In this document: piece after piece, positions 1-64,000 of the stretch
Layout of the letters: each line of letters begins with the position of its first letter
Numbering within the stretch: position 1 is the first letter of the stretch
From: Escherichia phage PNJ-9
Sequence record: PQ100635.1
DNA length: 64,000 nt
Reading direction: 5' to 3' (one strand)
Notes under the pieces: generated by a model
What the model was told of the DNA's origin: nothing
Seen by the model: only the letters and a program-made list of their open reading frames with translations
Databases searched by the model: none
Position numbers and translations under genes: made by a program

Positions 1-14
1 ACTGAGAGTCTATA

Positions 15-239
15 ATGGCTAAATTGATTATAGAAGGGTCTGAAGATGTTTTAAAATGTTTTGCCGCCTGGTTTAGTTGCTCAGGCGAGCAATCATTCAT
101 TGAAGCATTTAGAATGGGTGATATTACTGGAAACTATCCGGCAACTGATATCACTGTACGTGGATATGGTATTAATGAGCCTATCCAATTGGTCGAATAT
201 GACCTTGCCACCGATGAGGAAATTCCTTATGTCGATTGA
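15..239 (+). CDS. hypothetical protein (74 aa)
   Basis: ORF with ATG start; stop overlaps next gene's start (ATGTCGATTGA). Confidence 0.45.
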   Translation: MAKLIIEGSEDVLKCFAAWFSCSGEQSFIEAFRMGDITGNYPATDITVRGYGINEPIQLVEYDLATDEEIPYVD

Positions 240-474
240 AGACATCAAAGGCTACAAGCCACATACCGATGATAAAATCAGTAAAGTGAACGCTATTAAA
301 GACGCAGAAGTTCGTTTAGGACTTATTCTGGACGCCCTGGCAGAAGAAGCATTATCAGCAAATACTCCTGAAGCTCTGACGGCTTTGTCCCAATTGAACT
401 GTGCTAAAGAACGCCTAAAGGAAGCTAGTATGTGGGCTTGTCGTGCGGTATTTCGACCAGAGGAAAAATACTAA
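229..474 (+). CDS. hypothetical protein (81 aa)
   Basis: Internal ATG of track ORF 61..474 preceded by GAGGAA RBS; upstream part overlaps previous gene. Confidence 0.45.
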
Positions 475-773
475 TGGCTCAAATCCTATCAGGCTTTGGA
501 ACTCATTATGAAGCATCTCGACGCATAACTGAAAGCAATCCTTTTGGCCTTGTTCCGAAGCACAAGAAAATTCAAAGCCTTGATGACTTTGAGAATCGCC
601 TATGGGCCCTCTTTAATGAGTACAAGGCATATCTGAAAGAAGACGCTGACGATTGTCTTGAAGAAGATGAGATTGCGTATTACGAACAACGCCTTGAACA
701 GCTCAAGAACTTCCACCAGGTTCGTGACGAAGTATCTAAAGCAGTTAAAAAGTTAATTCCTTTCAAAGAGTAG
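474..773 (+). CDS. hypothetical protein (99 aa)
   Basis: ATG in TAATG stop/start overlap with GAGGAA RBS; track ORF 432..773 same frame. Confidence 0.5.
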
Positions 774-801
774 TTTACTTCTCCTCTAGTTGTGTTACTA
801 T
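774..801 (+). promoter_or_regulatory. early sigma70-type promoter (TTTACT -35, 16-bp spacer, TACTAT -10) with dyad CTCCTCTAGTTG/CAACTAGAGGAG flanking the -10
   Basis: Hexamers and spacing read directly; same module repeated elsewhere in window. Confidence 0.55.
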
Positions 802-830
802 AGACCTGTCAACTAGAGGAGAAATCAAAA

Positions 831-1289
831 ATGACTATCAATTCTGACGTTTTTATCCGCCGTAATAAACTCCGTCGAATCTTTGAAACGGAGTTCCGCA
901 AAATAAATGCCGGTATAAAAGATGCTGCAAAGTCTCTTGGACTACCAGGCTTTCATATCAAGTATTCTCAACATCTCTTAGATCGTGCTATCCAGAGAGA
1001 AATAGATGAGAACTACGTTTTTGAATTATTTCGTAAAGTAAAAAATCATGTTAAAGAAGTTGCAGAATTTTTATCAATGCCGGCACGTCCAGATGTTGAT
1101 GAAGATTTTGTCGAAGGTGTCGAATATCGCCCAGGCCGTTTAGAAATAACTGATGGAAATCTTTGGTTAGGACTTACAGTTTGTCGCGAAAATCCAGCAT
1201 TCAAAATGAAGACTCTTCAATGCAGAATGGCTATTATTAACAATAAACGACTACCAGGAAAAGCTTCTAAAGCAGTGATTAAAATCTAG
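831..1289 (+). CDS. regB: RegB site-specific endoribonuclease
   Basis: 152 aa; N-terminus MTINSDVFIRRNKLRR and C-terminus RLPGKASKAVIK match T4 RegB from memory; GAGGAG RBS. Confidence 0.8.
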   Translation: MTINSDVFIRRNKLRRIFETEFRKINAGIKDAAKSLGLPGFHIKYSQHLLDRAIQREIDENYVFELFRKVKNHVKEVAEFLSMPARPDVDEDFVEGVEYRPGRLEITDGNLWLGLTVCRENPAFKMKTLQCRMAIINNKRLPGKASKAVIKI

Positions 1290-1297
1290 AGGTAAAC

Positions 1298-1840
1298 ATG
1301 AGAAAAGCACTACTCGCTGGTCTATTTGCTCTTTCATTATCAGCACATAGCTCCGAGCATACTTTTAGTAATGTCCAACTCGATAACTTGAATTATGCTT
1401 ATCAGTTTGGGGAACAGTTTTCTAAGGATGGAAAATTTAAAACGCATGAAAATATGCATAAGAAAGGACTTGGATACATAATGGCCGCAATACTATGGCA
1501 GGAATCATCTGCCGGTATTAATCTTAAAGATAAGAAAGGTCACCATGCGTATGGAATGTTCCAAAACTATCTACCAACAATGAGGGCAAGAATTAACCAG
1601 CTTGGTTATAATATGACTGATGCCCAAATTAAGAAAATGCTATCTAAGCGGTCTAATTCAACCAGATGGGCTTATATCGAATTTTCTTATTGGTTAAATA
1701 TACATAACGGGGATATAAGAAAAGCTATATCCTCATATAATGCGGGATGGAAGACAAGTGCTGGAAGTAAATATGCTTCTGAAGTCCTAGAAAAGGCTAA
1801 TTACCTTAAATCAAATAAACTACTGGAAATAAAAGAATGA
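1298..1840 (+). CDS. secreted lytic transglycosylase-like protein (SLT domain)
   Basis: N-terminal signal peptide; ES...GMFQ...SYNAG motifs typical of SLT domain; GAGGT RBS. Confidence 0.65.
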   Translation: MRKALLAGLFALSLSAHSSEHTFSNVQLDNLNYAYQFGEQFSKDGKFKTHENMHKKGLGYIMAAILWQESSAGINLKDKKGHHAYGMFQNYLPTMRARINQLGYNMTDAQIKKMLSKRSNSTRWAYIEFSYWLNIHNGDIRKAISSYNAGWKTSAGSKYASEVLEKANYLKSNKLLEIKE

Positions 1841-2184
1841 CCAAAGTGTTGGCTTTAATAGTTGGCTTGGTTTCATTTAACGCTCTTGCTAATACTACAT
1901 ATACTGATGTAACGGAGTATACAAATAGAACGGCGTCTGATTATTGTGGTAAAAGTCAAGAGTGTAAAGTAGATTTTTCACAAAAATTGTTATATGCGTA
2001 TAAAGACGGAGAAAAAGATGGGGCGTCTAGTAGGTTCAAGGCGTCTACCTTAATTAAAAGATACTATAAAAAATGGCAAATATTAGAATGCTCGGTGGCG
2101 GAACCTAAAGATAAGGCAGCATGCAATTCTATGGTGGACCGTCTAGTTGACTCTTATAATAGAGGACTTGCAGCAAGTGATTAA
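1837..2184 (+). CDS. secreted hypothetical protein (115 aa; possible Vs homolog by position and size)
   Basis: Signal peptide MTKVLALIVGLVSFNALA; ATGA overlap with upstream gene. Confidence 0.5.
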   Translation: MTKVLALIVGLVSFNALANTTYTDVTEYTNRTASDYCGKSQECKVDFSQKLLYAYKDGEKDGASSRFKASTLIKRYYKKWQILECSVAEPKDKAACNSMVDRLVDSYNRGLAASD

Positions 2185-2644
2185 AAACTATATCAAGGGC
2201 GATATTGTCGCCCTGTTTTCTAAAGGTAATAATATTGCTCATGGGTGTAATTGTTTTCATACAATGGGCGCTGGTGTGGCAGGACAATTAGCAAAGGCTT
2301 ATCCAAAAATTTTAGAAGCCGATAAACTTCAAACCGAATTCGGTGATGAGACTAAACTCGGGACTTATTCGGTTTATGAAAAATATTTTAAGACCCATAA
2401 AGCTTATTGCTTTAATCTTTATACACAGTTTGAGCCGGGACCTAATTTTGAGTACTCTGCTTTAATGAATTGTATAATAGAATTAAATGAATTCGGAAAG
2501 AATAAGATAACAAAGCCTGTAATTTATATGCCAAGAATTGGTGCAGGTATCGGTGGTGGAAACTGGGATGTCATCGAAGAGATTTTAGATACGTATTCCA
2601 CTAAACTAGAAATTGTGATTGTTGATTGGGAACCGTTATTATGA
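2147..2644 (+). CDS. macro-domain (ADP-ribose binding/processing) protein
   Basis: GDIV...HGCNCFHTMGAGVAGQL and PRIGAGIGGG resemble macro-domain motifs; start uncertain (TTG 2147 or GTG 2177 with GAGGA RBS). Confidence 0.55.
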   Translation: MTLIIEDLQQVIKNYIKGDIVALFSKGNNIAHGCNCFHTMGAGVAGQLAKAYPKILEADKLQTEFGDETKLGTYSVYEKYFKTHKAYCFNLYTQFEPGPNFEYSALMNCIIELNEFGKNKITKPVIYMPRIGAGIGGGNWDVIEEILDTYSTKLEIVIVDWEPLL

Positions 2645-2853
2645 ATATACATTATCCACATCCATATGACCCAAAGAATAAGGTAGTAATTATTCGTCAA
2701 TGGGAACGCATTTGTCGTACCAAATGTCCAATTAATAGTCCACATGATGTAGATAAAGACTACATCGGAACATTCGTTGAATATACCTTTATTGATAAGA
2801 AAGGTCGTAAACAGCATGTAGAAGAATACTGCTTAAAGGTGACATGGTTATGA
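2641..2853 (+). CDS. hypothetical protein (70 aa)
   Basis: ATG in ATGA overlap with upstream stop; in frame with track ORF 2626..2853. Confidence 0.45.
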   Translation: MNIHYPHPYDPKNKVVIIRQWERICRTKCPINSPHDVDKDYIGTFVEYTFIDKKGRKQHVEEYCLKVTWL

Positions 2854-3035
2854 GTTTAAGTAAAGAACAAAAAGACAAACTCTTTTCTCTTATCCACGAA
2901 GTTATGGATAAAAATAGTGAATTGGAAAAAGTTTGTAATGAATGCGGTCCTTTTAGTGCAAACGAGTACGAAGAACTTTCTAAAGAATTCGATAATAAAG
3001 AACAAGAACTTATTAATTATATAAATTCCTTATGA
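2850..3035 (+). CDS. small acidic protein, REQ-family paralog (61 aa)
   Basis: ATG after AAAGGTGA RBS; SKEQKDKLFSLIHEV N-terminus shared with 3032, 4460 and 5021 ORFs. Confidence 0.45.
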   Translation: MSLSKEQKDKLFSLIHEVMDKNSELEKVCNECGPFSANEYEELSKEFDNKEQELINYINSL

Positions 3036-3220
3036 TTACTCGCGAACAAAAGAACGAAATATTATTTTTAGTTGGTGAAATTATTAGTTTAGAAAAGGAT
3101 TTGTCTTTTGAAATATCTTCTGAATATGGAGATGCCGAAACATATTACGAATTAGTAAAATCTATCGATAAAGCTGAAAATGATTTAAAAACATATTTAG
3201 AAAATTTAACTAAGGATTAA
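3032..3220 (+). CDS. small acidic protein, REQ-family paralog (62 aa)
   Basis: ATGA overlap start; TREQKNEILFLVGEI N-terminus. Confidence 0.45.
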   Translation: MITREQKNEILFLVGEIISLEKDLSFEISSEYGDAETYYELVKSIDKAENDLKTYLENLTKD

Positions 3221-3221
3221 A

Positions 3222-3803
3222 ATGGCTAGTTTAATTTTTACATATGCCGCTATGAACGCTGGTAAGTCTGCTTCATTACTTACAGCCGCACATAACTATA
3301 AAGAACGTGGCATGGGTGTATTAGTTCTTAAACCGGCTATTGATACTCGCGATTCAAAAGGTGAAATAGTCTCTCGTATTGGTATTCGTCAGGACGCCAA
3401 TATAATTACAAAAGACATGGATATCTTTGAATTCTATAAATGGGCTGCAGCACAAAAGGATATTCATTGTGTATTTGTTGACGAAGCTCAATTCTTAACT
3501 ACTGAAAAGGTGTATCAACTTAGTCGTATTGTTGACGTATACAATGTGCCGGTAATGGCATATGGACTACGAACAGATTTTAAAGGTAATCTATTTGAAG
3601 GTTCTCAAGCATTAATGGCTATTGCCGATAAGCTTGTTGAACTTAAAGGTGTCTGTCATTGCGGTAAAAAGGCCACAATGGTAGCTAGAGTCACGGAAGA
3701 CGGACTTCCAATTACAGATGGCAGTCAAATTGAAATTGGTGATACTGATAGATATGTGTCATTATGCCGGAAGCATTGGAATGATTTGACAGGGTTGTTA
3801 TAA
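3222..3803 (+). CDS. tk: thymidine kinase
   Basis: 193 aa; P-loop AAMNAGKS, VDEAQF, zinc-ribbon CHCGKKA...C typical of TK; T4 tk is the same length. Confidence 0.9.
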   Translation: MASLIFTYAAMNAGKSASLLTAAHNYKERGMGVLVLKPAIDTRDSKGEIVSRIGIRQDANIITKDMDIFEFYKWAAAQKDIHCVFVDEAQFLTTEKVYQLSRIVDVYNVPVMAYGLRTDFKGNLFEGSQALMAIADKLVELKGVCHCGKKATMVARVTEDGLPITDGSQIEIGDTDRYVSLCRKHWNDLTGLL

Positions 3804-3806
3804 ATA
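3799..3806 (+). promoter_or_regulatory. T4-type late promoter candidate (TATAAATA)
   Basis: Exact TATAAATA overlapping tk stop, upstream of rI region. Confidence 0.4.
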
Positions 3807-3830
3807 CTAATATCTAACCAAGAGGTATAT

Positions 3831-4043
3831 ATGCAGCAATTAAACGAAAGACAACTTCGTAATCTTACTGTAACCCAACTGGATGAAATCCGAAGAGAAT
3901 TAGGACATTCTATTTCTCATTTAAACGAGGATATCCGTCAAACTGGTTCTAAAGCTGATTATACACGCAAGCGCAAGCTGGAAAAATACCTCACAGATGT
4001 TAAGGCCGTCCAAAGGCGAAAAATAAATACTGGCCAAAATTAA
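3831..4043 (+). CDS. hypothetical protein (70 aa; rI.-1 position)
   Basis: ORF with AGAGGT RBS between tk and rI. Confidence 0.5.
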
Positions 4044-4055
4044 CAGGAGGCCTAT

Positions 4056-4358
4056 ATGGCCTTAAGAGCGATAGCTGTCATGGCGATGCTGGGGTTTTTT
4101 GCAGCAACAACTCCTATCGTTGGTACTGCGTACACTGACCCATATTTTGATAACTTTATGGAATCAGGGATTAAAAACGTATATACTTTGTTTGAAATTC
4201 AAAATGTCGAGAATTCTGAAAAATTCTATAAGTATATGGTAAAGCATTACAAAAATAGCCCCTGTGATGATGCATTTGAATGTCATGAACAAGGCATAAA
4301 AACTGCCAGACAATTTGCCGAGTTCATGAAAATAAAATTAGAGCCTACATCTATCTAA
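4056..4358 (+). CDS. rI: lysis inhibition regulator RI
   Basis: 100 aa; signal-anchor N-terminus and DPYFDNFMESGIKNVY...KNSPCDDAFEC match T4 RI from memory. Confidence 0.8.
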   Translation: MALRAIAVMAMLGFFAATTPIVGTAYTDPYFDNFMESGIKNVYTLFEIQNVENSEKFYKYMVKHYKNSPCDDAFECHEQGIKTARQFAEFMKIKLEPTSI

Positions 4359-4363
4359 TTTAC

Positions 4364-4393
4364 TAGCCCCTTCCTTATGGTTGGGGCTTTTTG
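4364..4393 (+). terminator. rho-independent terminator
   Basis: AGCCCC...GGGGCT stem followed by TTTTT. Confidence 0.6.
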
Positions 4394-4404
4394 GCATCTA
4401 TCAG

Positions 4405-4432
4405 TTTACTTCTCCTCAGGTTGTGTTATAGT
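4405..4432 (+). promoter_or_regulatory. early promoter (GTTTAC, 17-bp spacer, TATAGT) with CTCCTC/GAGGAG dyad
   Basis: Read directly; member of repeated promoter module family. Confidence 0.55.
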
Positions 4433-4459
4433 AGTCCTTACTTACTAGAGGAGAACGTT

Positions 4460-4639
4460 ATGTCACGTAAAGAAAAAATTTCTAAGTTAATGTTTTTGAT
4501 TGAAGAGTACGCTAATGCGGTATCTGATTGGGAAAATGCTCATGGTTGCGAAGATGGAGACATCGACATTAACAGAGCTATGAAAAAGATGGCCGAAGCC
4601 CACTCCGAATTGCAAATGTATGTTAACGAGATTATGTGA
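4460..4639 (+). CDS. small protein, REQ-family-like (59 aa)
   Basis: ATG preceded by GAGGAG; upstream part of track ORF 4391..4639 overlaps promoter. Confidence 0.45.
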   Translation: MSRKEKISKLMFLIEEYANAVSDWENAHGCEDGDIDINRAMKKMAEAHSELQMYVNEIM

Positions 4640-4646
4640 GGATATT

Positions 4647-4856
4647 ATGCTTTACGATTATACTGGAAAATCTGAAGACGGTGTACTTGAACTTTTACCT
4701 GAAAGCGCTGAAGATGACGATATGACGACGGTGATGTTTTGTAAAAATGGTCCTGGGGATAAGGGATGGATTTATCTTCGTCAAGAAAATGACCTAATTG
4801 TTTTGGACCCTAAACAAGTTGAAGAACTTTATCAACATTTAAAACACAATCGGTAG
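4647..4856 (+). CDS. hypothetical protein (69 aa)
   Basis: ATG after GAGGA; in frame with track ORF 4620..4856. Confidence 0.45.
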   Translation: MLYDYTGKSEDGVLELLPESAEDDDMTTVMFCKNGPGDKGWIYLRQENDLIVLDPKQVEELYQHLKHNR

Positions 4857-4885
4857 TTTACATCTTGGTAGGACTATGTTATAGT
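4857..4885 (+). promoter_or_regulatory. early promoter (TTTACA -35, TATAGT -10) with TAGGACTA/TAGTCCTA dyad
   Basis: Read directly. Confidence 0.5.
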
Positions 4886-4913
4886 AGTCCTATCAAAACA
4901 AACGGAGAACAAA

Positions 4914-5024
4914 ATGAAACTTTTGCTTATCGCTTATGTTGTAGTACAATACAATTATCCGATGTTTACTTATAACATGGTAAACGGCATAGTGAATCTT
5001 ATTGAAACGAGTATGGTAAAATGA
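4914..5024 (+). CDS. small ORF (36 aa), below track threshold
   Basis: ATG after GGAGAA RBS downstream of early promoter; ATGA-coupled to next ORF. Confidence 0.3.
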   Translation: MKLLLIAYVVVQYNYPMFTYNMVNGIVNLIETSMVK

Positions 5025-5200
5025 CCCGTGAACAAGCTAATAAATTGATGGACCTTATCCATGACTTACGTGAAGCTGATTCAGATTTAAATGATGTAGC
5101 TTATCATGCAGTAAATGACTGTGGAGACTTTTATGAAAAACAAGTTGATTCTCGTCAGAATGATTTGGTGAATTTTGTTGAAACTTTAATTGGTGAATAA
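5021..5200 (+). CDS. small acidic protein, REQ-family paralog (59 aa), below track threshold
   Basis: MTREQANKLMDLIHDL N-terminus resembles 2850 and 3032 ORFs. Confidence 0.4.
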   Translation: MTREQANKLMDLIHDLREADSDLNDVAYHAVNDCGDFYEKQVDSRQNDLVNFVETLIGE

Positions 5201-5201
5201 T

Positions 5202-5732
5202 ATGAAAACTGTAATTGAAACAACCGAACTGTTCGGTGATTTGACTATCGAAAAACGTGGTAATGTATACGTTCTGACTCAGGAAGATGATGGTATTACT
5301 ATTTGTCCTATGGAACTAGACGAGATTTTGAAACTCAATCCGCCTGGTCATGCATCGGCAATTAATATTGGTGGAGACCTTCAGGCTCGTTTTTATCATG
5401 GGCTTTATAACGGTGCTAATATCGAAACTGAAGACAAATGCCTTTCTATCGATAACTGGAAAACATTCGTTGCTAAGGTGAAAGAATTCTTGGAATCCGA
5501 ACCACCTGAAAAGGCTAAACTTAAATGGGGTATCAGTCGTGGTGCTTACATTATTAATCCAATAGCTCCAAACTATACCACGACTTTGGCAGTCATGAAT
5601 TCTTATGAAGATGGTGATGTCGTAACTATTCGCCAAAATGATGATTTACGTTCACATGTTACTACATTTACCAAAGACGAAGCTGTAGCTCTTAAAGCTT
5701 ATCTTGATTCTATTATCCCGACTTTGAAATAA
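5202..5732 (+). CDS. hypothetical protein (176 aa)
   Basis: ATG immediately after upstream TAA; GGTGAATAAT leader as at 45692 and 50362. Confidence 0.5.
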   Translation: MKTVIETTELFGDLTIEKRGNVYVLTQEDDGITICPMELDEILKLNPPGHASAINIGGDLQARFYHGLYNGANIETEDKCLSIDNWKTFVAKVKEFLESEPPEKAKLKWGISRGAYIINPIAPNYTTTLAVMNSYEDGDVVTIRQNDDLRSHVTTFTKDEAVALKAYLDSIIPTLK

Positions 5733-5741
5733 GGAATTATT

Positions 5742-6215
5742 ATGATTATCAATGAAAACTCTTGGCACTTTAAAATTTATGCCGCGTTCAATAGTACATG
5801 GAATCGCCCTAAAACGTTGTGTGCTTATTTTTGGAAAACGTTAATCCCGGTATTGTCTGTTTCAATTATCGGATTTGCGATTTTAGCAGCAGTAACAATC
5901 ATTGGCCAGGAAATTTTAACTAGATTCTTTGTTTTTAGCAGTCTATGGACATTAGTTCCAGCCTCAATTGGCGTAGGCATTTTAATGGTAGCAGTCATGG
6001 CTTTTATTTCTGCCGGGTTGGTAATTGGTCCGTCTTGGTTGTTAGACAAATATAACGACAGAAAATATTATAAAGAAATTGAGTTCATTGCACAAAACCA
6101 AGAACGAATTAAAAATGGACTTGAACCTATTGAACGTAAGAAATCATTAATAGGTGAATACATTAAAGCTCGTAAAGAAAAAGTCTGTCCTACTCTTGAA
6201 TATAAGGCTAAATGA
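5742..6215 (+). CDS. predicted membrane protein (157 aa)
   Basis: Three hydrophobic segments; AAGGA RBS. Confidence 0.55.
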   Translation: MIINENSWHFKIYAAFNSTWNRPKTLCAYFWKTLIPVLSVSIIGFAILAAVTIIGQEILTRFFVFSSLWTLVPASIGVGILMVAVMAFISAGLVIGPSWLLDKYNDRKYYKEIEFIAQNQERIKNGLEPIERKKSLIGEYIKARKEKVCPTLEYKAK

Positions 6216-7201
6216 TGAAAACAATTATGAAAGGCTACTTTGGTAGCCACCTTTATGGAACGTCTACTCCTGAATCTGACGTCGATTTTAAAGAAATTTA
6301 TGTCCCTCATGCTCGTGATATCTTGACCGGTAACGTTAAAGAACACATGAGCAAGAACACGAATAACACATCTTCTAAGAACACAAAAGACGACGTGGAC
6401 CATGAGTTGTATAGTCTCAAATATTTCTTTAAACTAGCTGCGGACGGTGAAACAGTCGCATTAGATATGCTTCACACTCCACCAAGTTTAGTAGTTAAAT
6501 CTGATTTGCCTGATGTATGGAAGTATATTCAAGATAACAGGTCTCGTTTCTATACCACTAACATGAAATCTTATTTAGGGTATGTCCGTAAGCAAGCTTC
6601 TAAATATGGTGTCAAGGGTTCTCGACTAGCTGTTCTTCGTCAAGCCCTTAAACGTTCTAATGAATGGGGACAATACTTTGATAATGGTGCAGTAATTCGT
6701 TTATCACATATGAAGAATGTTCTGCCTGTAGGTGAATTTGCTTCGTGGGTTGAAACTGAAAACGAGAAAACAGGTAAGCAAACATTCTATAATCTGTTAG
6801 ACCGTAAATTCCAAGACACGTTAACCAATAAAGAGTTCAATGCCATCCTTGTTAAACTGGAAGAGAACTATGGCGAACGTGCTCGTAAGGCAGAAGCTAA
6901 CGAAGGTATTGACTGGAAAGCATTGAGTCATGCATGTCGTGGTGGACTTCAATTATTGGAAATTTACAAAACAGGCGACCTGGTTTACCCACTTCAGGAT
7001 GCTCCATTTATTCTCGATGTTAAGCTTGGTAAACATACGTTTAAAACTGTACAAGAATTCCTAGAAGATATCGTTGACCAAGTTGAACATGCGTCAGAAC
7101 AAGCTGCCAAGAACGGTATGCAACAAAAAGTAGATATGAGTTTCTGGGATGATTTCCTTGAGCAAGTCTATCTCGAAAATCATAATTCTTACTATAAATA
7201 A
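6212..7201 (+). CDS. nucleotidyltransferase-fold protein (329 aa)
   Basis: GSHLYGTSTPESDVDFKEIYV resembles pol-beta-type NTase motif; ATGA overlap start. Confidence 0.55.
   Translation: MMKTIMKGYFGSHLYGTSTPESDVDFKEIYVPHARDILTGNVKEHMSKNTNNTSSKNTKDDVDHELYSLKYFFKLAADGETVALDMLHTPPSLVVKSDLPDVWKYIQDNRSRFYTTNMKSYLGYVRKQASKYGVKGSRLAVLRQALKRSNEWGQYFDNGAVIRLSHMKNVLPVGEFASWVETENEKTGKQTFYNLLDRKFQDTLTNKEFNAILVKLEENYGERARKAEANEGIDWKALSHACRGGLQLLEIYKTGDLVYPLQDAPFILDVKLGKHTFKTVQEFLEDIVDQVEHASEQAAKNGMQQKVDMSFWDDFLEQVYLENHNSYYK
7193..7200 (+). promoter_or_regulatory. late promoter candidate (TATAAATA)
   Basis: Exact TATAAATA upstream of 7233 gene. Confidence 0.35.
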
Positions 7202-7232
7202 ATAGATAAATAACCATTCACTTGAGGTAAAT

Positions 7233-7502
7233 ATGAAAAAATTAGTAATTGGTTTATTCGCAGTAATGATTGCGTTCTCTGTTGGTGCAGCCAGCGGTAG
7301 TGCAGGAGCTGGTGGTAACCAAACTTCTGGGCCTTCTAATGGTTCGGTAAATGCATCACATTCTCAGGGTATTGAGAACATTAAATCAAGCTATATTAAT
7401 AGCACGGCCGGACAAGCAACTGAAGCATGGTCAAAGGGACGAGTAGTTACTCGCTCCGTATTCTGTGATATGCCTAATTATGTTGCTAAGTGCGATAAGT
7501 AA
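7233..7502 (+). CDS. secreted Gly/Ser-rich small protein (89 aa)
   Basis: Signal peptide; GAGGT RBS. Confidence 0.5.
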   Translation: MKKLVIGLFAVMIAFSVGAASGSAGAGGNQTSGPSNGSVNASHSQGIENIKSSYINSTAGQATEAWSKGRVVTRSVFCDMPNYVAKCDK

Positions 7503-7506
7503 ATGT

Positions 7507-7530
7507 GGGGACCTTCGGGTCCCTTTAGGG
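7507..7530 (+). terminator. hairpin terminator with TTCG tetraloop
   Basis: GGGGACC-TTCG-GGTCCC then T-rich tail. Confidence 0.5.
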
Positions 7531-7554
7531 GGTTAAAATATTTTTAAAAAGTAG

Positions 7555-7583
7555 TGTACATGCTTTTAGGATATGTTATTATA
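7555..7583 (+). promoter_or_regulatory. early promoter (TGTACA -35, TATTAT -10)
   Basis: Read directly; shares the TATAGACCTATCAA downstream motif of the module family. Confidence 0.45.
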
Positions 7584-7620
7584 GACCTATCAAAACGAAA
7601 TGAGTAAATTGGAGAATAAA

Positions 7621-8601
7621 ATGTTCAACGTTCAAATCAAAAAAGGTATCTATCGTAATAACGAAATCTCTGGTTCTTATGTTGCCACAAAGACCTGGTT
7701 CCCAGCAAAGCTTAATCCTGAATGTTCCCACTTAGGTGATGGTAAAATTTTCGTTATGATTGATGGTTCTGAACGCGGAGTATGGGTCTTCAAATCAGAC
7801 ATCGTAATGGAAGGAGTTGAGACGTCACCAGTTGCAGTTGTTGAAAGCACTGAAGATATGAAAACTCGTATCAACAAACGTTTTAAAGTAATGAACATGA
7901 TGACGAATGGCATTATCGATGGCAAAATTCGTTCACTCATTATTTCAGGTGCAGCTGGTATTGGTAAGACGTATTCTCTGGATAAAGCACTTAATAATGC
8001 TAATGATAACGGTTTCATCAAATACAAAAGCATTAATGGTAAAATCTCTGGTATTGGCCTTTACGAACAACTTTGGCTCAACCGTGATGCGGACAGCGTT
8101 CTCTTAATCGACGACGTTGACGTATTCTCAGATATGGACATCTTGAACCTTCTTAAAGCAGCATTAGATACTGGAGATAAACGCAAAGTTTGCTGGAGCA
8201 CTGCGTCATCTTATCTCGATGATAAGGGTATTGATAAAGAATTTGAGTTTGAAGGTACTATCGTTTTCATTACAAACGTTGATATCGATAAAGAGTTAGA
8301 ACGCGGTTCGAAACTTGCCCCACACCTTCAAGCTTTAGTATCTCGTTCAGTGTATCTCGACCTTGGAGTACACTCTAATGAAGAGATTATGGTTCGAGTT
8401 GAAGATGTAATATTATCTACTGACATGATGCAGAAACGTGGTCTGACAGATGCAGAAACGTATAAAGCCTTGTCCTGGATGAAGGCTAACGTATCTCGTC
8501 TTCGCAATGTATCATTACGTACGGCTCTTTACGTAGCAGATTTTATTTCAACTGATAAAGATGGTTGGGAAGAAATCTCGGAAGTTACTTTACTGAAATA
8601 A
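7621..8601 (+). CDS. AAA+/P-loop ATPase (326 aa)
   Basis: Walker A SGAAGIGKT and Walker B VLLIDDVD; ATG after GGAGA RBS. Confidence 0.6.
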   Translation: MFNVQIKKGIYRNNEISGSYVATKTWFPAKLNPECSHLGDGKIFVMIDGSERGVWVFKSDIVMEGVETSPVAVVESTEDMKTRINKRFKVMNMMTNGIIDGKIRSLIISGAAGIGKTYSLDKALNNANDNGFIKYKSINGKISGIGLYEQLWLNRDADSVLLIDDVDVFSDMDILNLLKAALDTGDKRKVCWSTASSYLDDKGIDKEFEFEGTIVFITNVDIDKELERGSKLAPHLQALVSRSVYLDLGVHSNEEIMVRVEDVILSTDMMQKRGLTDAETYKALSWMKANVSRLRNVSLRTALYVADFISTDKDGWEEISEVTLLK

Positions 8602-8739
8602 GCTTATAGGAAGTTCTGAGGTAACAAAAGCCATAAAGATGAATAATCATATGGCTTACCTCAAAGAAGGACACCAGGAACCTACTGAGGGCATAGAAAT
8701 ATTTAAAAATAATGATGTACAAATCAAAGAGGATATGTT

Positions 8740-9027
8740 ATGGATTTTATGCAAAAAATTAAAGCCGCAGTAGAACTCTATGCTCATCGTATGGTTAGTT
8801 CTACGATGCAATATAGCGAGGAGGTTCGCCAGGACTCTTCCTTGAAAGGAAAAACTAAAGCCTTAATTACCTTAGACCGTCTACAAAAGAATGCCCTAGA
8901 GTTGTTCCAGTACGACAAGGATGCATATAAGAAAGAACAGGAAGAGAAACTTAAATCCGAAAAATTACAGAAAATTCCGAAGTCGGTTTGGTTCAGTGGA
9001 AAAAATACCGAAAAAAGTTTCTTTTAG
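8740..9027 (+). CDS. hypothetical protein (95 aa)
   Basis: ORF with AAAGAGGA RBS. Confidence 0.5.
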   Translation: MDFMQKIKAAVELYAHRMVSSTMQYSEEVRQDSSLKGKTKALITLDRLQKNALELFQYDKDAYKKEQEEKLKSEKLQKIPKSVWFSGKNTEKSFF

Positions 9028-9029
9028 TT

Positions 9030-9059
9030 GTTTACAAGGTCTATGGTTGTGTTATTATA
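9030..9059 (+). promoter_or_regulatory. early promoter (GTTTAC, TATTAT) with GGTCTAT/ATAGACC dyad
   Basis: Read directly. Confidence 0.5.
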
Positions 9060-9085
9060 GACCTATCAACTACTGGAGGTAAAAC

Positions 9086-9613
9086 ATGAACGCTAAAGAT
9101 ATTTTCAACCTGGTAAATTATAACGACGGTAAATTTAAATCTGAAGCACAAAGCAAGTTCTTTAATGACGTTGCTTATGGTAACGAGATTACCGTGGACG
9201 GAGGTCAGATTTTCAAATCTCGCTGGAATTGGATTGCTATCATCGATTCAGTTGGAATTGTGGAAGTCTACAAAAACACTAACAAAAAACGTACATTATT
9301 CTGGTCTCGTGAAACTAACGAGCAGTACAAAAAGGATAAAGCATCTCGTTTATCTAAAGTAACCCAGGAAGATATCGAGTTTATCAAGAAAGATATCGAG
9401 ATGTACGAAAATTTAATCGCTGAAGACCAGGCAGTACTCGATAAGTTTGATGAAATTAAAGCTTCTCGTGAAATCCCTGACTTCATGAAAGAAACAGTAA
9501 ATGAACGATACGCTCTCACTTCAGAACGTATTGCAAACTATACAAAACAGAAAGCAGAACGTATTAGTACTCTTCGGAAATTTGAAGAACGTTTAAAGAC
9601 GGTTCACGCATAA
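9086..9613 (+). CDS. hypothetical protein (175 aa)
   Basis: ORF with GGAGGT RBS. Confidence 0.55.
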   Translation: MNAKDIFNLVNYNDGKFKSEAQSKFFNDVAYGNEITVDGGQIFKSRWNWIAIIDSVGIVEVYKNTNKKRTLFWSRETNEQYKKDKASRLSKVTQEDIEFIKKDIEMYENLIAEDQAVLDKFDEIKASREIPDFMKETVNERYALTSERIANYTKQKAERISTLRKFEERLKTVHA

Positions 9614-9640
9614 ACGCTTTACCCAAGGACGGGTTATAAT
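9614..9640 (+). promoter_or_regulatory. middle (MotA-type) promoter candidate: GCTTTA box, ~12 bp, TATAAT
   Basis: Spacing too short for a -35/-10 promoter but fits the T4 MotA-box arrangement. Confidence 0.4.
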
Positions 9641-9675
9641 GGTTTTGAGTTCCAATTCAATCTGAGGAAATAGTT

Positions 9676-10671
9676 ATGAGCATTACATCTGATGCGGTAA
9701 AACATGAAATTAACGGTTTATGTGCTTCACAGATTAAAGTGTGGTTTAAAGACCATAATGATCGCAGAGCACTTAATTATGAGCAAATTGCTATCCAAGT
9801 TCATCAATTACTGACTAGTAAATTTGATTTTCATATGCCGTCTGAAATCTATACTAATCTACCGCGAGCGCTTATTAAAGCGTGTAAAGGTTACGGAAAA
9901 TCAATGGCCGATGGAATCTTCAGCGCGCTGAATAAACTTAACGTTCTGTCGATGATTAACTCTAACAACATCCTGCGTAATCTAGGACGTACTGATTTGT
10001 TCGGTCGGGAACAGTGTAAAATGCCTTTGAAATGGATTGTTGCTCATCTTAACGAGAACCAAACACGTTTTATGGCCGTATCAGCACGCTTACAAATGGG
10101 CCTAGATCGTCAGATGAACTTTAAAACTCATCCACGTTATTCAGGTTCAACAGACTTTTATAAATGTGAGCTTCAAAAGGTTGCAGGTAAAACTGTCTTA
10201 GTAGTTCGTGTAACGTTTGAAGGACGACGACAAGGATATTTTGACCTAATCGGCTCTGGTCTTAAACATTGCGGATTTATTGACGAAGTTGATATCAAGC
10301 GAGACAGCATTGGATACCGTATTGGATATGTTTGTACTCTTAAAGAAGAGATTTCAGGACCAGTACCAGGACTAAAAGACGTTAGATATAAAGACGAGCT
10401 CGTTGAAGAAATAAAAGAAGTTGAATATGATATCAACCAAGAAGATGCTCTTAAAGACCTTATTGATGAACTGAACCAAGACGTTATTCCGGTTCAGAAA
10501 TTTGAATCAAAACATGCTGAGCAAATCAAATACTTTGAAGCTTTGATTAACGAACTTAATGTAACTATTCAACAGACTGACGATGAAATCTCGCGATTAG
10601 CAGGCTTAAACGGTAAAAATAAAACAGAACGAGCTAATCTTATTCAGGTAGTAAAACTTCTTAAGGAATGA
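9676..10671 (+). CDS. hypothetical protein (331 aa) with C-terminal coiled coil
   Basis: ORF with GAGGAA RBS. Confidence 0.55.
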   Translation: MSITSDAVKHEINGLCASQIKVWFKDHNDRRALNYEQIAIQVHQLLTSKFDFHMPSEIYTNLPRALIKACKGYGKSMADGIFSALNKLNVLSMINSNNILRNLGRTDLFGREQCKMPLKWIVAHLNENQTRFMAVSARLQMGLDRQMNFKTHPRYSGSTDFYKCELQKVAGKTVLVVRVTFEGRRQGYFDLIGSGLKHCGFIDEVDIKRDSIGYRIGYVCTLKEEISGPVPGLKDVRYKDELVEEIKEVEYDINQEDALKDLIDELNQDVIPVQKFESKHAEQIKYFEALINELNVTIQQTDDEISRLAGLNGKNKTERANLIQVVKLLKE

Positions 10672-10700
10672 TGTACAACCAAGGATGGTTGGAGTATAAT
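10672..10700 (+). promoter_or_regulatory. early promoter (TGTACA, 17 bp, TATAAT) with CAACCA/TGGTTG dyad in spacer
   Basis: Read directly; near-identical copies at 11691 and 54713. Confidence 0.55.
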
Positions 10701-10726
10701 AAATTTTTCAACATGAGGAATATAAA

Positions 10727-11686
10727 ATGGCTTCTATTACACGTAGAGAACTTATCAAAGAATTTACCTCGAACGCATATACCCCAGGACCTAATCCTAT
10801 CCGTATGCCTGTAAAGACTCCTGAAGAGATTGAGGAAATCTGTTCATATTATGGGATTAATTCTCGTAAGTTTACTCAATTTGAATGCGTTACTAACACA
10901 CCCGTTAAAGAGTTCATTAAAAATGGTGAGTTCAGCCGTTTATTGGCCAAACAGAAACTTCGTAATTTTTGTATCGGCGGCAACGGACAATATTTTGCTA
11001 AACAGTTCAGAAATAACCTTAACAATCTGATGGCCATTGCTTCTCGTATTCGTCCTCAAGCAATTAACATGAAACATTTGAAATATACTTACGATAAGTT
11101 AGAAATCATGGTTATCAGTGAGAACGAGTTCACTCTTACGTATAAACCTAAGAATGATAACGTTGCTCGTGTATTCCACCAAGCGTTGGAAGTTTTAGGT
11201 GATAATATCCACCAGATTAAAGCAATTTATTCTCGTGAGCTTAATATTATCAACCCTATCAAGAATAAGGGCCATATCGCTATCCAGGCTCGTGTATCTG
11301 TTGGTAAAAAGGTTCCTGCGCCATGGTGGCACAAAGACTCTGAATACTATCAAAATCTTAAAAAGGAAAATGCAACGTTCGAAGCATCGCTTACTGGGAC
11401 CCCAATTGAACAGGCCGAAGTCCTAAGTGCTTATTCTACTTCGGGTAAATCAATGTTTAAAGGTTTGCCAAATGTGTGCAAACTGTCTGCAGTAAAACTA
11501 AATGTTTCTAATGACCTTCTTCCGGCCGAAGATTACCATTACAATCAAATCAAGGCCACTATGGACCAACTGTCTGTTGAACTTGACAAAGCACAAGCTA
11601 AGCTTCGTGATGCTCAAAGTGTTGTAACGAATCTCCAGTTGCAGTATTCTAAACTTTTTAACGCAATGAATGCATTAAAATCATAA
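10727..11686 (+). CDS. hypothetical protein (319 aa) with C-terminal coiled coil
   Basis: ORF with GAGGAA RBS. Confidence 0.55.
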   Translation: MASITRRELIKEFTSNAYTPGPNPIRMPVKTPEEIEEICSYYGINSRKFTQFECVTNTPVKEFIKNGEFSRLLAKQKLRNFCIGGNGQYFAKQFRNNLNNLMAIASRIRPQAINMKHLKYTYDKLEIMVISENEFTLTYKPKNDNVARVFHQALEVLGDNIHQIKAIYSRELNIINPIKNKGHIAIQARVSVGKKVPAPWWHKDSEYYQNLKKENATFEASLTGTPIEQAEVLSAYSTSGKSMFKGLPNVCKLSAVKLNVSNDLLPAEDYHYNQIKATMDQLSVELDKAQAKLRDAQSVVTNLQLQYSKLFNAMNALKS

Positions 11687-11690
11687 ATCA

Positions 11691-11720
11691 GTTTACAACC
11701 AAGGATGGTTGGAGTATAAT
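11691..11720 (+). promoter_or_regulatory. early promoter (GTTTAC, 17 bp, TATAAT)
   Basis: Same module as 10672 and 54713. Confidence 0.55.
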
Positions 11721-11748
11721 GAATCTATCTTAACGAGAGGAAAATATT

Positions 11749-12699
11749 ATGACACGTTCACATTACATTGATTATTTTGCAGGTCTTATCGCTAATGTTC
11801 ATGCCCAACGTGCTTCTGGTTCATTAGGATTTGATGTTCCACACCGAGATGTAGTAAGTGGTATTCTTCGCGATTTTGGTACATATACCGGCCAAGAAAA
11901 TCATATCTGTAAAGATACTCAAAATGCGTATTCTCATTCATTAGGGACACTGCTTCAATGGTTCAAACGTTCTCGTTTATTATCTTCTACTGTAGCTCGC
12001 GATAACATTAAAAACTTTATGAAGCCGAGCTTTATTAAATCTGTGACATCTAAAACCGATTTGGTTGAATTCACTATTGTTAATGATGTTAAAAAGACTC
12101 ATTTGGCTGATTGGTTATCTACCATTCCTGAAACTAAATTTGCTGATAAATTTGCTTGTGAATTCAATAACCAAGTGAATATGCTTTTTAAACATTCTCG
12201 TAAATTATTCACAGGTGGCGATGATCGTACAAATACAGTTCATGTTAAAGATTGGGTTACTGCAGTATTCAAACCAACCGGTAATGGTAACGCATCATTA
12301 TCAATTGATATCCAGGTTCCTTATTACTACTCACGTAATCTCGGTACCATGAAAGCCGAAGAAATTAATAAGCACAACAAAACCATTCGTTCGCTGTCTT
12401 ATAAACTTCGCATGATGTTAAGAATCATGGACGTGGTAGAAATGTATGATGAAACCGAAGATAACGGTTCGATGTTATTCAGTTCTCGTATTCAAATTAA
12501 GCTGAAGAATCCTAACGAGTATAAGCCTAAGCCTATTAAAGAACCTAAAGCAGAAAAGGTTGATATCATGGCTGAAGAACGTGAGTACCTCAAATCTCGT
12601 CTGAAAGAAGTCGAAGCCCAGATTGCAGAACAAACTAAATCGTTAAAAGCTCTGAATGCGAAAGCGGACGGTTTACGAAATGCCATTGAGGTTTTATAA
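11749..12699 (+). CDS. hypothetical protein (316 aa) with C-terminal coiled coil
   Basis: ORF with GAGAGGAAA RBS. Confidence 0.55.
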   Translation: MTRSHYIDYFAGLIANVHAQRASGSLGFDVPHRDVVSGILRDFGTYTGQENHICKDTQNAYSHSLGTLLQWFKRSRLLSSTVARDNIKNFMKPSFIKSVTSKTDLVEFTIVNDVKKTHLADWLSTIPETKFADKFACEFNNQVNMLFKHSRKLFTGGDDRTNTVHVKDWVTAVFKPTGNGNASLSIDIQVPYYYSRNLGTMKAEEINKHNKTIRSLSYKLRMMLRIMDVVEMYDETEDNGSMLFSSRIQIKLKNPNEYKPKPIKEPKAEKVDIMAEEREYLKSRLKEVEAQIAEQTKSLKALNAKADGLRNAIEVL

Positions 12700-13004
12700 T
12701 GAAACTACGTCTTTTAGAGGATATTGATATGAGCACTAATCACGGCTTGGTTAAGTTTATTGACGATAGTTCAAAGATTGAATTTGTTCAGCGAGATAAA
12801 ATCCACGGTGAAGAAGAGTTCGTTCCTCCAGCATGGAACGAAATCATGAAAATGGTTGAACGACGTGAAAATGCTGCCAAATCGGCAGCAAAACATCCAT
12901 GTCCGGAATGTGGAACTATCCAAGTCCAACTGGTTAACTGGACCACTGATAACTTGAAATTGAAATGCCGTAAATGCTTCCACAAATTTGAGAGAACATT
13001 ATAA
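12699..13004 (+). CDS. zinc-ribbon protein (101 aa)
   Basis: CPECG...CRKC motif; TAATG overlap start. Confidence 0.5.
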   Translation: MKLRLLEDIDMSTNHGLVKFIDDSSKIEFVQRDKIHGEEEFVPPAWNEIMKMVERRENAAKSAAKHPCPECGTIQVQLVNWTTDNLKLKCRKCFHKFERTL

Positions 13005-13417
13005 TGAGATATAGCCTTCGTTGTTTTATCGCAGCTTTAGTTTTTGCTATTATTCCATTCATTTGGAACAGCCAGAATACTTACATGGAAACTAAAGTAA
13101 TTCCTGTGGAGGTAGTGGAATTAATCTCAGGCCAATCTACAGGAAAATATTCTAAATTGGAATTTATTGCAGTTTATAAAGATGAACAAGGTCGAGTTTT
13201 TGACAGGCATGTATCACCGTCGTTTTATACGCTTCTGAATAAAGGTGATACGATAGCTATAGAAATTCGTGAGATGGATATCAAACAAACTACTAAAGAT
13301 AACTTGATTTGGTTCTTTGGTACAGTGTTGTTGGTTTCTATCTGTATCACAGGTTTTATTACATGTATTGTATTTGGCATTGCATATTTAATCGATGAAA
13401 GGAAAAATAATGTTTAA
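13004..13417 (+). CDS. predicted membrane protein (137 aa)
   Basis: N- and C-terminal hydrophobic segments; overlap start. Confidence 0.5.
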   Translation: MRYSLRCFIAALVFAIIPFIWNSQNTYMETKVIPVEVVELISGQSTGKYSKLEFIAVYKDEQGRVFDRHVSPSFYTLLNKGDTIAIEIREMDIKQTTKDNLIWFFGTVLLVSICITGFITCIVFGIAYLIDERKNNV

Positions 13418-13673
13418 AGTGTACGGGTACGACTCTACTATTCATAAATGCATTTATTGCGATAATGCGAAACGATTGCTGACTGTTAAGAAACAGCCAT
13501 TCGAATTCATTAATGTTATGCCAGAAAAAGGTGTTTTTGATGATGAGAAAATTGCTGAGCTTCTGGTTAAGCTTGGACGTGAATCACAAGTCGGATTGAC
13601 TATGCCTCAAGTGTTTGCTCCTGATGGAACTTCGATCGGTGGCTTTGACCAACTACGAGAATATTTTAAATGA
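13410..13673 (+). CDS. nrdC: NrdC thioredoxin (glutaredoxin-like)
   Basis: 87 aa from ATG after GAAAGGAAAAATA RBS; MFKVYGYDS..CIYCDNAK matches T4 NrdC from memory. Confidence 0.85.
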   Translation: MFKVYGYDSTIHKCIYCDNAKRLLTVKKQPFEFINVMPEKGVFDDEKIAELLVKLGRESQVGLTMPQVFAPDGTSIGGFDQLREYFK

Positions 13674-14026
13674 CATATTCATTAAATCTTAAAGATTTCC
13701 AAGATGTATACGAAGTTTGTGCCAATGAACTTGGTCCTGATGCTCCAACTATTATTGAAGTTTTAAATGTGCTCCCTTCATCATTAGCTTACGAAGCCAA
13801 ATCATGGGGTTGGAACGACACTGTCGTTCGTGATGACCTTTACGTCCTGATGAACGATATGATGCTTAAAAAGGCAGAACCGGTTGCACCAATGGTTACC
13901 ATTACCGTTGAAGAATATAATCGCCTGCAAGCCATTGAAGAGCTTCTGTGGAACATTGAATGTGACCTGCCATCCGGACTAGAATCCTGGATTGATTATG
14001 AAGAGCTCAATAAACTCCGGGGTTAA
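13670..14026 (+). CDS. hypothetical protein (118 aa)
   Basis: ATGA overlap start. Confidence 0.5.
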   Translation: MTYSLNLKDFQDVYEVCANELGPDAPTIIEVLNVLPSSLAYEAKSWGWNDTVVRDDLYVLMNDMMLKKAEPVAPMVTITVEEYNRLQAIEELLWNIECDLPSGLESWIDYEELNKLRG

Positions 14027-14154
14027 ACCGTGGTATTCGGCTCGATGGGAGACAGTCGAGCCAGACGTCGAAACAGTTTACAATGACGAAGAAACGTGTT
14101 ATGATGAACCTTCAATAAATGAATTAATTGATATGGAAATGGGAAGAGATTATT

Positions 14155-14325
14155 ATGCAAGTTAAATTATTGTACCGTTTATTAAAAAATGGCAAGCATG
14201 ATTGGTATTTGCTTATTAAAACCGATCCGAATTTTTTCTCTGGACAACCATTTACAGTTCGTCCTACTAAACGTCAGCTTCGCAAAGCTAAACGTTCCCA
14301 TCGTAACTTTTATAGAGAATATTGA
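14155..14325 (+). CDS. small basic protein, RPTKRQ-motif family (56 aa)
   Basis: ATG after GGGAAGAG RBS; C-terminal TVRPTKRQLRKAKRSHRNFY shared with 14750 and 44383 ORFs. Confidence 0.45.
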   Translation: MQVKLLYRLLKNGKHDWYLLIKTDPNFFSGQPFTVRPTKRQLRKAKRSHRNFYREY

Positions 14326-14326
14326 T

Positions 14327-14740
14327 ATGAATATTTCTGAAACTCGCGGTAAATGGTTCAAGATTGTTAAAGAAGACGAAGAACTCCAAGATAAGTTTCC
14401 TGAATTAAAGAAAGATACGATCATCAAGGTAATTGGTACTACTACCGAAGATGGTTATGGCGACCATGGCATTATCGAAGTGATGTTGAACACAGGTGAG
14501 AAACTTTGCATCTATGACCGTGATACTTCTCTTTGGTGCTTCTGGGAATCCCATTCAATAGATGAACTCGAAGAAATTGACCAAGTAGTTTGTGATGGTG
14601 GACTTGGCGAATTCGAAGGTGAACGTATTTCTTATGCTTTAGCTAAATTAGCCGCCCAAGAAAATAATGACGGTTATGAAGGTAATCTGATGCAAGCCGC
14701 AGCGGAATACATTGAATATTTAGAAAGACGTTTAAGTTAA
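14327..14740 (+). CDS. hypothetical protein (137 aa; pin-region)
   Basis: Internal ATG immediately after upstream stop; in frame with track ORF 14189..14740. Confidence 0.45.
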   Translation: MNISETRGKWFKIVKEDEELQDKFPELKKDTIIKVIGTTTEDGYGDHGIIEVMLNTGEKLCIYDRDTSLWCFWESHSIDELEEIDQVVCDGGLGEFEGERISYALAKLAAQENNDGYEGNLMQAAAEYIEYLERRLS

Positions 14741-14749
14741 GGGCTTATT

Positions 14750-14929
14750 ATGAAAACTGCATTATTTTTTGGCGAAAGAACAAACGGTCAAAAATCTTGG
14801 AAATTTGTTATAATTGGTGCTCCAAACAATCCGAACATGAGGACTTCAATCATTTCGGTAACACGTCCTACTAAAAGAATGATTCGCCAATACAAACGTT
14901 TCCATCGTGACTTTTATAACATTTATTAA
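14750..14929 (+). CDS. small basic protein, RPTKRQ-motif family (59 aa), below track threshold
   Basis: C-terminal VTRPTKRMIRQYKRFHRDFY. Confidence 0.4.
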   Translation: MKTALFFGERTNGQKSWKFVIIGAPNNPNMRTSIISVTRPTKRMIRQYKRFHRDFYNIY

Positions 14930-14931
14930 AT

Positions 14932-14939
14932 TATAAATA
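14932..14939 (+). promoter_or_regulatory. late promoter (TATAAATA) upstream of gene 49
   Basis: Exact T4 late consensus directly 5' of the hairpin. Confidence 0.5.
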
Positions 14940-14962
14940 CCCTTATCTAATATGGTAAGGGT
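14939..14962 (+). promoter_or_regulatory. hairpin sequestering gene 49 Shine-Dalgarno
   Basis: ACCCTTA...TAAGGGT 7-bp stem; right arm contains the SD, 5 nt before the ATG. Confidence 0.5.
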
Positions 14963-14967
14963 TTATT

Positions 14968-15441
14968 ATGTTATTATCTGGCAAATTATACAAAGAAGAA
15001 AAACAAAAATTTTATGATGCACAGAATGGTAAGTGTCCTATTTGCCACCGTGAATTAGACCCTGATGTTCAAGGTAACCATCTTGACCACGACCACGAAT
15101 TAAACGGGCCAAAAGCAGGTAGAGTTCGTGGGTTACTCTGTAATCTGTGCAACGCAGCAGAAGGCCAAATGAAGCATAAGTTCAACCGTTCCGGTCTTAA
15201 AGGACGTGATGTCGACTACCTCGAATGGCTTGAAGCTCTTCTTGCTTATTTGAAACAAGATTATTCTGATAATAATATCCATCCTAATTTTGTTCCAGAC
15301 AAAACTAAAGAGTTCTCAAGACTAGGTAAAGAGGAAATGATGGCTGAGATGCTTCAAAGAGGATTTGAATATAATGAATCTGATACCAAAACACAATTAA
15401 TAGCTTCATTCAAAAAGCAGCTTAGAAAGAGTTTAAAATGA
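14968..15441 (+). CDS. 49: endonuclease VII (Holliday-junction resolvase)
   Basis: 157 aa; MLLSGKLYKEEKQKFYDAQNGKC and HLDHDHELNGPKAG match T4 gp49 from memory. Confidence 0.85.
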   Translation: MLLSGKLYKEEKQKFYDAQNGKCPICHRELDPDVQGNHLDHDHELNGPKAGRVRGLLCNLCNAAEGQMKHKFNRSGLKGRDVDYLEWLEALLAYLKQDYSDNNIHPNFVPDKTKEFSRLGKEEMMAEMLQRGFEYNESDTKTQLIASFKKQLRKSLK

Positions 15442-15980
15442 AAATTGAAAAAGAAATTGAAGGATTAATTCATAAAACTAATAAAGATCTTTTGAACGAG
15501 AATGCTAATAAAGATTCTCGTGTTTTTCCAACTCAACGGGACCTTATGGCTGGTATTGTGTCTAAGCACATTGCCAAAAATACGGTCCCGTCTTTTATTA
15601 TGAAAGCACATGAAAGCGGAATTATCCATTTCCATGATATTGATTATTCTCCTGCTCTTCCATTTACTAATTGCTGTTTAGTCGATTTAAAGGGGATGCT
15701 TGAGAATGGATTTAAATTAGGCAATGCTCAAATTGAAACGCCTAAATCGATTGGTGTTGCTACTGCAATTATGGCACAAATTACTGCGCAGGTTGCTTCC
15801 CATCAATACGGTGGAACTACATTTGCGAATGTAGATAAAGTCCTTTCTCCTTATGTTAAACGCACCTACGCAAAACATATTGAAGATGCAGAAAAATGGC
15901 AAATCTCTGATGCGTTGAATTATGCCCAATCTAAAACAGAAAAAGATGTCTATGACGCGTTCCAGGCGTATGAGTTAATT
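15438..15980 (+). CDS. nrdD: anaerobic ribonucleotide reductase NrdD, exon 1
   Basis: N-terminal NrdD-like sequence; reading frame hits TAA at the start of the intron; boundary +/- a few nt. Confidence 0.75.
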
Positions 15981-16989
15981 TAATTCAGGCTCATGTAAAA
16001 CCGGTCTAAACGGGGAACCTCTCTAGTAGACAATCCCGTGCTAAATGTTCTTTTGAACTAAATGCCTAACGACTAACCGTGATGAATGTAGCGGTGTAGA
16101 ATAGAAGCTAATGCTATTCGAAACGGCCGGCATCGAAAGATGAAGATATAGTCTAATCTGCATGGCGACATGCAGCAGTCATCTTGTATAAATAAGATTA
16201 TCTTATGAATACGAGGTGAAACAATGAAATGGATAAAAAGACGTTGTACTAAAATAAAAGATAAAGACGCATTTACATACTTAGTTAAGTTTTCTAATGG
16301 TGACATTTATATCGGTTATAAAAAATTTAGAACAATTAAAAACAAGCCCACAAACTGGAAAACTTACACAACGTCATCTAAGTATATAAATGAACGCTTA
16401 AAAACTGATACACCTACTAAATGGATAATTTTAAAAACATTTGATAGTTATAAAGATGCATTAAAACATGAAGAAGAGGTCATACGTAAATATTTTTATA
16501 GCAAAAAATGTTTAAATAAATCCATAGGCGGTAAAAAGTTTTATAAGCATCCGGATACTGAAGAACATATTCAAAAATTAAGAGATGCTCATAAGGGTAA
16601 AGTGTTATCCGAATCTCATAAAAACAATATAAAATCTTCTGTAGCTGAATATTATGCTAAAAACGGAAGATCTAAGGAACATGTGCAAAATAATATCAAT
16701 AGTCGAAAAAGTAAAAAACAAGTATCGATAAAGCTTAAAAATAAAACTTTTAGAAGTTTTAAAAAAGCAGCGGAATATTTAAATTGCACTGAAAGTGAAG
16801 TCGAAACTCATCCTCTTGTTTTGAGTATTAAGACTACTATTCATAAAGTTCCTGAATATGTGGTTGTTGACGGTATTAAGTATACGTCTTATATAGAAGC
16901 AGCTAAAGCGCTAAATTTTCATCCTAGCACTATAAAAGAACGTTGCATATCTATGGACTATCCAAATTTTGTTGTTTCATATAAACGGG
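15981..16989 (+). mobile_element. group I self-splicing intron in nrdD
   Basis: Begins TAATTCAGGCTC and contains TCTAAACGGGGAACCTCTCTAGTAGACAATCCCGTGCTAAAT, near-identical to the T4 td-type intron core from memory; ends on G; boundaries approximate. Confidence 0.75.
16187..16194 (+). promoter_or_regulatory. late promoter (TATAAATA) inside intron
   Basis: Exact consensus 30 nt upstream of the intron ORF. Confidence 0.5.
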
Positions 16990-16994
16990 CATGA
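16224..16994 (+). CDS. intron-encoded homing endonuclease (GIY-YIG-like)
   Basis: 256 aa; Y..NGDIYIGY N-terminal motif; located in intron 3' region like T4 I-TevII; GAGGTGA RBS. Confidence 0.65.
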   Translation: MKWIKRRCTKIKDKDAFTYLVKFSNGDIYIGYKKFRTIKNKPTNWKTYTTSSKYINERLKTDTPTKWIILKTFDSYKDALKHEEEVIRKYFYSKKCLNKSIGGKKFYKHPDTEEHIQKLRDAHKGKVLSESHKNNIKSSVAEYYAKNGRSKEHVQNNINSRKSKKQVSIKLKNKTFRSFKKAAEYLNCTESEVETHPLVLSIKTTIHKVPEYVVVDGIKYTSYIEAAKALNFHPSTIKERCISMDYPNFVVSYKRA

Positions 16995-18300
16995 ATTTGC
17001 GACTCATGCTGAATATAATGATGAAGTAAATACACTTTTCAGCTCTAATGGACAAACGCCTTTTGTAACAATTACATTTGGCACGGGAACTGACTGGACT
17101 GAACGAATGATTCAGAAAGCAATTCTGAAAAATCGTATTAAAGGTCTTGGCCGTGACGGGATAACTCCTATTTTCCCTAAACTTGTTATGTTCGTTGAAG
17201 AGGGTGTCAATCTTTATAAAGACGACCCGAACTACGATATTAAGCAGCTTGCTTTAGAATGCGCAAGCAAAAGAATGTATCCTGATATTATTTCAGTTAA
17301 GAACAATAAAGCTATTACTGGTTCTTCAGTTCCTGTTTCTCCGATGGGCTGTCGTAGTTTCTTGAGCGTATGGAAAGATTCGACTGGTAATGAAATTCTT
17401 GATGGACGTAATAATCTTGGTGTTGTAACACTGAATCTTCCTCGTATTGCATTAGATTCTTATATTGGAACACAATTCAATGAACAGAAATTTGTTGAGC
17501 TATTTAATGAACGAATGGATCTGTGTTTTGAAGCTTTGATGTGTAGAATTAGTTCTTTAAAGGGTGTTAAAGCAACTGTAGCTCCTATTCTTTACCAAGA
17601 AGGTGCATTCGGGGTTCGTCTTAAACCTGATGACGATATAATTGAGTTATTTAAAAATGGTAGAAGTTCAGTGTCCCTAGGATACATTGGTATTCACGAA
17701 TTGAATATTCTTGTCGGACGTGATATTGGACAGGAAATTTTAACTAAAATGAATGCTCGTCTTAAGCAGTGGACTGAAAGAACCGGTTTTGCTTTTAGTT
17801 TATATTCTACTCCTGCTGAAAACCTTTGTTATCGCTTCTGTAAACTTGATACAGAAAAATATGGAAGTGTAAAAGATGTCACCGATAAAGGCTGGTACAC
17901 TAACAGTTTCCACGTTTCAGTAGAAGAAAATATTACTCCATTTGAAAAGATTTCTCGTGAAGCCCCATATCATTTCATTGCAACAGGCGGTCACATTTCT
18001 TATGTTGAACTTCCAGATATGAAAAATAACTTAAAAGGTCTTGAGGCTGTCTGGGATTATGCTGCACAACATTTAGATTATTTTGGTGTTAATATGCCAG
18101 TAGATAAATGTTTTACATGTGGAAGTACTCATGAAATGACTCCTACTGAAAACGGATTTGTTTGTTCAGTTTGTGGAGAAAGTGATCCTAAAAAGATGAA
18201 CACCATAAGAAGAACATGTGGTTATTTGGGAAATCCGAACGAACGCGGATTTAATCTCGGTAAAAATAAAGAAATCATGCATAGGGTTAAACACCAATGA
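16990..18300 (+). CDS. nrdD: anaerobic ribonucleotide reductase NrdD, exon 2
   Basis: C-terminal glycyl-radical motif RRTCGYLGN and Zn-site CFTCGS...CSVCG; frame continuous with exon 1 after splicing. Confidence 0.8.
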   Translation, partial: HEFATHAEYNDEVNTLFSSNGQTPFVTITFGTGTDWTERMIQKAILKNRIKGLGRDGITPIFPKLVMFVEEGVNLYKDDPNYDIKQLALECASKRMYPDIISVKNNKAITGSSVPVSPMGCRSFLSVWKDSTGNEILDGRNNLGVVTLNLPRIALDSYIGTQFNEQKFVELFNERMDLCFEALMCRISSLKGVKATVAPILYQEGAFGVRLKPDDDIIELFKNGRSSVSLGYIGIHELNILVGRDIGQEILTKMNARLKQWTERTGFAFSLYSTPAENLCYRFCKLDTEKYGSVKDVTDKGWYTNSFHVSVEENITPFEKISREAPYHFIATGGHISYVELPDMKNNLKGLEAVWDYAAQHLDYFGVNMPVDKCFTCGSTHEMTPTENGFVCSVCGESDPKKMNTIRRTCGYLGNPNERGFNLGKNKEIMHRVKHQ

Positions 18301-18767
18301 ATTATGATAGATTTTATCCTTGCGATTTTGTGAATGGCCCTGGTTGCAGGGTCGTTCTTTTCGTTACAGGTTGTTTGCATAAATGCGAAGGGTGTTATAA
18401 TAAATCAACATGGAACGCTAGAAATGGTATTCCATTCACTGGTGAAACACTAGAACAATTGATTGAATGTTTGAATAATGATTATATAGAAGGATTAACT
18501 ATAACCGGAGGAGATCCTCTCTATCCTGATAACCGAGATGTTATTCATCGCATTGCTCAAACAGTAAAAAATCTTTATCCCAATAAAAGCATTTGGTTGT
18601 GGACAGGATATAAGTTTGAAGATATTAAACAACTAGAAATGCTTAAATATGTTGATGTTATTATTGATGGGAAGTATGAGAAAAATCTTCCGACTAAAAA
18701 GATGTGGCGAGGATCAGATAATCAGCGACTTTGGTCAAATACCGATGGGGTGTGGAAACATGATTAA
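18297..18767 (+). CDS. nrdG: anaerobic RNR activating enzyme NrdG (radical SAM)
   Basis: 156 aa; CLHKCEGCYN CxxxCxxC motif; ATGA overlap with nrdD. Confidence 0.85.
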   Translation: MNYDRFYPCDFVNGPGCRVVLFVTGCLHKCEGCYNKSTWNARNGIPFTGETLEQLIECLNNDYIEGLTITGGDPLYPDNRDVIHRIAQTVKNLYPNKSIWLWTGYKFEDIKQLEMLKYVDVIIDGKYEKNLPTKKMWRGSDNQRLWSNTDGVWKHD

Positions 18768-18877
18768 ATTGAATTACATTATGGATACTATAAATGATAT
18801 GATTTTTCGTTTTGGTCCAGAATTTTATTCGCAGTATAGTTTGGTGTTTATCAATGCTTAGTTAATTAAGGGTAAAT

Positions 18878-19093
18878 ATGTATAAATTTCGTAAAGGTTT
18901 AGCTGATTTTCTTACAACTGTAACGTTCTTTTTGTTTATGGCAGTTGGAGCTATTTTTCTTATTCCTTTTACTGTTGTATTTTTCTTGATTAGTTTAATT
19001 TCTCCGGAAAAGGGTTTATCCTCCAGCGAATTCAATGAACGTTTGGACAAAATTACTAATAAACTGAATTCTGTTCTTGATAAAAAGGCTTAA
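18878..19093 (+). CDS. small membrane protein (71 aa)
   Basis: Hydrophobic core; AAGGGT RBS. Confidence 0.5.
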   Translation: MYKFRKGLADFLTTVTFFLFMAVGAIFLIPFTVVFFLISLISPEKGLSSSEFNERLDKITNKLNSVLDKKA

Positions 19094-19095
19094 TT

Positions 19096-19413
19096 ATGAT
19101 TAGTTTTGAGCGGTATGTGGTAGAGAGTTGGAAAGGTTTTGATATGTTCGGTAATGACTATTATTTTTACGAATGTAATCTAAATCCTAGTTTTTGGGCT
19201 GGACGTGAACGAGATCTCGAAGAAATTAGTGTTCGCGCCGAATTGTTAGGTGAACTGCCTACGGTTTATTTTACCTTTGATGAATCTGGATTTGTTATCC
19301 AGGTTTATTTTCCTGAAGAAAACTCTGGTGAGGATTCTGTTAATCCTCCTTATTGGGCTTACCAAGGAATTATTTCTCGTGGAACAAAACTCGAACTTAA
19401 AGAACAAGATTGA
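19096..19413 (+). CDS. hypothetical protein (105 aa)
   Basis: ORF with AAGG RBS. Confidence 0.5.
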   Translation: MISFERYVVESWKGFDMFGNDYYFYECNLNPSFWAGRERDLEEISVRAELLGELPTVYFTFDESGFVIQVYFPEENSGEDSVNPPYWAYQGIISRGTKLELKEQD

Positions 19414-19702
19414 AATTTATGGCATCCCTGAAGAAGTAGGACGTTGTCCCGGATGTTATACTGTTACAAAACTTTTAAAGGAGCTCAATGCTCCTTATAC
19501 ATTTTATAAAGTCCTCACTAATAATGGTAAGATTGAATATGACCGTCCTTTAATCGTATCTCTTGCTAAACGTGCAGGATTCACTTCACTTAATATTCGT
19601 TATCCTGTCATATTTTTAAATGATAAGAAACAAAGGAATATTGCAGAGTTTAAAAAGTCCTTGATTTCATTAGGATACGACTCTGATATCATAGAAGATT
19701 GA
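19409..19702 (+). CDS. NrdH/glutaredoxin-like protein; start codon unresolved
   Basis: IEIYGIPEEVGRCPGCY thioredoxin-fold active site; no ATG/GTG near domain start; nearest candidates are ATT 19409 or ATG 19280 with a long overlap. Confidence 0.4.
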   Translation: MEIYGIPEEVGRCPGCYTVTKLLKELNAPYTFYKVLTNNGKIEYDRPLIVSLAKRAGFTSLNIRYPVIFLNDKKQRNIAEFKKSLISLGYDSDIIED

Positions 19703-19810
19703 CCAGGTGCCGCCTGGTCTTCTTTATCTCATTTCTAATATAATCCATTGGAATCTTCACTTCACTATCTCCTTGTGCCCCTCTCAAATCGAAAATATTT
19801 TCATAAAACA

Positions 19811-19840
19811 GTTTACATCCTCAATAGATGTGTTAAGATT
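19811..19840 (+). promoter_or_regulatory. early promoter (GTTTAC, TAAGAT-type -10)
   Basis: Read directly; same variant at 49221. Confidence 0.45.
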
Positions 19841-19867
19841 AAACCATCTACTATAGAGGAAAATAAA

Positions 19868-20050
19868 ATGACAATTGAAGATAAAGAAATTAAGGTCGAC
19901 CAGTACTATTCTGTCAATGGTAATGCAATACAGATAACCAGAGTTTCAAGCCTGGATGTTTGGTACCGTTCAATCAAATATCCAGAAATTGGTGAAATGC
20001 TTTGTGACCGTGGTATCTTCTGTTCAATTGCGAAGGAAATTAAGCCATGA
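19868..20050 (+). CDS. hypothetical protein (60 aa)
   Basis: ATG after AGAGGAAAA RBS. Confidence 0.5.
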   Translation: MTIEDKEIKVDQYYSVNGNAIQITRVSSLDVWYRSIKYPEIGEMLCDRGIFCSIAKEIKP

Positions 20051-20295
20051 TTAGTTTAGATTCAAAGAAAGTTGTTCTAACTCTTAATGTAAACAACGAA
20101 CGTCCAGTATTCGTTACCATTTCCGATTTGCATGTTGAAATTGCTAATGGCGTCCGTACTTATCAAACGTCTAAAACACATTGGGACTATATCCCAATGT
20201 TGACGCTTACTCAGCGTTTAGAATCAATCGGTCTTAAAGACCTTTCAGTAAGTGAAATGAATTTTATCAAACGCATTGTATCAATCAACCTCTGA
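20047..20295 (+). CDS. hypothetical protein (82 aa)
   Basis: ATGA overlap start. Confidence 0.5.
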   Translation: MISLDSKKVVLTLNVNNERPVFVTISDLHVEIANGVRTYQTSKTHWDYIPMLTLTQRLESIGLKDLSVSEMNFIKRIVSINL

Positions 20296-20302
20296 GGTAC
20301 TT

Positions 20303-20596
20303 ATGGGTAAAACGTATCGTCGTAAAGATTTGAAAGTTCGTGATTACGACTATTTTGGTAAACGTAAAGCTCCTGACGGTGTTAGCCACAAAGACATGGT
20401 TGAAAACATTTTCCGCTCAGATAAATGGAAACGTATGAAAGGCGTTGATTCTGAAGTCAAGAACGAAATGAATCGACAACTCCGCAAAGAAGTTCGTAAG
20501 TTGAAAAAAGATGTTTACAGTAAAGAAGATTATGATTATAATACTTCTCATACTGAAGCCAAACGTAAAGCTAATGAATGTTATCGTTACAGTTGA
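20303..20596 (+). CDS. highly basic hypothetical protein (97 aa)
   Basis: ATG after TGAGGT RBS. Confidence 0.5.
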   Translation: MGKTYRRKDLKVRDYDYFGKRKAPDGVSHKDMVENIFRSDKWKRMKGVDSEVKNEMNRQLRKEVRKLKKDVYSKEDYDYNTSHTEAKRKANECYRYS

Positions 20597-20603
20597 GGAA
20601 ATT

Positions 20604-20738
20604 ATGAATATCAAACGAATGCTTTTTAAGCAGGGATTATATACTTTAAATGCTAATCCAAAGGGTGATACAACTAAATGGTCTGTAAATGACTGGATTA
20701 AGTTCATCGATGAAAATGGGGCGTGGAACACAAAATGA
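20604..20738 (+). CDS. small hypothetical protein (44 aa)
   Basis: ATG after GAGGAA RBS; in frame with track ORF 20511..20738. Confidence 0.4.
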   Translation: MNIKRMLFKQGLYTLNANPKGDTTKWSVNDWIKFIDENGAWNTK

Positions 20739-20935
20739 ATCCTGAAAATATTGTGTCATGGCAACTTCGTGAAGAACGTGCCGAATTCTTTGCCAATATG
20801 AAACTCAACGGCGTTGAGGATGAAGACTTTTTACGTTGGTTCTGGATTTACAAATACAAAGAATGTCAACATGCTGTGCTATTGACTTGCGCAACTATGT
20901 ACGAAGGCTGGAAAGGCGCTAAAAAGTTCGGTTAA
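20735..20935 (+). CDS. hypothetical protein (66 aa)
   Basis: ATGA-coupled start. Confidence 0.45.
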   Translation: MNPENIVSWQLREERAEFFANMKLNGVEDEDFLRWFWIYKYKECQHAVLLTCATMYEGWKGAKKFG

Positions 20936-20944
20936 TAATATACA

Positions 20945-20980
20945 ACGATAGGAAGACGAATGTTATTATCTTCCTATCGT
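20945..20980 (+). repeat. perfect 12-bp inverted repeat (ACGATAGGAAGA / TCTTCCTATCGT) with 12-nt loop
   Basis: Read directly; intergenic; no strong T-tract. Confidence 0.6.
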
Positions 20981-21000
20981 CTTAAAATGAGGAAAATATC

Positions 21001-21240
21001 ATGGCCCAAGAATTAGATTTTATCAAATTCAAAAAACACCTCGACGTTAAAATTGGGGATTCAATTGTTAGGATTGAGTATGACATTTTAACAGATGCTA
21101 TTACTGTTAGTTGTGATGGAAATAGTTTCAGCTTCGATACAACCGAAAATAAATACCCAATCTATAAAGGCATCTTTGATATGGGTGTTGATATTACTCC
21201 ACGTGATACAAATTACTTACTTTTCATGCTTAAAAAATAG
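21001..21240 (+). CDS. hypothetical protein (79 aa)
   Basis: GAGGAA RBS. Confidence 0.5.
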   Translation: MAQELDFIKFKKHLDVKIGDSIVRIEYDILTDAITVSCDGNSFSFDTTENKYPIYKGIFDMGVDITPRDTNYLLFMLKK

Positions 21241-21306
21241 TATATAAACTCTTGAGAGCAGAGTATAATTCTCTCATTGGATAATAAAATAACCGAGGAA
21301 AATAAT

Positions 21307-21639
21307 ATGTCTACTAAAATCAAAAACGTAGTTAATTCTTTCGCTTTCGATAAAGTTGTTGCTCTTCTGGAATCCGGCAATATTGTTACTCCTCAAGTCC
21401 TTGACGCGTGGGAATTCCGTCTTTATGAAATTATGCAAAAACACGACCAGAAAATTGGACGTAATTCTATTCGTGAAATTCTAGTACAATATATTCTTTC
21501 TGAATTTGACGTTGCTGCATTTGGTGTTGAATCTAAAGCTTATCAGAAACATGAAATCTCTGAAAAGACTATCCGTCGTATGAAAAATCAACGTAAGAAA
21601 AAATTCGTTGACCTGAAAATTGTTAAGGCGGTAAAATGA
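21307..21639 (+). CDS. hypothetical protein (110 aa)
   Basis: ATG after GAGGAAAAT RBS; in frame with track ORF 21277..21639. Confidence 0.5.
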   Translation: MSTKIKNVVNSFAFDKVVALLESGNIVTPQVLDAWEFRLYEIMQKHDQKIGRNSIREILVQYILSEFDVAAFGVESKAYQKHEISEKTIRRMKNQRKKKFVDLKIVKAVK

Positions 21640-21863
21640 GCGTATTAACAGAAACTTTGATTAATGACCTGCGTCTAGCTGGTTATGAAGTTGGTACAAA
21701 TAGTCTAGGTCTTTCTCAGATTGAAGGGCTTGGATTTATCCTAGAATATGAATTCAAACAATGGTGGCTATATACTACGGCTGACGATGCGTTGAATATC
21801 GATTTCGTTGACCAATTTGATTCGTTGGATGATGCTCTTGAAGCAGCAAAGGAACTAGAATGA
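21636..21863 (+). CDS. hypothetical acidic protein (75 aa)
   Basis: ATGA overlap start. Confidence 0.5.
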   Translation: MSVLTETLINDLRLAGYEVGTNSLGLSQIEGLGFILEYEFKQWWLYTTADDALNIDFVDQFDSLDDALEAAKELE

Positions 21864-22129
21864 AATTAACTCGAATCAGTATAACTGAAGAAAAGCTGGG
21901 CGAATTTTATGTTGACGAATATATGAAAGTCACGTATTTTCCATTCGTTAAAGGTGTTGGTTTTTGGGAAACTCATGTATCTCAATTAAACGAAGGCGAC
22001 TATAACGAAACACATGAGAACTTTTTAGATTTTCTTTATAATGCCGGTCTTACTGAGCTTTATATCGATATCCATGAGTTCAAACGTTTAATGGAAAAAG
22101 TGTTTCAGGCTTATTGTTTGCTCCGATAG
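21860..22129 (+). CDS. hypothetical protein (89 aa)
   Basis: ATGA overlap start. Confidence 0.5.
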   Translation: MKLTRISITEEKLGEFYVDEYMKVTYFPFVKGVGFWETHVSQLNEGDYNETHENFLDFLYNAGLTELYIDIHEFKRLMEKVFQAYCLLR

Positions 22130-22137
22130 TATCTCGT

Positions 22138-22172
22138 GCTTTAAGATAGGTCTCTAAATATTATGATATAAT
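22138..22172 (+). promoter_or_regulatory. promoter region upstream of gene 55 (TGCTTTA box; TATAAT and TATAGACCTAT module)
   Basis: Motifs read directly; exact architecture unclear. Confidence 0.35.
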
Positions 22173-22201
22173 AGACCTATGAATTGAGCTAAGAGGTACT
22201 T

Positions 22202-22759
22202 ATGACTGAACAAAAACCTAAAAATAACTATGTGAATAATAAAGAGCTTCTCGCCGCTATAATCGAGTGGAAAAAGGAGCTCTTAAATAATAAAGACCCA
22301 AACAAAATTATTCGTCAGAATGATACCATCGGTTTAGCAATTATGCTTATCGCCGAAGGCCTGTCCAAACGTTTCAACTTTTCAGGATATACCCAGTCTT
22401 GGAAGCAGGAGATGATTGCAGATGGGATTGAAGCCTCTATTAAGGGACTTCATAATTTCGACGAAACTAAGTACAATAACCCACATGCATACATAACTCG
22501 AGCTTGTTTTAATGCTTTTGTCCAACGTATCAAAAAAGAGCGTAAGGAAGTTGCAAAGAAATATAGTTACTTCGTTCATAACGTCTACGACAGTCATGAC
22601 GATGATATGGTAGCGTTGGTAGATGAAACGTTTATTCAAGACATCTACGATAAAATGACGCATTATGAAGAATCCGCTTATAAAGCTCCTGGGGCTGAAA
22701 AGAAGGAAGTTGTTAGCGATTCGCCTAGTTTGGATTTTTTATATGAGGATGACAATTGA
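22202..22759 (+). CDS. 55: late-transcription sigma factor gp55
   Basis: 185 aa; NYVNNKELL...[50 protein letters not shown] matches T4 gp55 from memory. Confidence 0.9.
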
Positions 22760-22958
22760 CATCTCTAACTACTTAGAAGAACCTTTTGACGAAGCAATCC
22801 CTTATTTGGTAAAACTGTTGGGTCGTGAATTTAAAATTAATTTTGACATCGACCCTTTGAACCCACATGACGTGTCATTTTCGATAAATGGGACTCCGGT
22901 TGAGTATGAGTTCTGTATTGAAGAGGATGGACGTTTTTATTTTAATTTAATGAGATAA
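22743..22958 (+). CDS. hypothetical protein (71 aa)
   Basis: ATG overlapping gp55 3' end; start 22743 or 22749. Confidence 0.4.
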
Positions 22959-22959
22959 T

Positions 22960-23283
22960 ATGACTACCGAGATTATTGAAAATAAAGAAGCAGAAGATGC
23001 AGTAGCTAAAATGCTACAAGAAATCCAAAAGAAAAATGAAGCTGAAGCACGTAAAAAATCCGAAAAGATTCTTAAAAAGAATCGTTTTGAGCTAAACCGT
23101 CTTTATGCTCATGCTCAAGAAGCAGCAATTCAAAACAACTTCGAAGCTTACGAATATGCTATTAAGAAATCTCGGGATATTCTACGACAACCATATAATG
23201 ACAAGTTAATTAAAATCCAGTGGGTTACTACTCGTCAGGCTATTGAGGACATCATTAATGGCGCTAGTTCAAACAAAGTTTAA
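22960..23283 (+). CDS. hypothetical protein (107 aa)
   Basis: ORF; ATG directly after upstream stop. Confidence 0.5.
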   Translation: MTTEIIENKEAEDAVAKMLQEIQKKNEAEARKKSEKILKKNRFELNRLYAHAQEAAIQNNFEAYEYAIKKSRDILRQPYNDKLIKIQWVTTRQAIEDIINGASSNKV

Positions 23284-23464
23284 ACGTCTTAATCTGAACG
23301 CAGGATTCACCCTTAAATTGGGAGGTCCTCTTTGTGTTAAAATTTCCGAAAAGGAATATCACGACGGTTCTATTACAGAAATTTGTCCGCCTATTGTAAA
23401 GGCAGACCCAAAACAACTCGTGTGGGTCGATTCATTTCAAGTTAAGAAATGGTGGAAACGATGA
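23258..23464 (+). CDS. hypothetical protein (68 aa)
   Basis: ATG after GAGGA RBS; overlaps upstream 3' end. Confidence 0.45.
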   Translation: MALVQTKFKRLNLNAGFTLKLGGPLCVKISEKEYHDGSITEICPPIVKADPKQLVWVDSFQVKKWWKR

Positions 23465-23503
23465 GAGAAATCGATTTAGGCATTTTCTGAGAGGTGCTTA
23501 TGC

Positions 23504-23677
23504 ATGACGAACATCCCGACTTCTGAAAATTTCGATAAAATCCGTAAAGGCAAAGCAGAAAGAATGAGACGTTTTAAAGAGTCTTATGATAAAGCTAAAG
23601 CCGAAGGAACTATTACATACAAGCCCATTCGATTTAAAAGTTCAAATGAGCCTCTGTACGGTGTACTATGTGGATAG
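23504..23677 (+). CDS. small basic protein (57 aa), below track threshold
   Basis: ATG after GAGAGGTG RBS; followed directly by terminator. Confidence 0.4.
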   Translation: MTNIPTSENFDKIRKGKAERMRRFKESYDKAKAEGTITYKPIRFKSSNEPLYGVLCG

Positions 23678-23700
23678 GAACTCTTCGGAGTTCCTTTTTT
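23677..23700 (+). terminator. rho-independent terminator (TTCG tetraloop)
   Basis: GGAACTC-TTCG-GAGTTCC followed by TTTTTT. Confidence 0.65.
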
Positions 23701-23723
23701 GCTTTATAAACGGATGATAGAAT
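23700..23723 (+). promoter_or_regulatory. middle promoter (MotA box TGCTTTA, 11 bp, TAGAAT) upstream of gene 47
   Basis: Matches T4 MotA-dependent promoter architecture. Confidence 0.5.
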
Positions 23724-23746
23724 GAATTAACTAATGAGGAAATAAT

Positions 23747-24766
23747 ATGAAAATTTTAAATTTAGGTGATTGGCATTTAGGCGTTAAAGCTGATGATGAG
23801 TGGGTTCAATCAATCCAGTTGGATGGAATTAAGCAGGCGATAGAATATTCTAAGAAAAATGGAATTACTACATGGATTCAATACGGCGATATTTTTGATG
23901 TGCGAAAAGCAATCACGCATAAAACTATGGAGTTCGCACGTGAAATAGTTCAAATGCTTGATGATGCTGGTATTACCCTACATACTGTTGTAGGAAACCA
24001 TGATATGCACTTTAAAAATACTTTAACTCCAAACGCTTCTACTGAGCTTTTAGCTAAATATCCTAATGTTAAAGTATATGATAAGCCTACTACAGTAGAT
24101 TTTGACGGATGTTTGATTGATTTAATTCCTTGGATGTGCGAAGAAAATACTGGTGAAATTCTTGAACATATCAAAACTTCATCTGCTTCTTTTTGTGTTG
24201 GGCACTGGGAACTGAATGGTTTTTATTTCTATAAAGGAATGAAGTCTCATGGGCTTGAACCTGATTTTTTAAAGACCTATAAACAAGTCTGGTCCGGCCA
24301 CTTCCACACAATCTCTGAAGCTGCTAACGTCAAGTATATTGGGACACCATGGACCCTTACTGCAGGTGATGAAAACGACCCGCGCGGATTCTGGGTATTT
24401 GACACTGATGTTGAACGTATGGAATTTATTCCTAATGAAACAACATGGCATCGACGAATCACTTATCCGTTTAAAGGCAAAATCAATTATTCTGATTATA
24501 CTAATCTAGCCTTACGTGTTATAGTATCAGAAATTGATTCAGAGTTGACTAAGTTTGAATCTGAACTTGAAAAAGTAGTTCACTCTCTTCGTATGGTTTC
24601 TAAAGTTGATAACAGTGTTGAATCTGATGACGACCAGGAAATCGAGATTAAATCACTTCAAGATATCATTAAAGAATATATTGACGCGATTCCAGATATC
24701 TCAGACGAAGACAGAGAAGCGCTGGTCAAATATTCCAACGAACTTTATATTGAGGCAACACAATGA
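23747..24766 (+). CDS. 47: recombination endonuclease subunit gp47 (Mre11-like)
   Basis: 339 aa; calcineurin-like phosphoesterase motif LGDWHLG; synteny with gene 46. Confidence 0.9.
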   Translation: MKILNLGDWHLGVKADDEWVQSIQLDGIKQAIEYSKKNGITTWIQYGDIFDVRKAITHKTMEFAREIVQMLDDAGITLHTVVGNHDMHFKNTLTPNASTELLAKYPNVKVYDKPTTVDFDGCLIDLIPWMCEENTGEILEHIKTSSASFCVGHWELNGFYFYKGMKSHGLEPDFLKTYKQVWSGHFHTISEAANVKYIGTPWTLTAGDENDPRGFWVFDTDVERMEFIPNETTWHRRITYPFKGKINYSDYTNLALRVIVSEIDSELTKFESELEKVVHSLRMVSKVDNSVESDDDQEIEIKSLQDIIKEYIDAIPDISDEDREALVKYSNELYIEATQ

Positions 24767-25014
24767 CTTTAGATGAATTTAACAATGCTGGACTCAGGCT
24801 TGAAGTTGAAATGGACGTTAAAGATGATGATGGATTCGAGAACACTATCAAGTATTGGATTGAGCCATTACGCGTTGAAGGCAATGAAGTTAAAGCAGTT
24901 CATGTCTGCACTGACTGGGCTATTGAATTTAGCTTTAATATAATGGACAACGATACTCCTGGCTCTATTCTTAAAATGGCTGAAGCGTGTATTGAGGATG
25001 CATATAATGACTAA
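24763..25014 (+). CDS. hypothetical acidic protein (83 aa)
   Basis: ATGA overlap with gene 47. Confidence 0.5.
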   Translation: MTLDEFNNAGLRLEVEMDVKDDDGFENTIKYWIEPLRVEGNEVKAVHVCTDWAIEFSFNIMDNDTPGSILKMAEACIEDAYND

Positions 25015-25867
25015 GACTGATTATGAAACTCAAATTTATAAAATTCTTAAAACCTCCTTCCCTTCGTGGGAAGGACTTGATGAGTATTTAAACTTTATAA
25101 AAACTAATTCCACTAATAAAGTAAAAGGACTGACTCAGGTTCACCATATACTACCAAAATCTATTTTTCCAGATTTTAAAACATGTAAATGGAACTTGTG
25201 TCATTTAAGTCATTATAACCATTTTATTGCACATAGCATTTTGGCAAAAACTGGCAACCACAAGATGATTAACGCGCTTCAAAGAATGTATACCGGGCGA
25301 TTTAATTTAAATTGTACAACGCATGAACTAAATAATATAGCCGAGGCGTATTCTTTAGAATTCGAAAATGTTTGTAAAGTTAATTCTATAAAAATGACAT
25401 TATACTATTCCAATCAGGATAATAGAATTAAGATTAGTCAAGCTTTAAAAGCATGGTTTAAAAATCCGGAAAATTTAAAGAAACACAGAATTATGACAAG
25501 TTCAAAGGAATTTAAAGAAACCGTCTCTATTATGACCCAAAAGTGGTTTAGTGACCCTATTAATAAACAAAAACATTTGGATGCTTGTCGTAAAATATCT
25601 AAAACAGCCGAATATAGAGAATCATTATCGGCTGGAGTTTCACGCAGTTGGAAAAATCCTAAAGTTAGAGACACTCATTTGAAATCTAGAAGAAAAGGAT
25701 ATCATTGGGAAAATTTTGATATGCTTTACGTTGAATGGGTTAAAATGAACAAACCTAAATATGTGACTTTTTCTAAAAATTTAGTCAATTTAGGATATCC
25801 TATACAAAGTTCTTTACAGGCTTTAGTTTCTGAATTCATGAGGAAAAATTTAAGTGAAAACATTTAA
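25007..25867 (+). CDS. free-standing HNH homing endonuclease
   Basis: QVHHILPKS...NLCHLSHYNHFIAH HNH motif; inserted between genes 47 and 46; ATG after GAGGA. Confidence 0.65.
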   Translation: MTKTDYETQIYKILKTSFPSWEGLDEYLNFIKTNSTNKVKGLTQVHHILPKSIFPDFKTCKWNLCHLSHYNHFIAHSILAKTGNHKMINALQRMYTGRFNLNCTTHELNNIAEAYSLEFENVCKVNSIKMTLYYSNQDNRIKISQALKAWFKNPENLKKHRIMTSSKEFKETVSIMTQKWFSDPINKQKHLDACRKISKTAEYRESLSAGVSRSWKNPKVRDTHLKSRRKGYHWENFDMLYVEWVKMNKPKYVTFSKNLVNLGYPIQSSLQALVSEFMRKNLSENI

Positions 25868-27542
25868 ATTAAATCGTGTTCGTTATAAAAATATAATGTC
25901 TGTTGGGCAAAATTTTATCGATATCCAATTAGATAAAGTCCAAAAGACCTTAATCACAGGTAAAAATGGTGGTGGTAAATCTACGATGTTAGAAGCCATT
26001 ACTTTCGGACTTTTCGGTAAACCATTTCGTGATGTTAAGAAAGGGCAAATCGTTAACAGCACGAACAAGAAAGAGCTCTTAGTTGAGCTTTGGATGGAAT
26101 TCGATGGTAAAAAATACTTCATTAAACGTGGCCAAAAGCCCAATATTTTCGAAATCTCCGTTGACGGTGTTCGTCTTGATGAATCTGCCAGCAGTCGTGA
26201 CTTCCAAGAAGAATTTGAACGCAGCATCGGAATGTCATACGCGTCTTTTAAACAAATCGTTGTGCTTGGGACGGCAGGGTATACCCCTTTCATGGCTCTT
26301 AGCACCCCTGCTCGTAGAAAACTTGTCGAAGACCTTTTAGAAGTCGGCACACTCGCTGAAATGGATAAAATCAATAAGTCTCAAGTTCGAGAACTTAATT
26401 CCCAGGGACAAGTTCTCGATGCCAAGAAAGATGGCGTTATCCAACAAATTAAGATTTATAACGAGAATATCGAACGTCAAAAGAAATTATCTGGTGATAA
26501 TGTAGCGCGCCTACAGAATATGTATGACGACCTAGCCAAAGAAGCTCGTTCATTAAAAGCAGAAATCGAAGAAGCTAATGAGCGACTACTTAATATCGTT
26601 CTTGATGAAGACCCTACTGAGGCATTCAACAAGATAGGACAAGAAGCATTCTTGATTAAATCTAAAATTGACTCGTATAACAAAGTTATTAAGATGTATC
26701 ATGACGGTGGTACATGTCCTACTTGTGCGTCGCAATTGCACCAGGGTGATCCTATTGTCTCTAAGATTACCGATAAGCTTCACGAATGTAATCACTCATT
26801 CGAGCAACTTACATGTCACAGAGATAATCTGAGTGTCCTAGTGGACGAATATAGAGCTAATGTTAAGACTAAACAGGACCTTGCATCTGATATTCGTACC
26901 AAGAAACAAGCAATGATTGCCACTATTGATAAAGCTAAGAAAGTTAAAGCTGCAATAGAGCAAGCCTCAGCAGAATTTATCGACCATGCCGATGAGATAG
27001 CTTTGCTTCAAAAAGAACTTGATAAAATCATTAAAACAAAATCTGATATCGTTCTTGAAAAATACCATCGTGGTATTATCACAGATATGTTAAAAGATTC
27101 TGGTATTAAAGGTGCTATCATTAAAAAATATGTGCCTCTGTTCAACAAGCAGATTAACTATTATCTTAAAATCATGGAAGCTGATTACGTGTTTTCTATT
27201 GACGAAGAATTCAATGAATCTATAAAATCACGTGGTCGTGAAGATTTTAGTTATGCTTCATTTAGTCAAGGTGAAAAGGCACGTATCGATATCGCATTGT
27301 TGTTTACATGGCGAGATATTGCTGAAAAAGTCTCCGGTGTTAAAATCAACACTCTGATTCTTGATGAGGTTTTTGATGGTGCTGTCGATTCTGAGGCTGT
27401 TAAGGCTATAGATACCATTCTTGGAAGTTTACAAAATACTAATGTGTTCATTATCTCTCATCGAGACCATGACCCTCAGCGGTATGGACAACATCTTCAG
27501 ATGAGCAAAGTTGGACGATTTACGGTAATGACTGTTTCATAA
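25854..27542 (+). CDS. 46: recombination endonuclease subunit gp46 (Rad50/SbcC-like ATPase)
   Basis: 562 aa; Walker A GKNGGGKST; conserved N-terminus MKTFKLNRV requires GTG start overlapping HNH gene 3' end. Confidence 0.9.
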   Translation: MKTFKLNRVRYKNIMSVGQNFIDIQLDKVQKTLITGKNGGGKSTMLEAITFGLFGKPFRDVKKGQIVNSTNKKELLVELWMEFDGKKYFIKRGQKPNIFEISVDGVRLDESASSRDFQEEFERSIGMSYASFKQIVVLGTAGYTPFMALSTPARRKLVEDLLEVGTLAEMDKINKSQVRELNSQGQVLDAKKDGVIQQIKIYNENIERQKKLSGDNVARLQNMYDDLAKEARSLKAEIEEANERLLNIVLDEDPTEAFNKIGQEAFLIKSKIDSYNKVIKMYHDGGTCPTCASQLHQGDPIVSKITDKLHECNHSFEQLTCHRDNLSVLVDEYRANVKTKQDLASDIRTKKQAMIATIDKAKKVKAAIEQASAEFIDHADEIALLQKELDKIIKTKSDIVLEKYHRGIITDMLKDSGIKGAIIKKYVPLFNKQINYYLKIMEADYVFSIDEEFNESIKSRGREDFSYASFSQGEKARIDIALLFTWRDIAEKVSGVKINTLILDEVFDGAVDSEAVKAIDTILGSLQNTNVFIISHRDHDPQRYGQHLQMSKVGRFTVMTVS

Positions 27543-27543
27543 A

Positions 27544-27568
27544 CGCTTTAACATGATGTGGTTATAAT
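27544..27568 (+). promoter_or_regulatory. middle promoter candidate (GCTTTAA box, TATAAT) with 8-bp palindrome GATGTGGT/ACCACATC flanking -10
   Basis: Read directly. Confidence 0.45.
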
Positions 27569-27596
27569 GACCACATCAAATTAAATGGAGAACAAC

Positions 27597-27785
27597 ATGG
27601 AGTATTCAACCGGGCAACATCTTCTCGTTGTCCCTGAAATTAAAAAATATGTTTTGACCAATACGTTTTCAGGTGAAGAACATATTGTTACCGAACAAAT
27701 GCTCAAATCTGCTTTTAAAGATGAGTATAATAAAATAATGTCTAATCGCAATTCCGCATGGACAGTTACCGACTTCTACGAATAA
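27597..27785 (+). CDS. hypothetical protein (62 aa)
   Basis: ATG after GGAGA; alternative start 27585. Confidence 0.45.
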   Translation: MEYSTGQHLLVVPEIKKYVLTNTFSGEEHIVTEQMLKSAFKDEYNKIMSNRNSAWTVTDFYE

Positions 27786-27797
27786 GAGAGAAATAAT

Positions 27798-28214
27798 ATG
27801 TTTACTACTGCTAAAGGTTTCACTGCTGCTGATCTGAAAGTTACTTCTATCCGTACTGACGCTAACCCACATAACCATAATCGTGTTCGTAAAGCATGGG
27901 TCCTGCATTGTGATGACGCAAGTGCTAAAAAACTCCAATCTTTGCCACAAGAAACTCGTTTTATGATTTATGGTTTTATTGATAATGATGTATCTGATAT
28001 GTGGATTCATCTGATGCGTAAGCACTATAAAGATTCTATTGAAGCCGGCGGAAAAATCGTTCTTGATAAAGATGGTTCTGAACGTCTGGAAGATTTCTAT
28101 TGTGTTGATGCCGACGAACAACTAATTGCAGCTGGCGAAATTGTTGCTTCTAAAATTCCAGAATATATTGAATCACTGCCTGAAGCTATTAAAAAGCAAA
28201 TGGTTGCTGCATAA
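27798..28214 (+). CDS. rpbA: RNA polymerase-binding protein RpbA-like (138 aa)
   Basis: Position immediately upstream of gene 45 as in T4; assignment by synteny only. Confidence 0.5.
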   Translation: MFTTAKGFTAADLKVTSIRTDANPHNHNRVRKAWVLHCDDASAKKLQSLPQETRFMIYGFIDNDVSDMWIHLMRKHYKDSIEAGGKIVLDKDGSERLEDFYCVDADEQLIAAGEIVASKIPEYIESLPEAIKKQMVAA

Positions 28215-28254
28215 TAAATTTGTTAAACTTTGAATTGTCTTGAAAGGAAATAAA

Positions 28255-28941
28255 ATGAAACTGTCTAAAGATACTATCGCTATTCTGAAAAACTTTGCCT
28301 CTATTAACTCTGGCATTCTGCTGAGTCAAGGTAAATTTATTATGACTCGTGCAGTTAATGGTACCACTTATGCGGAAGCAAATATCTCTGATGAAATTGA
28401 TTTTGACGTAGCACTTTATGATTTGAATAGCTTCTTAAGCATTTTGAGTCTAGTGTCTGATGATGCTGAAATTTCAATGCACACCGATGGCAATATTAAA
28501 ATTGCAGATACACGTTCCACGGTTTATTGGCCTGCCGCTGACAAGAGCACCATTGTTTTTCCTAATAAGCCAATTCAATTCCCAGTGGCTTCTGTGATTA
28601 CTGAAATTAAAGCTGAAGACCTTCAACAATTGCTTCGAGTTTCACGTGGTCTTCAGATTGATACAATTGCTATTACAAATAAAGATGGTAAAATTGTTAT
28701 CAATGGCTATAATAAAGTTGAAGATTCCGGACTAACTCGTCCTAAGTATTCTTTGACTCTTACCGATTATGATGGTTCTAACAACTTTAACTTCGTAATC
28801 AATATGGCTAATATGAAAATTCAGCCGGGTAATTATAAAGTAATGTTGTGGGGAGCTGGTGATAAAGTTGCAGCCAAGTTTGAAAGCCCTCAAGTAAGTT
28901 ATGTTATTGCGATGGAAGCCGATTCTACTCACGACTTCTAA
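28255..28941 (+). CDS. 45: sliding clamp gp45
   Basis: 228 aa from ATG after GAAAGGAAA RBS; MKLSKDT...NFASINSGI matches T4 gp45 from memory. Confidence 0.9.
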   Translation: MKLSKDTIAILKNFASINSGILLSQGKFIMTRAVNGTTYAEANISDEIDFDVALYDLNSFLSILSLVSDDAEISMHTDGNIKIADTRSTVYWPAADKSTIVFPNKPIQFPVASVITEIKAEDLQQLLRVSRGLQIDTIAITNKDGKIVINGYNKVEDSGLTRPKYSLTLTDYDGSNNFNFVINMANMKIQPGNYKVMLWGAGDKVAAKFESPQVSYVIAMEADSTHDF

Positions 28942-29016
28942 GTCAAAGCTTTACGTTTATTGTGATACGATTATGGAGGAGAAATCCTCCAGTTTAATGA
29001 TAATGAGGAAAATTAC

Positions 29017-29979
29017 ATGATTACTATCAATCCCAAAGAACACATTCTAGAACAGAAATATCGTCCTTCTTCCATTGACGAATGTATTCTGCCTGCGTAT
29101 GACCATGAAACATTCAAGTCTTTAGTATCTAAAGGAAAACTTCCTCATATTATTTTGCACTCTCCTTCTCCTGGTACAGGTAAAACAACTGTAGCAAAAG
29201 CATTATGTAATGATATCAACGCTGAAATGATGTTCGTCAACGGTTCCGATTGTAAAATTGATTTTGTACGCGGTCCGTTAACCGCATTCGCTCGTTCAGT
29301 CTCAATGGAAGGCAAGCCTAAAGTTATTGTTATTGATGAATTTGACCGTAGTGGTCTCGCCGAATCACAACGTCACCTTCGTACGTTTATGGAAGAATTC
29401 TCTAGTAACTGTTCTATTATTATTACTGCTAACAACATCGATGGAATTATTGAACCATTACGTAGTCGTTGTCGAGTTATCGAATTCGGACGTCCAACCG
29501 AAGAAGATAAAATCTCGATGATGAAGAAAATGATTCATCGTATGGTTGAAATCTGTAAGAACGAAAATATCGAAATCGCTGATATGAAAGTTGTTGCAGC
29601 TCTGGTTAAAAAGAACTTCCCGGACTTTCGTCGTACAATTGGTCAATTAGACCAGTACTCGTCTAAAGGTGTTCTTGATGCGGGTATTTTGTCTATCGTA
29701 ACTAATGACCGTGGCACAGTCTCTGATGTTATTGAAGCAATGAAGAACAAAGATATCAAACAGCTTCGTGCATTAGCTCCAAAATATGCTGCTGATTATT
29801 CATGGTTCATCGATAAATTAGTTTCAGAATGTTATGACCAAGTTGCACCTGGTAAAAGTATTATTTCGCTTTATGAAATTGCAGGCGAAAACAATAAGTT
29901 TCATGGATTAGCAAGTAATATTGAATTACATGTTATGTATATGCTTCTTCAACTGACCTGCGAACTGACTTGGAAATAA
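29017..29979 (+). CDS. 44: clamp loader large subunit gp44 (AAA+)
   Basis: 320 aa; Walker [11 protein letters not shown], Walker B VIVIDEFD. Confidence 0.9.
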
Positions 29980-29980
29980 T

Positions 29981-30544
29981 ATGAACTTATTCGATGATGA
30001 CGTCCGGCTTAACGAGCACCAAATTGCATGGAAGTCTAATGACGCTGATGCGATTCAAAAATGTGCTGATATGTTTAAAGAAAAACCTGAGAATGAATTC
30101 TTTAAAATCATTAATGCTATTAATGAAAAGAAATCTATGTCAATTGCTCAGGTCGACTACTCAAAATTTATGGTTGAGAACTCATTATCCCAGTTCCCAG
30201 AATGTATGCCAGCTGTTTACATGATGAACTTAGTCGGTTCTGAATTAAGTGATGAAGCGCACTTCAACTATATGATGGCGGCAATTCCGCGTGGTCGTCG
30301 ATTCTCTAAATGGGCTAAACTAGTCGAAGACACTTCAGAGTTACTAGTTATCAAACTGTTGATGAAACATTACACAATCAACATGAATGATGCTACTGAG
30401 TATAAGCGGCTCCTTGAAAAAAATAACAAGTTGCCAATAGTCCTTAAAGAACTGAAGGCCATGGTCACTGATGAGTTTCTCAAAGAAGTTACAAAAAATG
30501 TGAAAGAACAAAAACAATTTAAAAAATTAGCATTGGAATGGTAA
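29981..30544 (+). CDS. 62: clamp loader small subunit gp62
   Basis: 187 aa; position between 44 and regA as in T4. Confidence 0.8.
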
Positions 30545-30546
30545 AA

Positions 30547-30915
30547 ATGATTGAAATTAAATTGAAGAACCCTGAAGATTTTCTGAAAGTCAAAGAGACT
30601 TTGACCCGTATGGGCATCGCTAATAACAAGGATAAAGTCCTTTACCAGTCTTGTCATATCCTCCAAAAGCAGGGTAAATATTACATCGTCCACTTTAAAG
30701 AAATGTTGCGTATGGACGGACGTCAGGTTGATATTGATGGTGAAGACTATCAGCGACGTGATTCGATTGCTCAGTTGCTTGAAGACTGGGGATTGATTGT
30801 TATTGAAGACTCTGCTCGTGAAGATCTGTTTGGCCTGACTAATAACTTCCGTGTTATCTCTTTTAAACAGAAAGATGACTGGACTTTGAAAGCAAAATAT
30901 ACAATTGGTAATTAA
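30547..30915 (+). CDS. regA: translational repressor RegA
   Basis: 122 aa; MIEIKLKNPEDFLKVKETLTRMGIANNKDKVLYQSCHILQK matches T4 RegA from memory. Confidence 0.85.
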   Translation: MIEIKLKNPEDFLKVKETLTRMGIANNKDKVLYQSCHILQKQGKYYIVHFKEMLRMDGRQVDIDGEDYQRRDSIAQLLEDWGLIVIEDSAREDLFGLTNNFRVISFKQKDDWTLKAKYTIGN

Positions 30916-30920
30916 AGCAA

Positions 30921-30949
30921 TGGGACTTCGGTCCCATTTGGAGTATAAT
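30921..30949 (+). promoter_or_regulatory. TTCG-tetraloop hairpin plus TATAAT upstream of gene 43 (terminator and/or gene-43 control region)
   Basis: TGGGAC-TTCG-GTCCCA then TTTGGAGTATAAT. Confidence 0.4.
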
Positions 30950-30996
30950 AAGTTCATCAACAAACAAAAGACAATAACTCGTCTAAAGGAAATTAA

Positions 30997-33708
30997 ATGA
31001 AAGAATTTTACTTAACGGTTGAACAGATTGGTGATTCAATTTTTGAACGTTACATCGATTCTAACGGCCGTGAACGTACTCGTGAAGTAGAATATAAACC
31101 ATCACTGTTTGCTCATTGTCCAGAAAGTCAGGCCACGAAATATTTTGATATCTATGGTAAGCCGTGCACTCGTAAGTTGTTCGCTAATATGCGTGATGCC
31201 TCCCAATGGATTAAACGCATGGAAGATATCGGACTTGAAGCACTTGGCATGGACGATTTCAAATTGGCGTATTTGTCTGACACTTATAACTATGAAATCA
31301 AATACGACCATACAAAAATTCGTGTGGCTAACTTCGACATCGAAGTAACATCTCCGGACGGGTTCCCTGAGCCGTCACAAGCAAAACATCCGATTGATGC
31401 TATCACCCATTATGACTCAATTGATGACAGGTTTTATGTATTTGACCTTTTGAATTCTCCATATGGTAATGTAGAAGAATGGTCTATTGAAATCGCTGCT
31501 AAGCTTCAAGAACAAGGCGGTGATGAAGTTCCATCCGAAATTATCGATAAAATCATTTATATGCCGTTCGATAACGAAAAAGAATTGTTGATGGAATATC
31601 TCAACTTCTGGCAGCAGAAAACTCCTGTCATTTTGACTGGATGGAACGTTGAGTCATTTGATATTCCATATGTGTATAACCGAATCAAGAATATTTTTGG
31701 CGAATCTACTGCGAAACGTTTATCACCACATCGCAAGACTCGTGTTAAAGTTATCGAAAACATGTATGGTTCTCGTGAAATCATTACATTGTTCGGTATC
31801 TCTGTTCTTGATTACATTGACCTTTACAAAAAATTCTCTTTTACCAATCAACCATCGTATTCTCTGGATTATATTTCAGAATTTGAATTGAACGTTGGTA
31901 AACTGAAATATGACGGCCCTATTTCTAAGCTTCGTGAAAGCAATCATCAACGATATATTTCTTATAACATCATCGACGTATATCGGGTATTGCAAATTGA
32001 TGCTAAACGTCAGTTCATCAACTTGAGTTTAGACATGGGTTATTATGCTAAGATACAGATTCAATCTGTGTTTAGCCCAATTAAAACATGGGATGCTATT
32101 ATTTTTAATAGCCTTAAAGAGCAGAACAAGGTGATTCCACAAGGTCGTTCTCATCCGGTTCAACCTTATCCCGGCGCTTTTGTTAAGGAACCTATTCCAA
32201 ATCGATACAAATATGTAATGAGTTTCGACCTTACATCTCTGTATCCAAGTATTATTCGCCAAGTGAATATTAGCCCAGAAACAATAGCAGGAACGTTTAA
32301 AGTAGCTCCATTGCATGATTATATTAACGCTGTTGCTGAACGTCCTTCTGATGTGTACAGTTGTTCTCCTAACGGCATGATGTATTATAAAGACCGTGAC
32401 GGTGTTGTTCCAACTGAAATCACTAAAGTCTTTAATCAACGTAAAGAACATAAAGGTTACATGCTTGCAGCTCAACGTAACGGTGAAATAATTAAAGAGG
32501 CATTGCATAATCCTAATCTTTCTGTTGATGAACCATTAGATGTTGATTATCGTTTCGACTTCAGTGATGAGATTAAAGAAAAGATTAAAAAGTTGTCTGC
32601 TAAATCTCTTAATGAAATGTTGTTTAGAGCTCAACGTACTGAAGTTGCAGGTATGACTGCCCAAATTAACCGTAAATTGCTTATCAACTCACTTTATGGT
32701 GCGCTTGGCAACGTTTGGTTCCGTTATTATGATTTGCGTAATGCTACTGCAATCACAACATTTGGTCAAATGGCTTTACAGTGGATTGAACGTAAAGTTA
32801 ATGAATATCTGAATGAAGTTTGTGGTACAGAAGGTGAAGCTTTCGTTCTTTATGGTGATACAGACTCTATTTACGTATCTGCTGATAAAATTATCGATAA
32901 GGTTGGTGAATCTAAATTCCGTGATACCAACCATTGGGTAGACTTCTTAGATAAGTTTGCACGTGAACGTATGGAACCAGCTATTGATAGGGGTTTCCGT
33001 GAAATGTGTGAATACATGAACAATAAACAACACTTAATGTTCATGGACCGAGAAGCTATCGCTGGGCCTCCACTCGGTTCTAAAGGTATTGGTGGATTCT
33101 GGACTGGTAAGAAACGTTATGCATTAAACGTGTGGGATATGGAAGGTACTCGTTACGCTGAGCCTAAACTCAAAATTATGGGTCTAGAGACTCAGAAATC
33201 TTCGACTCCTAAAGCAGTACAGAAAGCTCTTAAAGAATGTATTCGTCGTATGCTTCAAGAAGGTGAAGAATCATTACAAGAATATTTTAAAGAGTTTGAA
33301 AAAGAATTCCGTCAATTGAATTATATTAGCATCGCGTCGGTATCTTCTGCGAATAACATTGCTAAATATGATGTAGGTGGATTCCCTGGTCCCAAATGCC
33401 CGTTCCATATTCGTGGAATTCTGACGTATAACCGGGCTATCAAAGGTAATATCGATGCACCGCAAGTTGTAGAAGGTGAAAAAGTATATGTTCTGCCTTT
33501 ACGTGAAGGAAACCCATTCGGTGATAAATGTATCGCATGGCCTTCTGGTACTGAAATCACAGATTTAATTAAAGACGACGTACTTCATTGGATGGACTAC
33601 ACTGTTCTCCTTGAGAAGACATTTATTAAACCACTTGAAGGATTCACATCAGCAGCGAAACTCGATTACGAGAAGAAAGCATCTCTTTTCGATATGTTCG
33701 ATTTTTGA
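30997..33708 (+). CDS. 43: DNA polymerase gp43 (family B)
   Basis: 903 aa; exonuclease and polymerase motifs (FDIE, YGDTDS); sequence matches RB69 gp43 as I recall it. Confidence 0.95.
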   Translation: MKEFYLTVEQIGDSIFERYIDSNGRERTREVEYKPSLFAHCPESQATKYFDIYGKPCTRKLFANMRDASQWIKRMEDIGLEALGMDDFKLAYLSDTYNYEIKYDHTKIRVANFDIEVTSPDGFPEPSQAKHPIDAITHYDSIDDRFYVFDLLNSPYGNVEEWSIEIAAKLQEQGGDEVPSEIIDKIIYMPFDNEKELLMEYLNFWQQKTPVILTGWNVESFDIPYVYNRIKNIFGESTAKRLSPHRKTRVKVIENMYGSREIITLFGISVLDYIDLYKKFSFTNQPSYSLDYISEFELNVGKLKYDGPISKLRESNHQRYISYNIIDVYRVLQIDAKRQFINLSLDMGYYAKIQIQSVFSPIKTWDAIIFNSLKEQNKVIPQGRSHPVQPYPGAFVKEPIPNRYKYVMSFDLTSLYPSIIRQVNISPETIAGTFKVAPLHDYINAVAERPSDVYSCSPNGMMYYKDRDGVVPTEITKVFNQRKEHKGYMLAAQRNGEIIKEALHNPNLSVDEPLDVDYRFDFSDEIKEKIKKLSAKSLNEMLFRAQRTEVAGMTAQINRKLLINSLYGALGNVWFRYYDLRNATAITTFGQMALQWIERKVNEYLNEVCGTEGEAFVLYGDTDSIYVSADKIIDKVGESKFRDTNHWVDFLDKFARERMEPAIDRGFREMCEYMNNKQHLMFMDREAIAGPPLGSKGIGGFWTGKKRYALNVWDMEGTRYAEPKLKIMGLETQKSSTPKAVQKALKECIRRMLQEGEESLQEYFKEFEKEFRQLNYISIASVSSANNIAKYDVGGFPGPKCPFHIRGILTYNRAIKGNIDAPQVVEGEKVYVLPLREGNPFGDKCIAWPSGTEITDLIKDDVLHWMDYTVLLEKTFIKPLEGFTSAAKLDYEKKASLFDMFDF

Positions 33709-33714
33709 TATAAT
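33686..33714 (+). promoter_or_regulatory. extended -10 promoter candidate (TGATATAAT) overlapping gene 43 stop
   Basis: TG-n-TATAAT read directly; weak -35. Confidence 0.3.
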
Positions 33715-33748
33715 GTCATGGACGGTAAACTAATTAAACGAGAGAAAT

Positions 33749-34384
33749 ATGAAAACTACTCCTATTACTATCGCTATTGACGCAATCATAAAACAATCTT
33801 CTTCTTTGGCCGCTATGGCCAAAGTAATTAGTCAAAACCCTGCTCGTTATAATGCTATTCTAGAAACTCTTCGACGCCCGGGACTTAGTAATTATGAAAG
33901 CCGAGTAATTATTACAGGTGTTGGTAAGAATGCTAATATTGCAACTAAAGCTTCTGAGACATTTGCTTCACTCGGTATCCCGAGTATGTACTTGAACACT
34001 GGGCATTATTCTCACGGTGATGCAGGATTCATTGCGCCTAATGATGTGTTGATTCATATTAGTCGTTCTGGTAAAACTGAAGAAATGATAGGCGTGGCTA
34101 AGCATCTTAAAATGATTCGTCCGAACGTCAAACAGATTCTGTTGCATTGTAACCCAGACATTCCACAAGAATACGAAGCTCTTTTTGATTATACGTTCTG
34201 TACAGGCATCGCAGTAGAGGTTGATGAGAATTCTCTGGCTCCGACCATGTCCACTACATTGTTGTTAGCGCTTATCGATACGTTTGCTATCAACCTTTCG
34301 TCTGAACGTGGATTTACCTCTAATGACTTCCTTAAGTTCCACCCTGGCGGTGCACTAGGTGCCATGTTACGAGGCGAACAATGA
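33749..34384 (+). CDS. SIS-domain sugar-phosphate isomerase (arabinose-5-P isomerase / phosphoheptose isomerase-like)
   Basis: 211 aa; RVIITGVGKNANIATK...HISRSGKTEE typical SIS motifs; GAGAGAAAT RBS. Confidence 0.7.
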   Translation: MKTTPITIAIDAIIKQSSSLAAMAKVISQNPARYNAILETLRRPGLSNYESRVIITGVGKNANIATKASETFASLGIPSMYLNTGHYSHGDAGFIAPNDVLIHISRSGKTEEMIGVAKHLKMIRPNVKQILLHCNPDIPQEYEALFDYTFCTGIAVEVDENSLAPTMSTTLLLALIDTFAINLSSERGFTSNDFLKFHPGGALGAMLRGEQ

Positions 34385-34524
34385 AAGCAATAACAATAGG
34401 ACTTTTACTATTGATGCTTGTCATGACTATCTACTGGAGCTTAACGGCTCCAGTAATGATTCCGACTCTTATAATCGGATGGATTATGATTGGACTACAA
34501 GCAAAGTATGAATGCTTTAACTAG
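34381..34524 (+). CDS. small hydrophobic membrane protein (47 aa), below track threshold
   Basis: ATGA-coupled to SIS gene, GAGG RBS; two predicted TM helices. Confidence 0.4.
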   Translation: MKAITIGLLLLMLVMTIYWSLTAPVMIPTLIIGWIMIGLQAKYECFN

Positions 34525-34565
34525 AATAGTGTACAATACTCCTACTTACCAATGAGGACCACAAC

Positions 34566-36254
34566 ATGAAAAAAGCTGTTATTCTTGGTGCTGGACTGGC
34601 AACTCGTTTGTATCCAATAACGCATCATATTCCTAAGGTGCTTGTTAACTATAAACAAGACACTATTCTGAGCAATTTGTATACAATTTATTCTGACCTT
34701 GGCGCAGATGAAATTATTGTAGTAGTTCATTCAAAATTTGCTGAAACTGTTCGAGCTTATTGTGAGCAAGAAGGGTTCAATGTGACTATTCGTACAGTTG
34801 ATGAAGCGTATGGTTCTGCTTATGCTCTTGCTAAATTGCACAAAGATTTAGACGGCCATAATGTAATTGTTAACTGGTGTGATATTATTCCTGATTTTGG
34901 TTCGTGGTCTTGGAATGTTAACGCAATCTATGTTAAGGGTGACGAATGTCGATATAATTTCGACGGTGAAAATATCACTAATGTAGGTTCAACAGGTGGT
35001 AATGTTGTAGGAATTTATCAGTTCAAAGACTGGGAATTCTATATGGGTTCTACTGATGAGGAAATTCATGAATACTGCAAAGGACGTGATTTCGTAGAAT
35101 TCCTTTACGGCAGCGCATTCAATAAATCAGAGCTTATGAATATCATCGACCTTGGTGATATGCCTAAACTTGAAAAAGCTCATGAAGTTCGTGAACTTAA
35201 TCGTAGTTTTAATGCAGTTGAAATTGGCGAAGAAACGGTAACAAAGATTGCTTTAACAGAACAGGGCGTTGCACTTCAAAAAGATGAAGTCAATTGGTAT
35301 AAGAAAGTTAAATCAGATTCAGTTCCACGGATTGTAAGTTATCATCCTGGCGGCCACTTTATTATGGAACGTATTAAAGGTAAGCCAGCATTTGAATATA
35401 TTAAATCCAAATCAAGTCTTGCTCGTCCACAAATTGTTGATGCAATTTTAGATGCACTGAAATTCAGCACAGACACTTATTTTGTAAGTCCTGAAACTGT
35501 TCGTCGTGATTTCACTAAAGAATTCTATACTAAAGTTATTGATCGTTGTGAAAGTATTCAACCATTGATTGATTCATTTGGTAAAATCACACATGTGAAC
35601 TACACTAAGATTGGGCGTCTGAAGCCAATGTTGAAACAAGCTTTAGAACACCTTATTCGTTATCATAACCGTTCTCAGGGACAGTACTCTGTTATTCATG
35701 GTGACCCGAACTTCAGTAATACTATGATTACTGATAATGGTGAAGTCAAGTTTATCGACCCTCGTGGATATTTTGGTGAAACCAAGATTTATGGGCCAAA
35801 ATTGTATGATGAAGCTAAAGTGCTTTACGCTGTTTCAGGTTATGATGAATTCAACGCTAATCCGACTTGGGGACAGTTTACTATTGATGAAACAACTTGT
35901 AATGTGACTATTAACATCAATCCGTTAGTTTACAAATATGGAAAGATGAGTTCGTTTAATGAGTATCATCATTTGGCTGTAGCAATTATCTGGATTGCAT
36001 TAGGTGGTTATTTCAAGAATAATCCACTTAAAGCGGTAGCCGCATATTATAAAGGTATGGAACTTCTGACTAAGCAATTACGTAATATGGGCCGTGTACT
36101 TCAAGACGGCTCTATTAGTTATGATGTAGCAGAACCTGTAACGGCTACTCTGATTACAAAAAATCCTGGTAAATGGGTACTAACTGATAAAGAAACTGGT
36201 GTTTCTTATCGTCCAATCGGTGGCGATATCACTCATCAATGGGAACGAATCTAA
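34566..36254 (+). CDS. bifunctional sugar-1-phosphate nucleotidyltransferase / kinase-fold protein
   Basis: 562 aa; N-terminal ILGAGLATRLYPIT..PK motif; C-terminal HGDPNFSN...IDPRG aminoglycoside-phosphotransferase-like kinase motif. Confidence 0.7.
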   Translation: MKKAVILGAGLATRLYPITHHIPKVLVNYKQDTILSNLYTIYSDLGADEIIVVVHSKFAETVRAYCEQEGFNVTIRTVDEAYGSAYALAKLHKDLDGHNVIVNWCDIIPDFGSWSWNVNAIYVKGDECRYNFDGENITNVGSTGGNVVGIYQFKDWEFYMGSTDEEIHEYCKGRDFVEFLYGSAFNKSELMNIIDLGDMPKLEKAHEVRELNRSFNAVEIGEETVTKIALTEQGVALQKDEVNWYKKVKSDSVPRIVSYHPGGHFIMERIKGKPAFEYIKSKSSLARPQIVDAILDALKFSTDTYFVSPETVRRDFTKEFYTKVIDRCESIQPLIDSFGKITHVNYTKIGRLKPMLKQALEHLIRYHNRSQGQYSVIHGDPNFSNTMITDNGEVKFIDPRGYFGETKIYGPKLYDEAKVLYAVSGYDEFNANPTWGQFTIDETTCNVTININPLVYKYGKMSSFNEYHHLAVAIIWIALGGYFKNNPLKAVAAYYKGMELLTKQLRNMGRVLQDGSISYDVAEPVTATLITKNPGKWVLTDKETGVSYRPIGGDITHQWERI

Positions 36255-36640
36255 TGCACCGTGTAAAAAACATGCTTAATCTTTGTTTTGATGTCGATGA
36301 TTGCATCACGGAATGGAATAACAATCGTGATTACGTGAACTTCAAACCAGACGTCGAAATGGTGTCTGCCATTAATGCCCTATATGATGCAGGGCATACA
36401 ATAACGCTTTACACTGCTCGCGGTATGAAGTCAGTCGGTCCTGGTCGTATAGCAATTGACATTCTCCCAAGTCTGATTCAGAACTTGGCAAACATTGGAT
36501 TGAAGTACCATAATTTGCTAACACATAAACCAGTATATGATTGGATTATCGACGACAAAGCTATGCGTCCTGACGAATTCAAAGCTCTTATGAATAAAGG
36601 CGAATTCGAAACATTTAAATCATATAAACCGAATCTATAA
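36254..36640 (+). CDS. HAD-superfamily phosphatase-like protein
   Basis: 128 aa from ATG in TAATG overlap; FDVDDCIT motif I-like; track ORF begins 36239. Confidence 0.6.
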   Translation: MHRVKNMLNLCFDVDDCITEWNNNRDYVNFKPDVEMVSAINALYDAGHTITLYTARGMKSVGPGRIAIDILPSLIQNLANIGLKYHNLLTHKPVYDWIIDDKAMRPDEFKALMNKGEFETFKSYKPNL

Positions 36641-36694
36641 TAATTTAAGTAAGACCTGCAAAAACCATCGCAACAATTAACGCGAGATGCAAAA

Positions 36695-37855
36695 ATGAAT
36701 ACCTTTAAAATCGGAACGAATTTTGATTTAGCTCTTCTTGATAAAATCGTAGAGCTCAATAAAACTTATCCTAATAGCTTGATAAACGAAGTATACGGCT
36801 CTACCAGAGAAATGGCTTTTGTAGCAGCCAGACCTGATTTTAGGCTTCCTGACGTTGACAAAAAGATGTTAGAAGATTACGTTAAACGTTGTAACGAATT
36901 AGGTATTTGCTTTAACTATACACTCAACACGATAAATCCTGGTTCAAAAAGAGAACTAGTTGAGTGGAAGAAGAAAGCTATTCAGGATTATGTTCAGTAT
37001 CTTTGGTCAATAGGCGTATGGCGTATTACTATCGCTAACCCTGTTGTTATGGAAATTGTTCGTGAAGTCAATAAAGACATTGAGATTGAAGTTTCAACAA
37101 TTCTACATGTCGATGCTGTAACTCAAATCAAATACTTGCATGACCAATATAATATCAAAAAGGTCTGCTGTGGAATTCATAAGAACCGTTCAGTTTCTTT
37201 CCTGAAGCGTGCAGCAGAGTTTTGTAATAAGAACAATATAATATTTGAAGTTCTTGTAAATGAGTTCTGTTCTAATGCTGGTAAAGGGTATACAACACAT
37301 TGTAGCTATCGTGACTCTTGCTATATTTTCCATAGCACCGATGTTACAGTAGATGATGCTAAATCCTTAAACGGATATCCAATGCAGCACTGTATTAAAG
37401 CTCGTGATACAGACCCATTTAACTGGTTGAGAACTCGTTTTGTTCGTCCTCAAGATTTGAAACTTTATAATGATATTGGTATCACTCAATTCAAAGTTTC
37501 AGGACGTACAGGTAGCACAGACTACATTTTGAAAGTTCTTGAAGCTTATGCTTCCGAAAAATTTGAAGGTAATTTGTTGGAATTGTGGAAGCCTTTAGAG
37601 ACCATTTTCACTCTTGAAAATGAGACCGAGTTTTCACATACGGTAAATATTGAAACCTCTTTGTTAGATGGCTTTTTAGAAAAAAGGTGGTTCAGACATC
37701 CAGATTTCGATTGTGCTAATGAAATCTGCGGGACGACGTGTACATATTGTGAAAGATATTATAAACGTCAATTATCTAAAAACGGGTTAGCAGAAAACTC
37801 TATATCTATTATTGATATAACTAACTCTGATGACGCTTTGAGGTACCCGGAATGA
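36695..37855 (+). CDS. TIM-barrel-like protein with C-terminal Cys cluster (possible peptidase-U32-family Fe-S enzyme)
   Basis: 386 aa; CANEICGTTCTYC (C-x4-C-x3-C-x2-C); loose resemblance to U32 family; function unassigned. Confidence 0.55.
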   Translation: MNTFKIGTNFDLALLDKIVELNKTYPNSLINEVYGSTREMAFVAARPDFRLPDVDKKMLEDYVKRCNELGICFNYTLNTINPGSKRELVEWKKKAIQDYVQYLWSIGVWRITIANPVVMEIVREVNKDIEIEVSTILHVDAVTQIKYLHDQYNIKKVCCGIHKNRSVSFLKRAAEFCNKNNIIFEVLVNEFCSNAGKGYTTHCSYRDSCYIFHSTDVTVDDAKSLNGYPMQHCIKARDTDPFNWLRTRFVRPQDLKLYNDIGITQFKVSGRTGSTDYILKVLEAYASEKFEGNLLELWKPLETIFTLENETEFSHTVNIETSLLDGFLEKRWFRHPDFDCANEICGTTCTYCERYYKRQLSKNGLAENSISIIDITNSDDALRYPE

Positions 37856-37936
37856 TTTCTAGAAAAACTTTTAACCACCAACTTAACGAAGAGATTTTGA
37901 CTATGAAAATTAACAGCAACGAACAAATTCTTAAAA

Positions 37937-37956
37937 AGGCCCTGATGGGCCTTTTT
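37937..37956 (+). terminator. rho-independent terminator
   Basis: AGGCCC-TGAT-GGGCCT stem-loop followed by TTTTT. Confidence 0.65.
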
Positions 37957-38091
37957 AAAACTAAAGCGGCTAAAGTGATTAAAGAACCTGTTTAATTGGA
38001 ATACTACGCTGATGCATTTCTTCATAGTGTTCTTGGAAGTATCGATGCTGAAGCTTTACGTTATATCAACATTGTCAAGAAATTCAAATAA

Positions 38092-38114
38092 GCTTTACGA
38101 ATTGAGTATATAAT
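38092..38114 (+). promoter_or_regulatory. middle promoter candidate (GCTTTA box, 11 bp, TATAAT) upstream of gene 42
   Basis: Read directly. Confidence 0.45.
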
Positions 38115-38133
38115 AAATTGTATTGAGGTAAAC

Positions 38134-38850
38134 ATGGGAAAACATAACACAATGAAATATATCAAAGCCGCAGATTTTCAAACCGCATTTAAAGCAGTCA
38201 ATCGTGAAATTTTAGAAAACCCGGAATTCGTAACTGATTCTCGTATTGGACGTTGTAATGAAATTGGGTCTATGACAGTAGTTGTTGATACCCCTTCATC
38301 ATTCAAAATGACCGACCCACGTATTAACCGCATCTCTTATGAATATGCCGAAGACTTCTGGAAATTTATGATTTCTGGTGGTACTGATGCAGAAGAAGCA
38401 TTTAAGGCATATCCTAATGTCGCTAAATTTATTTCTAAACCAAAATCAGATGCTTTGCCTGCGAACTTCAACACTTTCTATGGTCCTCGCATTGCGGCCC
38501 AATTACCAACTCTTCTAAAAGAACTTAAAGAGAAACCTAACTCTCGAAGAGTTGTGTTCCAAATTCTAGAAAGTTCTGATCAGGCTTTGCTTGATTCGGA
38601 TGAAACGCTTGAATATCCATGTACTGACTCAGTGACTTATTATATTCGTGATGGTAAGCTTTATACCCACTGTCATATGCGTTCTCAGAACTGTGCTGTT
38701 GTTATGCAGTTGGATTTTTATCTCCAAGGAAAATTACTTCATTATATCGCTAACGAATGTGGTGTAGAAGTTGGTGATTATACTCATACCATGGTAAGTG
38801 CCCATGTGTTTGAACGTGATTTTGATTATGTTAAAGGATTCCTTGACTAA
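38134..38850 (+). CDS. 42: dCMP hydroxymethylase gp42 (thymidylate-synthase fold)
   Basis: 238 aa; CTDSVTYYIRDGKLYTHCHMRSQNCAVVMQLDF aligns with T4 gp42 active-site region from memory. Confidence 0.8.
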   Translation: MGKHNTMKYIKAADFQTAFKAVNREILENPEFVTDSRIGRCNEIGSMTVVVDTPSSFKMTDPRINRISYEYAEDFWKFMISGGTDAEEAFKAYPNVAKFISKPKSDALPANFNTFYGPRIAAQLPTLLKELKEKPNSRRVVFQILESSDQALLDSDETLEYPCTDSVTYYIRDGKLYTHCHMRSQNCAVVMQLDFYLQGKLLHYIANECGVEVGDYTHTMVSAHVFERDFDYVKGFLD

Positions 38851-39749
38851 TGGCTATTTTCCGCGTACCTATCTTGAGTATGCGGTCTTATGAAACTGGT
38901 CAGTATGCTATCCTTAAGGATGGCAACTTCCAACTTCATTTGCACCGTGCTAATCCAGGTGATGTAATTACATATCCACGTAATGCATCTGATATTAAAG
39001 AATGTGAACGTCTTTTCCCAGAATTTAAGTTTGTTCCATTATGGTATAAAGATAACGCATATAACACTCGTAAATATTTCTGGTCTGAAAATGAATTTGT
39101 GGTTGATTCATTAATTGCTTATTATGATTGTGATTTTCTAATCACAGATATCACTGGATATGACGGCGCTTTTGATGTGGAATTCAATTTCAATATCACT
39201 GCAGACCCTAATAAACCACGTTTTTATATTGACGAATTCTTAAAAACCGATATGTTGTCGGTTAATCGTTCACTTCAAACTACTGTGTTGAATAAACGTC
39301 AAAAGGAAGTGCTGGTTAACGCTGGTGCCGATGGTAATAAGATTATCGTAACCCAGAAAGTTATACGTCCTTCCATCATGCAGCGTCTTGTAGGTGATTT
39401 GGCTCCTATTCATCTAGATGGTATTTTTCATCCATTTCGAATTAGTGACCCGTGCTATCGTTTTGAACAAGTGGTTGAATGTGCAATTCAATTAGGTCAA
39501 CCGCTTTATATAACCGATCCAAATAATAGCTTCGACAGAAATAAGTATCCTGAAGAAGCGCTGATTCGAATTTTTAAACCAACTAAAACTGAGTACTATC
39601 AAATTCTTAAAGGACGTCCGAAGATTCAATATTTCGAAAATCCTGAAGAAGTATTTCATCCAGGTCTTGGCGAGTTCATCTACTTTAACGCTTTAATTTC
39701 TTCGCCGTATAATATACCTAAATATGAAGATGTTGTAATCGAGGAATAA
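38850..39749 (+). CDS. hypothetical protein (299 aa) in the position occupied by beta-glucosyltransferase in T4; candidate DNA sugar-transferase
   Basis: TAATG-coupled to gene 42; no recognisable motif; functional call by synteny only. Confidence 0.55.
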   Translation: MAIFRVPILSMRSYETGQYAILKDGNFQLHLHRANPGDVITYPRNASDIKECERLFPEFKFVPLWYKDNAYNTRKYFWSENEFVVDSLIAYYDCDFLITDITGYDGAFDVEFNFNITADPNKPRFYIDEFLKTDMLSVNRSLQTTVLNKRQKEVLVNAGADGNKIIVTQKVIRPSIMQRLVGDLAPIHLDGIFHPFRISDPCYRFEQVVECAIQLGQPLYITDPNNSFDRNKYPEEALIRIFKPTKTEYYQILKGRPKIQYFENPEEVFHPGLGEFIYFNALISSPYNIPKYEDVVIEE

Positions 39750-39750
39750 A

Positions 39751-40299
39751 ATGGCTAAAATTATTTTAGTAGATGGCCCGGATAATGCTGGTAAAACAAC
39801 TTTCATTAATGACATAATGGAAATTAGTGAAAGATATGTAAAGATTGATTTCCCTAAACGAACAGTTGATGGACGTTTCGATGTTAAGTCTCGAAATGAA
39901 GTTGGCTGTTTCGAAACGATGTTGAATTATTTAGACCCTACTAAGATTTATCTGTTAGACCGTGGATATATTAGTAACTGGGTTTATGGACGTATTCGAC
40001 AAGATGCGGACTCGGTTCTTGACGTTTATGAACAGGATTATGTTCGTCTTTGCCAAAACCATGATGTGTTCACAATTATTTTAACACGTAACGAAATGAC
40101 TGAAAGTTTTGAAGACGACCTTATTACTTTGTCTTCGTTCGGTTTTAATACAGTCATTTCATATTTTGAAGAGTTTGCAATTCATAACGAAATCCAAACG
40201 TATCAATTACTTAATCATGATGGTGCTAACAAAGTTATAGGATTTAATGCAAGCGAACGTAATAATTTGATTACAGAAATTATCAAATGGGCTCGTTAA
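39751..40299 (+). CDS. P-loop kinase (thymidylate/deoxynucleoside-kinase-like)
   Basis: 182 aa; Walker A VDGPDNAGKTT and LLDRGY motif. Confidence 0.6.
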   Translation: MAKIILVDGPDNAGKTTFINDIMEISERYVKIDFPKRTVDGRFDVKSRNEVGCFETMLNYLDPTKIYLLDRGYISNWVYGRIRQDADSVLDVYEQDYVRLCQNHDVFTIILTRNEMTESFEDDLITLSSFGFNTVISYFEEFAIHNEIQTYQLLNHDGANKVIGFNASERNNLITEIIKWAR

Positions 40300-40320
40300 G
40301 AGCCTGTTTAAAGTTTTAAA

Positions 40321-40345
40321 TGCTGTATAACCCTTAGTATATAAT
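40321..40345 (+). promoter_or_regulatory. middle promoter candidate (TGCTGTA box, 12 bp, TATAAT) upstream of uvsX
   Basis: Read directly. Confidence 0.4.
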
Positions 40346-40398
40346 CGTCTTATCTTTTAAACATGAGTAAAATATAATGATGCCTATGGAAAAATACA

Positions 40399-41571
40399 AT
40401 GTCTGATTTAAAATCTCGTCTGATTAAAGCTTCTACTTCTAAAATGACTGCAGACTTGACTAAGTCTAAGCTGTTTAATAATCGTGATGAAGTCCCTACT
40501 CGTATTCCGATGTTGAATATTGCATTAGGTGGTGCACTGAATGCCGGGTTGCAATCAGGCTTAACTATTTTTGCTGCTCCTTCTAAACACTTTAAAACGT
40601 TGTTTGGACTGACCATGGTTGCAGCATATATGAAGAAATATAAAGATGCAATCTGTTTGTTCTATGATTCAGAATTTGGTGCTTCAGAATCTTATTTTCG
40701 TTCAATGGGTGTTGATTTAGACCGTGTAGTTCATACACCAATTCAGTCAGTCGAACAACTTAAAGTTGATATGACTAATCAGCTTGACGCGATTGAACGC
40801 GGTGATAAAGTTATTATCTTTATCGATTCAATCGGTAATACTGCATCTAAGAAAGAAACTGAAGATGCATTGAACGAGAAAGTTGTAGGTGATATGTCTC
40901 GTGCTAAGGCACTTAAATCTCTTTTCCGTATTGTGACCCCGTATCTGACTATTAAAGATATTCCGTGTGTTGCAATTAACCATACCGCAATGGAAATTGG
41001 CGGATTGTATCCTAAAGAGATTATGGGCGGTGGTACAGGTATTCTTTATTCTGCTAACACTGTATTCTTTATCTCTAAACGTCAGGTTAAAGAAGGTACA
41101 GAATTGACCGGTTACGACTTCACGTTGAAAGCAGAAAAATCTCGTACAGTTAAAGAGAAATCTACTTTCCCGATCACGGTTAATTTCGATGGTGGTATCG
41201 ACCCATTCAGTGGCTTGTTAGAAATGGCAACTGAAATTGGTTTTGTAGTTAAGCCTAAAGCTGGTTGGTATGCTCGTGAATTCCTTGACGAAGAAACAGG
41301 TGAAATGATTCGTGAAGAAAAATCATGGCGTGCTAAAGCTACTGATTGTGTAGAATTCTGGGGACCGTTGTTTAAACACAAACCTTTCCGAGATGCAATT
41401 GAAACTAAATATAAACTAGGTGCTATCTCTTCTATTAAAGAAGTTGATGACGCTGTTAACGACCTTATTAATTGCAAAGCAACAACTAAAGTTCCGGTTA
41501 AAACTTCTGATGCTCCGTCTGCAGCAGATATAGAAAACGACCTTGACGAAATGGAAGATTTCGATGAATAA
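40399..41571 (+). CDS. uvsX: RecA-like recombinase UvsX
   Basis: 390 aa; RecA-fold ATPase; position between 42 and 40; T4 UvsX is 391 aa. Confidence 0.9.
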   Translation: MSDLKSRLIKASTSKMTADLTKSKLFNNRDEVPTRIPMLNIALGGALNAGLQSGLTIFAAPSKHFKTLFGLTMVAAYMKKYKDAICLFYDSEFGASESYFRSMGVDLDRVVHTPIQSVEQLKVDMTNQLDAIERGDKVIIFIDSIGNTASKKETEDALNEKVVGDMSRAKALKSLFRIVTPYLTIKDIPCVAINHTAMEIGGLYPKEIMGGGTGILYSANTVFFISKRQVKEGTELTGYDFTLKAEKSRTVKEKSTFPITVNFDGGIDPFSGLLEMATEIGFVVKPKAGWYAREFLDEETGEMIREEKSWRAKATDCVEFWGPLFKHKPFRDAIETKYKLGAISSIKEVDDAVNDLINCKATTKVPVKTSDAPSAADIENDLDEMEDFDE

Positions 41572-41905
41572 TCTCGATGATTTAAATCTAGAAATCGTTG
41601 ATGAATCCCCTTCTTCGGAAGGGGAAGACATTCGCAAAGAACGAGTGTTTAATGAATCTCTTAAAATTATCCGTTCAGCAATGGAAAATGTCATTCAAGA
41701 GATTCTGATTACGCTTGAAGATGGTTCTCATCATATAGTCTATATTACAAAACTAGACTGGGTTGATGGTAAAATCGTAATGGACTTTGCAGTTCTTGAC
41801 CAGGACAGAAAAGCAGAACTTGCACCGCATGTTGAAAAATGTGTTACAATGCAAGTACAACAAGCTTTTAATGAACGGACCAAGAAAAAATTTAAATTCT
41901 TTTAA
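41564..41905 (+). CDS. 40: head vertex assembly chaperone gp40
   Basis: 113 aa from ATG overlapping uvsX 3' end; position between uvsX and 41 as in T4. Confidence 0.65.
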   Translation: MNNLDDLNLEIVDESPSSEGEDIRKERVFNESLKIIRSAMENVIQEILITLEDGSHHIVYITKLDWVDGKIVMDFAVLDQDRKAELAPHVEKCVTMQVQQAFNERTKKKFKFF

Positions 41906-41914
41906 GGAGTTATC

Positions 41915-43357
41915 GTGGTAGAAATTATTTTGTCTCATCTAGTATATGACCAGGCTTATTTTTCTAAGGTCTGGCCTTATATGGATTCTGAGTATTTTGA
42001 GCGTGGACCGGCAAAAAACGTCTTTAAAATTATAAAGAGCCACGTTAACGAATATAATGCAATGCCGTCTATCAACGCATTAAAGGTGGCTTTAGATAAC
42101 AGTTCTTTAACTGAAGCCGAATATAAAGGAACTTCAGATCTAATTGAAAAATTGGCTGATACTCCTGAAGACCACGAATGGTTGGTTAAAGAAACTGAGA
42201 AATATGTCCAGCAAAAAGCGATGTATAATGCTACATCCAAAATCATTGAGATTCAGTCTAATGCTGAACTACCTCCAGAACAACGTAACAAGAAAATGCC
42301 TGACGTAGGAGCTATTCCTGATATTATGCGTCAAGCACTTTCAATTTCGTTTGATAGTTATGTTGGGCATGACTGGATGGAAGACTATGAAGCACGCTGG
42401 CTTTCTTATCTGAACAAAGCACGTAAGGTCCCGTTCAAATTAAACATTCTGAATAAAATCACTAAAGGTGGTGCTGAAACCGGTACACTGAATGTTTTAA
42501 TGGCTGGTGTTAACGTTGGTAAATCTTTAGGCCTTTGTTCACTTGCTGCAGATTATCTTCAAACAGGTCATAATGTTCTTTATATTTCCATGGAAATGGC
42601 TGAAGAAGTTTGTGCTAAGCGTATAGATGCAAACATGCTTGACGTATCACTTGATGATATCGATGATGGTAACGTATCTTATGCCGAATATAAAGCCAAG
42701 ATGGAAAAATGGCGTTCAAAATCCACATTAGGACGTTTAGTAGTTAAACAGTATCCTACTGGTGGAGCTAATGCTAATACATTCCGTGCATTGCTTAATG
42801 AATTGAAACTCAAGAAGAACTTTGTGCCATCTGTAATCATGGTTGATTACTTAGGTATTTGTGGGTCTTGTCGTATCAGAGTTTACACTGAAAATAGCTA
42901 CACATTAGTTAAAGCTATCGCAGAAGAACTTCGTGCATTAGCAGTAGAATCTGAAACAGTTCTATGGACTGCAGCTCAAGTAGGACGTGCAGCATGGGAT
43001 GCTTCGGATATGAACATGAGCGATATTGCAGAATCAGCAGGTTTACCAGCAACGGCAGATTTCATGTTGGCCGTAATTGAAACCGAAGAACTTGCACAAG
43101 CTGAACAACAACTTATCAAACAAATCAAATCACGATACGGTGATAAGAATAAGTGGAATAAATTCCTGATGGGTGTACGTAAAGGCAACCAGAAATGGGT
43201 TGAGATTGAGCAAGAAGGCATGAACACACCTAACACAGTAAATGAAAACGCAGGTGCTCAGATGCGTCAGGCAGAGGTGAATCGTACGGAACGCGTAGGT
43301 AAAGCCAAAACAACCCGTGCTGACCTAGATAGCTTAGCCAATGAGTTAAAATTTTAA
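41915..43357 (+). CDS. 41: replicative DNA helicase gp41 (DnaB-like)
   Basis: 480 aa; Walker A GVNVGKS; GTG start after AAGGAG RBS. Confidence 0.9.
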   Translation: MVEIILSHLVYDQAYFSKVWPYMDSEYFERGPAKNVFKIIKSHVNEYNAMPSINALKVALDNSSLTEAEYKGTSDLIEKLADTPEDHEWLVKETEKYVQQKAMYNATSKIIEIQSNAELPPEQRNKKMPDVGAIPDIMRQALSISFDSYVGHDWMEDYEARWLSYLNKARKVPFKLNILNKITKGGAETGTLNVLMAGVNVGKSLGLCSLAADYLQTGHNVLYISMEMAEEVCAKRIDANMLDVSLDDIDDGNVSYAEYKAKMEKWRSKSTLGRLVVKQYPTGGANANTFRALLNELKLKKNFVPSVIMVDYLGICGSCRIRVYTENSYTLVKAIAEELRALAVESETVLWTAAQVGRAAWDASDMNMSDIAESAGLPATADFMLAVIETEELAQAEQQLIKQIKSRYGDKNKWNKFLMGVRKGNQKWVEIEQEGMNTPNTVNENAGAQMRQAEVNRTERVGKAKTTRADLDSLANELKF

Positions 43358-43363
43358 TAAAAA

Positions 43364-43383
43364 GGAGACTTCGGTCTCCTTTC
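43364..43383 (+). terminator. hairpin terminator (TTCG tetraloop)
   Basis: GGAGAC-TTCG-GTCTCC followed by TTT. Confidence 0.5.
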
Positions 43384-43386
43384 GGG

Positions 43387-43416
43387 GTTTACATCTCCCT
43401 CTAGGCATGATATGAT
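43387..43416 (+). promoter_or_regulatory. early promoter (GTTTAC, 17 bp, TATGAT)
   Basis: Read directly. Confidence 0.5.
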
Positions 43417-43445
43417 GTACTTACACTAACCGAGAGGAAAACATT

Positions 43446-43820
43446 ATGAATATGTCTCAAGCAATTTTTACTGCAATCACCGAAAACACAACTGTTGAAG
43501 TAGTTTCTCCGCTGGCAACCTACGTTATTCTTGCTCCTAAAACTATTGTATCTCGTATGGAAAACATGGGCAAACGTATCGTACAAATTGTTGGAGCCGG
43601 AAATCAAAAACTTGATTATCTGCGAACCATCAAAGCTTATGAACATTTCCAACTCGAAAAAGGTTCTCCTATCCAGGTAGAACTCGTAAATGGTGATATC
43701 GTTCGAGCAATGTTCCATCATTTCTATGCATTGAATGACCCATCTAAAGCAGTTCGTTTAATTGCATACGACGCAAACCAAAACGAAATCAACGCAGATG
43801 TATCTAAATTACGTTTTTAA
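43446..43820 (+). CDS. hypothetical protein (124 aa)
   Basis: GAGAGGAAAA RBS. Confidence 0.5.
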   Translation: MNMSQAIFTAITENTTVEVVSPLATYVILAPKTIVSRMENMGKRIVQIVGAGNQKLDYLRTIKAYEHFQLEKGSPIQVELVNGDIVRAMFHHFYALNDPSKAVRLIAYDANQNEINADVSKLRF

Positions 43821-43849
43821 GTTTACTTCTCCAGTAGTTGTGTTATTAT
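43821..43849 (+). promoter_or_regulatory. early promoter (GTTTAC, TATTAT) with perfect 12-bp dyad CTCCAGTAGTTG/CAACTACTGGAG
   Basis: Read directly; right arm overlaps the SD of the next gene. Confidence 0.55.
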
Positions 43850-43875
43850 AGACTTATCAACTACTGGAGAACAAA

Positions 43876-44193
43876 ATGAAAACCATCGATTGTAAAGCAG
43901 AATTTAAGATTTTTTATCACGGTTCAAGTAGTTCAGCTAACATCGAAAACATGCTTTGTCCTCCTGAGGAAACAGGAGTTCTGTCTGAAACTGGACGTAA
44001 GAAAAACTTGGATCGTGTATTCTTTACTGAAGATATCGGTTTAGCAAAGATTTATGCAGGACGAGCAGCACGCTCTTATGGAGGTGAACCACGTCTCTAT
44101 CGAGTAATTTCTCCGGTAGACGTAGTTCAAATGAATAATACTAAAGGTGCTACAGTTTATCACGCTGAATGGGCATTTTGCGAGGAAATATGA
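43876..44193 (+). CDS. Arr-like (rifampin-ADP-ribosyltransferase family) small ADP-ribosyltransferase
   Basis: 105 aa; FYHGSSSSANI and RVFFTEDIGLAKIYAG...EPRLYRVISP align with Arr motifs from memory. Confidence 0.5.
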   Translation: MKTIDCKAEFKIFYHGSSSSANIENMLCPPEETGVLSETGRKKNLDRVFFTEDIGLAKIYAGRAARSYGGEPRLYRVISPVDVVQMNNTKGATVYHAEWAFCEEI

Positions 44194-44381
44194 GCAAATT
44201 AACTAAAGTTACTTTTATCGGTTGGTTTAAAAGCGGCGAGATGTTCACTAAAGATATCATGTTATCAGGTGACCGTGAAGAAATCGAGTGGGTTACGGTA
44301 CAACTTGCTGAAGTGAACAAAGCATTAGTTAAAGCATTTGTTAATGACGAGAAAGTTTTTGAAGCTGATTTCAGAGGATAA
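44190..44381 (+). CDS. hypothetical protein (63 aa)
   Basis: ATGA-coupled start after GAGGAA. Confidence 0.45.
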   Translation: MSKLTKVTFIGWFKSGEMFTKDIMLSGDREEIEWVTVQLAEVNKALVKAFVNDEKVFEADFRG

Positions 44382-44382
44382 T

Positions 44383-44595
44383 ATGTATTCAACTGTGTTT
44401 AAACCATCAACATACGAATTTGCATCAACTACACAATGGAAAGCTCTTATTCTGGAAGGATGGGAACTAATGATGGACTGTGAAGCATCTGAAAAGTTTC
44501 CACACGGCAAAGTGGACTTCGTTAAATTTGCTGTACGTCCGACTAAACGACAGATTCGTCAAGAAAAACGCAAATTTCGCAAAAGTTTAAAATAG
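44383..44595 (+). CDS. small basic protein, RPTKRQ-motif family (70 aa)
   Basis: C-terminal FAVRPTKRQIRQEKRKFRKSLK; ATG after AGAGGATAAT. Confidence 0.45.
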   Translation: MYSTVFKPSTYEFASTTQWKALILEGWELMMDCEASEKFPHGKVDFVKFAVRPTKRQIRQEKRKFRKSLK

Positions 44596-44597
44596 AT

Positions 44598-44627
44598 GTT
44601 TACAAGCATCGCATACTGTGTTACTAT
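44598..44627 (+). promoter_or_regulatory. early promoter (GTTTAC, 17 bp, TACTAT)
   Basis: Read directly. Confidence 0.5.
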
Positions 44628-44655
44628 CTTTCTATCAACTACAGAGGAAATTGAA

Positions 44656-45024
44656 ATGAAAAAATTAATCGCTTTAGCAATGGTATTTGGATTAACCGGA
44701 TGTGGTGCCCACGGCTTTATCCCTAATAACGTTGGCCAACTGATTTACAATCCGAATGTTAAACAGTATGACCAACCTAAAGTTGAAGTGGAAGACCCGG
44801 TTACTGTAGGTAATCGAATGATTCAAGCTGATGCCCATGCTCAACGTTATCGTGACTCTGATACTGTAGCATTATCAAAAGAACAACGCGTTAAAGAACA
44901 TTGTCTACAGGCTACTGAAATCGCATTCATTCGCTATGTTGAAACAACTGGTAAAGAGCCTACCCAGAAACAAATCGCGAATAACTACGTCCGGTGTATT
45001 GAACGTTTAAACAAATTTAATTAA
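44656..45024 (+). CDS. predicted lipoprotein (122 aa)
   Basis: Signal peptide with lipobox LTGC; AGAGGAAA RBS. Confidence 0.55.
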   Translation: MKKLIALAMVFGLTGCGAHGFIPNNVGQLIYNPNVKQYDQPKVEVEDPVTVGNRMIQADAHAQRYRDSDTVALSKEQRVKEHCLQATEIAFIRYVETTGKEPTQKQIANNYVRCIERLNKFN

Positions 45025-45084
45025 TTGGTTACACCAAAGTTAAAACAAGATATTATAAACATAACAAATCAAGAGGAAATTAAC

Positions 45085-45333
45085 ATGGAATTATTCGTAG
45101 CTAGTTCAGTAGCAGTTTTAATCGCAGGTATTGGTTCAATCGTCATTTATATGTTGCCTTGGGTAATCGCACTTATTCGTGGCACAAAAAGCACAACAGC
45201 AATCTTCTTTGTATCTTTACTCTTTAACTGGACGATGATTGGTTGGATTGGAACTTTAATTTGGTCTATCGTTGCCGAAAAGAAATCTGCTCAGCAGCCT
45301 CAACAAGTAATTATTATTCGCGAAAAAGAATAA
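45085..45333 (+). CDS. Imm-like superinfection immunity membrane protein (82 aa)
   Basis: Two TM helices; LPWVIALIRG...MIGWIGTLIWSIV resembles the superinfection-immunity family signature. Confidence 0.55.
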   Translation: MELFVASSVAVLIAGIGSIVIYMLPWVIALIRGTKSTTAIFFVSLLFNWTMIGWIGTLIWSIVAEKKSAQQPQQVIIIREKE

Positions 45334-45337
45334 AGTT

Positions 45338-45367
45338 GTTTACATTATAGATGGACTATGGTATAGT
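45338..45367 (+). promoter_or_regulatory. early promoter (GTTTAC, 17 bp, TATAGT) with GGACTAT/ATAGTCC dyad
   Basis: Read directly. Confidence 0.5.
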
Positions 45368-45396
45368 AGTCCTATCAAATCAACTAAGGAGTTAAA

Positions 45397-45690
45397 ATGA
45401 AAAAGTTATCATTGGCAGCAATCTTACTTGCGGTATCATGTGCACCAGCTCCAGTTACAGCAGGTTATGATAAAGACCTCTGTGAGTGGTCAATGACTGC
45501 AAATCAAGAAGATGTTGAACAACAAATCTTCTCTGATATCATGAACATCACTAAACGAGACCGTCCTAATATGGTTAATAAAGTTGTTGAACAACTTAAG
45601 TCTGGTGGTATTATGCAGTACAATTATGTTTTGTATTGTGACCCTAATTTCGATAACAAAGATATCGTAACCGAAATCACAGGTGAATAA
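45397..45690 (+). CDS. predicted lipoprotein (97 aa)
   Basis: Signal peptide with lipobox LAVSC; AAGGAG RBS. Confidence 0.55.
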   Translation: MKKLSLAAILLAVSCAPAPVTAGYDKDLCEWSMTANQEDVEQQIFSDIMNITKRDRPNMVNKVVEQLKSGGIMQYNYVLYCDPNFDNKDIVTEITGE

Positions 45691-45691
45691 T

Positions 45692-46342
45692 ATGATTTAT
45701 TACATGCACAAAAACGCACCATTTAAATATGGTAAATTTCCTAATGCACAATGTTATAATATAACGCCGAATGAAAATAATAACGGATACCATATTGGTG
45801 TAATTTTTGTAATTGTTAAAGATAACGAAATCGTTGCCTGGGCAGATTTTAAAGGTACAACATATGATGTTAATCCTGTGCCTTTCACATATTACAATAT
45901 AATGGATTTGGCATATGATTATAATTGGTTTACTCATGACACGTTGGCTCATATTGAAGGTGTAGGATTTGACATCTCTTATTCTAGCTATTCATTATGT
46001 CCTATGAGCCGAGCTCACGGTAAAGATGTATCATATCTTTCAATTCGGAAACGTGTAAACTTCAAACGTAGTACAGAGTATGTTGGTGGACTCTTTGTTA
46101 AAGATAATAAAATAACCCGTATTAGTTATCCTTTAAGTGTAGGTCAAAAAGATGTTGATGTTGATTTAGACTTAACTGAAAGTAACATTAATCGTATTGC
46201 TTCTGTATATTTTGATATCGATGAAAAAATTGTAGTGTGTGGATACGAATTACCACCTGAAGAAAAGGCTGAAACAATTGAAGTCGAATTAGAAATTTCT
46301 GTTGATGACCAAATATTTAATGCATTTATGAATCGAGGTTAA
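45692..46342 (+). CDS. hypothetical protein (216 aa)
   Basis: ATG after AGGTGAATAAT leader. Confidence 0.5.
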   Translation: MIYYMHKNAPFKYGKFPNAQCYNITPNENNNGYHIGVIFVIVKDNEIVAWADFKGTTYDVNPVPFTYYNIMDLAYDYNWFTHDTLAHIEGVGFDISYSSYSLCPMSRAHGKDVSYLSIRKRVNFKRSTEYVGGLFVKDNKITRISYPLSVGQKDVDVDLDLTESNINRIASVYFDIDEKIVVCGYELPPEEKAETIEVELEISVDDQIFNAFMNRG

Positions 46343-46343
46343 A

Positions 46344-46541
46344 ATGACTACTGCAATTTGCACTGGTTCTAAAATTAGTGTTTTTACAAGTTTTGAAGAT
46401 TATGAAGTTGTTTCAAAACACCAATGCCATATTAGCGTAAAAGCTAATGATGGTGTAATTTGGAATATTCCACAGTATGAAGGCACTACATATGAAGTCA
46501 CAGATGTAAATGGTGACAAAGCAATCTTTGTAATTGATTAA
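46344..46541 (+). CDS. hypothetical protein (65 aa)
   Basis: GAGGT RBS. Confidence 0.5.
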   Translation: MTTAICTGSKISVFTSFEDYEVVSKHQCHISVKANDGVIWNIPQYEGTTYEVTDVNGDKAIFVID

Positions 46542-46560
46542 ATATACTCAGGAGGTACCT

Positions 46561-47028
46561 ATGGGTATTATTAACACTGCAATAGATTCTGTTTACGCAT
46601 ATAAGTTTATTCGACTAATGCAAAAACCTTTTACCGAATGGAAAGCATACGAAGCCAAAATCATCGATGAACGTGGAAGTGTTCTTAAACGTCCTTCTAC
46701 TCCCGAAGAGAAAGCTGCGTATACACCTTTTCATGCTTCAGTTCGTTCAATGAAGCGAATGATGAGCACCGTTCCAGGTCTTAATGGAATGGCCTCAATG
46801 ATGTCTGCCTGGAGTGCTGTAGCTTCACGCTATAACATTACTGAAGAACAACAGAAAGAAATATTTAAAGAACTCCCTTTATTTGAGGATATGGTTGCTG
46901 GTGATTCAGGCGGTAGTCCTCAAGCTATTGCATCAGGAACAACTACAGGTGCAGTCGTAAATAAAGGTCCAGAACAAATTCCTTCCAAGAAAAGAAAGCG
47001 AATTAAAGTAAATATTAATAAGTTGTGA
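46561..47028 (+). CDS. hypothetical protein (155 aa)
   Basis: ATG after GGAGGT RBS. Confidence 0.5.
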   Translation: MGIINTAIDSVYAYKFIRLMQKPFTEWKAYEAKIIDERGSVLKRPSTPEEKAAYTPFHASVRSMKRMMSTVPGLNGMASMMSAWSAVASRYNITEEQQKEIFKELPLFEDMVAGDSGGSPQAIASGTTTGAVVNKGPEQIPSKKRKRIKVNINKL

Positions 47029-47067
47029 TATGATGGCCTTATTAATTTAAGGCCTCTGGAGAATACT

Positions 47068-48090
47068 ATGGCTGAATGGATAGATAATGAATTTGCTTAT
47101 CGTGCGTTTTCTCACCTACCTCGTTTTAGACAAATCAATAATTCAAGCACATTTAAATTAACATTTCGTTGTCCAGTTTGTGGCGACTCCCAGACAGATG
47201 CAATGAAAGCTCGCGGTTGGTATTATGGCGGTACTCCTGGTAATGTACATTGCTATAACTGCCAATACCACAATACAATTTCCGGATACTTAAAAGAGTA
47301 TGATGAAGAGCTTTACCGCGAATATCTAATGGAAGTTCGTAAAGAAAAAGCTAGAATGGAACCAAAGATTGAAAAGGTTCCTGAAGCTAAGCCGGAGCCA
47401 GAGAAAAAGACTATAAATTCTTTGCCGTCTTGTTCTCGTCTGGACAAGCTGCCTGAAGAGCATCCTATTGTGAAATATGTTAAGTCTCGATGCATTCCTA
47501 AAGAATCATGGAACAGATTATGGTTCACATTAGAATGGCCTAAATTGGTCAACAAGATTCAACCTGGTACGTATAAGAAAGAGATTCCCGAACCACGTTT
47601 AGTGATTCCTATTTTTAATAAAGACGGGAAGGCTGAGTCATTCCAAGGACGTGCACTTCGTAAAGATGCTCCTCAGAAATATATCACTATTAAAGCGTTT
47701 GAGTCTGCAACAAAAATTTATGGTGTTGAACGTGTTAAGGAAGGAGACGTCTGGGTAATGGAAGGCCCTATTGATAGTTTATTCATACCCAATGCAATCG
47801 CTATTACAGGCGGCTCAATAGATTTAGATGTGGTACCATTTAAAGAACGTCGGGTATGGGTAATGGATAATGAACCTAGGCATCCGGATACTATAGCTCG
47901 CATGAAGCGATTAGTTGATGCAGGCGAACGTGTCATGTTCTGGGACCGAGCTCCATGGAGATCAAAGGATGTGAATGATATGGTAATGAAAGAAAATGCA
48001 ACACCACAAGAAATTTTAGAATATATGAAACAGAATATTTCAAGTGGGTTGCATGCTAAAATGAGATTATCTCGTTATTCTAAGATTTAA
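47068..48090 (+). CDS. 61: DNA primase gp61
   Basis: 340 aa; N-terminal zinc ribbon CPVCGD...CYNC and TOPRIM-like core; T4 gp61 is 342 aa. Confidence 0.9.
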   Translation: MAEWIDNEFAYRAFSHLPRFRQINNSSTFKLTFRCPVCGDSQTDAMKARGWYYGGTPGNVHCYNCQYHNTISGYLKEYDEELYREYLMEVRKEKARMEPKIEKVPEAKPEPEKKTINSLPSCSRLDKLPEEHPIVKYVKSRCIPKESWNRLWFTLEWPKLVNKIQPGTYKKEIPEPRLVIPIFNKDGKAESFQGRALRKDAPQKYITIKAFESATKIYGVERVKEGDVWVMEGPIDSLFIPNAIAITGGSIDLDVVPFKERRVWVMDNEPRHPDTIARMKRLVDAGERVMFWDRAPWRSKDVNDMVMKENATPQEILEYMKQNISSGLHAKMRLSRYSKI

Positions 48091-48284
48091 ACAAGCCCTA
48101 TAATAGCAAAGGCCAAATCAACTACAGTATCTAATGGAACAGAAGGAACCATAACACCATGGGCAACTAACAATGGCGCAATACCGAAGTTCCATGAAAT
48201 AATGCCACCTACAACTATTGCAGCGATAGCAGTTTTCTTTTTATTGCCTTTAATAGCGTTGATTAACGATGGAAGTTTAAACAT
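48087..48284 (-). CDS. small membrane protein (65 aa) encoded antisense between genes 61 and 56
   Basis: Strong SD (TAACTAAGGAGATATT-ATG on minus strand); two hydrophobic segments; region has no + strand ORF. Confidence 0.5.
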   Translation of the reverse strand: MFKLPSLINAIKGNKKKTAIAAIVVGGIISWNFGIAPLLVAHGVMVPSVPLDTVVDLAFAIIGLV

Positions 48285-48316
48285 AATATCTCCTTAGTTA
48301 CCTTATTATTTATTAC

Positions 48317-48340
48317 GCTTTATAAAATTAATGTTAGAAT
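48317..48340 (+). promoter_or_regulatory. middle promoter candidate (GCTTTA box, 12 bp, TAGAAT) upstream of gene 56
   Basis: Read directly. Confidence 0.45.
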
Positions 48341-48374
48341 TAACTTCTCTTATACTGAATTGAAAGGAAAAATA

Positions 48375-48896
48375 ATGGCACACTTTAACGAATGTTCACA
48401 ACTTATTTCTGGTGTTGATAAAGCAGAAGAAGCTTATTTTAATGCTCTGATTCACGAAGATAAAGACCCTCTGCAGGTAATGCTTGATATGCAGAAATCT
48501 TTACAGGTTCGTCTGGCAAATGACAAGCCTGAACATAACAAACATCCTGATGAATTGGCTACTGCTGGTGATGTTGTTGATTGGCTGCGTAATCAGAAAG
48601 ATTATATTGATGATGAATTCCGTGAACTGCTGACTTCACTTGGTGGTATGAGCAATGGTGAAAAAGCCGCTAGCTCTGTATGGAAGCCGTGGAAGGCACA
48701 ACATGCTGAATATCGAAATCGTCGTATCGATGAACTGTCTCCTGAAGACCAGCTTGAAATTAAATTTGAAATGATTGATATTCTGCATTTCGTTCTAAAT
48801 ATGTTCCAAGGTCTAGGACTTTCTGCTGAAGAAATCTTCAAACTGTATTACCTGAAAAACCAACACAACTTTGAACGCCAGGATAATGGTTACTAA
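48375..48896 (+). CDS. 56: dCTPase/dUTPase gp56 (MazG-like)
   Basis: 173 aa from ATG after GAAAGGAAAAATA RBS; position as T4 gene 56. Confidence 0.8.
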   Translation: MAHFNECSQLISGVDKAEEAYFNALIHEDKDPLQVMLDMQKSLQVRLANDKPEHNKHPDELATAGDVVDWLRNQKDYIDDEFRELLTSLGGMSNGEKAASSVWKPWKAQHAEYRNRRIDELSPEDQLEIKFEMIDILHFVLNMFQGLGLSAEEIFKLYYLKNQHNFERQDNGY

Positions 48897-48941
48897 TTAA
48901 GTTATAAATACACCTGTAATTAAACAACAAAGGAGTTAATT

Positions 48942-49178
48942 ATGGGTGGTTATGTAAACATCAAAACCTTTACGCATCCTGCAGGTGAAGGCAAAGAAGT
49001 TAAAGGTATGGAAGTTTCTGTACCGTTTGAGATTTATTCAAACGAACATCGGATTGCAGATTCTCATTATCAGACTTTCCCGTCTGAAAAAGCTGCTTAT
49101 ACAACGGTAGTAACTGATGCCGCTGATTGGAAAACTAAGAACGCTGCAATGTTTACCCCTACACCAGTAAGTGGTTAA
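48942..49178 (+). CDS. soc: small outer capsid protein Soc
   Basis: 78 aa; GYVNIKTF...HYQTFPSEKAAY matches T4 Soc from memory. Confidence 0.8.
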   Translation: MGGYVNIKTFTHPAGEGKEVKGMEVSVPFEIYSNEHRIADSHYQTFPSEKAAYTTVVTDAADWKTKNAAMFTPTPVSG

Positions 49179-49186
49179 TAATTCAA

Positions 49187-49211
49187 GGAATCCTTCGGGA
49201 TTCCTTTTTTT
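49187..49211 (+). terminator. rho-independent terminator (TTCG tetraloop)
   Basis: GGAATCC-TTCG-GGATTCC followed by TTTTTTT. Confidence 0.7.
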
Positions 49212-49220
49212 GTTTCTACA

Positions 49221-49250
49221 GTTTACAACCACTAAAAACTGTGTTAAGAT
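49221..49250 (+). promoter_or_regulatory. early promoter (GTTTAC, 17 bp, TAAGAT)
   Basis: Read directly. Confidence 0.45.
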
Positions 49251-49278
49251 ATTCTTACTTACTCAAGAGGAGAACAAT

Positions 49279-49506
49279 ATGTTAAATCGTTGGATTAAAC
49301 CTAATAACACATTAGGTGCTTTGATTGCTCAAGAAGTTTCATTGAAATACGGCCTTGGATATTATGATGATGTAGTCGTACACTCGTTCATGATGGATGG
49401 TGAAGACGTCAAATTTAATGCCGAAATCCGTTGGGATGACGGTGGTGTTCGTTTTGTTCGAGGAACAATTAATGCTTACGATGCTGAAGAAGTTGTTTGC
49501 TGTTAA
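49279..49506 (+). CDS. hypothetical protein (75 aa)
   Basis: ATG after AGAGGAGAA RBS. Confidence 0.5.
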   Translation: MLNRWIKPNNTLGALIAQEVSLKYGLGYYDDVVVHSFMMDGEDVKFNAEIRWDDGGVRFVRGTINAYDAEEVVCC

Positions 49507-49720
49507 ACCAGGCGAAGGTATGATGCCTATTCCTGATACACACGAAAAAAGTTGGGAATATATCGGTGATGGAATGATGGAAGAAGTTGTTCGTCCAAAA
49601 ACAAAACAGGTTAATGCTTCAAGCTCTTCCGATTATAATCATTCATACGTATCGTCTTGGCCTGGTGATTCCGGGTCAAGTTATTCTGATTGTGGTTCAA
49701 GCTCAGGGAGCTGTGAATGA
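49472..49720 (+). CDS. Ser-rich hypothetical protein (82 aa); start uncertain
   Basis: ATG 49472 after AGGAA RBS; alternative ATG 49523. Confidence 0.4.
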   Translation: MLTMLKKLFAVKPGEGMMPIPDTHEKSWEYIGDGMMEEVVRPKTKQVNASSSSDYNHSYVSSWPGDSGSSYSDCGSSSGSCE

Positions 49721-49896
49721 ACAAAATAGTAAAATGGTTTAAAAGCTTGAATGATGGAGTCGAACCAGAAGATTGGCTGGATGTTCTTGAAGAGAATATG
49801 GCTAAAGAATTCCAGAAACACGAAGAGAAACTCATCGAAGATGAAGGCGAACGTATTGTAAAACTTTATATGGGTGAACCATCGAGGAAATTATAA
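49717..49896 (+). CDS. small acidic protein (59 aa), below track threshold
   Basis: ATGA-coupled on both ends. Confidence 0.4.
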   Translation: MNKIVKWFKSLNDGVEPEDWLDVLEENMAKEFQKHEEKLIEDEGERIVKLYMGEPSRKL

Positions 49897-50360
49897 TGGA
49901 TGCTATGTTATTTAAAATGTATTTGCTTGAAGCCAAATCGTTTAAACATATACCAGTAGAAGATAAGACTCCACTAGAAATAGCTATTCTCATTAACAAA
50001 AGTCTAAATAATCCGCAATATATCGTAGAAGAATTCTGTAAATTGCAGATTCCTAAAGGTTACAAAATTCGTGTAGAGCGAGTTGGAGCTATTACTCATT
50101 CTAAAAATTCTCCGTTTAGTCTTGAAGAAGGCATAAAGGACTTAGGTTATGAATCTACGGAAAATGCAGTTTATGTGAATCCTGAAAAGCGTTTAGACTT
50201 GTTTGAAAAGCGAGACCATAAGTATTTTGCCAAAAAATACTTTATTACATCATTAGCAGATTTAACCCATTTGCAACGAGCTATTTGGAAATTTTTTAAG
50301 ACAAAAGGTGTAGCGCTAGAAACATTCTCTGAACCTGCTAGTTTTTATCTCGGTGAATAA
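49896..50360 (+). CDS. hypothetical protein (154 aa)
   Basis: TAATG overlap start after GAGGAAA. Confidence 0.5.
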   Translation: MDAMLFKMYLLEAKSFKHIPVEDKTPLEIAILINKSLNNPQYIVEEFCKLQIPKGYKIRVERVGAITHSKNSPFSLEEGIKDLGYESTENAVYVNPEKRLDLFEKRDHKYFAKKYFITSLADLTHLQRAIWKFFKTKGVALETFSEPASFYLGE

Positions 50361-50361
50361 T

Positions 50362-50541
50362 ATGGACTTGATGAGTATGTTTGATGAGCCTGAAGTTGAG
50401 GCTCCTAAAGTGCATCGTAGTGAACTTGTTGATGAACTAGATAGTATTATACAACGACACGGCTTTAGTTTACCTGTTGAAGCCCTGAAAGACCTTGCCT
50501 CTTATTATGACGACCCTCCACCATGGAGTCCTTGGAAATGA
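50362..50541 (+). CDS. hypothetical protein (59 aa)
   Basis: ATG after GGTGAATAAT leader. Confidence 0.45.
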   Translation: MDLMSMFDEPEVEAPKVHRSELVDELDSIIQRHGFSLPVEALKDLASYYDDPPPWSPWK

Positions 50542-50702
50542 AAGAGAAATTTAAAGAGAAATTCTTACTAGAAATCAAGGAAAAAGACTTTGAGACATGG
50601 TATCGAATGGTGAAAGGGTTGACGTTGCTTTTTAAAGCATCCTTATTCATGTTAGAACAACCTGGCCCTGATGGTCCTTTAGTAGGAAAGCTTAAAAAGT
50701 AG
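50538..50702 (+). CDS. small hypothetical protein (54 aa), below track threshold
   Basis: ATGA-coupled start. Confidence 0.35.
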   Translation: MKEKFKEKFLLEIKEKDFETWYRMVKGLTLLFKASLFMLEQPGPDGPLVGKLKK

Positions 50703-50730
50703 TTTACATTCCCTCCTCTCGTGTTATGAT
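50702..50730 (+). promoter_or_regulatory. early promoter (GTTTAC, 16 bp, TATGAT)
   Basis: Read directly. Confidence 0.5.
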
Positions 50731-50831
50731 AGGCTTATCTTTAAATGGAGGTCTATCATGACATGTCAATCTGAACTTCAAGAACGCGAATACCTAACAA
50801 AATCATTCATTTAAAAATGTTGAATTTTTAG

Positions 50832-50860
50832 TGTACAAACTCTTCCGATGATGATACTAT
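50832..50860 (+). promoter_or_regulatory. early promoter (TGTACA, 17 bp, TACTAT)
   Basis: Read directly; tandem with promoter at 50702. Confidence 0.5.
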
Positions 50861-50888
50861 ACCTTTATCAACCACAGGAGAAACCTAA

Positions 50889-51497
50889 ATGTTTATGCCG
50901 TATAACGAGTGTGAAATTGAAGAAATGGTTCGTCGTGCTCAATGCCCAGACTATCAGGATGAACTTCAGTACAAAATCGATGAGCAATTCAGCGACATTG
51001 AACAAAGTGTACTATGGCAATGTATGGAAAACAAGCCAGACAGCATCCAACAAGATTTAAGTGCAATTGTTCGTAGAAATTGGACGTCTTCTGTTCCTGA
51101 GACAATGTATCGTGGAATCTCTAAGAAAACTATGGCCACACTCGATGATAAAGGCGTTGGTAGTATTATTAAATTTGATAGAGTAATGAGCTTTAGTCCG
51201 GTGTTTGGTGTAGCACGTAACTTCGCTTCGTATAATTTTTACGGAACATTTAATATGTTCTGCATCAAAGATGCACCATTTGCTTTCAACTTCCGTGAAC
51301 ATATGCTTAACATGATTCTGGCTGCGCCATCTTGTGAGTTCAATGGAGCTTTCCCTGAAGCGACAAGACGGTCTAATGCTAGACTTATATCTGACGAATG
51401 TGAATTTATGCTCCCTATAGGGACTACACTGCGTGTAGATTCTATTATTCAAGATGGACGTTATACAATCTGGAATCTGACTATTGTCAGTTACTGA
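50889..51497 (+). CDS. ModA/ModB-like ADP-ribosyltransferase (R-S-E type)
   Basis: 202 aa; YRG, SFS and DECEF motifs in R-S-E order; position between soc and srd/dda as T4 modA/modB. Confidence 0.55.
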   Translation: MFMPYNECEIEEMVRRAQCPDYQDELQYKIDEQFSDIEQSVLWQCMENKPDSIQQDLSAIVRRNWTSSVPETMYRGISKKTMATLDDKGVGSIIKFDRVMSFSPVFGVARNFASYNFYGTFNMFCIKDAPFAFNFREHMLNMILAAPSCEFNGAFPEATRRSNARLISDECEFMLPIGTTLRVDSIIQDGRYTIWNLTIVSY

Positions 51498-51571
51498 CTG
51501 AATTGGAATAACCGGATGGAACTCAGAACCATTATAACACATAAAAAATTAAAGCATTTTATGAAAAAGAG

Positions 51572-51600
51572 TGTACACTACCTGAGGGCATGATATTATA
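51572..51600 (+). promoter_or_regulatory. early promoter (TGTACA, TATTAT)
   Basis: Read directly. Confidence 0.4.
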
Positions 51601-51649
51601 GGACATATCAGCTAAATGACCTAACGTCCGTAAGACAGAGGAAAATATT

Positions 51650-52396
51650 ATGTTATCAAATAATAAAATTAACAAAATCAATCGTCGTCTTGACCACACC
51701 AGAGCTTCTGCGAAGAGACGCTCTAAGGATTTTAACTTAGACTTTAATTACCTTAAAAACATTCTTGATCAAAAGGTCTGCGCTTACTCAGGTGAATCTT
51801 TCAATAACTCTGTTGAAGGTGAGAAATTATCCTTAGAACGTTTTAATAACGATATCGGCTACATTAAAGGTAATGTTATCCCAGTTAAGAAAAAATATAA
51901 CACAGCTCGTTCTGATTTAACATTAGAAGAACTTATTGAGAAACGTGATGCCATTGCAAGACGTATCGCTAATCCTTCTGCTCGTAAAGTAGAGAAACTT
52001 AATCTCGACGAGAAGAAATGGGCCCAAATTAAAAAGGTTTATGATACTATTTTAAAAATCCGAGCAAAACGTGAAAATCGTGTTAAGCATATGGCGAACA
52101 TGATGAAAAATCAACCTTTATCTGACGAAGCTAAACTTAGAATTGTTGCTTTGAAAGCACGCATTAATGGCTCGCATCAAGCAGAAGGCCATGAACTTAC
52201 TAAACTCAACGTTCTTCTTAAAGGCTCTGACTGGAAAACTAAAACTAAATTAACTGACGCTGAATCGCTTTTCGATACATATGATAAAGTTATCAAAGGT
52301 CTGCAACGGTTTGAAAAGATTGGTTTCATTGGTAAATTAAAATTGAAACGTGGCTTACCACTTAGCGCATCATTATTCCAACTGATTAAAGGTTAA
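51650..52396 (+). CDS. srd: Srd-like protein (248 aa)
   Basis: Size and position upstream of dda match T4 srd; assignment by synteny. Confidence 0.5.
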   Translation: MLSNNKINKINRRLDHTRASAKRRSKDFNLDFNYLKNILDQKVCAYSGESFNNSVEGEKLSLERFNNDIGYIKGNVIPVKKKYNTARSDLTLEELIEKRDAIARRIANPSARKVEKLNLDEKKWAQIKKVYDTILKIRAKRENRVKHMANMMKNQPLSDEAKLRIVALKARINGSHQAEGHELTKLNVLLKGSDWKTKTKLTDAESLFDTYDKVIKGLQRFEKIGFIGKLKLKRGLPLSASLFQLIKG

Positions 52397-52398
52397 TT

Positions 52399-52710
52399 AT
52401 GGTTTATGTATATGCAATAGTTTATCGAGATATGGAAGGATTTACTGTCCCGGTTCCACTTGATGAGCATCGTCCTGCAGTATTTTTTAGAAAGGATATT
52501 GCAGATAAAGTTTTCGATACTTTGAAAACACAGTATAAAACAGATTTAAAAATGGGAGTTCTAAGAATGGTCGAAACTCCGCGTAAGTTCTGGTTTAATA
52601 AGCTTGAAATGAAACACGTTAAACTAGATGCGGAGACGCAAAAATTGTATCAACGAATCCTGGACACAGGCCGTATTGTTAGTATTCCAATTGCAGGGAC
52701 TTTACGATGA
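52399..52710 (+). CDS. hypothetical protein (103 aa; dda.1 position)
   Basis: ATGA overlap with dda. Confidence 0.5.
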   Translation: MVYVYAIVYRDMEGFTVPVPLDEHRPAVFFRKDIADKVFDTLKTQYKTDLKMGVLRMVETPRKFWFNKLEMKHVKLDAETQKLYQRILDTGRIVSIPIAGTLR

Positions 52711-54020
52711 CATTTGATGATTTGACTGAAGGCCAGAAAAACGCCTTCAACGTTGTTATGAACGCTATTAAAGAAAAGAAACATCACGTAACTATTAATG
52801 GGCCTGCCGGTACAGGTAAAACAACCCTTACTAGATTCATCGTTGAAGCCCTTATTTCTTCTGGAGAATCAGGTATTATTTTAGCAGCCCCTACACATGC
52901 TGCTAAAAAGGTTCTAAGCAAACTTGCCGGTCAAGAAGCATCGACTATTCATAGCATTCTTAAAATCAACCCAACTACATACGAAGAAAACGTATTGTTT
53001 GAACAGAAAAAGGTTCCCGACTTAGCCTTGTGTCGTGTACTGTTATTTGATGAAGCGTCAATGTGCGACCGTTCTCTGTTTAAAATAATGTTAGCTAGTA
53101 TCCCTAAATGGTGTACAGTAATTGGAATCGGCGACCGTTGCCAGATTCGTCCGGTAGACCCAGGCGAATCAACTGCGTATCTAAGTCCTTTCTTCACTCA
53201 CAAAGACTTCGTGCAATGCAACCTTACAGAAGTTAAACGTAGCAATGCACCAATTATTGATGTTGCGACTGATATTCGTAATGGCAAATGGATTTATGAT
53301 AAAGTAGTTGATGGACATGGTGTTCACGGATATACAGACCTTAAATCGTATATGATGAACTATTTTAACGTCGTTAAAACTCCTGAAGACCTTTTCGAAA
53401 ATCGAATGATGGCATTCACAAATAAGTCGGTGGACAAGTTAAATTCAATTATTCGCCGAAAACTTCTTGAAACAGAAAAACCATTTATTAAAGACGAAGT
53501 CATTGTTCTACAAGAGCCGTTTACTAAGACATATAAGCTAGATGGTAAAAATATGACCGAAATGCTTTTCAATAACGGTCAATTCGTTCGTATTCGAGAT
53601 GCTGTAGAAACGTCTACATTCGTTAAAGCACGTGGTGTTTCAGGCGAATATATGATACGATACTGGAATCTTACAGTAGAAACGTATGGGGATGATGAAG
53701 AATACATCCGCGAAGATATAAAGGTTATTTCTTCTGAAGAAGAGCTTTATAAATTCAATTTGTTTTTGGCTAAGACCGCAGAAACATACAAATTTTGGAA
53801 TAAAGGTGGTAAAGCTCCATGGAGCGAATTCTGGGATGCTAAACGTATGTTCACTAAGGTGAAGGCACTACCAGTATCAACCTTCCATAAGGCCCAGGGT
53901 ATGTCTGTTGACACGGCCTTTGTTTATACACCGTGTATCCATTACGCCGATTCAGAATTAGCTAAACAGTTATTGTATGTCGGCACAACTCGTGGTCGGT
54001 TTGACGTCCATTTTATTTGA
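52707..54020 (+). CDS. dda: Dda SF1 DNA helicase
   Basis: 437 aa; Walker A GPAGTGKTT; T4 Dda is 439 aa. Confidence 0.9.
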   Translation: MTFDDLTEGQKNAFNVVMNAIKEKKHHVTINGPAGTGKTTLTRFIVEALISSGESGIILAAPTHAAKKVLSKLAGQEASTIHSILKINPTTYEENVLFEQKKVPDLALCRVLLFDEASMCDRSLFKIMLASIPKWCTVIGIGDRCQIRPVDPGESTAYLSPFFTHKDFVQCNLTEVKRSNAPIIDVATDIRNGKWIYDKVVDGHGVHGYTDLKSYMMNYFNVVKTPEDLFENRMMAFTNKSVDKLNSIIRRKLLETEKPFIKDEVIVLQEPFTKTYKLDGKNMTEMLFNNGQFVRIRDAVETSTFVKARGVSGEYMIRYWNLTVETYGDDEEYIREDIKVISSEEELYKFNLFLAKTAETYKFWNKGGKAPWSEFWDAKRMFTKVKALPVSTFHKAQGMSVDTAFVYTPCIHYADSELAKQLLYVGTTRGRFDVHFI

Positions 54021-54029
54021 GAGAAAATT

Positions 54030-54707
54030 ATGAGCACTGATGTTATTATAGATTTTGAAACATTCGGCAATACATCAAAAGCGGCTGTTATTGACCTTGC
54101 GGTTATTGCATATAATTCCGACCCTGAAGTTGTTGAATCATTTGAAGAACTTGTTCAACGAGGTAAGCGAATTAAATTTAATTTGGCTTCTCAGAAAGGG
54201 AAGCGAGTTTTCGCTAAATCCACTATGAAATGGTGGAAAGAACAATCGGCTGAAGCACGTAAAAACTTGGCTCCATCTGAAGACGATGTCACTACGCTTG
54301 AAGGCATTAAAATCTTTTTAGACTATTGCCGAGCTAATAAAGTTGACCAATGGAAATCACAGATGTGGTGCCGTGGTATGAGCTTTGACTTCCCGATCTT
54401 GGTCGATTTGATTCGTGACCTCTATCGTGATGAAGGTGTTCTTGAACCAGATATTGATACTGATAAATTAGAACCGGTTAAATTCTGGGCTCAACGCGAT
54501 ATTCGTACTGCAATCGAAGCTTACTCGTTGACACGAGGATTAAGTATGTGTCCATTACCGATGGGTACGCTAAAAGGATTCGTTGCCCATGATAGTATTC
54601 ATGATTGTGCTAAAGATATTTTGATGTTAAAATATGCTCAGCGTTATGCGCTTGGCCTTGAAGATGTCCCTGAGAATCCTGATCCGTTAAGTGTAAAACA
54701 GCGATAA
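54030..54707 (+). CDS. dexA: exonuclease A (DnaQ-like 3'-5' exonuclease)
   Basis: 225 aa; N-terminal VIIDFETFG exo motif; position after dda as in T4. Confidence 0.8.
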   Translation: MSTDVIIDFETFGNTSKAAVIDLAVIAYNSDPEVVESFEELVQRGKRIKFNLASQKGKRVFAKSTMKWWKEQSAEARKNLAPSEDDVTTLEGIKIFLDYCRANKVDQWKSQMWCRGMSFDFPILVDLIRDLYRDEGVLEPDIDTDKLEPVKFWAQRDIRTAIEAYSLTRGLSMCPLPMGTLKGFVAHDSIHDCAKDILMLKYAQRYALGLEDVPENPDPLSVKQR

Positions 54708-54712
54708 AACCA

Positions 54713-54742
54713 GTTTACAACCAAGGATGGTTGGAGTATAAT
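54713..54742 (+). promoter_or_regulatory. early promoter (GTTTAC, 17 bp, TATAAT)
   Basis: Third copy of the CAACCAAGGATGGTTGGAGTATAAT module. Confidence 0.55.
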
Positions 54743-54772
54743 GAATTCAACTTAAACAAAGAGAGAAAAAAT

Positions 54773-55270
54773 ATGATTACTATTGGTGAAATCCTTCGTG
54801 TATCTCCTGCTTCTCGTTCTAAAGCTGCAGGTCGTCTGGTTGAAGTCGCAGGGCTTCGTACTAACGGCATGGGACGTGTTAAAGAAGTTAAAGTTCGAAT
54901 CATGCCCAGTTTTGGCGGACAAGAGGCCCAGTATGCTTACGTAAGTCCTAAATTCCTGGAAAAACATATACGAGTCCAATTTGCTTCAAGCGAAGAAGTT
55001 GCACCTGCACACTTTGCTTCAAGCGATATCGTTGAGCCTAATGTACAGTTCAAATGGGCCTTGTGTAAAGGCGTTGAATTTGTAACCGATAAAGAATTTG
55101 ATTACATCGACGAATACGGTTATCCAAGCAAAACTGATACTATGTGTGGCTTCATTAGTGACCAATGGGTTGAAGATGGTGAAAAGTTATACAATATCGT
55201 ATTCTTAGGTGACTTCCGAGTTGTTAAAGAATCTGAAATCACTCGCTATGTGTCTCCTCGTAAAGCTTAA
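54773..55270 (+). CDS. hypothetical protein (165 aa), tandem paralog A
   Basis: ATG after GAGAGAAAAAAT; ASRSKAAGRLVEV and GFISDQWVEDGEKLYNIVF shared with 55280 ORF. Confidence 0.5.
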   Translation: MITIGEILRVSPASRSKAAGRLVEVAGLRTNGMGRVKEVKVRIMPSFGGQEAQYAYVSPKFLEKHIRVQFASSEEVAPAHFASSDIVEPNVQFKWALCKGVEFVTDKEFDYIDEYGYPSKTDTMCGFISDQWVEDGEKLYNIVFLGDFRVVKESEITRYVSPRKA

Positions 55271-55279
55271 GGAATTATT

Positions 55280-55699
55280 ATGAATATTGTAAATCTCTCT
55301 ACAGGTGATTACGTATATGTATCTGTTGCTTCTCGCTCTAAAGTTGCAGGAAAGCTGGTTGAAGTTCTTTCTGTGAGTGATCCGGTTTTTGGACGTAACG
55401 AAGTTAAAGTTCGTGATGCTGATGGTAACATTGGTTATGTTAAAAGCCAATTCATTGAGCCAGAAGAACGTGTGTTCAAATGGAAACTGTGCAGGTCTGT
55501 TTTAGTTGTAAAAGACCGTGAATTCACTATTGCTGCGGCAACCGATGGAACGCCGTGGAAAACTAAGCAAATCGCCGGATTTATTAGCGACCGTTGGGTA
55601 GAAGATGGTGTTAAGCTTTATAACATCGTTTTCGCCGGACAGTTCATGGTAGTTCCTGAGTTCCAAATCAAAAAATATTGTCCAGCATCTTTTGCATAA
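55280..55699 (+). CDS. hypothetical protein (139 aa), tandem paralog B
   Basis: ASRSKVAGKLVEV and GFISDRWVEDGVKLYNIVF shared with 54773 ORF. Confidence 0.5.
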   Translation: MNIVNLSTGDYVYVSVASRSKVAGKLVEVLSVSDPVFGRNEVKVRDADGNIGYVKSQFIEPEERVFKWKLCRSVLVVKDREFTIAAATDGTPWKTKQIAGFISDRWVEDGVKLYNIVFAGQFMVVPEFQIKKYCPASFA

Positions 55700-55703
55700 A
55701 GTA

Positions 55704-55732
55704 GTTTACTTCTCCTCTAGATGTGTTACTAT
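55704..55732 (+). promoter_or_regulatory. early promoter (GTTTAC, 16 bp, TACTAT) with CTCCTCT/AGAGGAG dyad
   Basis: Near-identical to the module at 774. Confidence 0.55.
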
Positions 55733-55760
55733 AGACCTATCAAAACAAGAGGAGAATATT

Positions 55761-55988
55761 ATGAAACGTCAAATCATTAAAAACGTAACTACTGATTCAA
55801 ACATCGATGAGTTTGAAGATGTTCTGTTTAATCCTGATTTAGTTGTTGTACAGAAAAACTGGACCGAATTTTTATGCTACACCGAAGTGGTTTACGTTTA
55901 CGAAAAACTCGGTGATGAAATGCCTATCTATGGCATCTTCCGTGAAATCACTGAAAACGGTACAACTTATTGGAAGGAAACTTACTAA
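55761..55988 (+). CDS. hypothetical protein (75 aa)
   Basis: ATG after AGAGGAGAA RBS. Confidence 0.5.
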
Positions 55989-56398
55989 TGGCTAATAAAT
56001 TCCGCGTTAACTCATGGTACCAATTTATAGATAAACGTGCCCAAGAAGAGTTTATTAAAGACCACACTGATAATGGGATTTATGCACGACGTCTTGGCAT
56101 GGAACCATTTAAAGTATTAGATGTTGACCATCTTGGTCGTCCTACTAAAATTTTAACATCTACTGGCACGGTTGGATACGCAACAGGCGGTGATATCCTT
56201 GATGAAAACTTTATCTGGCTCTCCACGAATGAAGCAGAGTTCTTTGACGAAGTTGAAAATCCATATCAAGCGTCTGAAGAGCAAGATTCTGGTGAACTTG
56301 GTGAATTGTCTGAATTTCCTGTGATGACGATTACTATCGAAAATAATGACCAGGCATGGTCTTTGTATCAAATGTTGAAAGCACATTTTAAGGAATAA
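55988..56398 (+). CDS. hypothetical protein (136 aa)
   Basis: TAATG overlap start after GGAAGGAA. Confidence 0.5.
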
Positions 56399-56400
56399 TA

Positions 56401-56580
56401 ATGCCATTATACGACTATAAATGTCAATCTGAAGATTGTGCCCATGAATATGAAAAAATTAAAAGAATTTCTGAACGAGAAAACGATGTTTGCCCTGAAT
56501 GTCATCGTCTGTCTACTCGTCGGGTTTCTGCTCCTAAACATGTGAACGGTGGTTTTTACGACTTACTTAAGAAGGGTTAA
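56401..56580 (+). CDS. FmdB-like zinc-ribbon protein (59 aa), below track threshold
   Basis: MPLYDYKCQSEDCAHEYE...CPECH two CxxC pairs; AAGGAA RBS. Confidence 0.45.
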   Translation: MPLYDYKCQSEDCAHEYEKIKRISERENDVCPECHRLSTRRVSAPKHVNGGFYDLLKKG

Positions 56581-56582
56581 TT

Positions 56583-57008
56583 ATGGCTTTTAAAGGTTTT
56601 GAAGTTGGTAAGAAATATCGTATTATCAAAGGACAGGAAGATAATTTCTTGAGAATTCTTAATACGACTGGTAAACGTCTTAATACTAATCTGCATACTA
56701 CTTTATTGTCCAAAGATTTTATTGTGGAAGAGATGATTGGTTACGGCGTTTCGGTTATTGCCGTAGAAGCCGTAGGCGATTATGGCCGAACTATTCATAG
56801 TATGCAAGGTGATATTCTGCTTTATGGTGCAGAATTTAAATTCTTTGAAGAAGTTCCGGAACCAGATACAGCTATCGATTTCAAAAAAGGCTCTATAGAA
56901 TTTGTTGATGGTTCGGTGATCGTATCAGGCGATGTGGTCATTACAGTTAAAAGTGAACAAGGGCGTCTGGCTGCAATTGATGCACTTCAGAAAATTAAAT
57001 TTAAATAA
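56583..57008 (+). CDS. hypothetical protein (141 aa)
   Basis: AGAAGGGT RBS. Confidence 0.5.
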   Translation: MAFKGFEVGKKYRIIKGQEDNFLRILNTTGKRLNTNLHTTLLSKDFIVEEMIGYGVSVIAVEAVGDYGRTIHSMQGDILLYGAEFKFFEEVPEPDTAIDFKKGSIEFVDGSVIVSGDVVITVKSEQGRLAAIDALQKIKFK

Positions 57009-57025
57009 GGGCTTCGGCCCTTTTT
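57009..57025 (+). terminator. rho-independent terminator (TTCG tetraloop)
   Basis: GGGC-TTCG-GCCC followed by TTTTT. Confidence 0.6.
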
Positions 57026-57049
57026 GCTTTAGATTTCGGATGATAGAAT
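57025..57049 (+). promoter_or_regulatory. middle promoter (TGCTTTA box, 12 bp, TAGAAT) upstream of gene 39
   Basis: Same architecture as the gene 47 promoter at 23700. Confidence 0.5.
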
Positions 57050-57071
57050 ACCTTCATAACGAGGAGACAAC

Positions 57072-58889
57072 ATGATTAAAAATGAAATTAAGGTATTGTC
57101 AGATGTAGAACATATTAAGAAACGAAGTGGCATGTATATTGGTTCTTCGGCCAAAGAAGCCCACGAGCGTTTTTTGTTTGGTAAATATCAACAAGTTGAA
57201 TATGTTCCTGGTCTGGTTAAATTAATCGATGAGATTATTGACAACTCGGTTGATGAAGCTATTCGTACATCATTTAAGTTTGCAAATAAAATTGATGTGC
57301 AAATTAAAAATAATCAAGTTTCGGTGGAAGATAACGGACGTGGTATTCCTCAAGGTTTAGTTACCGACCAAACAGGTGAACAAATTCCTGGGCCTGTAGC
57401 AGCCTGGACTATTCCAAAGGCTGGTGGTAACTTTGGTGATGACTCTGAACGCAAGACTGGTGGTATGAACGGCGTCGGGAGTAGTTTAACTAATATCTTC
57501 TCTACGTTGTTTACAGGCATCACGTCAGATGGCGAAAATGAAATCACTGTTAACTGTTCAAACGGAATGGAAAACAAATCATGGTCTTCTAAGAAATCTA
57601 AAGGTAAAGGCACTAAAGTAATCTTCACTCCCGATTTCTCTTCATTTGAAGAGCATAATTTATCTCAAATTTATTTAGATATTACTTTAGACCGACTTCA
57701 AACATTGGCAGTCGTTTATCCTGATATCAAGTTCACATTTAATGGTAAAAAGGTTGATGGTAATTTTAAACGATTTGCTAAACAATTTGGTGAAGATAAC
57801 ATCATTCAAGAAAATGATAAAGTCTCTATAGCATTCACAACATCACCAGACGGCTTCCGTCATTTAACTTATGTGAATAACATTCATACTAAAAATGGTG
57901 GTCATCATGTTGAATGTGTAATGGATGATATCTGCGAACATCTTTTGCCCGGCATTAAAAAGAAATATAAGGGTATTGAAGTCACTAAAGCTCGTGTTAA
58001 AGAATGTCTCACAATGTTGATGTTTATTAGAGACATGAGCAACATGCGTTTTGATTCTCAGACTAAAGAACGTTTAACGTCAACGTATGGTGATATTCGT
58101 AATCATATCCAATTAGATGCTAAGAAAATTGCTCAGGCACTTCTTAAAAATGAAGCTTTGATTATGCCTATTGTTGAAGCAGCATTAGCTCGTAAATTGG
58201 CAGCAGAAAAGGCTGCAGAAACTAAAGCAGCTAAAAAGGCAACTAAAGCTAAGGTTCATAAGCATATTAAAGCTAACCAATGTGGTAAAGATGCGGATAC
58301 GACATTGTTTTTAACAGAAGGTGATTCGGCAATTGGTTATCTCATTGATGTTCGTGACCGTGAACTACACGGCGGATTCCCATTACGTGGTAAGGTGATG
58401 AATAGCTGGGGTATGTCATATGCTGATATGATGAAGAACAAAGAGCTCTTTGATATCTGTGCTATCACAGGTCTTATTCTTGGTGAAAAGGCAGAGAACA
58501 CGAACTATCGTAATATTGCGATTATGACCGATGCCGATCATGACGGTCTTGGAAGTATTTATCCGGCTTTGCTTGCTTTCTTTAGTAATTGGCCTGAATT
58601 GTTTGAACAAGGACGTATTCGCTTTGTTAAAACGCCTGTAATTATTGCACAAATTGGCAAAACTCAAAAATGGTTTTATACTGTAGCTGAGTACGAAGAA
58701 GCTAAAGATACACTGCCTAAGCATAGTATTCGATACATCAAAGGATTGGGCTCCCTTGAAAAGTCAGAATATCGTGAAATGATTCAGAACCCTGTGTACG
58801 ACGTAGTTAAACTTCCTGAAAATTGGAAAGAACTCTTTGAAATGTTGTTGGGTGATGATTCAGAACTTCGTAAAGAATGGATGTCCTAA
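57072..58889 (+). CDS. 39: DNA topoisomerase II large subunit gp39 (GyrB-like ATPase)
   Basis: 605 aa; GHKL ATPase motifs (EDNGRGIP) and TOPRIM; unsplit form (no separate gene 60). Confidence 0.9.
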   Translation: MIKNEIKVLSDVEHIKKRSGMYIGSSAKEAHERFLFGKYQQVEYVPGLVKLIDEIIDNSVDEAIRTSFKFANKIDVQIKNNQVSVEDNGRGIPQGLVTDQTGEQIPGPVAAWTIPKAGGNFGDDSERKTGGMNGVGSSLTNIFSTLFTGITSDGENEITVNCSNGMENKSWSSKKSKGKGTKVIFTPDFSSFEEHNLSQIYLDITLDRLQTLAVVYPDIKFTFNGKKVDGNFKRFAKQFGEDNIIQENDKVSIAFTTSPDGFRHLTYVNNIHTKNGGHHVECVMDDICEHLLPGIKKKYKGIEVTKARVKECLTMLMFIRDMSNMRFDSQTKERLTSTYGDIRNHIQLDAKKIAQALLKNEALIMPIVEAALARKLAAEKAAETKAAKKATKAKVHKHIKANQCGKDADTTLFLTEGDSAIGYLIDVRDRELHGGFPLRGKVMNSWGMSYADMMKNKELFDICAITGLILGEKAENTNYRNIAIMTDADHDGLGSIYPALLAFFSNWPELFEQGRIRFVKTPVIIAQIGKTQKWFYTVAEYEEAKDTLPKHSIRYIKGLGSLEKSEYREMIQNPVYDVVKLPENWKELFEMLLGDDSELRKEWMS

Positions 58890-58912
58890 GCTCCTTAGGG
58901 AGCTTCATTTTA
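58888..58912 (+). terminator. hairpin terminator candidate
   Basis: AAGCTCC-TTAG-GGAGCTT then T-rich tail; overlaps gene 39 stop. Confidence 0.4.
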
Positions 58913-58931
58913 ATTTTAATAAGGCTTAATT

Positions 58932-60032
58932 ATGAAAGTTATGTTTATCCCATCTCGTGCAGTCCCATTTAATCCTGACCGTGTACAAGGTGGTCTTGAA
59001 GCAGTACATTTAAATGTGTTGAAATATCTTGTGTCCATCGGCGCTGATATTGATTATATCGGCTTTGATAATGACACGTTTGGTGATTGGAAAGTTACAC
59101 ACCATCCTGTTGGTCATCTGACTAAATTCAGTCTAGGTATGAGTTATACTATGGCTCGTAAGATTGTTGAACTAGCCGGCATCCATGAATACGATTTTGT
59201 TGTTACTATGGAACCGACTAAACTAACCGTTCAGGCAATTAAAGACGCAGGTCTCTCTAAAGTTCATAAGAATTTTATGGCAACACCATTTGAACCGGTA
59301 TCTCGTGGCATTGTTCAAATTTGGGACCAGACTATTCAAATTCATAAGAATGGTGGTAAGAGTTATGCTCCTACTAAAGCCTTCCGTGAATTTGAACGCA
59401 AATATTGTTATATGACTTCAGGTCTGACTGACAAAATTGATTATGATTATTGGCGAGCAAATCCGTTGTTTGAAGCCGAAGATTATCCGGTTATTTGTTT
59501 GAATGAGAAACCTGAAGTTCTTCCGGCGACTGATCTGATTATTAGTGCACAACGTTATGACACTAAAATGCGTCGCACTGATGTTGCTCTTGAAGCAATT
59601 AAAGCACTAGGCGAAAATGGTGTAGGATACTGTCCAAGCAAATGGGCACCACCAGCTAAATATCCTGTTATTATTGATGCTCCACACAGTGAAATCATGG
59701 AACGTCTTAAAACAGCTAAAGCACTTATTAATACTTGTCCTGACACAGGTACAGTAGAGAATAGTTCTATTGAAGCCATCTCTAAAGGTGTCCCTGTAAT
59801 CCAGTTAGTTTTTAAGGATTATCCTCATGCGACATTTGAATACGACCCAGATACTGTGCGTGTAGAAATTGATTCCTCTACTCCTAAGAAAGAAGTAGTT
59901 GCGCTTTACACAAAAGCTGTATTAGAATTCACTGACACATACGAAGCTCGAGTTAAACGTGCTGAAGCAGTATGGAAGAAGTATAATCGAGATGCAGTTG
60001 TTGCGATGTGGGATAAAATCTTCACAGCGTAA
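58932..60032 (+). CDS. GT-B-fold glycosyltransferase-like protein (366 aa)
   Basis: N-terminal MKVMFIPSRA...GGLE and C-terminal ENSSIEAISKGVPVI resemble GT1/GT4-type motifs; sits between 39 and rIIA. Confidence 0.6.
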   Translation: MKVMFIPSRAVPFNPDRVQGGLEAVHLNVLKYLVSIGADIDYIGFDNDTFGDWKVTHHPVGHLTKFSLGMSYTMARKIVELAGIHEYDFVVTMEPTKLTVQAIKDAGLSKVHKNFMATPFEPVSRGIVQIWDQTIQIHKNGGKSYAPTKAFREFERKYCYMTSGLTDKIDYDYWRANPLFEAEDYPVICLNEKPEVLPATDLIISAQRYDTKMRRTDVALEAIKALGENGVGYCPSKWAPPAKYPVIIDAPHSEIMERLKTAKALINTCPDTGTVENSSIEAISKGVPVIQLVFKDYPHATFEYDPDTVRVEIDSSTPKKEVVALYTKAVLEFTDTYEARVKRAEAVWKKYNRDAVVAMWDKIFTA

Positions 60033-60124
60033 ATCCTGAATAGCCTGAGGCACTATTACACATAAGATGATAGATTATACGGTCTTTAGTAATAGTGCCC
60101 TAGGAATCTACTGAAGAGAATATT

Positions 60125-60325
60125 ATGAGAACATATAACGTGGACTTGGAACTTTTTGATAAAGCTGTGCTCCGGGAATTCCGGCTTATCCAAAGATTTT
60201 TTGATATCGAGTCAGCAGAGTCCTTTAAAGAACGCTTTAAAGAAATTCGATATAAAATACAAACCGATACAGCTACTAAAGAAGAACTTCTTGAAGTAGC
60301 AGAAATTTTTAAACGTAACTTGTGA
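60125..60325 (+). CDS. hypothetical protein (66 aa; rIIA.1 position)
   Basis: GAAGAGAAT RBS. Confidence 0.5.
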   Translation: MRTYNVDLELFDKAVLREFRLIQRFFDIESAESFKERFKEIRYKIQTDTATKEELLEVAEIFKRNL

Positions 60326-60337
60326 TGAGAGAAAAAT

Positions 60338-62551
60338 ATGATTATTGAAACGGCTAAAGAAACGATTATTGGTTCAGGCGGTAAGAGCACAGCATTTACT
60401 ATTCAAGGCAATAGCAAAGTTTATAAGATTTTGTCTAATGACCTTTATACAAACAAAGAATTGGCTTGTGTACGTGAATTAATCACAAACTGTATCGATG
60501 GACAAATTCTTAATGGTTGCACTGATAAGTTTATTGTTCAGGCTCCAGGTCGTTTAGACCCACGTTTTGTAGTTCGAGACTTTGGTCCTGGTATGAGTGA
60601 TTTCACCATTCGAGGTAATGACGAAGAGCCAGGAATCTATAACTCATATTTTGCTTCAACTAAAACATCGAGTAACGATTTCATCGGTGGATTCGGACTC
60701 GGCTCTAAAGCTCCACTAGCATATACCGATACGTTTAACCTTACGTCTTATCACAACGGTGAAGTTCGTGGTTATGTAATTTATCAAGATGACACAGGCC
60801 CACAGATTAAGCCGACCTTCGTAGATAAGATGGGTCCTGATGACCGTACGGGTGTAGAAGTAGTTGTGCCTGTTAACCCAGAAGATTTTGAAAAGTTCGC
60901 ATCTGAAATTGCATATGTTATGCGTCCTCTAGGTGATATTGCAGAAGTTCGTGGTGTTAAAGATATCAAATACTTCCCGGAATTCGATGATGTTTATTTA
61001 GCCAAGGAAGCTCCATGGGGTGAACGTGGTAATATCATGGCTGTTTATGGCGGTATTGTATATCCAATCGGAAGTGTTATTAAAGAACAAACATGGATGA
61101 TGACGCGATGCACTACAGCTTATATTAAATTCCCTATGGGTGAACTAGATGTCGCCCCGTCTCGTGAAGCATTGTCATTTGATAAACGTACCGTAGCAAA
61201 TATCCATAAACGCGTTGCAGAAATCGATGCTAAACTGTTCGCTGAAGATTCTAAGAAATGGATTGATTGTAAATACCCACGTCATGTGTTCCGTGAAATT
61301 GATTCTCTTGGCTATACCGCTCGTAAATACATGGAAAAGGCTGGGTCTAATATTGAATCACTAAAATACTCTAAAGAACAACTAACTTATTCCGAGTTGT
61401 ACAAACGTTTTAAAATGGGACCTGAATGGTGCAACCTTGGCGTTGTATATGATATAGTTTCAGACCCACGACTTCGTCGTATTCGTGAAAGCGGAAGCTC
61501 GTCTGCAACTATTTCAATTAATAGCCTGCTAGGTATTAGTCGTAAGCATATTGATATTGTTATTGACGATGTGAAAGGCCGCGTACCAATGATGCGTGCT
61601 CTGAACGATGCTTTGACTTCCACCGATGCATCAACACTCGTTGATAAGGTTCCTTCCGGATGGGGTAGTAGCGTATTATTCGTTAATCCGGAAGATGAAG
61701 TTGCAATGAAACTTCTAGAACGATTAAAGGTTATTTTCGCTGGTGATAGCCTTAAATTTTATAAGACCTCTGAAATTCTTGCATTAGTTAAACCGTGGAT
61801 TGAAGTTAAAGAACGTTCATCGCAGCCTCGTCCTAAATCCCCAAGTGCTCATCGGTTCTTTAAGAATGAAAACGATGTTTGGGTATCAGAAGATCTCTTT
61901 ATTCCGGCCGGTAAAGCCGATGAGATTCAAGGTTATGTTGTAATTCGTAATCGTTCTAACGCCGAATGTCTTGACGCAGATAAAGGTTGGTTGAACTATG
62001 ATTCTAGTTTCTTGACTCGTATTGCTGATTTGTCAGGTATTAAAGAGTTCACTGTAGTCCGTCCACAGATTGCTAAGAAAGTTCGTAAACTTGGTGAAGT
62101 AGAATGCTTGTTCGAAAAATCAATTAATGACTATATTACGCTAATTGACAAAGTGGATTATGATGAGTATGTATCACCAAGTCGTAGAGCACAGCCTTAT
62201 TTGAATCATATTACTCGTAATGAAGAGCTTAACTTCCTTAGTAAGTATTTTAGCTCTAAGAACAAAGAAATCAGTAAAGATTTTGCAAAACTTTCAACAG
62301 TAAATAATCGTTGGGGATGGAATCGATTCGCAGGTGCTGATAACAGAGACCTGAACAGGAAGTTAGAATTGTGTGCTAAAATTTTCGATAAGCTTAAAGA
62401 TAATGCTTACGATAATGATGATAAAATGGTTATTGAATTTGAAACCAATTATCATATTGTGTCAGAATACATGGGACGACGTGGTACTCTTTCTAAAGAA
62501 CAGGTCGCTCAAATCGTTAAATTCATGAAGGCCGTGGAAGCGGCCAAATAA
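60338..62551 (+). CDS. rIIA: rIIA membrane-associated protein (GHKL ATPase-like)
   Basis: 737 aa; ELITNCIDG ATPase motif; followed by rIIB. Confidence 0.85.
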   Translation: MIIETAKETIIGSGGKSTAFTIQGNSKVYKILSNDLYTNKELACVRELITNCIDGQILNGCTDKFIVQAPGRLDPRFVVRDFGPGMSDFTIRGNDEEPGIYNSYFASTKTSSNDFIGGFGLGSKAPLAYTDTFNLTSYHNGEVRGYVIYQDDTGPQIKPTFVDKMGPDDRTGVEVVVPVNPEDFEKFASEIAYVMRPLGDIAEVRGVKDIKYFPEFDDVYLAKEAPWGERGNIMAVYGGIVYPIGSVIKEQTWMMTRCTTAYIKFPMGELDVAPSREALSFDKRTVANIHKRVAEIDAKLFAEDSKKWIDCKYPRHVFREIDSLGYTARKYMEKAGSNIESLKYSKEQLTYSELYKRFKMGPEWCNLGVVYDIVSDPRLRRIRESGSSSATISINSLLGISRKHIDIVIDDVKGRVPMMRALNDALTSTDASTLVDKVPSGWGSSVLFVNPEDEVAMKLLERLKVIFAGDSLKFYKTSEILALVKPWIEVKERSSQPRPKSPSAHRFFKNENDVWVSEDLFIPAGKADEIQGYVVIRNRSNAECLDADKGWLNYDSSFLTRIADLSGIKEFTVVRPQIAKKVRKLGEVECLFEKSINDYITLIDKVDYDEYVSPSRRAQPYLNHITRNEELNFLSKYFSSKNKEISKDFAKLSTVNNRWGWNRFAGADNRDLNRKLELCAKIFDKLKDNAYDNDDKMVIEFETNYHIVSEYMGRRGTLSKEQVAQIVKFMKAVEAAK

Positions 62552-62560
62552 GGAAACATT

Positions 62561-63508
62561 ATGTACAATATCAAATGCTTGTCCCAAGAAGAACAGTTAG
62601 AAGCTTACGGCCTGGTTGAATCAGGCAAATGGACTCGTAAAGAAATTGCCGATTACTTCGACATTTCAACAGATACTCTTCGTAAGATTGTTAAGAATTT
62701 TAAAGCAGAAGGCGTTGTCCCTGAAGCAAACGATGCCTCTTATGTAATCGAAGAAGTTCCAGAAAATGATGAACCTATTATCGGCGGACATCGTCCTGAA
62801 ATCGTATGGAACGCGTCATCTAAATTTATTTCAATTATTGAAGGACGCGTAGCATACAATGCGACTCCATCAAGTCATGCAAATTTTGAAGAAATTAAAG
62901 CTAATCTGGTCGCAGGAAACCTTAGTAAAGCTGTCGAACTTATTAACATCAAGAAAGCTATTAGTAAGTTTGTTGACGGTAATGTTGTTATTGAAGGTGG
63001 TAGTTTATTTTATCAAGGTATAGAGATTCGTTCAGGGCTGGTTAACCGTATTATTGATTCCATGGAAAAAGGCGAAGACTTTAAATTCTATCTACCGTTC
63101 CTTGAAAACCTGTTAGAAAACCCAAGCGAAAAAGCTGTACAACGTTTATTCGACTTCTTGGTTGCAAATGATATTGAAATCACTGAAGATGGGCATTTCT
63201 ACGCGTGGAAAGTAGTTCGTAAAGATTATTTAGATTGCTATAGCGGTACATTTGATAACTCACCAGGTAAAGTTGTTTCAATGCCTCGTACTCGTGTTAA
63301 CGATGATGATACTCAAACCTGTTCTCGCGGTCTCCACGTTTGTGCTAAATCTTATATTCGCCACTTTGGTTCAAGCTCAGATAAAGTTGTTAAGGTTAAA
63401 GTTCATCCACGTGATGTTGTATCCATCCCGGTTGACTATGGTGATGCTAAGATGCGTACTTGTCGTTATGAAGTAATTTCAGACGTTACTGAATTATTTG
63501 CAGAATAA
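62561..63508 (+). CDS. rIIB: rIIB protein
   Basis: 315 aa; directly downstream of rIIA; T4 rIIB is 312 aa. Confidence 0.8.
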   Translation: MYNIKCLSQEEQLEAYGLVESGKWTRKEIADYFDISTDTLRKIVKNFKAEGVVPEANDASYVIEEVPENDEPIIGGHRPEIVWNASSKFISIIEGRVAYNATPSSHANFEEIKANLVAGNLSKAVELINIKKAISKFVDGNVVIEGGSLFYQGIEIRSGLVNRIIDSMEKGEDFKFYLPFLENLLENPSEKAVQRLFDFLVANDIEITEDGHFYAWKVVRKDYLDCYSGTFDNSPGKVVSMPRTRVNDDDTQTCSRGLHVCAKSYIRHFGSSSDKVVKVKVHPRDVVSIPVDYGDAKMRTCRYEVISDVTELFAE

Positions 63509-63513
63509 TAATT

Positions 63514-63537
63514 GGGGACTTCGGTCCCCTTTTTTTC
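63514..63537 (+). terminator. rho-independent terminator (TTCG tetraloop)
   Basis: GGGGAC-TTCG-GTCCCC followed by TTTTTTT. Confidence 0.7.
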
Positions 63538-63550
63538 TTTAGGGGTAATT

Positions 63551-63838
63551 ATGATTCATCCATTTGACGTATCAGAATCCAAAATTGCTAATCTTCGTGG
63601 TCATCATAAGTGTAAATCAGTTTATTGTGCTAAATTGGTAAAACACCCAGGTGATGCACACTATGGCTGGTTAGAATGCGACGAAGTTGTTAATGAAATT
63701 CCACCTGTAGATGCTGAATATCTTGAAGAAGGTGACCGCATTTATTTTGGCGAACTACACATCAGAGGTATCTATGGTAAAGACGAACTTGGGATTGTTG
63801 AGACTGAAGAGTCTTCCGACATTTATCCTGTCGAATGA
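63551..63838 (+). CDS. hypothetical Cys/His-containing protein (95 aa)
   Basis: ATG after TAGGGGT; in frame with track ORF 63512..63838. Confidence 0.45.
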   Translation: MIHPFDVSESKIANLRGHHKCKSVYCAKLVKHPGDAHYGWLECDEVVNEIPPVDAEYLEEGDRIYFGELHIRGIYGKDELGIVETEESSDIYPVE

Positions 63839-63854
63839 GTTTTTGACTAGTGAA

Positions 63855-64000
63855 ATGAAGGTGAAGATTGCTGACACTGCTCGGTACTCATTGAAACAAG
63901 ATCCAGGCCAAAACAAAGAAGATGTAGTTCGACGTTGTAAGGTTGCGGTCTTTGCAGAGTATGTAGTAGCAAATTGGCTAGATGGATATGTTAATAAAGG
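63855..64000 (+). CDS. 5' fragment of a gene running off the window end
   Basis: Open frame from ATG 63855 to window edge; weak RBS. Confidence 0.25.
   Translation, partial: MKVKIADTARYSLKQDPGQNKEDVVRRCKVAVFAEYVVANWLDGYVNK

Follow-up and report, generated by a model that had tools for sequence, protein, structure and literature searches.

An Arr-related protein of 105 residues with an ADP-ribosyltransferase fold, encoded immediately upstream of dmd in an RB69-like phage and widespread among T4-like phages

The textbook case of host reprogramming by phage T4 is the ADP-ribosylation carried out by Alt, ModA and ModB. These three phage ADP-ribosyltransferases (ARTs), which are synthesised or delivered as soon as infection starts, belong to the clade with an Arg-Ser-Glu active site. 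KptA/Tpt1 (PDB 9LD3, 8TFI) consists of two lobes, a C-terminal one that binds NAD+ and an N-terminal one that binds RNA and carries the Arg-His part of the catalytic tetrad. In the rifampin ADP-ribosyltransferase Arr (PF12120; PDB 2HW2, 9IAF, 9IBA), an HGT motif has a role in NAD binding, and the rifamycin-related features comprise the catalytic Asp84 within DPN[V/L] (100% conserved in Arr), an SN[Y/F] motif, and C-terminal contacts to rifampin (PMC6092378). In T4, dmd and tifA form an early operon that inhibits the RNase toxins RnlA/LsoA and ToxN, and gene 61.2 (adfA) inhibits DarT (PMC9391042). Iyer, Burroughs, Anantharaman and Aravind (2022) described an ART, of their 'p0068-family', that is paired with Dmd in phages of Escherichia, Shigella and Salmonella, and put it in the H-Y-[EDQ] clade, with the actinophage homologues of the rifampin ART as a separate group (PMC9503650).

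The window analysed here, a stretch of 64,000 nucleotides from Escherichia phage PNJ-9 (PQ100635.1), is an RB69-like Mosigvirus genome, in which region 43400-44600 shares 98.8% identity with RB69 and 99.0% with phage JN02. Directly upstream of dmd lies an ATG-to-TGA ORF with exact boundaries, which has GGAG 6 nt 5' of its ATG, matches RB69ORF040c / NP_861730, and is assigned to PHROG 2110 (E 7e-60), a group whose function is not annotated.

43876..44193, + strand: coding sequence of the 105-aa Arr-type minimal ADP-ribosyltransferase-fold protein (RB69ORF040c homologue, PHROG 2110)
43866..43869, + strand: Shine-Dalgarno sequence GGAG of the ART gene (direct sequence reading)

The protein reads MKTIDCKAEFKIFYHGSSSS..., and the FYHGS sequence pointed out in a preliminary description of this DNA is present at residues 13-17. 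The ORF is a real gene under strong purifying selection, with dN/dS values of 0.07-0.13 against four homologues. A terminator-like site inside the coding sequence (43961-43978) was rejected as a chance occurrence, since shuffled sequences are expected to give one. Iyer et al. describe, as found here, an ORF for an ART-fold protein located just before dmd in T4-type phages of enterobacteria (PMC9503650), and their gene is probably this one. Several GenBank records also label the gene 'ADP-ribosyl transferase'. In RefSeq record NC_018855 (phage HX01, locus L001), the 61.4/tifA homologue is named 'DNA polymerase' and the Imm.1 homologue 'iduronate sulfatase'; product names in this record look unreliable, and its 'ADP-ribosyl transferase' label is thus not independent evidence.

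When searched alone, the window protein gave no hit to Arr. Direct HMM scans against Pfam, NCBIfam and PADLOC found nothing, the protein falls below every curated threshold in the Pfam and NCBIfam scans and has no match in either database at E<=10, and it accordingly stays below the gathering threshold of PF12120 (25 bits), with no match to that family even at E<=10. Neither the protein alone nor a profile of its close T4-like subfamily matched a PDB sequence. The broadened family, in contrast, does match Arr. An exhaustive profile search found 229 cluster representatives, and the window protein was aligned with 32 diverse members (33 in total; alignment A2), the profile of which was used against PDB. 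This profile matches M. smegmatis Arr (2HW2/9IAF) with an E value of 3.9e-5 and Arr-2 with 0.014, placing FYHGS opposite YLHGT of Arr and 'SExGRKKNLDRVFFT' opposite 'FEAGRIMNHIYIT'. Many of the Arr sequences retrieved were frameshifted fragments, and a cleaned set of nine was used for the Arr alignment; hhalign of A2 against these nine genuine Arr sequences gave 96.7% probability (E 3.6e-10, 70 columns), and the T4-like subfamily alone gave 56.6% (E 1e-4). Individually, 18 of the 33 members match PF12120 (Arr-ms) at E<=0.01, with no other family recurring, and several relatives exceed its gathering threshold (35.2 bits for P0177, 31.5 for P0155). The alignment of FYHGS and downstream motifs with Arr, which the preliminary description pointed out, is therefore beyond chance, although an HMM match to the Arr family comes from the family profile and not from the single protein.

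The fold points in the same direction. The AF2 model of the window protein is confident (pLDDT 86.9), contains the split beta-sheet ART core, and has ARTs as its closest structural matches; Foldseek against PDB ranks Arr first, with probability 1.0. A match in BFVD is a phage protein of 94 aa, 37% identical, that bears the name 'Rifampin ADP-ribosyl transferase'. Since the family profile, hhalign and the fold matches agree, the similarity to Arr reflects true remote homology: the 105-aa protein is homologous to Arr and has an ART fold. Other phage ARTs are more distant. Unlike Alt, ModA and ModB, which are two to six times larger, the protein has none of the marks of the R-S-E clade (strand 1 Arg, S-T-S motif, and catalytic Glu). 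The anti-CRISPR mono-ADP-ribosyltransferase AcrF11 (PDB 6KYF) gives a weaker fold match than Arr or KptA and no detected sequence similarity to the window protein, and the present family is far more conserved than AcrF11, across phages of many host genera.

Conservation over about 145 aligned cluster representatives shows which parts of the Arr core are retained. The motifs concerned are as follows.

43918..43926, + strand: codons of His15-Gly16-Ser17, the HG[ST] NAD-binding motif at the end of strand 1 (Arr His19-Gly20-Thr21)
43987..43998, + strand: codons of Glu38-Thr39-Gly40-Arg41, the E-x-G-R motif in the loop between strands 1 and 2 (aligns with Arr Glu40 and Arg43)
44020..44028, + strand: codons of Phe49-Phe50-Thr51 in strand 2 (Phe49 opposite Arr Tyr49, Thr51 opposite Arr Thr51)
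44053..44064, + strand: codons of Tyr60-Ala61-Gly62-Arg63 in the long helix (found by conservation)

In 144 aligned representatives, His15 and Gly16 are each 100% conserved, and position 17 is Thr or Ser in 100%. Glu38 and Arg41 are conserved in 97% each, the latter being followed directly by the basic run Lys42-Lys43-Asn44 (GRKKN); Thr51 is conserved in 97%, Tyr60 in 98%, Ala61 in 99%, and Arg or Lys at position 63 in 97%. Position 49, which corresponds to the NAD-binding Tyr49 of Arr, is aromatic in 100% (Phe in 94%, Tyr in 6%), so that in the window protein the ring is retained and the hydroxyl lost. No conserved acid equivalent to Arr Asp84 was found among the representatives. The sequence alignment with Arr stops just before Asp84, and the nearest conserved position is Asn87 (55%), in the local segment VVQMNN. 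Glu103 was considered as the catalytic acid of an H-Y-E triad and rejected, as it occurs in 15% of the representatives and only in the T4-like subfamily; the codons of Glu103 and Glu104 double as the dmd ribosome-binding site GAGG, which may explain this restricted conservation. Thus, the H-Y-(E/D) triad to which the preliminary description had tied the Arr assignment is only partly kept: its His is invariant, but Phe stands in place of Tyr49 and the acid has no conserved counterpart. Given that Asp84 is unmatched, catalysis by the window protein could be weak, or the protein might do no more than bind. As catalytic residues, the best candidates would be Glu38 and Arg41, judging from their near-invariance and from their alignment with the loop that forms the NAD site of Arr.

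These features bear on classification in two ways. The signature of the H-Y-[EDQ] clade is incomplete, with the His present, Phe as the strand-2 residue, and no conserved Glu, Asp or Gln in strand 5 (G91-A-T-V-Y). On sequence and fold evidence, the gene is placed beside Arr and KptA rather than in that clade. At the same time, the differences from Arr itself are substantial. Arr has about 143 residues, and the phage protein lacks about 40 at the C-terminus, where the helices of Arr form the rifampin pocket. DPN[V/L] (Asp84) and SN[Y/F], both present in Arr, are absent, with TGV opposite the SNF of Arr. Furthermore, Arr is a resistance gene, whereas the phage protein would be the product of an early gene of a lytic phage. 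Because the acceptor module and the DPN motif are missing, the phage protein is an Arr relative, not a rifampin-modifying Arr, and the Arr-family assignment first suggested is partly supported.

Homologues of the gene are present in 609 phage records, including phages of Escherichia (215), Klebsiella (116), Acinetobacter (68) and Aeromonas (62), as well as of Enterobacter, Cronobacter, Vibrio and others. The ART and the essential gp41 helicase (41915-43357 in the window) were compared in the same phage pairs (loci L003, L005, L011 and L012). Relative to the window, identity is 87.6% for the ART and 67.3% for gp41 in VR5, 80.4% and 65.1% in Entb_45, 77.9% and 64.3% in PEi20, and 73.2% and 61.1% in Acj133. 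For VR5, dS is 0.74 for the ART and 2.3 for gp41, and the high ART identity may therefore partly reflect gene exchange between phages, beside purifying selection. That the ART is so conserved in phages whose hosts differ speaks for a conserved target and against a fast-evolving defence protein. The window also contains a Mod-like ART, a single gene (50889-51497) located directly upstream of srd (51650-52396) where T4 has modB and modA, with about 33% identity to each of the two T4 proteins. Among phages of Acinetobacter and of Aeromonas, Mod-like genes are scarce or escape detection (<=11 records each, against 68 and 62 for the Arr-type gene), so the distributions of the two types look partly complementary.

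The Arr-type domain is not confined to small proteins. Among 149 representatives, 89 are stand-alone and no longer than 150 aa; the length is above 400 aa in 29 and above 1000 aa in 11. Fusion partners include lambda-type portal, minor-tail (tape-measure-like), ART-PolyVal, NUDIX, 2H/Acb1-like, GNAT, Toprim and DUF7178 domains, and one fusion is located on a large phage contig. In P0133, P0136, P0161, P0168, P0142 and P0178 the domain lies within giant phage proteins of up to 3924 aa, some of which combine it with a second, unrelated ART (ART-PolyVal), or contain GNAT plus Toprim. Such large fusions carry the signature of polyvalent or virion-delivered effectors (described in PMC5512222), which fits an immediate-early role in T4-like phages.

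The ART gene is flanked by gene 41 and ORF041c on one side and by dmd, 61.4, imm.1, imm, sp and 61.2 on the other. Its regulatory surroundings and the two following genes are listed below.

43821..43849, + strand: early-type sigma-70 promoter-like site (-35 GTTTAC, 17-nt spacer, -10 TATTAT, TG upstream; consensus scan 9/12 with TG)
43827..43871, + strand: 14-bp RNA hairpin (RNA fold -22.1 kcal/mol, z -4.7, 0/200 shuffles as good)
44190..44381, + strand: dmd (discriminator of mRNA degradation, RnlA/LsoA inhibitor; Pfam Dmd E 9e-22, RB69 annotation)
44383..44595, + strand: 61.4 / tifA homologue (ToxN inhibitor), third gene of the ART-dmd-tifA unit (Pfam DUF7279 E 5e-20, RB69 annotation)

From its resemblance to the consensus, the site at 43821..43849 would function as a promoter, with a predicted transcription start of the ART gene near 43856. 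An early promoter stands at the equivalent place before dmd-tifA in T4 (PMC9391042), and early-type promoters also lie just 5' of the ART homologues of Dhakavirus, Slopekvirus and two Aeromonas phages. The promoter-like site and the hairpin overlap: the promoter spacer serves as 5' arm (43827-43840), the -10 hexamer falls in the loop, and the Shine-Dalgarno GGAG is part of the 3' arm (43858-43871). Since a transcript starting near 43856 is without the 5' arm, promoter-proximal early transcripts alone should be translatable, and on read-through transcripts from gene 41 or ORF041c the modelled hairpin may block ART translation. In T4, a similar promoter-in-hairpin arrangement precedes dmd (locus L010, 1055-1112, minus strand), with the ribosome-binding site outside the hairpin.

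The ATG of dmd overlaps the ART stop codon (ATGA), and its ribosome-binding site GAGG lies within ART codons 103-104. A mechanical ORF list starts dmd at ATG 44169 (70 aa; 44169-44381); homology and the RB69 annotation favour ATG 44190 (63 aa). Since dmd, tifA and 61.2 are toxin inhibitors in T4, the ART stands at the head of a group of counter-defence genes; in the early regions of T4-type phages, neighbouring genes say little about function. Between 61.4 and sp, the RB69-type genome carries imm.1 and imm (about 44596-45333), whereas in the T4 locus L010 61.4 is directly followed by sp, and this cluster of counter-defence and exclusion genes has thus been rearranged. On the other side, the ORF041c homologue (43446-43820; 124 aa, PHROG 10668) is without a Pfam match and was seen only in the two RB69-type (Mosigvirus) loci among those compared. 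It has its own early-type promoter-like sequence (43388-43416; TTTACA, 17 nt, TATGAT) after a GC-rich hairpin (43363-43383), just past gene 41.

The gene product is predicted to be, and on its sequence probably is, an active early ADP-ribosyltransferase. As a whole explanation we propose a minimal NAD+-using mono-ART of the Arr/KptA branch that is made early and acts in trans, a proposal in which our belief somewhat outweighs our doubt. The inferred enzymatic activity, expression timing, translational gating and acceptor class would then be these. The NAD-binding core would persist in His15-Gly-Ser, Phe49-x-Thr51, Tyr60 and the E38-x-G-R41 loop, with the C-terminal rifamycin acceptor pocket and the catalytic Asp of Arr lost. 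In the first minutes of infection, transcription would start from the gene's own early promoter, with the ART as first gene of the ART-dmd-tifA unit, and on read-through transcripts the hairpin would probably keep the ART untranslated. The enzyme would act in trans on a target conserved across gamma-proteobacterial hosts, in host takeover or counter-defence; in other phages, the domain is part of large proteins that also have virion or polyvalent-effector domains and are presumably delivered with the DNA. As to the acceptor, we lean, with low confidence, towards a nucleic acid or nucleotide modified at a phosphate or hydroxyl, as by KptA and Arr, and not towards protein arginine. This is because the nearest characterised relatives act on phosphate (KptA) or hydroxyl (Arr), a catalytic acid of the canonical kind is not conserved, the invariant loop has a strongly basic character (GRKKN), and the fusion partners include 2H and NUDIX domains, which have roles in processing ADP-ribose derivatives (PMC9503650). 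No biochemical or genetic study of any family member was found in the literature.

Among the alternatives, the one that survives best takes the resemblance to KptA/Tpt1 literally, with the protein performing Tpt1-type RNA repair (2'-phosphate removal) or ADP-ribose capping of RNA/DNA terminal phosphates after cleavage by host RNase toxins. The fold of the NAD+-binding C-terminal lobe of KptA/Tpt1 does align with the phage protein, over 75 residues only, but the sequence profile detects no similarity to KptA/Tpt1 and there is no PTS_2-RNA match in Pfam, even at E<=10. Moreover, at 105 residues the window protein is missing the whole N-terminal RNA-binding lobe, and for this reason Tpt1 membership was rejected. 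No 2'-phosphate remains after RNA repair of the T4 type, by Pnkp and Rnl1, which also counts against repair of the Tpt1 type, and we consider this alternative distinctly unlikely.

Iyer et al. interpreted the ART as the toxin of a phage type II toxin-antitoxin pair, with the downstream Dmd as its cognate antitoxin. The overlap of ART stop and dmd start, the position of the dmd ribosome-binding site inside the ART, and the adjacency of the two genes in both Mosigvirus and Dhakavirus are all in accord with such a pair, and in Klebsiella phage Kpn BM7, as these authors noted, dmd follows directly 3' of an unrelated Mod-like ART. In that phage (locus L017, 1980-3641), dmd lies between the Mod-like R-S-E ART gene and srd; dmd thus adjoins two unrelated ART families in different lineages. 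Nine other ART loci were compared, with dmd sought by tblastn (E<=1) and Pfam. ART and dmd are neighbours in the two RB69-type records, which are Mosigvirus, and in VR5, a Dhakavirus, but no dmd was found within about 2 kb of the ART in any of Entb_45, PEi20, KP15, RB43, Acj133, Aes012 and ZPAH1 (7/7), nor near the ART of a distant Vibrio phage homologue by the same tblastn (E<=1) and Pfam searches. A hidden Dmd-like partner 3' of the ART in the seven records was rejected, as the ORFs there belong to six unrelated PHROGs or to none. In Kanagawavirus, the ART occupies the same slot after gene 41 and is followed by the periplasmic protein spackle, which is one of these six PHROGs, and in KP15, RB43 and Aes012 a few genes separate it from srd further downstream. 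Conversely, T4 has gene 41 followed directly by dmd without an ART between them. Four-base overlaps are routine in these phage operons, and a toxin that stays 65-88% identical without a conserved partner is a poor fit to a cognate pair. Dmd also has an established independent role against RnlA and LsoA (PMC9391042). Across the loci compared, ART and dmd do not form a conserved adjacent toxin-antitoxin pair, and judged by this gene order an obligatory ART-Dmd pairing looks weak; as the explanation of the gene, we find it quite improbable.

It may also be asked whether the ART fold is catalytically dead, the protein serving instead as a binder of NAD+ or of an ADP-ribose signal (a sponge for an immune messenger) or as an inhibitor of a host protein. 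Phages are known to deploy sponge proteins, the present protein is small and is encoded within a counter-defence gene cluster, and the canonical catalytic position has no conserved acid. However, the invariant HG[ST], together with aromatic-x-T, Tyr60, Glu38 and Arg41, is the pattern kept by an NAD-using enzyme, and large phage proteins of several domains combine this domain with further enzymatic effector domains, which makes a dead fold very improbable. Finally, that the gene is a genuine Arr, a phage-carried enzyme inactivating rifamycin-type antibiotics, was rejected and is almost inconceivable despite the homology and the Arr genes known to be carried by actinophages (PMC9503650), since the protein is below the Pfam threshold and without the C-terminal ~40 residues (rifampin contacts), DPN[V/L] (the catalytic Asp84 and rifampin contacts) and SN[Y/F] (a predicted NAD+ contact), and since rifamycin resistance would be without evident benefit to an immediate-early gene in lytic phages of enterobacteria, Acinetobacter and Aeromonas.

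The early mini-ART acting in trans, to which we return, can be extended to a more specific idea, which we regard as unlikely in its full form: that T4-type phages possess a fourth, mechanistically distinct ADP-ribosylating enzyme, an Arr/KptA-type mini-ART without a canonical acid, which would modify a non-protein acceptor by a new, Glu38/Arg41-based catalysis. If this is true, the acceptor would be an RNA/DNA terminal phosphate, tRNA or mRNA, or a nucleotide immune signal, modified in the first minutes of infection. The mini-ART would then be the main early ART of the Acinetobacter, Aeromonas and Slopekvirus phages without detectable Mod enzymes, and the invariant Glu38/Arg41 loop would represent a new catalytic arrangement in the ART fold.

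The ART prediction for this gene is already published (PMC9503650) and present in GenBank labels, and is not new. New here are the placement beside Arr and KptA, the account of which Arr features are kept and lost, the Glu38/Arg41 signature, the conservation exceeding that of gp41, the promoter-in-hairpin layout, and the evidence against an obligatory partnership with Dmd. The value of the analysis thus lies in a sharper family assignment and in the clear experiments it suggests. An extra predicted ART unrelated to Alt, ModA and ModB is encoded by RB69-type phages and by hundreds of T4-like phages that infect Klebsiella, Acinetobacter, Aeromonas and Vibrio. With its 105 residues, it is an attractive minimal ART scaffold for structural work, and as an Arr-type core without the antibiotic pocket it bears on the origin of the clinically important Arr resistance enzymes. 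Identification of its target could reveal a new step of host takeover or counter-defence, possibly ADP-ribosylation of a nucleic acid or nucleotide.

Follow-up and report, generated by a model that had tools for sequence, protein, structure and literature searches.

Between the primase gene 61 and gene 56 of a T-even phage, one short open reading frame (ORF) runs on the strand opposite to its neighbors, which raises the question of why a gene should lie there in this orientation and what its product might do. The locus is part of a stretch of 64,000 nucleotides from Escherichia phage PNJ-9 (PQ100635.1), which was analyzed as a whole and is referred to here as the window. The initial annotation had described the ORF as a gene for a hydrophobic protein of 65 amino acids and as the only well-supported minus-strand gene in 64 kb. 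Since opposite-strand genes are unusual in this early region, it had further proposed that the product could be exclusion, immunity or toxin-like. The features of the locus are compiled in Table 1.

Table 1. Features assigned to the 65-aa ORF and its immediate surroundings (positions refer to the window).
Feature	Position	Strand	Basis or remark
65-aa small membrane protein CDS, RB69ORF029w / RB32ORF030w family, PHROG 2024	48087..48284	-	ORF list, phrog_2024 match
Shine-Dalgarno TAAGGAG	48290..48296 (48296->48290)	-	5-nt spacer to ATG at 48284->48282; read from sequence
Late-promoter-like -10 element AATAAATA (T4 consensus TATAAATA)	48307..48314 (48314->48307)	-	predicted transcription start near 48301
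TTAA with overlapping convergent stops of gp61 (+) and 65-aa ORF (-)	48087..48090		read from sequence
Neighbor, outside the 65-aa gene: gene 56 middle promoter (MotA-box-like CGCTTTA, 12-nt spacer, TAGAAT)	48316..48340	+	read from sequence

The window derives from an RB69-like T-even phage (Mosigvirus), and the 2.2 kb around the ORF are 97-98% identical to vB_EcoM-ZQ3, phi25-307, and ST0. The ORF list and the sequence bore out the description of the ORF, which starts with ATG, encodes the protein MFKLPSLINAIKGNKKKTAIAAIVVGGIISWNFGIAPLLVAHGVMVPSVPLDTVVDLAFAIIGLV, and is preceded by a Shine-Dalgarno (SD) sequence that had rightly been called near-perfect. The primase gene 61 (gp61) occupies positions 47068..48090 of the plus strand and ends with a TAA at 48088-48090, and the stop codon of the 65-aa ORF is the complement of 48087-48089. 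The two convergent stops, whose overlap had been noted, thus share 4 nt, and the same 4-nt overlap is present in the annotations of phi25-307, RB69, RB51, S16, Merlin, and Entb_45. On the plus strand, the primase gene is followed by gene 56 (dCTPase, 48375..48896) and then by soc (48942..49178). Genes 61 and 56 are separated by 284 bp, in which the sole plus-strand ORF of at least 30 aa comprises 31 aa (48202..48297), in line with the earlier statement that the region lacks a plus-strand ORF. That no other minus-strand gene occurs in the 64 kb is supported by the annotation of phi25-307, the closest RefSeq relative (98% over 2.2 kb), where every other annotated CDS in the equivalent ~64 kb lies on the early strand.

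Pairwise dN/dS ratios were computed within genera from 19 loci using the method of Nei and Gojobori. The ratios were mostly 0.03-0.3 in Mosigvirus and Tequatrovirus and 0.14-0.47 within Gaprivervirus and the Yersinia phages. Variable sites were found mostly at third codon positions, with counts for the three positions of 6/0/15 in Mosigvirus and 6/2/12 in Tequatrovirus. Since the overlap of the ORF with another gene is limited to the stop codon, the selective constraint is attributed to the 65-aa ORF itself. Moreover, frame, start, and SD are maintained at amino-acid identities of 45-55% and also in remote lineages, and a strong SD (AAGGAGG or TAAGGAG) precedes the homologous ORF in all 19 close loci. 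The 65-aa ORF is a real protein-coding gene under purifying selection, and the view that it is well-supported was confirmed by the dN/dS ratios and the distribution of the variable sites.

The gene is not new. Databases already list it as a hypothetical protein. Most relatives carry the annotation, which the Mosigvirus records put at this very position, and the phage records that include it number in the hundreds. Its name in RB69 is RB69ORF029w, and the RB51 record reads "RB32ORF030w, similar to RB69ORF029w"; this is the same gene at the same position and on the same strand as the 65-aa ORF, with no difference in kind. The match to phrog_2024 extends over the whole protein (1-65 of 65, E 2.6e-27). 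Identity to the window protein reaches 100% in, among others, phages mobillu, SF, and JK45 and is 95% in RB69; overall, identities are 95-100% to members of Mosigvirus and 54-56% to members of Tequatrovirus. Using tblastn, the protein was found in 692 phage records, ~530 of which belong to Tequatrovirus at ~54-56% identity. A 2006 study of five genomes includes RB69ORF029w in a table of its supplement, where TMHMM assigns a helix to residues 21-41 and a signal peptide is absent (PMC1524935). Literature searches with the names RB69ORF029w and ORF030w retrieved no paper discussing the family by name, and searches on T4 ribosome profiling, unannotated ORFs, and mapping of late transcription start sites retrieved nothing on this locus.

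The antisense slot between genes 61 and 56 is kept in at least eight genera of the Tevenvirinae, namely Mosigvirus, Tequatrovirus, Gaprivervirus, Gelderlandvirus, Moonvirus, Jiaodavirus, Kanagawavirus, and Dhakavirus. It was confirmed in T4, RB51, Gaprivervirus CJ20, Yersinia phage P8, Salmonella phage S16 (Gelderlandvirus), Citrobacter phage Merlin (Moonvirus), Klebsiella phage Kpn6N (Jiaodavirus), Enterobacter phage Entb_45 (Kanagawavirus), and IME08 (Dhakavirus). The gene keeps its place despite adjacent insertions, which include dam in T4, a homing endonuclease gene in P8, and other ORFs. The overlap with gene 61 is not kept in all lineages, some of which have spacers, a hairpin, or whole genes in between. 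When 1.84 billion representative proteins were searched exhaustively with a profile, only eight matches were returned. Those whose source was traced or recognized, five in number (P0001, P0067, P0076-P0078), represent this gene in T4-like phages; the other three were read as T4-type fragments or variants. Three remote matches of the search (E about 1e-4) come from metagenomic T4-like contigs, and since they hold the position between genes 61 and 56, their homology is confirmed by position. In RB49 (Krischvirus, outside the Tevenvirinae), genes 61 and 56 are only 14 bp apart, and no such ORF is present between them.

An element resembling a gp55-dependent late promoter, a type that requires no -35 element, precedes the ORF. 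The element AATAAATA matches the T4 consensus TATAAATA at 7 of 8 positions, with A-12, A-9, and A-8 present and an A instead of T at -13. In the cryo-EM structure of the gp55 open complex, base-specific pockets accommodate A-12, A-9, and A-8 (PMC7892883), and for RB69-type phages, little conservation of the T has been reported at -13, where A or T is found (PMC1524935). The site ahead of the 65-aa gene differs from the consensus at this position. In most lineages the first position of its motif is A, G or C, not T, which speaks against a late promoter. Among the loci that were read through the upstream region, remote ones included, nATAAATA was found 12-33 nt ahead of the ATG in 27 of 29, and in the close loci it lies 16-22 nt before the ATG without exception (19 of 19). 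IME08 and Entb_45 have a perfect TATAAATA, Kpn6N has both GATAAATA and CATAAATA, and only a degenerate ATTAAATA is found upstream in S16 and Merlin, again a point against a late promoter. Six remote metagenomic loci for which upstream DNA is available carry GATAAATA or CATAAATA at a distance of 14-33 nt. The motif is kept although the DNA further upstream is unrelated, being dam in T4, gene 56 in RB51 and RB69, and other genes elsewhere.

The sequence ATAAATA is rare in the window. There are 11 copies compared to 30.5 +/- 5.3 in dinucleotide shuffles, which indicates that the motif is three-fold depleted. Only two copies are located on the minus strand, one of them being the site ahead of the 65-aa ORF. 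An SD and a start codon come after seven of the nine plus-strand copies; the eighth stands before gene 49 but without an SD match, and after the ninth (21149) there is no ORF. The eight plus-strand copies with a following ORF stand ahead of an rI.-1-like ORF, rI, a signal-peptide ORF, gene 49 (endonuclease VII), a homing endonuclease gene, and soc. In T4, rI, 49, and soc have late promoters. The motif ahead of the 65-aa ORF is conserved and non-random.

No other promoter signal was detected for the gene. Near the 65-aa ORF, a scan of the minus strand against the consensus gave no sigma-70-like promoter, and no MotA box was seen in the upstream sequence of the ORF. The middle promoter of gene 56 is oriented on the plus strand, back-to-back with the late-promoter motif of the 65-aa ORF, and its position matches that of Pm:16038, which was predicted for RB69 (PMC1524935 supplement). 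As judged from the sequence, the 65-aa ORF is most likely a late gene, and we regard this as well supported. [quoted passage not shown] Of the earlier proposal of an antisense membrane-protein gene, the small membrane protein and the opposite strand can be retained, but not the notion of an unusual member of the early program, given the late motif and an orientation that is the usual one for late genes.

The arrangement resembles that of T4 late genes situated in early regions, i.e., soc, rI, and the late transcript of gene 49, which likewise have a TATAAATA-type motif followed by an SD and an ATG. However, soc, rI, and gene 49 are encoded on the early strand in the window, whereas the 65-aa ORF is on the opposite strand. 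Its motif also differs from those of this group in having A for T at -13 and in its place outside the published set of RB69 late promoters, an HMM-based list of 31 sites that does not include this one (PMC1524935), and this omission counts against a late promoter. In the mechanism we propose, minus-strand transcription would begin near 48301 after the onset of replication and be carried out by RNA polymerase together with gp55, gp33, and the gp45 clamp. A leader of ~17 nt with a strong SD would allow efficient translation, and the 65-aa product would then insert into the inner membrane. No terminator was found after the ORF on the minus strand, and the late transcript would hence run on into gene 61 in antisense orientation. 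As the lineages do not all share this overlap, we do not regard antisense regulation as the conserved function.

The product is predicted to be a single-pass inner-membrane protein with N-in/C-out topology and a periplasmic tail of ~24 residues. Its N-terminus, which is predicted to be cytoplasmic, is short and basic (AIKGNKKK), and a transmembrane helix with a conserved W-N-F and Pro spans approximately residues 18-41. In 12 lineages, 4-7 K/R residues were counted before the hydrophobic core and 0-2 after it, a distribution that fits the proposed topology. The tail has the pattern G-x-x-x-P-x-x-x-[LIM]-[DE] followed by a short hydrophobic helix at the end. The C-terminus (...DTVVDLAFAIIGLV), which ends with AFAIIGLV, contains 0 K/R and has a net charge of -2. 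Conservation throughout the family is highest at W-[ND]-[FYL] and the Pro within the helix, at a Gly that directly follows the helix, at an almost invariant loop Pro, and at an acidic residue. An AlphaFold2 model based on an alignment of 15 sequences (mean pLDDT 78.8) contains helices at residues 3-13, 15-41, and 51-61. The C-terminal helix could re-enter the membrane; the number of clear predicted transmembrane segments is one.

In all 12 lineages, the helix is followed by [A/S/T]-x-G, which resembles a signal-peptidase site. In a cleaved Sec signal peptide, a hydrophobic core of 7-15 residues would be expected, followed by small residues at -3 and -1. Since the core of the protein has ~24 residues and SignalP was negative for RB69ORF029w (PMC1524935), we treat the protein as an uncleaved anchor. 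The possibility of a SAR domain, i.e., a releasable, weakly hydrophobic segment like that of RI, was dropped, as the mean KD value of the helix ranges from 1.65 to 2.64 across lineages and is not consistently low. No matches were obtained in Pfam with the window protein, in NCBIfam and PADLOC with the window, T4, and Yersinia-phage proteins, or in a profile search of PDB sequences, and Foldseek of the AlphaFold2 model against BFVD returned members of the family only.

Taken together, the ORF is probably best explained as a genuine, conserved coding gene of the Tevenvirinae which is transcribed late from its own promoter and whose product is a single-pass inner-membrane protein. The protein may play an accessory part in what happens at the envelope as infection ends, such as lysis timing or lysis inhibition; we offer this as a low-confidence guess, which is based on the predicted timing and location only, and the homology, fold-match, and database searches yielded nothing in its support. 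The T4 RI antiholin and similar small late lysis regulators share several features with the 65-aa protein: the gene carries a late-promoter motif, the N-terminus holds a membrane segment, and the part in the periplasm is short. However, no sequence similarity between RI and the 65-aa protein was detected, the two belong to PHROG 1246 and 2024, respectively, and the predicted periplasmic tail, unlike that of RI, has ~24 residues only. Rather doubtful is the more far-reaching idea that the family represents an overlooked component of late envelope control in T-even phages, e.g., a tuner of T holin/RI lysis inhibition or a superinfection sensor.

The functions suggested by the initial annotation would imply an antisense gene of the early program, expressed soon after infection and encoding a membrane protein for superinfection exclusion or immunity or with toxin-like activity. 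The protein is indeed small, hydrophobic, and without an assigned function, and its gene is located among early genes, as are those of Imm and Spackle 3 kb upstream in the window. Yet the sole conserved upstream signal is the late-type motif, with neither a sigma-70-like promoter on the minus strand nor a MotA box seen upstream, and such timing does not fit exclusion proteins, which must act within minutes of infection. T4 Imm, which acts early, is likewise a small inner-membrane protein of T-even phages, but it is encoded on the early strand with another type of promoter, and hhalign of the 65-aa protein against the window's Imm, which is encoded ~3 kb away, gave a probability of 1% and hence no homology. 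With no match in Pfam, NCBIfam or PADLOC either, this part of the earlier proposal found no support, and we consider such a function improbable; early superinfection exclusion or toxin activity is, we think, less likely than a role in lysis timing or inhibition. A small hydrophobic type I toxin, which would be expected to come with an overlapping antisense RNA regulator and a constitutive sigma-70 promoter, is not supported either, as no sigma-70-like promoter was found on the strand of the ORF and no Rfam RNA in 47800-48500. If the late-promoter motif, the small size, and the transmembrane helix are given more weight, the protein could act in lysis like a holin or pinholin, or interact directly with T holin, RI or RIII, producing or controlling lesions of the membrane late in infection. 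The rI gene in the window has the same kind of late motif, and the OE5505 homolog is labeled 'Holin' in one submitter/UniProt record, although this is one record of many and is without a stated basis. A charged hydrophilic C-terminal tail is missing, however, only one transmembrane helix is clearly predicted, and no holin family of Pfam or PHROG was matched. The location is also unfavorable: the gene is not beside rI (4056), the sole lysis-related gene identified in the window, and its neighbors are those of primase and dCTPase, with no endolysin or holin gene adjoining. T-even phages, moreover, already have holin T. Overall, we regard a holin-like protein as unlikely.

A late membrane anchor could also assist morphogenesis, for instance at the inner-membrane site where portal and prohead assembly starts. 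In T4, the inner membrane is where the head begins to be assembled, with gp20 and gp40, and late expression and membrane anchoring, as predicted for the 65-aa protein, would suit such a helper, as would a conservation throughout the Tevenvirinae like that of structural and assembly genes. Nevertheless, there is no homology or linkage to head genes, and the gene is absent from RB49, which has the T4 head-assembly genes including gp40. We also know of no conditional-lethal mutation that was mapped to this interval. Such a membrane-associated assembly role has little probability in our view and is rated below one in lysis timing or inhibition. The remaining alternative dispenses with the protein altogether: the ORF would be non-functional, and the region would be conserved as a spacer with promoter or origin signals or for a late antisense RNA against the primase mRNA. 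The ORF is short and missing from the curated T4 records, the gene 56 middle promoter, in T4 also oriA, is nearby, and with no terminator before gene 61 the transcript would be antisense to primase. Against this stand dN/dS ratios well below 1 with frame-specific substitutions, and the retention of frame, start, and SD at 45-55% identity and in remote lineages. Moreover, lineages differ in whether the gene overlaps with gene 61, and no Rfam match was found in 47800-48500, making a non-coding region highly improbable. The reading we prefer is thus that of a late-transcribed coding gene for a small inner-membrane protein.

In this window, the gene is an ordinary one, being annotated already and having a routine explanation for its odd orientation. 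What is added here is modest: the late-promoter motif is conserved, the gene is distributed across the Tevenvirinae and missing from RB49, and the T4 reference annotation has a gap. The T4 homolog comprises 66 aa (17738..17938, plus strand) and is unannotated in the curated records NC_000866.4 and AF158101.6, which therefore omit a gene that is under purifying selection and is conserved in eight or more genera of T-even phages. In at least one omics study of T4 that has been published, read counting was confined to features annotated in NC_000866.4, and this gene could therefore not be seen. The length of 65 codons and the absence from the curated T4 annotation are a possible reason why the family was missed for decades. 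Adding the ORF to the T4 annotation would take little effort and could provide one more late membrane protein in the picture of lysis and the envelope. The 66-aa homolog is listed in an automatically annotated T4 record.

The ATAAATA core of the T4-type late promoter was found 11 times in total across the two strands of the window, compared with 30.5 ± 5.3 copies in shuffled sequences, a three-fold depletion. Seven of the nine plus-strand copies are followed by a Shine-Dalgarno (SD) sequence and a start codon, and an eighth lies ahead of gene 49. Located behind these copies are an rI.-1-like ORF, rI, a signal-peptide ORF, gene 49, a homing endonuclease gene and soc. Both the depletion and the placement before genes suggest that stray late promoters are selected against in the window. 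The ORF behind the triple motif (7233..7502) encodes 89 amino acids with a signal-peptide-like N-terminus and matches phrog_2243, a family with no assigned function. On the minus strand, only one copy was identified besides that of the small antisense ORF between genes 61 and 56, and neither an SD nor a start codon was found within 50 nt downstream of it.

Features discussed in the text and their coordinates
Feature	Location	Strand	Remarks
Three overlapping ATAAATA motifs, TATAAATAAATAGATAAATA	window 7194-7213	+	ahead of ORF 7233..7502
Middle promoter of gene 56	window 48316-48340	+	MotA-box-like CGCTTTA, 12-nt spacer, TAGAAT
Second minus-strand ATAAATA, GATAAATA	window 58556-58562	-	
T4 homolog, 66 aa	L003 (T4 locus) 3239-3439 = NC_000866.4 17738..17938; also L034	+	
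IME08 (Dhakavirus) ORF, 66 aa, MGSIFYQIWKLAEKK...	L031 (IME08 locus) about 1420-1620, NC_014260.1	+	

The late-promoter motif of the small ORF is separated by 2 bp from the gene 56 middle promoter on the opposite strand, which is the counterpart of Pm:16038, a middle promoter predicted for RB69. The two promoters could be mutually exclusive in time.

In the curated T4 records NC_000866.4 and AF158101.6, dam is separated from gene 61 by 309 bp without an annotated gene; this apparent "gap" contains the 66-aa homolog, preceded by an SD (AAAGGAGG) and the motif GATAAATA; the gene is called in the automatically annotated T4 record OZ209023.1. The homolog is likewise encoded but unannotated in the RefSeq record of IME08, where a perfect TATAAATA is located 21 nt 5' of the ATG.

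Since only 14 bp separate genes 61 and 56 of RB49 (NC_005066, L033 2009-2024) and the antisense ORF is missing there, the family appears limited to the Tevenvirinae, at least for this one outgroup. The 61-aa database protein P0075 differs from the T4 homolog by A->V, T->I, P->L, S->F and H->Y exchanges throughout, the pattern expected if reads of the T4 homolog had undergone C-to-T conversion before translation. P0075 is thus probably not a genuine variant but the product of assembling bisulfite-type data. The window lacks a counterpart of the GC-rich hairpin GGGGTTACACCCC that lies between the convergent small ORF and primase genes of a remote lineage (L021 4205-4230) and that may function there as a bidirectional terminator.

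Follow-up and report, generated by a model that had tools for sequence, protein, structure and literature searches.

The DNA analyzed here, a single window of 64 kb, is that of a Mosigvirus (an RB69-like phage). Between the topoisomerase gene 39 and rIIA it carries a 366-codon reading frame, which lies exactly where the initial annotation had placed it and is flanked by the genes named there. We refer to this gene and its product as the target. Its coordinates are collected in Table 1 with those of the neighboring features and of the arabinose cassette further upstream.

Table 1. Features at the target locus and in the arabinose cassette of the 64-kb window
Feature	Position	Strand	Remarks
SIS-domain arabinose-5-phosphate isomerase	33749..34384	+	= RB69p055, 98.6%
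Bifunctional NTP-transferase/kinase, AfhE-like, makes UDP-arabinofuranose	34566..36254	+	= RB69 gp52:53, intact here
HAD-like phosphatase, 133 aa, AfhF-like	36239..36640	+	= RB69p051
Peptidase_U32-family protein	36695..37855	+	= RB69p050
ThyA-family protein	38134..38850	+	99.6% identical to RB69 gp48, 5-hydroxy-dCMP synthase
Cassette glycosyltransferase (GT), 299 aa, GT-B, proposed first (alpha) arabinosyltransferase on 5-hydroxycytosine	38850..39749	+	= RB69 gp46:47, intact here
Nucleotide (thymidylate-type) kinase, 182 aa	39751..40299	+	= RB69p045
Gene 39, topoisomerase II large subunit, unsplit, 605 aa	57072..58889	+	Upstream flank; Pfam DNA_gyraseB/HATPase_c/Toprim, PHROG 543
Terminator-like hairpin AAGCTCC-TTAG-GGAGCTT with T-rich tail	58888..58905	+	Right after the gene 39 stop, 27 nt before the target ATG
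Shine-Dalgarno AAGG	58921..58924	+	7 nt before the target ATG; read from the sequence
Target, GT-B glycosyltransferase gene	58932..60032	+	ATG start, TAA stop, 366 aa
rIIA.1	60125..60325	+	Downstream flank; PF24210
rIIA	60338..62551		Downstream of rIIA.1
rIIB	62561..63508		Downstream of rIIA

The target is a real gene and not a chance open reading frame. PHROG 8302, a family annotated as "unknown function", matches it from end to end (residues 1-366 of 366, E 1e-222), and about 155 phage records (Mosigvirus) contain it at an amino acid identity of at least 95%. It is under strong purifying selection, with a dN/dS of 0.046 against RB69 and of 0.113 against AV109 (Nei-Gojobori). The GC content of the region is flat at 0.37-0.40 and thus gives no compositional sign of a recent import. 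A search of the interval between the hairpin that follows gene 39 and the target ATG revealed no sigma-70-like promoter, the site counts being no higher than in shuffled sequence, so that the target would be expressed either by read-through or from a phage promoter of an unrecognized type.

The 92-nt spacer between the target stop codon and rIIA.1 is occupied by a perfect 11-bp inverted repeat, GGCACTATTAC / GTAATAGTGCC (60044-60104, core arms at 60049-60059 and 60089-60099). As RNA, the spacer folds with -25.6 kcal/mol (z = -3.5), and none of 200 shuffled sequences folds as well. It is nearly identical in RB69, where a single substitution changes a T in the 3' arm to C, and it has no T-tail. 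This repeat may be an element of mRNA stability or processing. Upstream of gene 39, two adjacent reading frames of 179 and 139 aa (54731-55270 and 55280-55699) are clearly similar to one another, as in the segments 'ASRSKAAGRLVEV' and 'ASRSKVAGKLVEV' or 'GFISDQWVEDGEKLYNIVFLGDFRVV' and 'GFISDRWVEDGVKLYNIVFAGQFMVV', and look like tandem paralogs.

The closest relatives of the target are found at the same place in other members of the genus. At the DNA level it is 99.6% identical to the gene of phage F2, and its protein sequence is shared without change by phages F2, HX01 and pEK20. In RB69, the gene RB69p003 (RB69ORF003c, encoding gp3, NP_861693.1) also lies between gene 39 and rIIA.1 in the same orientation, and its 366-aa product differs from the target at 3 residues. 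Sequence comparison thus shows the target to be orthologous to RB69 ORF003c/gp3 and to the phage HY126 glycosyltransferase, from neither of which it differs in substance; the window represents another Mosigvirus isolate.

The initial annotation had stated that in T4 this region holds gene 60 and mobile elements, and the T4 order is indeed rIIA.1-60-60.1-mobA-39. In the Dhakavirus JS98 the junction consists of a 588-bp gap only, and in the Mosigvirus AV109 a homing endonuclease gene (661-1458 of the extracted locus) has been inserted between gene 39 and the target (1501-2601). The different contents of T4, JS98 and AV109 indicate that the junction is a plastic site. The AV109 allele of the target is itself a mosaic: codons 91-210 account for 61 of the 76 nucleotides at which it differs from the window, and residues 101-191 for 15 of the 17 amino acid changes. 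This pattern suggests a patch of intragenic recombination, possibly linked to the endonuclease. In Shigella phage JK45, a full-length target (401-1501 of the extracted locus) is followed by a 411-nt reading frame (1594-2004) that repeats part of it, owing either to a partial tandem duplication or to an error of assembly. JK45 is classified as a Tequatrovirus despite its Mosigvirus-type gene arrangement at the target.

Structures of a nearly identical protein confirm that the target has a GT-B fold. In a profile search of PDB sequences, the entries 9iqz and 9ir0 are matched at E 9e-197, with 3 differences in 366 aligned residues. Both are crystal structures released on 2025-07-16, 9IQZ of the apo form of the "phage HY126 glycosyltransferase" and 9IR0 of the same protein "with UDP", and both are 99% identical to the target. 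The AlphaFold2 model of the target itself, calculated from the 6 available sequences, is of low confidence (pLDDT 58.7) because the family is so small, and was used for Foldseek only. After 9IQZ, the Foldseek matches are GT-B enzymes, mostly of GT4 (PimA, BshA, MshA, tll1591 and LmbT, probability 1.00), and these matches, together with the crystal structures, bear out the glycosyltransferase fold that had been proposed. Judging only by the 9IR0 title, the target is also predicted to bind a nucleotide-sugar donor.

The sequence motifs agree with this fold only in part. The initial annotation had described GT1/GT4-like motifs and had suggested a search for Pfam Glycos_transf_1 as a check; the search is negative even though the fold is GT-B. 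The target matches no Pfam or NCBIfam family at E<=1, and the gathering score that would make it a member of CAZy GT4/Pfam Glycos_transf_1 (PF00534) is not reached. Among 11 members of the target family, the best Pfam hits are all sub-threshold (GT4-conflict 0.0028, Glyco_trans_1_4 0.013, Glycos_transf_1 0.048). A published HHpred comparison of RB69 ORF003c with GT4 structures gave E values of 1e-24 to 1e-27 (Thomas et al. 2018, PMC6024577). The residues that are invariant in the family are G20, R208 and R214 (an R-x5-R pair), E281 and the segment G286-x-P288-V289, with G21 nearly so; they are spaced like the Gly-rich loop, the basic pair and the second Glu of the E-x7-E motif in GT4 enzymes. 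The best-conserved segment comprises residues 271-300 and reads, in part, T-G273-T-V-E276-N-S-S-I-E281-A-I-S-K-G-V-P-V, where E281 corresponds to the second Glu, the first Glu is replaced by Gly273, and E276 stands at an x4 spacing. The canonical E-x7-E of GT4 is therefore not present in the C-terminal domain. In the N-terminal domain, D88 and E94, which the family alignments show to be conserved, are candidates for the catalytic base. The bacterial GT4 enzymes PimA, BshA and MshA, which rank directly behind 9IQZ among the solved folds (Foldseek E about 1e-8), share with the target the Gly-rich loop, the basic pair and an 'E-A-x-x-x-G-x-P-V' segment. The target differs from them in that the identity is only 12-14%, there is no Glycos_transf_1 match, the E-x7-E is incomplete and the proposed acceptor is a sugar on duplex DNA.

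The genes that could supply such an enzyme with its donor and acceptor are present in the same window. Its cassette genes are 95.6-100% identical to RB69p055 through p045. Two of them, 46/47 and 52/53, are interrupted in the RB69 reference but form one continuous reading frame each in the window, which lends support to the published opinion that sequencing errors account for the RB69 splits. RB69 gp48 has been confirmed experimentally as a 5-hydroxy-dCMP (5hodCMP) synthase (Lee et al., PMC13326640, Table 1 of that paper). The initial annotation was correct in recognizing a sugar-nucleotide cassette and in placing the target far from it, the end of the cassette being 18.6 kb upstream. The range it gave (33.7-37.9 kb) was too short: the cassette ends only at about 40.3 kb, and the ThyA-family 5hodCMP synthase, a first GT and a kinase also belong to it. 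The target thus co-occurs in the window with a 5hodCMP synthase, a UDP-arabinofuranose (UDP-Araf) cassette and the cassette GT. The U32-family gene (36695-37855) is missing from the otherwise collinear cassette of the Acinetobacter phages; for the RB69p050-type protein, Lee et al. (PMC13326640) have guessed a role as 'sugar or heterocycle reductase'.

The cassette GT has no Pfam match, and its model, built from 44 homologs, has a pLDDT of 94.8. The model resembles MshA, UDP-GlcNAc 2-epimerases, tll1591 and 9ir0, and by this prediction the cassette GT is a GT-B protein. No sequence relationship between the cassette GT and the target could be detected by BLASTP (E 2.9) or hhalign (probability 0.4%). 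The two proteins are also distributed quite differently. The cassette GT occurs in 348 records, from phages of Escherichia, Klebsiella, Serratia, Enterobacter, Proteus, Yersinia, Edwardsiella, Shewanella and Acinetobacter, and is common to the arabinosylating T4-like phages, including the mono-arabinosylated Thanatos. The target family, in a tblastn search of 50,697 phage records, is confined to 211, which are Mosigvirus-type coliphages with one copy and Acinetobacter phages with matches in two places per record; a scan of viral contigs yielded these two lineages again. No target homolog at E<=1e-5 is present in Thanatos, in the arabinosylated Serratia phage LC53 or in the Dhakavirus JS98. According to the organism counts, all lineages that carry the target family also carry the cassette GT, the one exception to this association with the cassette being the remote relative P0015 described below.

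The chemistry of the phage DNAs follows the same division. According to the literature, RB69 DNA contains both alpha-D-Araf-O5-dC and beta-D-Araf-(1->3)-alpha-D-Araf-O5-dC, the disaccharide having been established by NMR, and arabinose is the only sugar that MS and NMR have found on its cytidines. The modified base is 5-hydroxycytosine (5hoC), that is, the Mosigvirus nucleotide is arabinosyl-5-hydroxycytosine and not a derivative of hydroxymethylcytosine (hmC) (PMC13326640, PMC13390438). DNA of Thanatos, which has a single GT of the cassette type, is mono-arabinosylated (PMC13326640), that of RB69, NP and Bas46/47 carries mono- and di-arabinose (literature), and that of DLP3 carries tri-arabinose (PMC13326640). 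In these few chemically characterized phages, the length of the sugar chain thus parallels the number of target-family copies: none for mono-arabinose (Thanatos), one for di-arabinose (RB69, NP, Bas46/47) and two for tri-arabinose (DLP3). Since the cassette GT is widespread and occurs even in Thanatos, while only phages with di- or tri-arabinose have members of the target family, we infer that the target adds the second sugar.

We therefore consider it likely that the target is the second DNA arabinofuranosyltransferase of Mosigvirus, a UDP-Araf-dependent enzyme that extends alpha-Araf-O5-dC in DNA to beta-Araf-(1->3)-alpha-Araf-O5-dC. By analogy with the near-identical RB69 proteins described in the literature, the ThyA homolog would make 5-hydroxy-dCMP for incorporation into DNA, and the other cassette enzymes would make UDP-D-arabinofuranose. 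The cassette GT would then attach the first, alpha-linked arabinose to 5-hydroxycytosine, and the target would transfer a second Araf from UDP-Araf onto O3 of the DNA-bound arabinose. If, as is presumed, a single donor supplies both the alpha- and the beta-linked sugar, one GT-B enzyme should retain and the other invert the anomeric configuration, as do the alpha- and beta-GT of T4. With a longer sugar chain, the phage DNA would be protected more broadly against nucleases and defence systems. For the target itself we infer the acceptor, the linkage and its acting alone, and the single-enzyme mechanism is an assumption. Of the two alternatives in the initial annotation, the addition of a second sugar agrees with the presence of a separate GT-B enzyme in the cassette and with the restriction of the target family to di- and tri-arabinose phages. 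The hmC-DNA that it named as substrate for a transfer assay is to be replaced by DNA with arabinosyl-5-hydroxycytosine.

Biochemical data for the family come from the Acinetobacter phages. In Konradin, two tandem homologs of the target lie inside the cassette, directly after the genes for the isomerase, the pyrophosphorylase/kinase, the phosphatase, the ThyA homolog, the GT and the kinase. They are 43% and 41% identical to the target over its full length. Their position ties the family to the arabinosylation pathway independently of Mosigvirus. The corresponding proteins of Acinetobacter phage DLP3, gp77 and gp76 (Konradin gp072 and gp071), jointly attach one more Araf, taken from UDP-Araf, to RB69 DNA in vitro, so that UDP-Araf-dependent elongation of DNA arabinose is established for the pair; the individual DLP3 GTs are inactive on 5hoC-DNA, and the third-sugar step needs both paralogs (PMC13326640). 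The target belongs to the family of RB69 gp3 and DLP3 gp76-gp77 (PHROG 8302), to whose members it is homologous over its full length (40-43% identity for the Acinetobacter proteins). Mosigvirus differs from DLP3 in having a single copy, relocated 18.6 kb away from a cassette that in DLP3 and Konradin contains both paralogs, and in making the disaccharide only. The two Acinetobacter paralogs are 56% identical to each other and are grouped apart from the target in a neighbor-joining tree, from which it follows that the target is co-orthologous to both and that functions cannot be transferred one-to-one from the DLP3 proteins. Judging from their sequences, the tandem duplication is apparently confined to the Acinetobacter lineage.

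The requirement for both DLP3 proteins, neither of which is active alone, raises the question of whether the target elongates the arabinan only as the subunit of a complex that might include the cassette GT, or takes part as a partner that is non-catalytic or confers processivity. We regard this as unlikely, given that Mosigvirus has one copy, that the donor-binding motifs are invariant and that the HY126 ortholog was crystallized with UDP, which argues for a catalytically competent enzyme.

Still less probable is that the target is the first, base-proximal enzyme, which would place arabinose directly on the modified cytosine. It was in this role that ORF003c came to attention, as the sole GT candidate that HMM and HHpred searches found in RB69 (Thomas et al. 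2018, PMC6024577); at that time, however, gp46/47 was split by the sequencing error and was not recognized as a GT. The window has this second GT-B protein next to the 5hodCMP synthase, and it is the cassette GT, not the target, that all arabinosylating lineages have in common, Thanatos, LC53 and JS98 being without a target homolog. That the target glycosylates something other than DNA (the host envelope, a protein or a small molecule) or uses a different sugar is scarcely credible: its fold neighbors PimA, BshA and MshA do act on lipids and small molecules and the Mosigvirus gene does lie apart from the cassette, but the Acinetobacter homologs are embedded in a DNA-arabinosylation operon, family members act on DNA in vitro, every target-bearing lineage also has the cassette GT, and RB69 cytidines carry arabinose alone.

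The reading of the target as a second DNA arabinosyltransferase is supported but not new, since the protein is already known as the glycosyltransferase of RB69-type phages. RB69 ORF003c was predicted to be an arabinosyltransferase in 2018 (Thomas et al., PMC6024577), and RB69 gp3 was listed as "beta-arabinosyltransferase 2" in 2026 (PMC13326640), with the same assignment in PMC13390438. RB69 gp3 is not among the proteins that Lee et al. (PMC13326640) mark as experimentally confirmed, and we found no report of a direct assay of gp3 or its orthologs in the accessible literature. According to a paper that cites the work, phage Bas46 became sensitive to a plasmid-encoded defence system when "the arabinosyltransferase Aat" was deleted; the citing papers do not specify which Aat is meant. 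DNA arabinosylation protects the genomes of T4-like phages from restriction enzymes, some types of CRISPR-Cas and DNA glycosylases; which defences see the phage DNA changes with chain length. Knowing the gene that sets chain length would help in predicting the outcome of phage-host encounters and in engineering phages or enzymes for DNA glyco-labelling. The target in this window adds nothing to what has been published in this respect.

Among the T-even phages, the nearest functional analog of the target is the beta-alpha-glucosyltransferase of T2 and T6, likewise a second DNA GT that adds a sugar onto the sugar placed by a first enzyme, in that case to give gentiobiosyl-hmC. The T2/T6 enzyme differs in that it transfers a hexose from UDP-glucose on hmC and not arabinofuranose on 5hoC. 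The alpha- and beta-GT of T4 (a-gt and b-gt) are also GT-B DNA glycosyltransferases that use a UDP-sugar, one forming an alpha and the other a beta linkage, and b-gt adjoins the ThyA-family gene 42, just as the cassette GT of the window adjoins the ThyA homolog. Unlike the target, they act on the hydroxymethyl group of the base and not on a sugar. By sequence, the target falls outside the a-gt and b-gt families. In the tblastn search of 50,697 phage records, the target did not match Tequatrovirus proteins, the sole record so labelled being JK45 with its Mosigvirus arrangement, and hhalign gave the target family probabilities of 0.25% against a-gt and 0.38% against b-gt, in a comparison whose sensitivity is limited by the single sequence on one side.

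The target family is small. It consists of 5 clusters at 90% identity and has 11 representatives at 50% identity among 1.84 billion proteins, and a word-indexed profile search intended to deepen the alignment of the target recovered 6 proteins only. For four divergent members (P0007-P0010), a scan of metagenomes found nothing and tblastn against deposited phages gave no close cultured representative. The most remote member, P0015, is 20% identical to the target and is encoded on a Logan contig (SRR24908209_33372; 10001-11110 of locus L010). Its gene lies directly upstream of genes for an ADDT (amino-acid:DNA transferase, PF18724) and an inositol-1-P-synthase-like protein, and the contig also carries a 5-hmdU DNA kinase (HMUDK_hel) and two AdoMet_dc reading frames. 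This neighborhood looks like a thymidine-hypermodification cluster, and relatives of the target may thus serve other DNA-modification chemistries. A broader view, which we put forward tentatively and consider rather doubtful, is that the target and its relatives form a distinct GT family in which the GT4-like scaffold, normally that of a retaining enzyme, has lost the first Glu of E-x7-E. Such an enzyme would then be an inverting beta-(1->3)-arabinofuranosyltransferase that takes a sugar exposed on duplex DNA as its acceptor, and distant members like P0015 may have been recruited to other DNA-hypermodification pathways (thymidine/hmU clusters).
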